A DNA stretch of 63,246 bases, the filler included, from Kipferlia bialata (taxonomy: Eukaryota): the NCBI GenBank assembly GCA_003568945.1. It is 4 parts of 4 records of this genome, joined end to end, with 100 filler letters (N's around TTAATTAATTAA, not from the genome) between each part and the next. Parts side by side here need not be neighbours in the genome. Positions count along the whole stretch, not along the records: positions 1 to 22,044 come from BDIP01000308.1; 3 more parts are not named here. One strand, 5' to 3'. A program made the position numbers and the translations under genes. Below are positions 1 to 63,246 of this stretch, piece by piece; the first letter of the stretch is position 1; each line of letters begins with the position of its first letter. The notes under the pieces were generated by a model that was not told where the DNA came from, searched no databases, and saw only the letters and a program-made list of their open reading frames with translations.

Positions 1-49
<49 letters not shown>

Positions 50-172
50 GGGTGACTGCCAATTGAGCACCAACAGAGCCATTTCCGGCACTGTAACTCT
101 ATCCACAAAGTAGTCCTACCCCATTCTCCCCAATCCCCAATTGGTGGTAATAATAATATCATCCATCCCCAC

Positions 173-582
173 CTTGAGGTCTCTGCACTGTGCGGCAGAC
201 AGCTCTGCCCTCTGCTCGTTCCTCTGGATGTCCTGGATCTTCTCGAGGCTGTTGATCAGGAAGGACACCGGGTCATCGGGCCTCTCGAGCACCAGAGAGG
301 CTGTGATGTTGGAGAAGATGCCCTGGATGTTGTGCTGGCGTCAGAGAATAGAGCACAATGAGGCCAAAATGAAAGACTATAGCGACCCATATGAACCTCT
401 GAATGCGAACACGTGAGTGGGAGATAATACATAGCAATACTGAAGCATAAAGAGCGGTGTATTGGGATGATTCCTCTTAACAAGCGAATGGTACTCTTAC
501 AAAGAAAACCCAGATAATACGGTACCTTGTTCAGATACTCATAGGCTGCCTCCTTGCTCAGACGATCGTCCTTGGATGCCAT
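173..582 (-). CDS. RIIa/Dpy-30-type dimerization-docking (D/D) domain protein, 5' part only; runs off the window start
   Basis: Exons 582-526 and 334-173 with GT-AG boundaries give MASKDDRLSKEAAYEYLNK|HNIQGIFSNITASLVLERPDDPVSFLINSLEK. This fits the A.EYL.KH.I..LF..L...L...RP.DP..FL pattern of axonemal RIIa-domain proteins (adenylate kinase/EFCAB10-like). Confidence 0.65.
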
Positions 583-1144
583 ACTCACAGGGACTGTGAG
601 AATAGTACAACAGCAATGCTCGACCCCAGACTACACCCTTTTGTCGTTTGTTGTGAATCCCAAATTGAACACGGTACCCAGTGATCACAGTCCAGTGAAG
701 ACCACAGCCTTGCAATCCCAGGGACACGAGTGATATGCACCAAGTGTGTCGTCTTGTGTCTCCACAGGGACATTCAATAGTTTTCAAACACAGACGGCCG
801 GCCAACAGGAGGACACTATGACTGCGTCACCCTTTGGAGCAAAAACTCAGAGACGTACGCACTACTCAGTACCACTCATTCCTCTTCCAGTTGAACTGCA
901 TGTTACCCATAAGTGTATTGTCTCCGGACATTCTCACTGTGTGCAGAATGGTGGTCAATGTGTTTGGGTCCTCACTAGAGTGATCACATCTTGGATGGGA
1001 GGATCGTTCACTCAAGTTGGTGCTCTACTGTAGACCATCATGTCAGGCAGACAGGCCAATACTGTACACCCCAAGGTCGTGTATTGGTGAACCCGCTGTG
1101 ATCACCATCCCCCTCTTCATCTAGTGTCAGTGGCGTAGCCCACA

Positions 1145-4100
1145 ATGGACCCTGATCCAAAGCCCAATCCACCCAATCCAATCAGAGCCATGATTGATAG
1201 ACTGGTTGGCGGAGCCCCTGTGACTGGGGGTGCCCCTGCCTCGTGCCTCACTAGTAGTACTGTCTCTGACCAGATCCCCAATGGTGCCGGGGAGGTCCAG
1301 TGCCCACAACACAACACCTCTAGAAGTGACCCTAGGCCTGCCCTCCCAACAGGTATGAATCCAGGAGTGTCCAGTGGGTCTACCAATTTGTACCCGATGA
1401 TGGTAGTTACAGTCTCTCCTGTCTATGTCTAGCATATACATAATCTATTCCCCAGCTCTCTCATCCCAGATGCGATACTGGACTGTGGTGTATCCGTAGA
1501 GACGGAGCGACACGCTGCCCGAGGTACTATCCTTCCCCATTATCATGGTATACACGGTCTCTGCTGTTTCTCATTCTACCCCCCTCTCCCACCATCGCCA
1601 CAGATTTCTCTCCTATTATGAGGTCTGTGTATATTCTTCCCACCACAGGTATTCCCTCCCACGACATGCCTCTGGCCCCTGCACACCGCTCCATCGACCC
1701 CTCTGTAGGCCGCTGCCTCGACCCCTCGGGCCCTTTCTCCTCTGTCTCTCCTGCCCCTGCAGCTACTACAGAGGTGGGATGTCCAGTAGAGACCAACCTT
1801 CTGAGCAGTGAGACTGGGACAGAGGACGCTGACAACCCCATGCTCGGTGACCAGCCCCTTGACACAGACACTCCCCTTGTCACATACAGCCCCCTCTCCT
1901 ATGACCACCAAGACCCTGGTGTCCCTGATGTAGAGTATGAGAGTGCTCACCTGTCCACTGCCACTCCCTCCGTCCCCACCCCCTCGGACATCCACACTGA
2001 GGACGGTGCTGGTGGTGCAGACGGTGGGGACGTTGACATGCTCATGGGTGACCACAGCCAGTCCCCCAGCCACTGGGGATGTAGCAGCCCCTCCACCACA
2101 CCACGCCCACTACCCCAGGCCGTAGGGGATGATAGAGGCAGGGAGAGAGTGAGGGAGAGGGAGAGAGAGGGTGTGGCTGACAGAGACATAGAGGAGGAGA
2201 GGGAGAGGCGTGAGTGGGAGCATGAGCAGGCTGCTCATCATGCCCATCTTTTGAGTGATGGAGAGAGGGCAGCAGACATGGAGATTGAGGGAGAGGAGGA
2301 GAGGGAGAGGCGTGAGTGGGAGGAGGAGCAGGCTGCACTGCGTGAGGCCGAACTCATGAGGGAGAGAGAGAGGCAGAGAGAAGAGGAGGAGCGCAAGAGA
2401 GCAGAGTGGGAGGCTGAGAAGCAGCGCCGCAGGGAGGAGGAGGCCCGGCTTGCGATGGAGAGAGAGAGAGAGGCCGCCAAGCAGAGGGAGTGGGAGAGAC
2501 AGAGGCAGGAGCAGGAGAGAGAGAACAGGGAGAGAGAGGAGGAGAGACTTCGTCTGCAGGAGGAGAGGGATGCTGCCTGGGAGAGAGAGAAGGCCAGGCG
2601 GAGACAGGTCAGGGAGGACAGGAGGAGAAGAGAGGCGGAGGAGAGGAAGAGACTGGAGGAGGAGCAGGACAGAAGAGAGAGGGAGCAGTGGGAGAGAGAG
2701 CAGGCCGGTCTGGTGCAGCCCATCCAGTCCAACCCCTCTCCTGCCCGTCTGCCTCTCCCTGGCACTGCACAGCTACCCCTTTCCACTCATGGGCATGCTC
2801 CTGGAGGTCCCTACCAGTACCCTCGTACTGACAGTGACCAGAGTGCCTACCACCACCCCCTTAGTGATAGAGAGAGGTACCCATCCAGCTCTCCAGACCA
2901 GGCGTCCCAAGAGCCCCTGTCACAGCCTGCTGTCCCCCAGTACCCACAGCCTATTGCCCCCCTCCAGACCCCCCAGTACTCATGGGACCACCAGGTCGGG
3001 AAGGATGCAGCAACACCCCTTCAGGACATGCCCCCTCAGGACCATTCACGGCACCAGTCTCAGGACCAATACTGGCCCCAGGACCAGGGTCAGGGCAAGC
3101 CCGGGGTTGGGCCCGACTATCATGTGGCACCCTCCCAGAGGGAGCAGTCACCTGCCCTTCCCCCCCCTCTCATGCAGCTTGACAACACATACCCCCTGGA
3201 GTCCAAGGCAGCCAGCTCCCTCAGACGCCAGTTCAGGGGCAAGGGGGACATTGTCTACTACGAGAGCCTCGGGGTGCTAGTAGCCATCGACATACCCCAG
3301 GACAGACTGAAGCCTGTCCACAGCAGCCCTCCACCCTGGGTGAGGAAGGCAGTGAAGGGCCCCCAGCTCTCCTACAAGTGGGTCCCCCTGGAGCCGAGGT
3401 GCTACCTGACAATCGACGTCAACATCACTGCCACCACAGAGGACCTTGAGAAGGCCCTAGTCGGGGCTGTGGAGGATTTGGGTGACTGCAACCTGAGGGT
3501 GAGTACTGTATCGAGGGAGGAGCATGTGGCCATGTCTGTCACACCACGCCACCAGATGCTGGGGCTCTCCGGTCGGTACAAGGTGTATATATTGACTACA
3601 GATGCCACTGAGGCAGCTGTGAGTGCCCTAGATGACCTTGTCACAAGCGATGGGTTTGAGGCTGAGGTGGGGGGGACTGACGCCACCCTACGTGTGTACC
3701 CGCACTGGGAGAGGTTCCACGTCAAGGGACTGAGTGAGTCTGCATGCGGCGCCCATCCTCCCCCAGCTGTAGTGTCTGACACACTGGATGATATGCTGCT
3801 AGAGGTGGAGCGGAGGGTGAGGGGGGTGAAGGAGGTCAAGACTAGGCAGATGGCCATACCCGACATCTCCCACTTCCACCACGACCCCGTCCTGCCCTCG
3901 GCCGCATACTTTGTGGTCACCAACAAGACCACTGCTGCTGTACTGAGACAGAGTCAGTTCAAGTCAGAGACTGCCAAGGCGATGCAGCGTCTACCAGTGG
4001 GCTCCAACGTCCTCTCAGTCTCCCCCCGACCCATTACCTACCACGTGCTTCTAGTCAACACCACCCACACCAACATCACCCCCTCCCTCAGTGACAGTGC

Positions 4101-7100
4101 CTGTGGTGCACTGGAGGGAGAGGTGCTGAGGGCAGTGGCCGAGCACGAGGTGCTTGGGGTCCCCTGTGCAGAGGAGTACCTCTCGGTGGAGACCCACGGC
4201 AGGGACTTTGTGCTGTACTACACCAACAGTGATGACTACAGTCGTATCAACTACATGGTGCTGGCAGAGCACGATGTCTCAGTCACTATCGGGGGGGATG
4301 TGTATAGGGCGCAGATGCCTGCCACCCTATCCTCTGCGCCTATGGCACGTCTGCCTGAGCCTGATGTCCTCAGTACCCTGTCTGCAGTATCCCGTGTGTC
4401 AAGAGAGACTGTGCAACACAAGGGGTGGGACGAGAGGTCTATGCCCCCCAAGGTCGATCTCACAGACGAGCACAGGGTGTTTGTGCAGGTATGATAGTAT
4501 TGCGTCTGATATCAGTGGGCTTGTTAGTTCCATGTAGAGTGCATCAGTCGGATATCAACCTTATGACAGGCCCATACCCTGGCTAGAGTCAAGGAGGGTG
4601 TCTATGCCGTCAAAGGCAAGTCCCACCGGATCCCCAAGGTCGGCACCACAACAGCCTATTCTGCTGTGCGCCTCTTCAAGAGACCCTCCCCTGAGTATCT
4701 CAGGCGTCCACACAGGAACACGTGTGTGGACGTGGTTAATGTAGACTCAGTCACTGCCGGTGTGGCCCAGACAGCTAGGGGGAAGAAGGTATACGTCATT
4801 GTGTATGTCTCTATCTGTCACTCAGTTGCTCACTTCTAGGTAGCCGTTCTCAACTTTGCCAATGAGAGGAGACCCGGGGGTGGGTATCTGCATGGAAGGA
4901 GCGCCCAGGAGGTAAGAATAGTTCATGTATAGTATCAGCTCCGTATCTGCTTCACTGACTGTTTCAGGAGGAGCTCTTCCGTCGCACCAACTACGTCATG
5001 AGTCTCGATCCCTCTCAGGTGAACCATGGTGCTGAAGCCCCTGTGCAGTACCCCTGGCACTCCCCTGCTGCTGCCCAGATGGACGGGGAGGCCAGGTGCA
5101 CAGATGTGGTGGTGTCAGAGGACGTCACTGTCATCAGGAAGGGGTCGGAGGATGGGTATGCCATGATGCCCCCTGTGACCCTTACCATGATAGCTACAGC
5201 AGCACCCGACAAGCCAGACACCAGGCCCAGCGGCACAGGAGCCCAGGTATATGCAGACCCCAAGCAGGCTGCGACCCTCATAGCCAGAGTGCACGGAGTG
5301 CTGCGTGCTGCTGTATACCACAAGGTCGACAGGCTGATACTGGGGGCCCTTGGGTGCGGTGCCTTCAGGAACCCCCCAGCTGAGGTGGTCAGTGTGTTCG
5401 AGGCCCTTCTCCCCACCTACCTACCCTACTTCGAGAGGGTCACCTTTGCGGTGCTAGGTGACGACAACTACGATGCCTTTGCCCCCCTCAGGTCCGTGAG
5501 CCCAGTACCGATCAAGAGGGCCAACATGAGACCCGTCTGCAGGGAGTTCCACTCTCTCAACACTGAGGAGGGAGGGGGATTCTGCCCATCGTGTAGAGAT
5601 GCCGACCATGCTAAGAGGTTTTGGCACCCCAGGGTCTGTAAAAGCGCTGACGGACGCAAGTGCCCACAGAATGACTCTGCGGTGCATATGGCCCTCTACA
5701 TGCACAAGCGGCCCTGCCCCGAGTGGGAGAGGTGCAGGGATTGCAGCAGGAGGGCGAGGGAGGACGAGAACAACGTCCACTGTGCCCTCTACTCCCACCC
5801 TGACTTCTGCGACGGTGGTGCCAGGTGCCAGGACTTCACCCCCGAGCACTGTCGTGAGTGGTGGCACCCGGCCACATGCAACGACGGGGTGGACTGTATG
5901 GATACCGATGAGATCCACCTGATGCGGTTCAGACACCCTAGGAGAGACACAGCCTGCAACTTTGGGGCCGTGTGCTGTGACCTCAGTGCCTCCCACAGAC
6001 ATGTATGCTCCCATCCTGTCAACATTATTAACCCTGACCCCTTCGCTGCCCCCCTGTACCCTAGCAGAAAGGACTCTGGTGTCTCAGCCTGCCCTCACGG
6101 TTGGCTGTGCACCAAGCTTCAGGCCTATCTGGGTGGATCGAAGGCCCGAGATGTGATGCGCCATATCAAGGAGTCCCTCCACCTACCCCGTGCCCAATGT
6201 GATCCCAGACGCTGTCCTATGAATGTGCCTAAGATTGACCCTGCGGCTGTAGAGCAGCACCTCTGGGAGTTCTCCCACAAGGACATTCCAGACATCAGAC
6301 TTATGTGCCGTAATAGGTCAGCGTGTAGGAGGAGGGGCGATCTCAGCCACATCCAGAAGTACTGCCACGCACCAGAGCTGCTGCCCGTCTCCCAGTTCAT
6401 AGAGAGGAGAGACGTGGACTTTAGGGCCAACCACTGCTACGTCAGGGGACAGATCCGCGAGAAGAGAGGCAATGAGGGTCTGAGGCAGCTTGTCGACAGC
6501 TTCCTCCCCACTCACCGTCTCAATGCATCCAAGCTTGAGCTGGTCCTCGCCACTGGGTACTTCATGTCTCTCAGAAACATGGAGAGACTGGGAGACCCCT
6601 GGTTCCTGGCAGACACCGCCAAGCTGAACCCAGTGGTGCATACATTCCAGGCCAGCCACCAGACAGTGGTTGCTGAATTCCTCCATGCACACACCATAGC
6701 AGCACATGCTAAGAAAGCAGGGACCCCTGTCACACGCACTGTCGAGGACACCCTTAAGGAGTGCCGCATGAATCTGGCAGTCATCGACAAGAAGGCCATC
6801 AAGCACCTGGAGAAGGTGAGCACTCGGATTGTAGAGGCTGCGGCCTCTCTAGATGCAGACCCTGAGAAGGGCATAGGGTATGACGTCGACAAGGCCATCA
6901 ACACAGATGACACAGTCTTCACCAACGTAGGTCCCAACACCTTCAACAGGTATGGCGAGATCCACGTCACCTTCCGCCAGTCCCTGATGCGCCACCCCAA
7001 CAGCTATCTGCATTGGTCGGCTGGGACCCTCTACGTAACCCAGCCCTCTCTCCCCCTGAGGGGACACGTACATCTACCTGGGGACGGAAGGGCATCCGCT

Positions 7101-10100
7101 CCCTTCAGCCCAGAGAGACTGGAGAACTACAGGAGGAGCAGACTGTCACTCGCTGAGGCTGGCACCTCACAGCTACTTGCAGACGACCTGCATGCGATAC
7201 TGAGTCACGAGCATGGGCCTGTGAACCCAGAGCAGGCCATGAGGCGATGGACCGGGGACTCACACTGGAACAGCCACTATGTGCTGGAGGGCCACCTACC
7301 CCCCACTGTGGGACTTGGCTACATCCACAGCATCACTATGGACAAGGCAACCCACAAGGGGCTGTCACCAACGACCAAGGAGGCATTGAAGGTACCCAAT
7401 GTTACCCCAATTTGCGCATATATGTATATATACCCCTCTGTAGTCCCCCAACCCCCAGGACTTGCAGTGCCACCTAGTCCTGACAGACAAGCCCATCACC
7501 GACCCGGAGAGTGCGGCTGAGGCCTACAGGCAGTCCTGCCTTGGGGTCCCGATGCCCCCAGGGTACCAGTTCACAATGTCAGGGGCCAAGGTCAGCATCC
7601 CCACCACACTCCACCTTGACAGACTATCAGGGGATAGGAGGGCATACATACGCTTCTCCTGCATTGGTGATGTGCTGCTGCAGATAGCCCCCCGAGACGC
7701 AGTGGAGGGAGACCCTTGCAGGACACTGAGGTTCACAGAGAGCAGGGTGGAGATCACGAGGAACTACATAGCAGTTGCTAGACAGGACAGACAGAGTGGT
7801 CTCAGCGCTATGTACATGTCCCACCCTTCCCTGGACGCTGTGTCTTACAGGAGCTATGTGGTCACAGTGTCCCGCTCCTCACTGGAGGTGAGGCGGGTGG
7901 GGCATCAGAAGCAGACCGTGATGCAGCCTCTAGAGGAGACGGACTCTCACCTGTTCTCAAGGAAGGACCACATAGTGACCTTTGCCACTGTCTCAGTGCC
8001 AGATCTGGCCAGTATCAGCGGGTGTGTGATTACCAACAACCGACGTGAGATATCCTATGTGGAGCCTATAAGGGAGGAGGACCCTTGTGTGAGACGTGCC
8101 AGGGAGAGAGGGAGTGCTGTTCACAGGAGGGTGCATGGGCACACTAGTGGTCCCAGGGTGCCTGGTGCCCTACCTGTGTGCCAGTACGCTGCCTGCTGCA
8201 GGTTGGCCCACTTGGACAGAGACCCCACACACATAGCTAAGTACAGACACGTGTGTCCCCTAGGTCCAGTGTGTCCAGAGAGGACGAACCCCACACACGT
8301 GCGGCAGTTCATCCATGCCACCCGGCCTGTGTGCAACCTTGGCATCAGGTGTCCAGACATAGGTGACCGCACCCACAGGCTGAGCCACCACCACCCAGGG
8401 ACGTTTGAGTTCTATGGCAAGACGAGACGGATCCCAGACGTGCCATATGCCTGTAGCAAGGGAGAGAGCTGTGGGGGGAAGAGATACGCTGGTCACCTGG
8501 CAGAGTTTTCCCACTGGCCCCTAGACCGCCACGTACCGGAGTGCCCTATGGAGGATGACGTGCCAGTGCCAGCCTCTGAGGGCACAGGCAGGGGCCAGAG
8601 GGGACACGGTGGAGACTCCAAGCGCCTTGTCTGCAAGCACGGACTGAAGTGCAAGCATCTGGGTGATCGGGACCACAGGGTGAAGTACCATCACCCAGGG
8701 ACATTTGAGTACAGAGGGAGGGAGAGGCACATAGCCGACAACCCCGTTCCCTGCAAGGATGGGCCTAGCTGTAAGGGAATAGGGTTCCCTGCCCACCTGG
8801 CCGAGTTCTCTCACTGGCCCCTCACCCCCACTACCAGTGCACAGCCAGACATTGTAGAGCCCCAGGGATACGACGGCGGTATCAGTGCTGTAGCCTCCCA
8901 CGTCCCATACACCCCCCCTCGCATTGAGCCTTCCACCCAGGGCCCTAGGTCTGTGTGTACGCTGGGTCTGGAGTGCCCTAAGCTGGGTGACCGCACCCAC
9001 CGGGAGACCCACACCCACCCAGCCACATTCCAGCACAACGGTAGGGAGAGGCGCATCAGGGATGATCCCATTGTGTGTAAGCACGGCAAGAAGTGCAGGG
9101 GGCTGAAGTACCCCGGTCACCTTGCAGAGTACTCGCACTGGGGGTCAGGGCCTGCCGCACCCAAGGCTAGGTACAAGACCAAGCCCCAACCCAGAGAGAG
9201 AGAGGAGAGAGAGAGGGAGCACGGACCCACCAACCCTCCACCCATCGTGACCAATGAGCCCGTTAAGCTATATGGTTCCTACACTGGTGGCTTCGATGTC
9301 CCGTCACTAGCACCCACCTACTCAGGAGGTGATACTATGTGTGTGTCTTCTGTTGGGAGGGACAACGTGAAGAGGGAGAGGGAGCCGAGGAAGAGAGAGA
9401 GGGAGACGCCCACCTACGGTGCTGGCCGTCATGTCTCCTCCTACATCACTGCTGCCTCGCATGCCTCTGCAGGGTATGCCCCAGGCGACAGGGACCTCTC
9501 TGTGTGCTTTGTGATGGACGTCACAGGGTCTATGGGGAGCTACATCACTGCCACTGCCAAACAGGTTGTCAAGATGGCCCAGGAGCTGCAGAAGTACTGT
9601 GAGAACAAGGGGTCTGGGGACGGGTACAGACACGCCGTCAAGGCCTTCTTCTCCTACGTAGGGTACAGAGACATCAGAGACTCCAAGGCTGTGGAGGTGT
9701 GCGACTTTGGCCCCATACCCACCCTTCAGTCCTTTGTACAGGGTATGAGGCCTACGGGAGGGGCGGATGTACCAGAGGACATAGCGACTGGCCTCGACGC
9801 TGCCCTCAACTTCAGGTGGGGCAAGGGGCACAGGATGGTTGTTGTCCTGGCCGATGCCCCCAACCACGGGAAGGGGTTCATGCACACTGTACACAGGGAT
9901 GACTACCCAGAGGCTGACCAGCACGGGGTGGCCTGGAGCGACAGACTGGACGCCATCATCAGAGCCTCTGACCCCCTCGACATGAACTATGTGTTTGTCC
10001 CTGTGGGGTCTCTGACCGGGGTGCTAGACCCCATGGTAGACTACTTCAAGGGTCACCTCAAGGGGGGGAGGGGCAGGGTGCACAAGCTCCACCTGGCCTC

Positions 10101-10176
10101 TGCGGGTGAGGGGATGCTATCTCTTATCAGACAGGTGCTGCAGAAGTCATACGACTCTTTCCTTACTAACCTGTGA
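1145..10176 (+). CDS. Giant multidomain protein (~2844 aa): low-complexity/ER-rich N-terminus, bacterial-type PARG (DUF2263/TIGR02452 macrodomain), PBZ-like zinc finger arrays, putative ART-fold domain, C-terminal vWA
   Basis: Hand-spliced exons 1145-1352, 1470-1523, 1649-4488, 4570-4788, 4840-4911, 4968-7391 and 7459-10176 are all GT-AG, phase-compatible and total 8535 nt. Motifs: VAVLNFANERRPGGGYLHGRSAQE|EELFRRTN, LILGALGCGAFRNPP, repeated Cx5C..Hx5H fingers, FVMDVTGSMG. The start codon is uncertain; a short upstream exon from the ATG at ~1040 is possible. Confidence 0.85.
8329..9141 (+). repeat. Three in-frame copies of a ~63-aa double zinc-finger unit inside the giant gene
   Basis: Copies at ~8329-8520, ~8629-8820 and ~8953-9141 share the pattern VC..G..C..(I/L)GDR.HR...HHP.TF...G..R.I.D.P..C..G..C.G...(A/G)HLAE(F/Y)SHW. 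Confidence 0.85.
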
Positions 10177-10497
10177 GGGGGGCGGCAGGATGGGGAAGAT
10201 GAAGTAGATTATAAGTAAGTCGTTGGTATTGTCGGATGACCATTGTATCATGTCTGAGCCATGATAATTAGGTTCCAAATACAAACACTACAATCTATTA
10301 CACACTGGTGCATCCGCTACAATGCAACTATCCGTCCCCAAAGGCCAAACCGGCCATCAAATGTCAAACTACAACAACACTGAACAAGATAGACCCAACT
10401 ATGGGTCAACAGCAGCACGACACGACACCGTACTGCAAAAACTGCCTAAACTAAGAGCGCATGATGATACCAGACTCTCTCCAACACTCACTGGTCC

Positions 10498-10498
<1 letters not shown>

Positions 10499-10534
<36 letters not shown>
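10499..10534. repeat. (CT)n microsatellite; one example of many (GA)n, (TA)n and (CA)n tracts, mostly intronic
   Basis: Directly visible dinucleotide run. Similar runs occur at ~24720, ~25760, ~26290, ~45120 and ~58890. Confidence 0.9.
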
Positions 10535-10537
<3 letters not shown>

Positions 10538-10539
<2 letters not shown>

Positions 10540-12050
10540 ATGCCCATGACCTGACCACGACGTGTCTCCTGGCCTCTGCGGCTGCCTTGAGCCTGGCCTC
10601 TCTGACCTGGGTCACTATGTATATGAGTGCCATCAGCACCCCCCTCAGACACCCCACTGCCATCAGGGCCACACCAACTGTGTCAGAGGTGGGTATCAGG
10701 TTGAACACGAGGAAGCATGCCTCGCTCACAGTGTAGCACAGGCAGTAGGGCAGGTTGTTGGCAACTAGTGCTGCGGCTAGGTAGCCCTGGTCGGGGGTCT
10801 GGCCCTTCCTCCCTACACCAATCACAGCCACTAGCATGAAGCCTAGAGATATGGTGGTCAGGACGACGTTGGGGTAGTCAAACCACACCAGCACAGGGGA
10901 CGGGTCGTTCTGGGTGGTGTCGAACCAGCACTGGGAGGTCTCGCTGGACCCAAAGGCACCTGGGGGTGAGTATGGAGGGGGAGAGAGGGTATGGGGGGAG
11001 GGACCTCCTTCCTATACTGTATAAACCAATATATTTGGGAGATGTAATACAGAGGGCACTACGCACAGTTAGGATAATACAATAGTACCTGTCTGCACTG
11101 CGAGTGTGGCCACTGTCACAGCCAGTAGCACCATGCAGACTAGGATGGCACGCATGGCCACGGGACTGGACCTGGGGGTGGGTGTAGGAATATAGAAGAG
11201 AAAGGTGGGTATTACTACACATGACGGGGAGAGATGAATGGAGAAGAGACCCACCTAGTAGTGCCTATTCTCTTGTAGGAGGAGGGCCTCAGGATGAGGA
11301 GGCTGGACGTGACACACATGGCCACCAGCACCAGCATCAACAGCTCGGCCAGGGCATAGTCGATGTACCCAGTGTATGGACACAGCTTGGGGGTCAGATA
11401 TATATATAGAGATATATAGATAGGGACGAATGGTAAATGGATGAATGAGGGAGGTATATATGGGGTAAATAGGTATATATATATGTTAGTGGGTGATTAG
11501 ACTGACACCTACACTCCACATGGAGTCCATAAAGAATTAGTCATCACTCTTCTGTCCAACGTATATAAACGATGGACTAAACATAGTAGTAATTACAACC
11601 ACAGAGTCCAGCTATTGGGTATAACACTAAGATAATGGACGAATATCAAGCAAAGAGTGCTCAAGTGCATAGATGGGGGAAGAGAGGTTGTATTCAAGAT
11701 ACTGATAGCAATACTCATTACAATCACACGCATACCCTATTGTGTGTGGCGAGTAGCCATGTACCGTCGAGCAGGAACTCTATCAGGAACATGGACATCA
11801 TGAGGGTCCAGCTGAGTGACCCCTCCATGCTCCTACGCATAGAGACGACAGGGCTATTGAGCCTGCCATTTGGTGAGGTCAGAGACACCTGGCCCCTGTG
11901 CCGGGTGGTGCCCCTGGACGCATTGGCAGCAGCTATAGCCCTCTGCTGCCTGGTGTGCCGGAACCTGAGGCACACACCGTATATGAACACAATCAGTGCA
12001 CATGCTATGGAGAATGGTAACAGGGTCTGGATGGCTGTCAGGACCTGCAT
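10538..12050 (-). CDS. Seven-transmembrane protein resembling the cAMP-receptor/GCR1/Git3 class of GPCRs (316 aa)
   Basis: Exons 12050-11736, 11385-11255, 11171-11089 and 10959-10538 (951 nt, in frame). Seven hydrophobic segments, Cys at the top of TM3 (LCPYTGYIDY), ECL2 AFGSSETSQCWF, TM7 LRGVLMALIY. Confidence 0.7.
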
Positions 12051-12383
12051 CCCTCACACGGTGCACACGCGGACCAAGGGGGGAGGTTGACCCAGACAGA
12101 GAGGATGTAAGATGCGCTGTAAGATGTGTTGCTGTACTACTATGGGGGTCGCTAAACAGGATGGTCACGCATCAATCCTTGGACACATATGTTTTTGCCA
12201 AAAGTATCTATACCCTTTCTCCATCGTCTTGCTTGTCTTGCTTTGAGTGGCCACTCTACATCAGGTCGCAACTACTGACAGTGTCAGTGATTGCAGACCT
12301 TCACTCAACTGTCTCTGTTGTTATTCGCGACACCATTGTGTGTCTGAGGTGAATCTATTGACTTGCCCCCCGTCCCTTGAGAG

Positions 12384-14438
12384 ATGGCGGACCCCTTCAC
12401 TGCCTGTTCCACCCCCCTGTCTGAGGCCTCGATGTCCATGGAGGACACAGACTCAGTCCTCACACTCGCAGCTAGTGGGGACCCATGCACAGTGCTGTTC
12501 AATGACGGGAGGTGGGTGGTATACGGATAGTGGGTGTCAGACTGTCTCTCTCTCGTCTCTGACCTGTCTCACTCTCAGGAAGGCACTGGAGCTTGCTGCC
12601 AAGTTTGTCAAGTATGCCCTGATCAACCAGCACCAGGTATGAATGGTGTGGTATGGTGTTGTATACTCTCTCGACCCGATTCTCCACTCTCCCCTTACTC
12701 TAGGTTCTCTTCCTGCGTTCCGAGATGCCAGCTGTGTACACCGACTCTCTCTTCCATGTCCTGAGGGAGAACTACGGTGTCAATGCCGCGACAGCCATGA
12801 TTGTCAGGCAGATACAGCTCAGTGGCCTGGGGGACTTTGTGGTGAGTGTAGTATAACTGTGCATAATTCTAGGTACTGTAACTCTACATCTGATCTCTTA
12901 TATTCTATTTGCACGTTCCCCTCTATAGGGACAGAGGTTTTCTATGACCCACTAGACTATTTGGTTACTCTCTCTGTCACTTACTTGCCAAACAGTCACT
13001 CTTTTGGTCTAACGCGCTGTGCTGACTCTGCAGAGATCTGTATTTGGTGGATGTCTTTAGACATACAGATACAGACCTATACATTCACACATATATGTCC
13101 TTGTCCCCCCCACCTTGCCCTGACCCCAGAGCTCCTCCTTCAGTGGCCTGAAGCTACCCGGCACATCTGCTGTCTCTCCCTCTGCACCCTCAGCCAGTGA
13201 CAAGACACAGACCAAGACAGGAGGGCAGACTATGAGTGCATTCTATCGGTCCCATGTAGTGGTGCCGAAGCTCGTGGAGGGGTTCAGAAAGAGGTGGGGC
13301 TGTTATACTATTCTTGCAATACTGCTTGCTTCGTCTCTCTCTGTCTCTCTCTCACCAGTAAGGGTGCAGCAGGCTAGGGACCAGAAGTACAAGGGGTTCA
13401 CTCTCCTGCTAGAGTACAACTCGCAGGCCCAGCCAGGCCCGTCCATGCCCCTCACCCTGCAGACAATGCTAGAGCTGCAGACAGAGCTTGGAAAGTACGT
13501 CCACGCTATTGCATTATACCCTGCCTGATACTCTCCAATACCTTATCTACGCTGTGCTTACACCAAGGACCCCCCAGTGCCACGTTCAGTTCATGTGTGA
13601 CGCCCGGCTCATTGAGCATGTTGACCTACTCAGGTTGCTAGGGGAGCGTACCGTGTTTGCTTGTCACGACCATGTGGTGAGGATCCCAGAGGAGTGCCAG
13701 GTCAACCTGACCAACCCCCTCTCCCTCTCCCTAGGGGAGACTTCCTCCCTCAACTCACACGCCCTCGGCCTAGTGGCATCCCTAGTAGGACAGGTACCGG
13801 TACTCAGAGTTAAAATGGTGTATGTACGCGGTATGGGGGTTTGAAGTTCACTTTCTCTGTGTTCTTACTCCCAGGTGAAGAGAAGTGCCGCTCGTGAGAG
13901 GGAGAGGGAGGCGACGCTGCAGCGTGTACAGGAGAGAGAGGCCGAGTGGAAGAGAGAGAGACAGTCTCTGATGGCTGAGGTGCAGAGGCTGACGGACCAC
14001 GCAGCTGGTCTCGAATACATGTGTCAGGACCTGAGGAGTGAGAACGACAGGCTGCTCAGAGAGGCTGGGTCTGAGGACGACCTGAGTGACGAGGAGGACA
14101 TGGGGGATAGTGTAGGTGTAGAGCAGGGGCATGCTAGAAGTGCCGGGGGGATAGGATTCCCTCTGTCGAGAGAGGGCAGTGGTGAGGTTAGCAGCATCGG
14201 TGATAGACTGGGGTCCGTGGTGGTAGGGGCCAGTATGGGGTCTTCACAGTGTATGCTTGGCGGTGTGTCCTCTGTGCCTGTGAGTGCCCTCCCATCAGAG
14301 GGAGAGGGAGAGGGAGTGTCACCCTCTGAGGTGGAGGTTGGACTGCGGGTGGTGGGGGCCGTGTCCTCTCTGGAGGAGGACTGGAGGACAGAGAGAGAGA
14401 GGGCCGAGGAGGAGGACAGGTGGGGTGGGCTCCTGTGA
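12384..14438 (+). CDS. Protein with N-terminal MEDS/DcmR-like sensory domain, coiled coil and acidic low-complexity tail
   Basis: Exons 12384-12511, 12579-12636, 12704-12841, 13130-13293, 13363-13494, 13568-13793 and 13875-14438 join in frame. The domain call comes from visual pattern match only. Confidence 0.6.
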
Positions 14439-14789
14439 CAGGTCCATACCCCAGGCCTTGTTCCCTTCCTAAACATCTACCCTGTATTGCATAACCCTAT
14501 ATGGGCTCTTTCATAGTATTTCGTGTGCTCTTGTCATAGATTGACCCAGTGTTGTTGCATGAGACTTCTGTGGATACATTGACTCTATCACTACACTGTG
14601 TGGCCATACCGTCTATCTATTAAAGACCTCAAAAGAGGCGACAAGGGATGTGATCAGAACACACCCTCTACACAAAGGACATCAACGGGTGGGGGCGTAA
14701 AACCCCCAACGCAACTCAATAAATTCTAAGTATTGATACCGGTGCATATTCACATACACACACTAGTACCAAACTGGGGAGCATTCCCC

Positions 14790-17137
14790 TCACACAAACA
14801 CGCTAGGGGGCAGGACTGCCTTGCCGTGGTCGGCCTTGAGCAGGGCCAGCTCTGTCTTGAGCCTGGTGTGCTGGGCTGTCCACTCCTGGGGCATCGCCTC
14901 TGCGGCATAGAAGGCGTCCATCCTGTCCAGCTTGGCCAGGTAGGCATCCACCCGCACGCTGAACTGGGCGTCGTACTCGGCCTGGGTGTACACCCTGCCC
15001 TCAAAGTGGGCGGCAAAGAGGGCGCGGAGGTCGTCGTACTTCGGGATGAGGCCGATGGGTGTGGTTATGGCCCCGTACTGCTTCCTCACCCTGCCGGCAG
15101 TCCAGGCCAGCCACACCTCCTTGTCCAGCTGAGGGTGAGGGGGGGTACGTGTGGGAGTGGCAGGAGTATACTATACTATCATGTATATGTATGTATGTAC
15201 CTTGGTGTTGAGGAACTGACCGTCCTCCCCCCTGAGGAAGTAGTTGGTGCCAAAGACCCTGGGGGCCTTGTCACCTAGGGTGGCGCCAAACTTGATGTGG
15301 TTGGCGACATACATATCCAGGGGCACGATGAGGAAATCCATGTTTGCAAAGGGACTGGCCTTGCGCACACCCTCCTGAGGTAAGAGAGGGAGAGAGGGAG
15401 TAACGATACACATACTGATTAGATATATATCTAAAAGCACCCACCTTGCCGAGAGTGGCAGCTGTGGTCTCCGACTCGATGCCGCTTCCGATCCACACCC
15501 CGTGCTGCCAGGACAGAGACTCCAGCACAGCAGGGGTGCAGGAGGCATCCCTACCCCCGTAGAGCACAGCCTCCACAGGCACGCCAGAGGCGTTGTGGAG
15601 CTCCTTGGAGGCGTTGGGCAGCTCTGAGATGCGGAGGGTGAACCTGCTGTTCCCATGGCTGACGGGCTTGTCAGATGGGGTCCATGCCCCAGCGTGGTTG
15701 GTGCCCTTGGCCGGGAGGGACACGCCCTTGCCCATGCCTGTCCAGTAGGGCTTGCCGTCGTCCCCCTTGAGCACGTTGGAGAAGATGATCTCTCTCTCCT
15801 CGCCCAGGACACGGCTGATGACGGGGTCGTCCTTGGCATTCACATCCTGGGGGTGAGGCAAGGAATAGGAGGGGAGAGGGAGAAGTATATATATACCCAC
15901 CTTGATGATGCCGAAGATGCCTGCCTCGATGTTGACGGCCTTGGCGACACCGTCAATGTTGCGCATGTATATGATGTCGTCCCCCACAATGGATGACCCC
16001 CTGGACATGGCGGTGCTGGTCTTGCCACACGCTGAGGGGTAGGCCCCGGCCATGTACACCTCCTCTCCCCCGGCAGGTGGCTTGTAGGAGGCCAGGAACA
16101 TGTGCTCTGTCAGCCAGTCAGAGTGGTTGGCCTGGTGGATGGCAAGGCGAAGGGCAAGCTTCTTGCAGGCCAGGGTGTTACCGGCGTAGGAGCAGCCGTA
16201 GGAGAAGGTGCGCAGTCCCTTGGGGTCGATGTAGATGCGGCGGTGAGGGATGTCGGAGGGGTGGCCGTCCTTGTCAAGGGGTCCCGAGGCGTGGATGAAG
16301 TGGTAGAAGGCGCCCTTGTCCTCCATCTGCCTAAAGTGCTCGAAGCCCGGCCTGTACAGGATGGCCTGGCTGTGCAGCACGTAGTAGGAGTCTGTGAACT
16401 GCACTGCGGCACGGCTGAACTCGGAGTGCACTGGGCCCAGGCAGTAGAAGGCCACGATCAGGGTGCGGTCCTTCATGCTGCCCTTCATCAGACCCTGGAC
16501 CTGAAGGTGAGGAAGGGGGAGGGGAGGAAGTGTAGGAAGGGGACGTTGACCAAGAGAGAACCCCACCTCATTGATGCCCTGGTCCCTGTCCTCGGTGTTG
16601 ATGCCGGCAGACACCCTCTCACCTGGGGACAGAAGGACAGCAGTGTGCAGCTTGTCTCTGGCCTGTGGTAAGTGGTTAAACACTGATTCACATATTCGTC
16701 CATCGAAAGACGGTGCCATGAGCTGTGGACCACCAATTACAACCAGATGCCACACATACCTGGTCCTGGGGTCCGTCGAAGTGGATGGTGTGGCCCTTAG
16801 TAGCCAGAGAGGTCTCCTGGCCACTGGGGGTGAGTCAGGGAGCCAATAAATAACAAATGAAGCAGTCGTCAATACTCGTAAACGGCATGCTTGTCTCGCA
16901 ATTATTGGAAAAAGACGACATTGCAAGAGAATAGGCCACTAGCAACGCCCCAACCCCTCGTACTGCATACCTAGAGAGTGCCATCTGTGCAATGTAGGCC
17001 TGGTCCTCTGCAGAGTCCGTGGCAATGAAGACATCCTTGGGCTCTAGGAGGGTCACCATCCTGTGCACCAGAGTCTCCAGGGCCTCGTTGGCCAGGGGGG
17101 CCAGCTTCTGCAGGTAGGGGGCGGTGTCCTTGGTCAT
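14790..17137 (-). CDS. pckG: Phosphoenolpyruvate carboxykinase (GTP-dependent), multi-exon
   Basis: Motifs VQFTDSYYV, YAGNTLACKKLALR, WLTEHMFL, kinase-1a GAYPSACGKTSTAM, kinase-2 VGDDI, HGNSRFT, LYGGRD, ESETTAA, PFANMDF, FGTNYFLRGEDGQFL, TPIGLIPKY. Confidence 0.97.
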
Positions 17138-17983
17138 TGTGACGGTGCTGGCGGTGAGAAGGCAGCTGTCACAGCGAATCCCTTTAAGGACAAAGAGTCA
17201 GATAAAGTCAAGATCATTTCGGTGTCCATGTCAACAGTAGGGTATTAAACCTATATGTATATACTGAAACATAATCCTACCCGAACAGCTACCAATTCAG
17301 AAGCGAGGAGAGAGCTGGATACAGGACAAGAAGAAGTGAAACTGTTAAGAAGTGCATATATCATGGTGGTCAGGGAGAAGGAAGAATATCTATGGGAAGG
17401 AAGAGAGATATCAACACTCACCAGAAGCAGACTCCAAGGATAACAGTTGAAAACACCAGGGCCAGGTGTGGAACTCAGAGACTCGCCATGTAACAAATGT
17501 CCCTTCCAGAACCACAACAGAGCAGATGGGGAGCATGGAATGCCGCATAAGCTTAGAACTATCATGAAGACACTTCCTCATTGAGAGCCAAATGGAGGCT
17601 GGAGGCCAAAAAGGAATCCAACTCACCCAAAGGGGTATTGGAAGCATGACACCTCTGTAACATCCAAAAGAAGCTGTCTAACCAGCAGACGAATGCATGG
17701 CAGTCGAACGAAAAGAGACATGACATCAGTCTCGATTGGCCAATCAAGAAAAACACTAGATCTACAAAAGGGTTTAGGTAGATTCTTAAAGAATTTCTTT
17801 GGACCAATACCTAGTCATCTCATATACCTATGGGGCCATTACGTGCCCAATTCCGAAGCCATACGCGCTGCACCAGCCAACAGGTGACGCCGAATATTTA
17901 CTTGTCAATACACAAAATGGCGGTCCCATGCCCGCCTCTGTGAAGGATACGGTATACACATACACATACATAGACAAGGATGC

Positions 17984-20402
<2,419 letters not shown>

Positions 20403-20559
20403 TCTCAGATTGCAAGAAGGACAGGAGTGCATAGGCAGCAAGGATAATCCAATCGTTCAAAAACGAACGTCAAAAGGGTGTAACTAAAAACTCATTGGCT
20501 GAGTTGAAGGGTGTAGTCTTCGTCGGCGCAAACCAAGGAACTGTTCTAGGCTGTCTGGC
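20403..20559. promoter_or_regulatory. Short head-to-head intergenic region (~157 bp), probable bidirectional promoter for KARS and PP2A-C
   Basis: Divergent start codons at 20402 (-) and 20560 (+). No specific motif was identified. Confidence 0.5.
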
Positions 20560-22044
20560 ATGGGTAAGATGTCAGATATCGACGCCCAGATCGAGAGGCT
20601 GTATGACGGGCAATTATTGTCCGAATTCGAGGTCGAGCAGCTTTGCGAAAAGGTATATTGGTCTATTCATCTCTGAGTGTCTCTTGACGCCTTCTTACCC
20701 AGCTTAAAGAGCTCTTTGTGGAGGAGGAGAATGTTCAGACTGTCAGTGCACCACTCACAATCATTGGAGACATCCACGGACAGTTCATTGACCTCCTAGA
20801 GATCTTCCGCATCTGCGGAAAGCCTCCTCACACTAACTTCCTTTTCATGGGAGACTACGTTGACAGAGGGTACTACTCCATCGAGTGTGCCACACTCCTG
20901 TTCCTGCTGAAGGTATGTTTCTATATGGGGGAGTGGGTGTGAGTTTTGGATGGGTTGGACCCAGAGTGACACTTGAATCGTCTCTCAACCGTCAGGTCAG
21001 ATACCCCAAGCGCATCACCCTGCTTCGTGGAAACCACGAGTCCAGGCAGATCACCCAGATGTACGGGTTCTATGACGAGTGTGTCAAGAAGTACAGAAGC
21101 ATGAGGTATGGTGTGTATTCCACGTGGTTCTCCTATACAGTTGTCTGTATTGCCTAGGTCCACTGAGTATCGATACTCTCATTTACATGGGCAATGAATT
21201 GGCTCTGGGGATGGGAGACACATATGTGTGTGATTGTATGGCTGACATATTTGTTCTTGTCCTTCGCTAACCATATACACTGTATTTGTATATAGTGGTG
21301 ATGTCAACTATTCATACACACTGAATCATTCTCTTTCGTTCTCCATCTTCCTCCCTCTCCTCTCCTGGCCTCTCTCTATCGCGCTCACACCTGTACCAGC
21401 CTCTAAACCATGGGTATGTACATGACAGACCCCTCTTACCCTAGGGTGTGGCAGATGTACACTGAGATCTTCGACTACCTTCCCCTGGCCGCTCTCATTG
21501 AGAACCAGATCCTCTGTGTTCACGGAGGCCTCTCCCCCTCAGTCGACTCCATCGACCACATCAGGTGGGCACTCTCTCCCACATACATACTGTAGTGTCA
21601 CTCTCTTTTGTCTTCATATGATATGACTTCTACCCTCCCCCCCCCCCCTTGTTCCACCTCCACCTTCACCTCCCCCTCTGACTCTCCAGGCGCCTCGACC
21701 GTGTACAGGAGATCCCTCACGAGGGCCCTATGTGTGATCTGATGTGGAGTGACCCAGACGACAGGGTGGGCTGGGGCATCAGCCCTAGAGGGGCTGGGTT
21801 CACGTTCGGATACGACATCAGTGAGCAGTTCAACAGAAACAACGGCCTGCAGTTCATAGTGCGTGCCCACCAGCTGACCATGGAGGGATACTCCTGGGCT
21901 CACGACGGACAGGTGGGGCAGGATGTATATATATATATATCAATATATATCAATTTATATCAATACTTCTCTAGGTCATATTTTAGATAGTACCCCCCCC
22001 CTCACCCCAGGTCGTGACTGTGTTCTCCTCTCCCAACTACTGCT
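20560..22044 (+). CDS. PP2A-C: Ser/Thr protein phosphatase PP2A-family catalytic subunit, 3'-truncated at the scaffold end
   Basis: [92 protein letters not shown]. The residues look closer to PP2A than to PP4 or PP6. Confidence 0.93.
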
Positions 22045-22144
22045 NNNNNNNNNNNNNNNNNNNNNNNNNNNNNNNNNNNNNNNNNNNNTTAATTAATTAA
22101 NNNNNNNNNNNNNNNNNNNNNNNNNNNNNNNNNNNNNNNNNNNN
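22045..22144. other. Artificial scaffold-joining linker (N44-TTAATTAATTAA-N44)
   Basis: 100-nt block with six-frame stop oligo TTAATTAATTAA at 22089-22100; identical blocks occur elsewhere in the window. Confidence 0.95.
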
Positions 22145-22401
22145 CCATCCACGCCTATGACACCACCACCGACACCTGGGCCTGCTGGGGCGAGGCACCT
22201 ATGTTCCTGGATGCTGCTATATGTATGAACATTGACGCAGAGACCGCCCTGCTCTTTGGGGTGGAGAGACAGCCTGTCAAGGGGGATGAGGTGCCCACTC
22301 TCTGCTACAGGGTGCAGATAGGGGGGGTGAAGGCGGAGGGGGTGGCTGAGCCAGTCAACCTACTGCTGGAGACACCCGCCAAGAGAGAGGCAGTGGAGTG
22401 A
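22145..22401 (+). CDS. 3' terminal exon of a kelch/beta-propeller-like protein (5' truncated)
   Basis: IHAYDTTTDTWACWGEAP...TALLFG resembles a kelch blade (YD..T..W); stop at 22399-22401. Confidence 0.5.
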
Positions 22402-22596
22402 CGGGGTGAAGTACTTACATTTCATTCTTTACTGCATGAGAGTCACAAATACTCGGCCTAGTACTACATATTCTTACAATGATTGTATCAATGGATTTCA
22501 TAAATGGGTTGACAACAACAGTGTGATTTATACAGATCAGTTTCCATCCATTGTCCATCCCTCATGATGGGTAAATAGAGCGGGTCAGCGTCTGGA

Positions 22597-22661
22597 CGTC
22601 TGAACGTAATGGGGCATAGACAGCATGTCTGAACGTAATGGGGCATAGACAGCATGTCTGA
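22597..22661. repeat. Short tandem direct repeat (~30 bp, two copies plus a partial third)
   Basis: GTCTGAACGTAATGGGGCATAGACAGCAT occurs twice in tandem, followed by GTCTGA. Confidence 0.8.
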
Positions 22662-22999
22662 GTATATTCCATCCGTATTGACGTGTTGGTCACGTATGAT
22701 CAGAATGTATATGGTGAATTCCGATAGTTTCGGGTCTGGAGAGAGAGTATTTTCCTTCAATAGATAGAAAACTGGTGTATCACATGTTGGTGGTGAATAC
22801 TTGGGCTAGTGCGGGTGCTTTAGTAGAGGACACGAAGAAGATGGGTAGTGAGTAATACCATTTCTTATATATCATAACCTCTATTCTTTTCATCACCCCC
22901 AGGGGTATCGGCCCACATGTATACTTCTTCCTCTCTTTCCACTATTGTATATAGATGGTCCTTCCCCCCCTCTCACCCCCCAGGCCAAGCGCCACTGCC

Positions 23000-24516
23000 C
23001 CTCCACCCATTCTACACTCACATATACATCATAGTCATTCACTAGTTTGATAGACACCTTCCATCTATTCCCCTTTCCTATCATCTACGGAGTACAACGC
23101 ATTGCAACACTGACCTACTGGCATGGGTCCTGCCTGAGGGGGTTGAGGACCCATACGGGCCACGGGCTGGGGGTGAAAAGGGGGGAGAAACCAAAGAATA
23201 GCTTAAGGATACACTAAGAACCATGTATGCTCCTGTACACTGTACCTGGGCGACGCCTGGTACCAGGCCGACAGCCGCATTGGTTACCACCGGTAGAGGC
23301 ACCTCCCCCAGAGGCGGGGCTGCCTGTGCACCAACTCGGTCTAGGGAGGGTGCGGCACACAAATTGGGAGCGCAACCCTGAGGCTGCTCTTCGGCCTCCT
23401 GGGCAGCACGCTCCATCTGACGCTGCTCCTCCTGTTGGAGCTGGGTAAGGGGGGAGGGAGCAATAGGAAGAGAGAGAGAGCCGTATTTGGTACAACGTAC
23501 ACCGTACACCGTGCAACGTACCTCCATGCGTTCCCTGGACAGGGCCTCTTGCTTAGCCCAATAGGCAGCCTTGAGCGCTTCGTGTGTCCTCTCGGCCTTC
23601 TTGACCAGGTGATACTTGGGGGTAAGGGGACACGAAATAGTAATATATATAACAATGTAACAAGGAATAATACCATACAGCAAGAGAGTTAGGGTGCCCC
23701 AACTAGATACTGATTCACAGTGTCACACTAGGATCACTCCCACGCTCGTACGGCTTACGACGTACGGCTTACAGCTCCCACCTTGAACCCGCCACCCAGG
23801 GCGGCCAGCACCAGCACCAGGAGCAGGGTGAGGAGGAGCCAGTTGGTGCTAGGCTCTGGCTTGTCAGAGATAAGAATGAATGAAAGAAGGCTTCAGGGAG
23901 GGAGGGTTCAGACACACCTTGCAGGTATTTATTAATATATGTATACAAGTGTGTAATACACTGTCTAGTCCTTGTCCTCTTTCAAACACACCTTGCAGGT
24001 AGAGCTCGAACATGTTCTCAGGACCGGAGCATGTGGCGTCCACAGCAATGTACTGGCACTATGGGTGAGCGTGAGGAGGGGGAACATGGATATATCGCAC
24101 CTATTCAGTATATCAATAATCTACCACTACGGCAGCCTACTCGTTGTTGTAGGTACACACCCACTCACCACGGCTGTATCGAACGCCTTTCCCACACTGA
24201 GCACTGCCGCGGAGCTGAACTGGTAGGTCTGGGGTATGATGGGGAGAGAGGGAGAGAGTGAGAGAGAGAGAGAGAGATGGGGAACAGGGGAGGCTTACAC
24301 ACACAAACACATACGTCGACACACCCATCTCCCCACAACATACCGAGAGAGAGAGAGAGAGAGAGAGACGTACCGGGGCGTTGTATGTGGCGGTTAACTC
24401 GATATATGCGCCCCGCATCGAGGTGGTGTTGTCATATGCCATGTAGAATGGAGACATGACGACATCGTCCCACGCAGTCCCTAGGGTTAAAGAATGGTGT
24501 GTGAGAGAGAATGGGG

Positions 24517-24550
<34 letters not shown>

Positions 24551-24715
24551 TGGCTAGATGTACATATGCCCACCTAAGACGTATAGACCAGACTCTCCAC
24601 TGGCCAGGGATGTAAAAAGGGTGTAGGGAGAGAGAAAGAGAGAGAGAGAGAGAGTCTTACCAGTGGCCGACACCGCACTGGTCAGGGATGTGGAACTATC
24701 GGTGGTGCCTAGAGG

Positions 24716-24765
<50 letters not shown>

Positions 24766-25754
24766 GATAGAGAGATACCTCTGTCCGTGAAAACAGGTGT
24801 AGGTGCCCCGTCGCCGTTGGACCTACAGTGAGAGGATATGGGGAGGGGGGGAGAGAGAGAGAGAGAGAGAGAGGACAGAGGGAGGAGGGAATAGATAGGT
24901 CTCCTCATACCAGTCTCGGCTAGAGAGAGAGAGAGAGGGATACATGTCTTATACCAGTCGAGAGCACTCTGGGGGTCGTTGAACACACTCATTTCGGGTT
25001 CATATCCCTCCATGGAGTACTCGAGTAGGAGGTCGCCCCCTCCAGGTACCCAAACTGGGCCTAACAGGGCGCGTTTATATGACCTGGTGGTGAGAGGAGG
25101 GGGGGGTTGGGGAGGTTGTTCTGGACCATTCCTCACCGATACACACTGATATACTGATGCGTCTCTCTCACATACTTGGCTGATCTACAAGTACAATATA
25201 GTGAATTGTATATAGTATATGTCTTTTGTAGTATGGATACATTGTGTTGTAGGTGACATGGTATATGTGTACTATACGTACTATAAAGAAGAGAGAGAGA
25301 GGGGAGTCACCCTATCTGGTCCTCGGCCTCCACTGAAATCTGTTGGTCTGCGGTAACAAGGTCGGGAGTGGGGTCTGACTCACTAGGGTAAAAGGGGTGT
25401 AGAGGAAGAGAGAGAGAGANNNNNNNNNNNNNNNNNNNNNNNNNNNNNNNNNNNNNNNNNNNNNGAGAGAGAGAGAGAGGAGTGGGGTCTGACTCACTAG
25501 GGTAAAAGGGGTGTAGAGGGAGAGAGAGAGAGGGGGTGGGGGGGATGGACAGAGGTGCCATACTGATACACTCTGGTGCAATGCAAGTACGAGAGAGAGA
25601 GAGAGGATGAGAGAGAGAGAGAGGGAGATATACTCTCGGTACACTACAATCCATACGATACCCCCACCCATGTATCTCACTCATAGTGTCCCACCTGAAC
25701 TTGTATATGGTGCCGGAATTCTCTCCCATGGAGAACTTTAGCTCAGGCCCTGTG

Positions 25755-25796
<42 letters not shown>

Positions 25797-38869: not shown

Positions 38870-41569
38870 ATGCCCCGCAAGGTGGCAATGTCGTCCCGGC
38901 CTAACTCTCAGCACCTCTCCAGGGGGAAGAATACACTCAATCGTCGCTCCAGCCCAGCCCTCCCTCGTCTGACCCCACCTGTGTCGCCCTCGACCCCCCA
39001 TGCCGTGCTGGAGGTGCTGCCTGCTGACATGGAGCTGTCCCTAGGGGGGGCCGGGGCAAGGGAGTCTGAGTGGGTGAGAATGGGGCCCGACACCGACGTG
39101 GTCAGTCCCGACGGCTATGTGGTGAGGGTGAGGGGGGAGAGCGAGGGAGAGGACACCGAGGATGGGGAGAGTGAGGTGGAGTGTGACCCCCCTACCACCC
39201 ACCGTCCCATGGTCTCTACCCACATGCCCGGCCTCAGAAGCAGTGCCATCCTAGCCATGACCCCCGACCTCGGCCTGTCCCACCCCCCATTAGCATATGG
39301 GAGTGGTGCCCAGCCCCCCCTCTCCCCTACCTGGGGTCTGCAACGCAGTCCCAGCCACCTGTCCTATGATGCCCTGGTGCAGAGGCAGAGGGAAAGGGAT
39401 AGGCAGAGGGAGGAGGGAGAGGGAGGGAGGGAGAGTGGGACATCAGGCAGCGACTCAGGTGGAGGGATGGTGGGTAGCAAGCCCTGGCCCAGTCTGGAGG
39501 AGCTGACCCTTGCCGCGTCTGTGTCTGAGAGACAGTTCCAGATGGTGGTGGGCAAGGTGGCAGGGATAGAGAGGACCCTGGAGAGAGACAGGGAACGGGG
39601 GAGAGAGAGGGAGAGGGAGAGGGAGAGGCTGCGCCGGATGGAGAGAGGCCGGCGTCTGTGCCAGGATATGGAGGCCCAGGCCAGGCGGAAGGCAAGGGCG
39701 GGCACCCGCAGGCCACAACTGGGGGTGGTCGGACCCCCTGCCCCCCCCGCCCCCAGGAGGAGAGAGAGAGCCCCGCCCTCCGATGCACAGATGCACAGGA
39801 GGTACAGGCGGCGGATGCAGGCTGACGCAAGGGGGAGGATCAGGAGACAGAAGGGGTATGCGAAGGAGGATGAGAGGCTGAGGAGACAGGAGGAGAAGGA
39901 GGATGCCCGGATAGCTGCCAGCCACGCACGTGCTGACCACTGGTGGAAGCAGGACAAGCGGAGACGGCTCTGCCTTGGGTTAGGGTGTGTGTGTGTGCTC
40001 CTGTCGGCTCTATATGTAGGGTATAGGAGTGTGTCTGCATGGAGTGTATCCTCTGGGGACCCCCTATTTGACCCTCCCTCCCTGCTTGTGCTGTATGTGT
40101 GTCTCTCCCTGTCTCTCGAGGCTCTCAGCTGCTGCGGGGCCATCCGCCTGGCAGTCTGTGTGCATCTGACCAGGTGGAGCACCCTCCTCTCCACCCTATT
40201 CTCTGTTGTCAGGGTGCTGCCGTGGGACAGGGCGTGGGGTGCCTCCCAGACCCTGTCCAACATGGCAGAGGCAACTGGCCTCACGGGCCTCATTACTGCT
40301 CTCTGCCTCTTCTACCCAGGCTCTGGTAGCTCTCTGGCTGTGTCAGTGTGTGTCCTGCCCCTTCTTCAGCTGGGTGCCGCATCTGCGTTCTCCTGCCTCG
40401 AGCGACGCCCCCTGCTAGTGTCCCTCATTGCCACCTTCACCCTGGGCATGGGGACCTGTGCATGTGCAGGGGCCGGAGGGGGGGGGGCGAGTGTCAGCCG
40501 AAGGATGCCTCAGGGCATCGGTGTCAGACGCAGGGTCAGTCCGAGTCTCACCAGTAGCCGTACCAGCATCACTCTTGCCCACCCTTCGAGGCTGCCCACC
40601 CTTCGTGGCACCCTGTCTCCCTCTGACCTAGGCCCTGGCAGTGCCCCTCACACAGCCGCTGGGGCTGGTGGGGATGGGCTGGTGGCTGGGCCTGCCATCG
40701 ACAGACACGGTAGCCTACTCGACTCCATTTACAGGTAGATATATATGTATGGGTATGGTGTATGCAAGTGGGGTATATACATCCTCTTGAGTTGTCTTGA
40801 TGCATACACTTGATATCCGTCATTGTGTCTCCTCCCCACCCTCAGGCTGGGCCCCGGCTATGCACTGGACCCTTCCGTCGAGACCCACCACGTCATACGC
40901 ATGCTGCCTGTCCCTGGCCATGGGTGGGGTGGGGGCAGTGTCAGTAAGGCCCTGCTGGCAGCTGTGACAGAGGTGTTTGTGGGACTGGAGGGGACTGCCG
41001 TCTTCCGCGGCTCTGTCACCAGGCCCCGACTGAGGTGGGGCATCCGGCGCTTTGGGGCCTATGCCACCCCCCTCTTCGGCCACTGTGTCGTGGATGTGCA
41101 CTTCACCCCCCGCCCCCTGCACACAAGGGGTGGGTGTGAGCCAGTGGAGGGGGACGACTCCGATGTCGAGCGGCTCTTGACTGCTAGAGATGTCAGGGTG
41201 CAGGTGGAGAGAGTGACGGTGGCAATCAAACGCATCGATCGCTCGCCCACCAGGCGTGACCTCCCTCCCCTGATATCCCATGCGTGGGTGCTGTCGCCTA
41301 GTCTCCCTGGCAGTGCAAGGAGAAGAGTGGACACCTTCATCGCCCCTAGCATTGGCGGCGGGTACTCTCGGACAGAGGCGAGAGTGGAGAGACAGAGGGC
41401 AAGGGCCGAGAGACATGCGATGCTGGCCGAGGACAGATCGGCTAGGGAGGTGGCAATAGGGGCTGCGTGTACGGCCAGGGAGGAAGATATTGCAGCGGCC
41501 CATACAAGACACTTGGCGAGGTCGATGCTGAGTATTCTGTCCCACAGTCCCAAGACCAAGAAGAGATAA
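38870..41569 (+). CDS. Hypothetical multi-pass membrane protein with disordered/coiled-coil N-terminus
   Basis: Exon 38870-40734 (phase 2) joins exon 40846-41569 in frame (IYR|LGPGY). There are several hydrophobic segments at ~39970-40460. The start codon is uncertain. Confidence 0.65.
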
Positions 41570-41735
41570 GACTCGCAAGGGGGGGGTGGAGACCCATTGT
41601 AACCGTTGTAATTGTATTTCTATGTATCAGTATAACCAATATGTATCATAAAAGACTACTATTATTTGTGCCATTGTCAATTCTATTGCACCGGTTTCCG
41701 GTGACTGTCAACACAAGTATGGTATAATTACACTG

Positions 41736-44021
41736 TTACACACTCTCCCCCTGTTCCCCTTCCTCATACTCCCCAAATATCCTCTTTTGCTCCCTGTCAC
41801 ATGCAAACACGGCCAGATAGGTGGCACACAGGGCCACGCCTGACTCTACGCATATAATGATGGGTACAGAGGTGGGGTGGGAGTCGAACAGGGCGCCCCC
41901 GGCCACACTGTTAATAGTCATTGCCAGATTGAAGCCGGAGTACCCCAGCATCATGGAGAGGGGGAGGAGAGACGGGGGGCACACCCTGGGCGTCAAGGCA
42001 TACACAGAAGGGGAGGCGAATACATATGTACGGGTAGATGTATTGATGGGGTGGTACCTCTCGAGCAGCGGGAGGGCCAGACTCCCTGAGGCAAACCCAA
42101 GGCCCTTGCACACGAGGGTGATGCTGGGGTGAGGGGCAGGGTGACGCATATGCTGATGGATGGGCACCCACAATACATCCGACACTCCTAATCAGCCATA
42201 CACCTAGACATACACATAGACATAGACATACACATAGACATAGACATAGACATACACCTAGACATCTCTCATACCTGATGATCCAGAGGGGGAGGGTCTC
42301 TCCAAAGCAGAACACGGCGTCCCCCAACACACCCAGCACACTAAAGACCAGGGCCCACAGGACCAGGTACCTTCTGGGGTGGGAGGGAGATGGAGAGCAG
42401 GGGAGGGGGGGGGCACCCTAGAAGCCATGTCTACCTTGGCATGATAAGGGGGAGCACATTCCCCACGGCATTGGCCAGGAATGCAGGCACCAGCACCTGG
42501 GCAGCCTCATCGTCGGCAAGGCCTAAGGGGTGAGGGAGAAGAAAGGGCAGGAGTAACAGTGCAGTATTTGATAGCAGTATCTCACGCACCCTGGAACTCG
42601 ACCATGAGCAGAGGCCCAAAGGTGGAAAAGGTGTAGAATGCGGCGAATGTGCCGGCAATCGACAGACACAGCATGTAGGACTGGAACGAGAGAGACTGTA
42701 GGGGAGAGAGGGCGGCAGATACACGAGCCCTGATGGTCGGTGGCACAGCTGACTCGCTTCTCACATCCTTCCCCGCTCTCTCTAGGTCCTCTAGCGCTGC
42801 AGACACTCCCACAAGTACATTCGCATCAGACTGTATTGTGTCATGACCTCCACCCCTACCGGCTCTCTCCCTACCCTCTCCCTCTGATTCTGCGCCTCCG
42901 TCCTCCGTCTCTGCTTCCTGCGCACCCAGCTCCTCCAGGTCTGCCCACCCCACCTCTGCCTCAGAGGCCGTGGGGGAGGGGGTGGTGCCCATTGGCTGGC
43001 AGACCATGTCGTGCACCACGGGCACATCACTGCTGGACCCATCGCTGATGACGTCCCCGTCCACCATATCGAGGTGGGAGACGTCTACAGACTGCACCGA
43101 CCCCAGCACAGACTCCACTCCCTCTCTGGCCCGGGTCTCGGCCTGCACAGTGGACCACATCCTAGGGGTAAGGGGGTAATTGGGGGGGGTGTATACATAC
43201 AACTCACTTGCTGGCAATGCCTACAAACAGTGCCCCCAGGACCCCTGCCAGGGCTGTCATGTTGAGGGAGGGAATGAGACCCAGGGTGTCTGTCAGAGTA
43301 GGCATGTAGCGGTATGTACCCGCACTGCTGAGCCTTGCGATGCCAATAAAGGCCGCCCACATCCCTTCGGAGTCAGCTGAGACACATACACTGAGACCTT
43401 TCACTACACACTCTGATACTATGCTGTATGAGTGTACCTTGCTGCAGGGCAGAGCTGTGTCCCTTGAACAACACCAGCACCAGGGACTCGAGAGAGGCAA
43501 TGTAGCTGTCACCTGGAGTGGGTAGGATACATGGATATGGAGTACACACACATATACACATATATGTATAGAGCAGAAGAAGAAGAAGAATGCAGGACTT
43601 TCCGTACAAACACAACACATTGTATGGGAGAGGGGAACTATATCGCATGGGAGAGTATATCCAAGGGTAGACTCCCGAGGCAGCGTACCGACCATGCCGA
43701 GAAGGGCTCTGGACACACAGAGCATTGTCCAGGAGGGGGTGGGTAGAAGGGCTGACCCAGCTAGGAGGCACACAGACAGTGTGAAGACCACCCCACAGAC
43801 CCTGAGCAGCACCACTAGGCCATACTTTGCAGAGAGGAGGCCGAGGACGGTGGGGGAGAAGATGGAAAAGACACCCATTGTACCTGGGGGTGGGGATTGG
43901 ACAGAGACAGTCGGGTGGTGAATATATCAATATATATACATGGACTCACTTGTAATGAAGCTGTACTGCAGCTCTGACACCCCGAAGGTATCGATGAGAT
44001 AGAGGGACAGCGCATAGGGCA
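41736..44021 (-). CDS. Major facilitator superfamily transporter, 5' truncated at the scaffold end
   Basis: Exons VPYALSLYLIDTFGVSELQYSFIT, GVFSIFSPTVLGLLSAKYGLVVLL, ALQQGRAVSL region, MWAAFIGIARLSSA, SYMLCLSIAGTFAAFYTFSTFGP, GLGFASGSL, VYALTPRVCPP..MLGYSGFNLAMTINSVAGGALFD. The layout is two TM bundles separated by a long acidic loop. Confidence 0.8.
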
Positions 44022-44082
44022 CCTGGGGTCGGATGGGGTTGAGCAGGAGGGTCATCGAGGACTCGGTGAGTGTATTGACGGG

Positions 44083-44119
<37 letters not shown>

Positions 44120-44133
44120 AAACTTCCCTGGTT

Positions 44134-44233
44134 NNNNNNNNNNNNNNNNNNNNNNNNNNNNNNNNNNNNNNNNNNNNTTAATTAATTAANNNNNNNNNNN
44201 NNNNNNNNNNNNNNNNNNNNNNNNNNNNNNNNN
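44134..44233. other. Artificial scaffold-joining linker
   Basis: TTAATTAATTAA at 44178-44189 flanked by 44 N on each side. Confidence 0.95.
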
Positions 44234-44289
44234 AAAAGAAAAAGGGGGGGGGGGGGGGGGGGGGGGGGGAGAGAGAGAGAGAGAAATAC

Positions 44290-44402
44290 CTTGGCGATCA
44301 GGGTGAAGGCAGCGGAGATGGCGGGGAATCCTGAGAGTTAGAGCAGCAGTATAGAGAAGTAACACTTATAATAACTAGGTATGTGACTATTGCACACTGA
44401 TT

Positions 44403-44436
<34 letters not shown>

Positions 44437-45115
44437 TACGCACCCTCCTCGCGGGCAGTCTGGGCGAACTTGGGGTAGAGCAGGGTCCACTCCTCGTTCT
44501 CTCCACCTGGAGGTTAGGAACATAATATATGGCAATCCATATGTATAGCATACATAGTTAGTAACTATAGGGTAGTGTCGGAGGGTCCACTCCTCGTTCT
44601 CTCCACCTAGGCATGAGTATGTGTATATACATATATAATCTATTCTATATACTATATATCCACAATCAGGATATATATATATATGTCAGGGTCCACTCCT
44701 CGTTCTCTCCACCTGGGAATGAGTATGTGTAACTACTGCCCAATGCAAAGTAGACACATGCACACACACATAACTATATACATGTATGTGTATATACATA
44801 CCTGCAGCGGCGGCGAGGTTCTGCCTGGTGTTTCCGATGACGCCGGAGGGGTAGGCGGCGGTGATCTGGAGTGAGATAGGGGAGAGAGAGGGGGGGGAGG
44901 GTCAGAGAGAAAGAGGAGAGTGACTGGAGGGGTAGGCGGTGGAGATCTGGGAGATCATTATATGTTAGCAGCGAGATAGTGAGAAAAAACACTCATTGGG
45001 TGAAGGGGAAGATAATGGAATACCTAATCATGGTAGATATACCTCGCACTCACTGCCAGACTCGAGGAAGCGGAAGAGAGTGAAACTAGGTGGATGCAAT
45101 AGTATTATATTATAT

Positions 45116-45159
<44 letters not shown>

Positions 45160-46038
45160 CGCACTCACTGCCAGACTCGAGGAAGCGGAAGAACTTCTTG
45201 GCGTGCTCCTTCTCCTGAGGGTGAGAGTGGATACATATATGTATATATATAATCAGAGGTATAAAGGAGAAGAGAGAGACGGTGAGACTTGATGGGAACT
45301 TCTTGGCGTGCTCCTTCTCCTGACCGGATACACATATAACAACAATGGGATATGCTTAGGCATGGATCGCGAGGGAGTGAAGTTACATGCGAAACTAGTA
45401 GAGAGGAAAGACCGGAGCGGGGGAGGGGGGGAGCAAACTGCATTCGCGGGAATATACACATAGACATATGTATATATATATATACATAGGGAGAAGAAGT
45501 CTCAAGAGAGAGAGATGAGATCTGGCACCTGATCGGCAGTGATCTGGAAGACGGCGCTGATCTGCTCGTATCCTTCCTTCTTGGCAACCTTGGCAAACAT
45601 CTCATACCTACGGTGAGGGTATGACTAATATAAATGAAGAGAGAGGGAGAGAGATCTAAGTGGATATTTGGGAGTCCCTACTTCTTGGCAACCTTGGCAA
45701 ACATCTCATACCTATGGTGAGGGGTATAGAAGAGATAGAGAGAGAGGGAGAGAGAGAGGTCTAAGTAGTATAACTGAAGAGTCCCTCCTTCTTCGCAACC
45801 TTGGCGAACATCTCGTACCTGTCTGTAAGATATGACACACTATAGCACAATCCTACAGCACACAACTGCTCCAGAAGCCAAAACACATGATGCGTATCTT
45901 GGGCAAACCCTCTATCCATACAATGCATCCTATGCACTATAATCAGCAGCCTCACCTCATCCTGGCCTGGGACTCCCCAGCAAAGGACTTCAGGAGGTTC
46001 TTCTCGGTCTCGGTTCCAGTGACAGACTTGGTGGACAT
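44290..46038 (-). CDS. rbr: Rubrerythrin (diiron ferritin-like peroxidase), 3' truncated at the scaffold end
   Basis: Exons 46038-45956, 45607-45529, 45214-45158, 44865-44802, 44506-44444 and 44330-44290 give MSTKSVTGTETEKNLLKSFAGESQARMRYEMFAKVAKKEGYEQISAVFQITADQEKEHAKKFFRFL...ITAAYPSGVIGNTRQNLAAAAGGENEEWTLLYPKFAQTAREEGFPAISAAFTLIAK. Diiron ligand motifs GESQA, EKEH and ENEE are present. Confidence 0.93.
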
Positions 46039-46590
46039 CTCGAAAGAAGAAGAAGCAGGCCTTGCAAGGTGAGGGTCGATGAACTCCTGGCCACAAAGTT
46101 GGTTCAACCCTCAATTCTCAACAACTCCTCACTTTTCGAGAAGACGTCTATGATCCTTGACTCCAGTTCTGCAAGCAGCAACATTGCCCCCAGACATATA
46201 TTAACGAATATACGATTACTGACTCTCCTCCCACTACCAATGTGGTCCTCTTCTTGACAGAGGTGCAGTATTGCTTTCTCTGTGTATTATCGTATGAGAG
46301 CCACATACTTGAAACACTGTAAGCATCTTCTTCTTCTACCGCTACCGCTGCGCCTCCTCCTTGTCACCACCTTCTTGTCAAGAATACGCAACATTGCTTC
46401 TCCTATATTATCGTACCAGATAGCAACTTCCCATAAGTACTTAGAATGGTAGCAAGTATATATACTGATCACCGCTGGACCCTCCTCCGTGGCACCACCT
46501 TCTTGACCACCCTGACGAGAAGGACCACTATCTAATTTCCTTTATGGTGCCAGTGCAACACTACTCATAAGACTGTAAGTATACAGCCGA

Positions 46591-46775
46591 CTACCGCTGT
46601 GCCCTCCTCCTAGGCACCACCTTCTTGACCACCCTGAGGGGGAACTCCTTGACATAGGCCTTGTAGGACTGATATTAGTGTTGAGGTAAGTAGACTGTAA
46701 TACTGTGTACTACTGTATGTGTAATTCATATTTATATACTTGAAGATGAGTGCAAAGTGCGCGATGATTATGTAT

Positions 46776-46808
<33 letters not shown>

Positions 46809-49800
46809 CGCCATGTAGGCCTGGGTGTTAGAGGATAAATGTGATGAAAGTGGTATGTTCACTGTTCGCATATGAAACCCTTCTCCACTCCGACGAGTTC
46901 CCCAATATACTAATAATTATATATATACTCTTACTGTCGAGTACTAGTGGGCAGTGAAAGATTCTGATGTCTGGCTATGGATAGTAGAACCTCGATATCC
47001 TCCTCAATCTCTACATACTCTTTCTCTCTCTCTATATAAATTAGTTCCTTTGCCTATATATATATATATATTAGTGTATATGTATGTACACATATACACT
47101 ACCTGACCCCCGATATCCTCCTCAATCTCCATCCTGGCAATCTCCTCAAACTCATGATACTTTCTTTCTCTCTATCTCTATATATATATATGCATGGTAC
47201 CCATATAGTAACTATATATAGTATATATGTCTATATACCTCTATGTCCTCCTCAATCTCCATCCTGGCCATCTCCTCAATCTCAGCATCCGTCTTCTCCA
47301 TGGCTGAGGGGTAAGAAATAGTAACACACTAGGGGAGCCGCGTACATATTATTCAATTATTATGCGGTTGCCGTACCTTCTCCCATGTCTCCCATCACGT
47401 CCTTTAGTGCCTGTCTCCTCTTGTGCCACATCCGCATGATCTTGGCATACCTGGGGTAAGGTATATATATATATATATATTTATGTAATAACACCCACAC
47501 ACACACACATATATACATAAGTATAATATACATATGTATATATATGTTCATACACAAAGGAGAGAGGAAGAGCTGCAAATATACATCTTCCACATCCGCA
47601 TGATCTTGGCATACCTGGGGTGAGATACATGTATATATATATAGTATACATATGTCCACACATTAAGGAGAGAGGCAGAGCTGCATGTAAATTCTTCCAC
47701 AGTCTCATGATCTTGGCATACCTGAAATGAGATATAGATTCATATATTAGTGTATATTAGGCCTAATAAGAATGTAGAATATTGCAATTACTCTTCTGTT
47801 ACATCCTCATTGGAGACAATTACACTTATGTGTCTTTAGTATACTATGGGTATATATGTATAAACACACATATATATAGCCTGTATGCCACTTACTCTGC
47901 ATGGAGGGCATCGGCCTCTGGCTCGGTCAGACAGCCTGAGGAGTGAGGCAAACGATGAGACGTAGGAACGAGAGAGGGCGAAATTGCATGACTAGAACAC
48001 TTATCTATTCCAACACACACGTACCCTGTGCCTTTGTCTCTGCCACCTGCTCCTTGACTGTCTCAAGCTGGGCCTGGTATGAGGGGTTAGATATAGGCAA
48101 TGATAAATATATATGGATTCTCTCCAGCTGCGCCTGGGGTCAGTGTGAGTATCAGTATACATATACAGATAGGCATACGTTGGTACCTCTCCTGCGTGTC
48201 TGGTATCTGGTCACTATACATACATACGTATACGGTAGAACTCTAATTCTATACATGACTGATTGATAGATAGAGATACCGTACCTGGTATCTGGCGCAT
48301 TCCTCCTTGAGGGTCTCAGTTGGGGGCTGGGCTGGGGGTGAATTAATACATATGAGTGTATGAATATATGTACATATATATATACATTTACACTTGGATA
48401 AAGTGGTGGAGGGCTGGGCTGGGGGAGAATATATATATGTGTGTATATATATATGTACACTAGGAATAGATAGTGTGGGGCAGGGCTGGGGGTGAGTAAG
48501 AATATACACATGTATAGAATTCGAGAACAGAAAATGGAAGGTGGGGGTGGTTGAGGGGCAATTCTATATATATATACACACACATATAACTAACCCATCA
48601 ACTTCTGGTGCTGTGCCTTGACCTCTCTCTTTCTCTCTCTCCCTCTCTCTCATTTTTTCTCACTCTCTTCCATTATTGTGGTATACATACATACCCATCA
48701 AATTCTGGTGCTATGCCTTGGCCTCTGCCACTACTTCCAAAATTTAGTATACACACACTCACACATGTAATAAGGTACGCATTTCTACACACACACATAT
48801 ATATATACAAATTTGTGTATGGATATATTGTATATATATGAATAAGCGTACCCATCAACTTCTGGTGCTGGGCCTTGGCCTCTGCCACTGCAGCAGTCAG
48901 CTCCTTGAACCTGGCCTCAAGCTCCTACGTGTCAGAGTATATGATTAGATATATGTATAGACATGATTGGATACATAGATACTGTCAGCTCCTTGAACCT
49001 GGCCTCTAGCTCCTAGGGTTAGTATACATATACACATACTTGTGAATATATGTAGATGAATAGATATATTGAGGGTATGGACCTGGCCCCACGCTCCTAG
49101 AGAGTTAGACGTAGGTATTTGGCCCTCTTCAATTGCTAGGTGTAATTGCAGATGACTCATAGTATAATAGTAACACTACCTGGTTGGACTGTATCATTGC
49201 ATTCAGCTCCTCCTGGGGCATGACATCAATAGTCTCCTGGTTGAGGACCCAGACCTGTGTGAGATATGATATGTTGAGTATTTAGTATGAAAACATATTC
49301 TTCTACATTTAAGAATGAATAGTGACATCGATGGTTTCCTGGTTAAGCACCCAGACCTAACGGATTAGATATAGTGTAAGGCATATATACATTTATACAT
49401 ATATATATATATATATTTATACATATATATATTAATATATATATATATACATTAGTTTCTAACATATAATCATAGAAAAACATGATAGAGCATTACTAAC
49501 ATCGATGGTCTCCTGGTTAAGGACCCACACCTGAGTTAAGAACAGAATACCAGTGACATATGAATACTACGCAGGTCACTCCATAACCTTAGATGCATAG
49601 CTGAACTCTGTCGATATATACTATTGCTGAATAATTCTTAATATGTATATTATAGCACTAGTGGTATACCTTAGATGCAGAGCTGAACTCTGTGTATGTC
49701 AGGTCACCAGTGGCTGTCAGGGCCTCAAGGGCCTTCTTGACCTGGGATAAGCTATGAATGCATATATATACAATATATACATATATATATATATATGTGG

Positions 49801-50486
49801 GTACTGGTGTATTAGTAATGATGGTATAACTACAGTGGCTGTCAGGGCCTCGAGGGCCTTCTTGACCTGGTGTTAGTAATGAATGCTTATATATACAATA
49901 TATACACATAAATATATGTGGGTGCTGGTGTATTAGTAGTGATGGTATTAGTACAGTGGCTGTCAGGGCCTCGAGGGCCTTCTTGACCTAATATTAATGT
50001 GTTGATAGACTTCCATATAGTGAGTTAAGCAAATAGAGAGTGATAAGGGGATATGCTATATAGAGAGTGATACTGACAGTCAGGGCCTCTAGGGCCTTCT
50101 TGACCTAGAGTAAGATGCAATAATATACACCCATTTCCAGACCAGTACAGAAAGAGTGATATGCGTATAATCTATAGTATATTGAGAGATATACTGGCTG
50201 TCAGGGCATTCTTGAGGAGTGGATGGGGTGAGATGCAATGATTTACTTATGTATCAAGCATAGTATACATGCATATGTAGTATATAGAGTCGTGTATATC
50301 TGTGGATTTTTGAGAATTATACTGACTGTCAAGGCCTTCTTGACCTATACGTTAATATATATACATGTATATACGTTATTATATACCTGTGTCTTTGTGT
50401 ACACTCCAGCCAGTCTGTCAACAGCACACTGGAGGTTGTGGGGTGTGTTGCTGTTGGTCATCATCTCTAGGACAGCGCGCTGGACT
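46591..50486 (-). CDS. HOP2: Hop2 (TBPIP/PSMC3IP) meiotic recombination factor; N-terminus uncertain near the N gap
   Basis: Spliced product VQRAVLEMMTNSNTPHNLQCAVDRLAGVYTKTQ|VKKALEALTATGDLTYTEFSSASK|VWVLNQETI... is winged-helix-like (cf. YL..QNRPY...K..V.KALE.L...G.I..K..GK.KIY..NQ). It is followed by a coiled coil, YAKIMRMWHKRRQALKDVM and EEMARMEIEEDIG. Confidence 0.72.
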
Positions 50487-51444
50487 AGTGTAAGAGAGAG
50501 ATTTTAGGTATATGAATGAATGTACATGCATATAGAGAGAGTGAGGGACAGCACGCTGGACTGGTATTAGATATATAGGGGGGGGGGGGGGGGGGTTTTT
50601 ATGGGGAGACACCCAACNNNNNNNNNNNNNNNNNNNNNNNNNNNNNNNACAGGAGGTGTGGGTGGGGGGGGGGGGGGGGGGGGGGGGGAGGGGGTTACTT
50701 GGGGTAAGAGATAGAAGTGAAGCAAAGACTGAACGTGAGGAGAGAGAGAGAGACAGAGAGAGACAGAGAACAATCAGGCTCAAACACACTGGTACATAGG
50801 GAAAATGTGGGGGGGAGGTTGACCTTGGTTATATGAGGGAGAGAGAGAAATTATGTCTAGAGTAGAAAGAACCTGGATTATATGACACTCATATCCATCT
50901 GGAAGTAACCGTGTCAGTGAATGGCATCAAGAGATTATATGTACATGTAGAAAGGACAGATAGAGACAACTTATCAGAGAGAGAGAGAGAGACTGTATAT
51001 ATACCTGGAAGTCTATGATTGTGTCACTGAATAATACTGAGAGAGATACAGATAGGGACAACCTATCAGAGAGACACCAGGAGAGAATCCACATTGGTAA
51101 TGTATACATTTATACCTGGAAGTCTATGATTGTGTCATTGAATGACTTTGGGGCACCGTCTACACCCCCAGCCTCGGCAGCTAGTGTGAGCAAGCCGTTA
51201 AGCCGCATAGCTTACGGAGCTCAGTGTGTCTATACACACGGTATATAACAGAGCCAGATCTCGGTCCTCTTTTTGGCACGGTTTGATGATCGGTGTAGAC
51301 AAAGGGTTTAGATATAATACACTCAATCCAACTCGCTCCCACTCTTCTTGTCTGCTATAGGTGTATACAGCCTTCTGACTCTCTACAGGAGGGTCTACAG
51401 AGAGTATACAGTAGTCAGAGTGAGCTGCAACAGCAGTGGTCACT

Positions 51445-63246: not shown

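What the first reader, a model, noticed from the sequence alone, without database searches (positions are those of the whole stretch)
1145..10176. Candidate all-in-one ADP-ribosylation machine: eraser (PARG), ~17 readers (PBZ), putative writer (ART) and vWA in one ~2844-aa protein
Seen in sequence: three long ORFs listed separately (1618, 4998, 7462) join through canonical, phase-correct introns plus small exons the ORF track misses. The order is disordered/ER-rich region, alpha/beta region, macrodomain, 9 fingers, ~280-aa globular domain, beta-rich region, 8 fingers, vWA. Established knowledge: the GGG-x6-8-QEE macrodomain is the bacterial-type PARG family, and PBZ fingers (APLF/CHFR type) bind poly(ADP-ribose). 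Inference: the central domain is an ADP-ribosyltransferase. If so, this resembles a fused toxin-antitoxin (DarT/DarG-like) or a self-regulating ADP-ribose signalling or defence protein. I do not know this architecture as a characterised system. Its very large exons (2.4-2.8 kb) also stand out against the micro-exon genes nearby.
Basis: partly seen in the sequence, partly recalled or inferred. Interest (0 to 1): 0.92.

Follow-up and report, generated by a model that had tools for sequence, protein, structure and literature searches.

The report
Eukaryotic effector-like ART fused to PARG
This spliced protist gene encodes one 2,844-residue protein that joins a poly(ADP-ribose)-cutting domain, 17 zinc fingers and a domain predicted to fold like bacterial ADP-ribosylating effectors (OspC, SopF, DarT), and it belongs to a widespread eukaryotic family that likely writes an ADP-ribose mark of its own.

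Summary
Observation confirmed. Seven exons give 2,844 aa, identical to the deposited Kipferlia bialata protein GIQ81104.1. One intron-free RNA contig carries PARG through vWA; the link to the N-terminal third rests on a 12-nt overhang. The PARG is bacterial-type with an intact GGG-x7-QEE. There are 17 CCHH fingers; none matches the strict PBZ consensus, but the family profile hits APLF PBZ. The central domain, folded with an alignment (pLDDT 91.8), has an ART fold. All 8 of 48,161 PDB chains with Z>=8 are OspC3, CopC, SopF or DarT. It keeps an H-F-E triad, the OspC-like E-x-H and a near-invariant Asp, but has Ala where OspC3 has D231 (placed by hand). The beta region is Methyltransf_FA-like. 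The PARG-fingers-ART-beta-fingers core recurs in metamonads, Archamoebae, Euglena, Diphylleia and bdelloid rotifers, with both active sites kept in 31 of 33. PARG+PBZ (rotifer) and writer-reader-eraser fusion (PARP14) are known; I found no description of this ART. A self-reversing toxin-antitoxin is doubtful: bacterial PARG cuts polymer, the fold neighbours are mono-ARTs, and paralogues lack PARG. Activity and substrate are untested.

The parts
1145..10176 (+). Gene for the 2,844-aa protein (7 exons: 1145-1352, 1470-1523, 1649-4488, 4570-4788, 4840-4911, 4968-7391, 7459-10176)
   Evidence: translation identical to P0001 = GIQ81104.1
1145..2118 (+). aa 1-244, Pro/Ser/Asp-rich, probably disordered (spans introns 1-2)
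   Evidence: composition; no match in 144 homologues
2119..2706 (+). aa 245-440, Glu/Arg-rich (32% E, 26% R), likely long helix or coiled coil, followed by a Pro/Gln-rich linker to aa 600
   Evidence: helix is inferred
3184..4488 (+). aa 600-1034, alpha/beta region, unidentified; looks RRM-like by eye only
   Evidence: no hit in Pfam, NCBIfam or homologue search; no match to the homologues' upstream profile, score at shuffle level
4573..5504 (+). aa 1036-1310, bacterial-type PARG; GGG-YLHGRSA-QEE at aa 1120-1132 (split by intron 5), GCGAF loop at aa 1260-1264
   Evidence: PF10021 70.9 bits vs cut-off 23.5; TIGR02452 57.9 vs 50; DrPARG E 2.5e-10, TcPARG E 7e-7
5538..6368 (+). aa 1322-1598, nine CCHH (PBZ-like) zinc fingers
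   Evidence: Cys/His columns nearly invariant in alignment A2
6390..7391 (+). aa 1606-1939, ART-fold domain of the OspC/SopF/DarT group with a helical insertion; H1647, D1772, F1782, Y1793, H1901, E1905, H1907
7543..8046 (+). aa ~1968-2135, beta-rich domain like Pfam Methyltransf_FA (PF12248); conserved behind the ART in the family
   Evidence: Atlas 0.95-0.96, 186-193 shared features; PF12248 in 4 of 49 family members, best E 1.8e-9
8179..9138 (+). aa 2180-2499, eight CCHH (PBZ-like) zinc fingers, the last six in three repeated pairs
9493..10173 (+). aa 2618-2844, vWA domain with DVTGS (MIDAS-type, label recalled), GGADVPE and ADAPNH motifs
   Evidence: VWA_4 29.1 bits vs cut-off 27 when scanned alone; motifs; also in 4 of 144 homologues

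Best explanation
The protein is an expressed fusion of a bacterial-type PARG, two arrays of PBZ-like fingers and a predicted OspC/SopF/DarT-type ADP-ribosyltransferase, and it likely works as a signal converter: the fingers would load it onto poly(ADP-ribose), the PARG would trim that polymer, and the ART would write a different, mono-ADP-ribose mark on a nearby target, probably in stress or cell-autonomous defence. Shown: gene structure, domain order, PARG signature, conservation of both active sites across the family. Predicted: the ART fold (about 0.95) and catalytic activity (about 0.8). Inferred: PAR binding by the fingers, mono rather than poly activity, the target, and the biological role.
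For: ART fold: model pLDDT 91.8, pTM 0.89. All 8 of 48,161 chains with Z>=8 are OspC3 (Z 11.7, rmsd 4.2, 206 aligned), SopF (10.9, 3.8, 192), OspC3 (10.6), CopC (10.5) and DarT (10.3-8.7); the next three rows (7.5-7.2) include two tRNA 2'-phosphotransferases. Foldseek's top six rows are SopF, OspC3 and CopC. Atlas neighbours include DUF3841, DUF3626 and OspC. Catalytic-type residues: H1647 in 96, D1772 in 113, F1782 in 112, E1905 in 98, H1907 in 97 of 114 rows, gaps counted as misses; all seven sites intact in 74 of 88 gapless rows. CopC uses H137-F183-E325 plus H327 and D172 (PMC9239266, passages). Co-conservation: of 33 proteins with PARG and a gapless ART, 33 keep the PARG Glu-Glu and 31 keep all seven ART residues. 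PARG lies upstream in 32 of 36 hits with more than 600 aa before the ART. Converter rather than self-reversal: PARG glutamates act on the ribose-ribose bond (PMC4030884); DrPARG does not cut Glu- or Ser-linked mono-ADPr (PMC6445106); paralogues P0002 and P0003 keep the ART motifs without PARG. Defence hint: 3 K. bialata and 4 GEM-RC1 paralogues, a 34-tip clade holding the rotifer sequences, and fusions to GBP, RING, RanBP finger and kinase domains.
Against: No Foldseek E-value reaches 0.001 (best 0.08). Identity to the structural neighbours is 8-13%, and OspC3, SopF, CopC and the best DarT lie within about 1.5 Z of each other, so the substrate class is not resolved. The profile comparison with OspC is weak (probability 2.7%, E 0.017) and covers only the E-x-H block. 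The other residue matches were placed by hand, without a superposition. The conserved Asp of OspC3 (D231) is Ala in 106 of 114 rows. 0 of 17 fingers match the strict PBZ consensus and 2 a loose one; across 397 homologue fingers only 100 have Tyr or Phe at +2, so many may bind RNA or nothing. Whether K. bialata has a PARP to make polymer could not be checked (no genome held). PADLOC gave no hit. No activity was measured.
Confidence: 0.42

Rival explanations
1. Self-reversing nucleic-acid modifier (PARP14-like or DarTG-like): the ART ADP-ribosylates RNA or DNA (ends or bases), the fingers bind nucleic acid, and the PARG in cis removes the mark until a trigger such as a virus tips the balance.
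For: DarT chains align at Z 8.7-10.3 with the lowest rmsd (3.1-3.9) and Tpt1 follows. PBZ folds resemble ssRNA-binding CCCH fingers (PMC4030884, passage) and these fingers lack PAR-specific residues. Human PARG removes ADPr from RNA (PMC11920425, abstract). PARP14 combines both activities on protein and nucleic acid (PMC10499325). Both active sites are co-conserved.
Against: DarT's cognate erasers are TARG1-like DarG2 or NADAR DarG1, not PARG (PMC10789625, passages). The E-x-H and upstream Asp are OspC-like. The ART occurs without PARG in P0002, P0003 and 4 of 36 long hits. The RNA-decapping result is for canonical, not bacterial-type, PARG.
Confidence: 0.25
2. A non-PARP poly(ADP-ribose) polymerase: the ART builds or extends ADP-ribose chains, the fingers hold the chain and the PARG turns it over, giving a self-contained polymer cycle.
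For: Both companions (PARG, PBZ-like arrays on either side of the ART) are polymer-specific modules, and the order is conserved across several eukaryotic supergroups. The family has its own conserved residues (H1901, T1777, T1818, HP1807-8) not matched in OspC.
Against: Every close structural neighbour is a mono-transferase; PARP1 scores only Z 4.2. No polymerising member of this fold is known to me (recall).
Confidence: 0.13
3. An endogenous arginine ADP-riboxanase (OspC chemistry) that places a mark host hydrolases cannot remove.
For: Top structural match is OspC3. E-x-H aligns by profile. The near-invariant D1772 sits 10 residues before the triad Phe, like D177/D172, which OspC3 and CopC need (PMC11598138, PMC9239266).
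Against: The D231/D230 position appears to be Ala (106 of 114). There is no ankyrin-repeat domain. SopF, a plain ART, scores equally well.
Confidence: 0.12
4. The ART domain only binds or hydrolyses NAD+ (sensor or NADase) and the protein is mainly a PAR-binding glycohydrolase scaffold.
For: Loss of the D231-type Asp; 14 of 88 gapless rows change at least one of the seven sites.
Against: The Glu of E-x-H and the upstream Asp are strongly conserved, and the ART, not the PARG, is the part kept in all paralogues.
Confidence: 0.08

Closest known systems
Adineta vaga bacterial-type PARG with PBZ repeats (Slade 2011 as cited in Perina 2014, PMC4245714)
   Same: bactPARG followed by PBZ repeats; A. 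vaga UJR32654.1 (P0021) is in this family and has PARG, 14 fingers and the central domain.
   Different: The section and passages I read mention only PARG and PBZ, no ART or beta domain. Whether P0021 is the very protein drawn there was not checked. Slade 2011 was not read.
OspC3 / CopC ADP-riboxanases and SopF (bacterial type III effectors)
   Same: ART fold (Z 10.5-11.7); H-F-E triad, E-x-H, Asp before the triad Phe, F/Y-G motif.
   Different: 8-13% identity; helical insertion of about 90 aa; Ala at the D231/D230 position; no ankyrin repeats; intron-bearing eukaryotic gene fused to PARG and fingers; not a secreted effector as far as the sequence shows.
DarT-DarG toxin-antitoxin
   Same: ART fold (Z 8.7-10.3) joined to a macrodomain-type hydrolase.
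   Different: The hydrolase is a PARG, not TARG1-like DarG2 or NADAR DarG1; DNA substrate untested; PARG-less paralogues exist; no PADLOC hit.
PARP14 (human writer-reader-eraser, PMC10499325)
   Same: Transferase, hydrolase and ADP-ribose-binding modules in one large polypeptide.
   Different: PARP14 uses a PARP catalytic domain, MacroD-like hydrolase, macrodomain/WWE readers and RRM/KH domains. Here every module comes from a different family (PARP1 Z 4.2), so the likeness is convergent.
PBZ fingers of APLF/CHFR
   Same: C-x5-C-x6/7-H-x3-aromatic-x-H spacing; family profile hits APLF PBZ (E 3.9e-5).
   Different: 17 copies; this protein's fingers lack the strict [K/R]xxCx[F/Y]GxxC consensus.

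Membership tests
Bacterial-type PARG (PF10021/TIGR02452) | Profile score over the curated cut-off | tested here: met
   PF10021 70.9 vs 23.5 bits; TIGR02452 57.9 vs 50
Bacterial-type PARG (PF10021/TIGR02452) | GGG-x6-8-QEE catalytic loop and G-x-F-type diphosphate loop | tested here: met
   GGGYLHGRSAQEE at aa 1120-1132, GCGAF at 1260-1264; signature per PMC4030884
Bacterial-type PARG (PF10021/TIGR02452) | Hydrolyses PAR | not testable with these tools
   needs an assay
ART superfamily | Split beta-sheet ART fold | tested here: met
   pLDDT 91.8 model; 8 of 8 chains with Z>=8 are ARTs; Foldseek E-values not significant
ART superfamily | Conserved first-strand His and catalytic Glu | tested here: met
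   H1647 in 96 of 99 and E1905 in 98 of 104 ungapped rows; His equivalence placed by motif
OspC/CopC ADP-riboxanases (PF06128) | Pfam Shigella_OspC profile match | tested here: not met
   no hit for this domain or 49 family members at E<=0.5
OspC/CopC ADP-riboxanases (PF06128) | E326-x-H328 motif | tested here: met
   E1905-G-H1907 aligns with OspC E-Y-H in a weak profile alignment
OspC/CopC ADP-riboxanases (PF06128) | D177/D172 aspartate | tested here: inconclusive
   D1772 in 113 of 114 rows at a matching distance from the VF motif; placed by hand, no superposition
OspC/CopC ADP-riboxanases (PF06128) | D231/D230 aspartate | tested here: inconclusive
   hand-placed position is Ala in 106 of 114 rows; probably absent, though D1809 (84 of 114, Asn here) is nearby
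OspC/CopC ADP-riboxanases (PF06128) | C-terminal ankyrin-repeat substrate domain | tested here: not met
   no ankyrin hit; a Methyltransf_FA-like domain follows instead
DarTG toxin-antitoxin | DarT profile / defence-system model match | tested here: not met
   no Pfam or PADLOC hit
DarTG toxin-antitoxin | Antitoxin is TARG1-like DarG2 or NADAR DarG1 | tested here: not met
   the hydrolase is bactPARG; definition from PMC10789625
DarTG toxin-antitoxin | Modifies a DNA base; hydrolase binds and reverses it | not testable with these tools
   needs an assay; the complex predictor was not available
PBZ (zf-CCHH, PF10283) | CCHH spacing | tested here: met
   11 strict matches vs 0.01 expected, 17 by eye
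PBZ (zf-CCHH, PF10283) | Consensus [K/R]xxCx[F/Y]GxxC...Hxxx[F/Y]xH / Pfam cut-off | tested here: not met
   0 of 17 strict; 8.4 vs 22.7 bits. Homologues do pass: 6 of 27 over the cut-off
PBZ (zf-CCHH, PF10283) | Binds PAR | not testable with these tools
   needs an assay
PARP (ARTD) family | PARP catalytic domain | tested here: not met
   no Pfam PARP hit; PARP1 Z 4.2 against 10-12 for OspC/SopF/DarT

The most novel reading that the evidence does not exclude
This family is an endogenous eukaryotic branch of the OspC/SopF/DarT transferases with chemistry not yet seen in eukaryotes: either arginine ADP-riboxanation, so far described from bacterial effectors, or poly(ADP-ribose) synthesis by a non-PARP fold. 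It would form a PARP-independent ADP-ribose circuit in one chain, spread across metamonads, amoebae, euglenids, CRuMs and bdelloid rotifers.
Probability: 0.25. Interest if true: 0.93.

Novelty: new variant of a known kind. Interest (0 to 1): 0.78.

Why it matters
The eukaryotic ADP-ribose writers in the reviews I read are PARPs, ARTC enzymes and Tpt1 (plus sirtuins, recalled); the OspC/SopF/DarT fold is described there from bacteria. Here it is an intron-bearing, transcribed eukaryotic gene family with a conserved active site, hidden inside proteins annotated only as 'microbial-type PARG'. That gives a testable new writer class, explains the unannotated middle of the rotifer PARG-PBZ proteins, and offers a convergent parallel to PARP14. 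Adineta vaga is a workable model for testing it.

Tried and rejected
Single-sequence fold of the central domain failed (pLDDT 38). Word-index homologue searches found nothing for the central domain (it also missed the 44%-identical paralogue P0002, so it is insensitive) or for aa 600-1034, and one known member with the profile. Sequence searches of PDB with the central domain, its profile, the second finger array and the vWA gave nothing significant. No viral structure reached E 0.001 and there was no phage tblastn hit. The locus search in prokaryotic and viral contigs could not run on this alignment, so prokaryotic relatives are not excluded. RRM identity of aa 600-1034 was not supported by profile comparison; homologues have a conserved region there that looks RRM-like by eye. 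Runs X2 and X3 held next to none of the gene, which is no evidence either way. No whole genome is held. The complex predictor was not available, so PARG-ART contact is untested. Earlier-findings look-ups returned nothing. Separate genes for the long ORFs: rejected from PARG to vWA by one RNA contig, and made unlikely for the N-terminal part by the junction overhang, similar contig depths (40.6-57.4) and full-length homologues. Literature searches that found no description of this ART or fusion; term searches inside PMC9503650, PMC10789625 and bioRxiv 2026.10.11.758280. The library lacks most subscription papers and I read no supplements, so an earlier mention (for example in Slade 2011 or ART surveys) is possible.
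Full report
Gene structure. Seven exons joined at GT..AG introns of 51-125 nt give one 2,844-aa frame. The same protein came back from the representative library as P0001, identical letter for letter, and is deposited as Kipferlia bialata GIQ81104.1, annotated only as a CHP02452 / microbial PARG protein. K. bialata is a fornicate metamonad. Run X1 holds 93% of the sampled words. The tool only guesses that it is RNA and marks it as the same sample, but its contigs lack the introns. A 5,791-nt contig covers 4567-10490 without introns 4-6, so PARG, both finger arrays, the central domain, the beta domain and vWA are on one spliced molecule. Intron 3 is crossed by only 12 letters. Introns 1-2 fit a 55-letter gap in another contig. 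No contig spans the whole gene.

PARG. PF10021 scores 70.9 bits (cut-off 23.5) and TIGR02452 57.9 (cut-off 50). The nearest structures are D. radiodurans and T. curvata PARG. The signature GGG-x7-QEE (PMC4030884, passages) is intact and is assembled across intron 5.

Fingers. Seventeen CCHH units (9+8) are present; 11 fit a strict spacing expected 0.01 times by chance. None fits the published PBZ consensus and two fit a loose one; Pfam gives 8.4 bits against a cut-off of 22.7. Family members do pass: 6 of 27 scanned exceed the cut-off, 9 of 49 match at E<=0.5, and a 17-sequence profile hits the APLF PBZ structures at E 4e-5. They are PBZ-derived; PAR binding by this protein is unproven.

Central domain. 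Pfam, NCBIfam and PDB sequence searches were blank. phmmer over 1.84 billion representatives gave 145 hits at E<=0.001, the query included; 142 match a profile built from them. With a 49-sequence alignment (48 of the 144 homologues, chosen short enough to align) AlphaFold2 gave pLDDT 91.8 and pTM 0.89. Foldseek found nothing at E<=0.001, but its first six rows are SopF, OspC3 and CopC, with DarT at rows 11-33. In the Foldseek-independent search all 8 of 48,161 chains with Z>=8 are ARTs: OspC3 11.7 (rmsd 4.2, 206 aligned), SopF 10.9 (3.8, 192), OspC3 10.6, CopC 10.5, and DarT 10.3, 10.0, 9.7 and 8.7. The first clearly unrelated row is at 6.9 (confirmed, where PARP1 scores 4.2). The Atlas independently listed DUF3841, DUF3626 and OspC clusters at 0.89-0.90, which are leads only.

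Active site. In 114 aligned rows (31 of 145 dropped by a length filter) the conserved residues are P-x-H1647-R, G..S1665, D1772 (113), T1777, F1782 (112), Y1793-G, H-P1808, A1816, H1901 and E1905-x-H1907-L-P. CopC uses H137-F183-E325 with H327, D172 and D230 (PMC9239266, passages). OspC3 uses D231 for the first step and D177 for deamination (PMC11598138, first 10,000 characters). A profile alignment with three natural OspC sequences is weak (probability 2.7%, E 0.017) and matches only the E-x-H block. Placing the other motifs by hand gives H143~H1647, D177~D1772, VF~VF1782, F211-G~Y1793-G and D231~A1816 (OspC3 named). So the domain works like this clade but cannot be filed as an OspC.

Other parts. 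The beta region resembles Methyltransf_FA and is conserved behind the ART; its role is unknown, perhaps substrate or ligand binding (inference). The vWA passes VWA_4 narrowly when scanned alone and occurs in 4 of 144 homologues. Residues 600-1034 stay unidentified.

Family. 40 of 145 hits carry PARG; many hits are fragments, and among the 36 with more than 600 aa upstream of the ART, 32 have it. Of 35 aligned PARG domains (2 of 37 dropped by length) 33 keep QEE and all keep EE. Of 33 with a gapless ART, 31 keep all seven ART sites. Of 30 hits looked up, 19 carry an organism label, all eukaryotic: Kipferlia, isolates TZLM1-RC and GEM-RC1, Pelomyxa, Mastigamoeba, Euglena, Diphylleia, the rotifers Adineta, Rotaria and Didymodactylos, and one red-algal transcriptome label. 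Eleven have none. A FastTree tree of the 114 rows (midpoint root, local support only) groups the three K. bialata copies (0.97) and places them with TZLM1-RC and GEM-RC1 (0.90); the labelled rotifer sequences lie in a 34-tip clade (1.0). Accessory domains vary: GBP GTPase in P0062 (P0121 just under the cut-off), RING and RanBP fingers in rotifers, a kinase in P0003. P0002 looks TPR- and kelch-like by eye. P0002 and P0003 keep the ART motifs and have no PARG.

Mechanism. The ART is the constant core, and the PARG is its usual but not obligatory partner. PARG glutamates cut the ribose-ribose bond, DrPARG leaves Glu- and Ser-linked mono-ADPr (PMC6445106, passages), and the ART's neighbours are mono-transferases. 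Simple self-reversal on protein therefore fits poorly. I favour a converter: fingers load on PAR, PARG trims it, the ART writes a distinct mark (0.42). Rivals are reversible nucleic-acid modification (0.25; human PARG decaps ADPr-RNA, PMC11920425 abstract; DarTG background in PMC8883491 and PMC10789625, passages), a non-PARP polymerase (0.13), a riboxanase (0.12) and a sensor or NADase (0.08). Defence versus DNA repair is open: paralogue expansion and GBP/RING fusions point to defence, while PBZ points to DNA damage (PMC4245714; PMC6264785, passages).

Novelty. bactPARG with PBZ repeats is reported for Adineta vaga (PMC4245714, section 3.2 read whole). A writer, reader and eraser in one chain is known from PARP14 (PMC10499325, abstract and passages; PMC10470015, listing only). 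Eight searches found no account of an OspC/SopF/DarT-type ART in these proteins or in eukaryotes; subscription papers and supplements were not seen. Verdict: a real, conserved, apparently undescribed eukaryotic ART family inside a known kind of machine; interest 0.78.

Noticed in passing
window 15274-16938 (-): GTP-dependent PEP carboxykinase gene; 555 codons stay open through several apparent short introns (Pfam E 1.8e-62).
   Followed up: partly
window 18282-20188 (-): Class II aminoacyl-tRNA synthetase with OB anticodon domain, lysyl-type by eye.
   Followed up: partly
window 33892-34401 (+): SF-assemblin / beta-giardin-like coiled coil, below the Pfam cut-off.
   Followed up: partly
window 58950-59576 (+): NSD-like PHD finger.
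   Followed up: partly
window 56143-56637 (-): Kelch-like fragment (weak DUF1668 / Kelch hits).
   Followed up: partly
window 38831-40735 (+): A 635-codon open frame with an E/R-rich stretch and hydrophobic segments, no Pfam hit; shows that large exons are not unique to this gene.
   Followed up: partly
window 896-1144: The RNA contig begins about 250 nt upstream of the ATG, next to an apparent minus-strand gene at about 1-900; long 5' leader or overlap of divergent transcripts.
   Followed up: no
window 22045-22144, 44134-44233, 58720-58819: Paired 44-nt N runs 12 nt apart; the deposited contig for the gene is 22,044 nt, so the window looks like several scaffolds joined end to end and neighbours beyond 22044 may be unlinked.
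   Followed up: partly
P0002, P0003 (K. bialata paralogues): Same finger-ART-beta core fused to a TPR-like start and kelch-like end (by eye), or to a protein kinase, without PARG.
   Followed up: partly
P0062, P0121: Family members with an N-terminal guanylate-binding-protein GTPase domain ahead of PARG and ART (P0121 from Pelomyxa just under the cut-off).
   Followed up: no
P0047: A member with intact PARG signature but all seven ART sites changed (possible pseudo-ART or misalignment).
   Followed up: no
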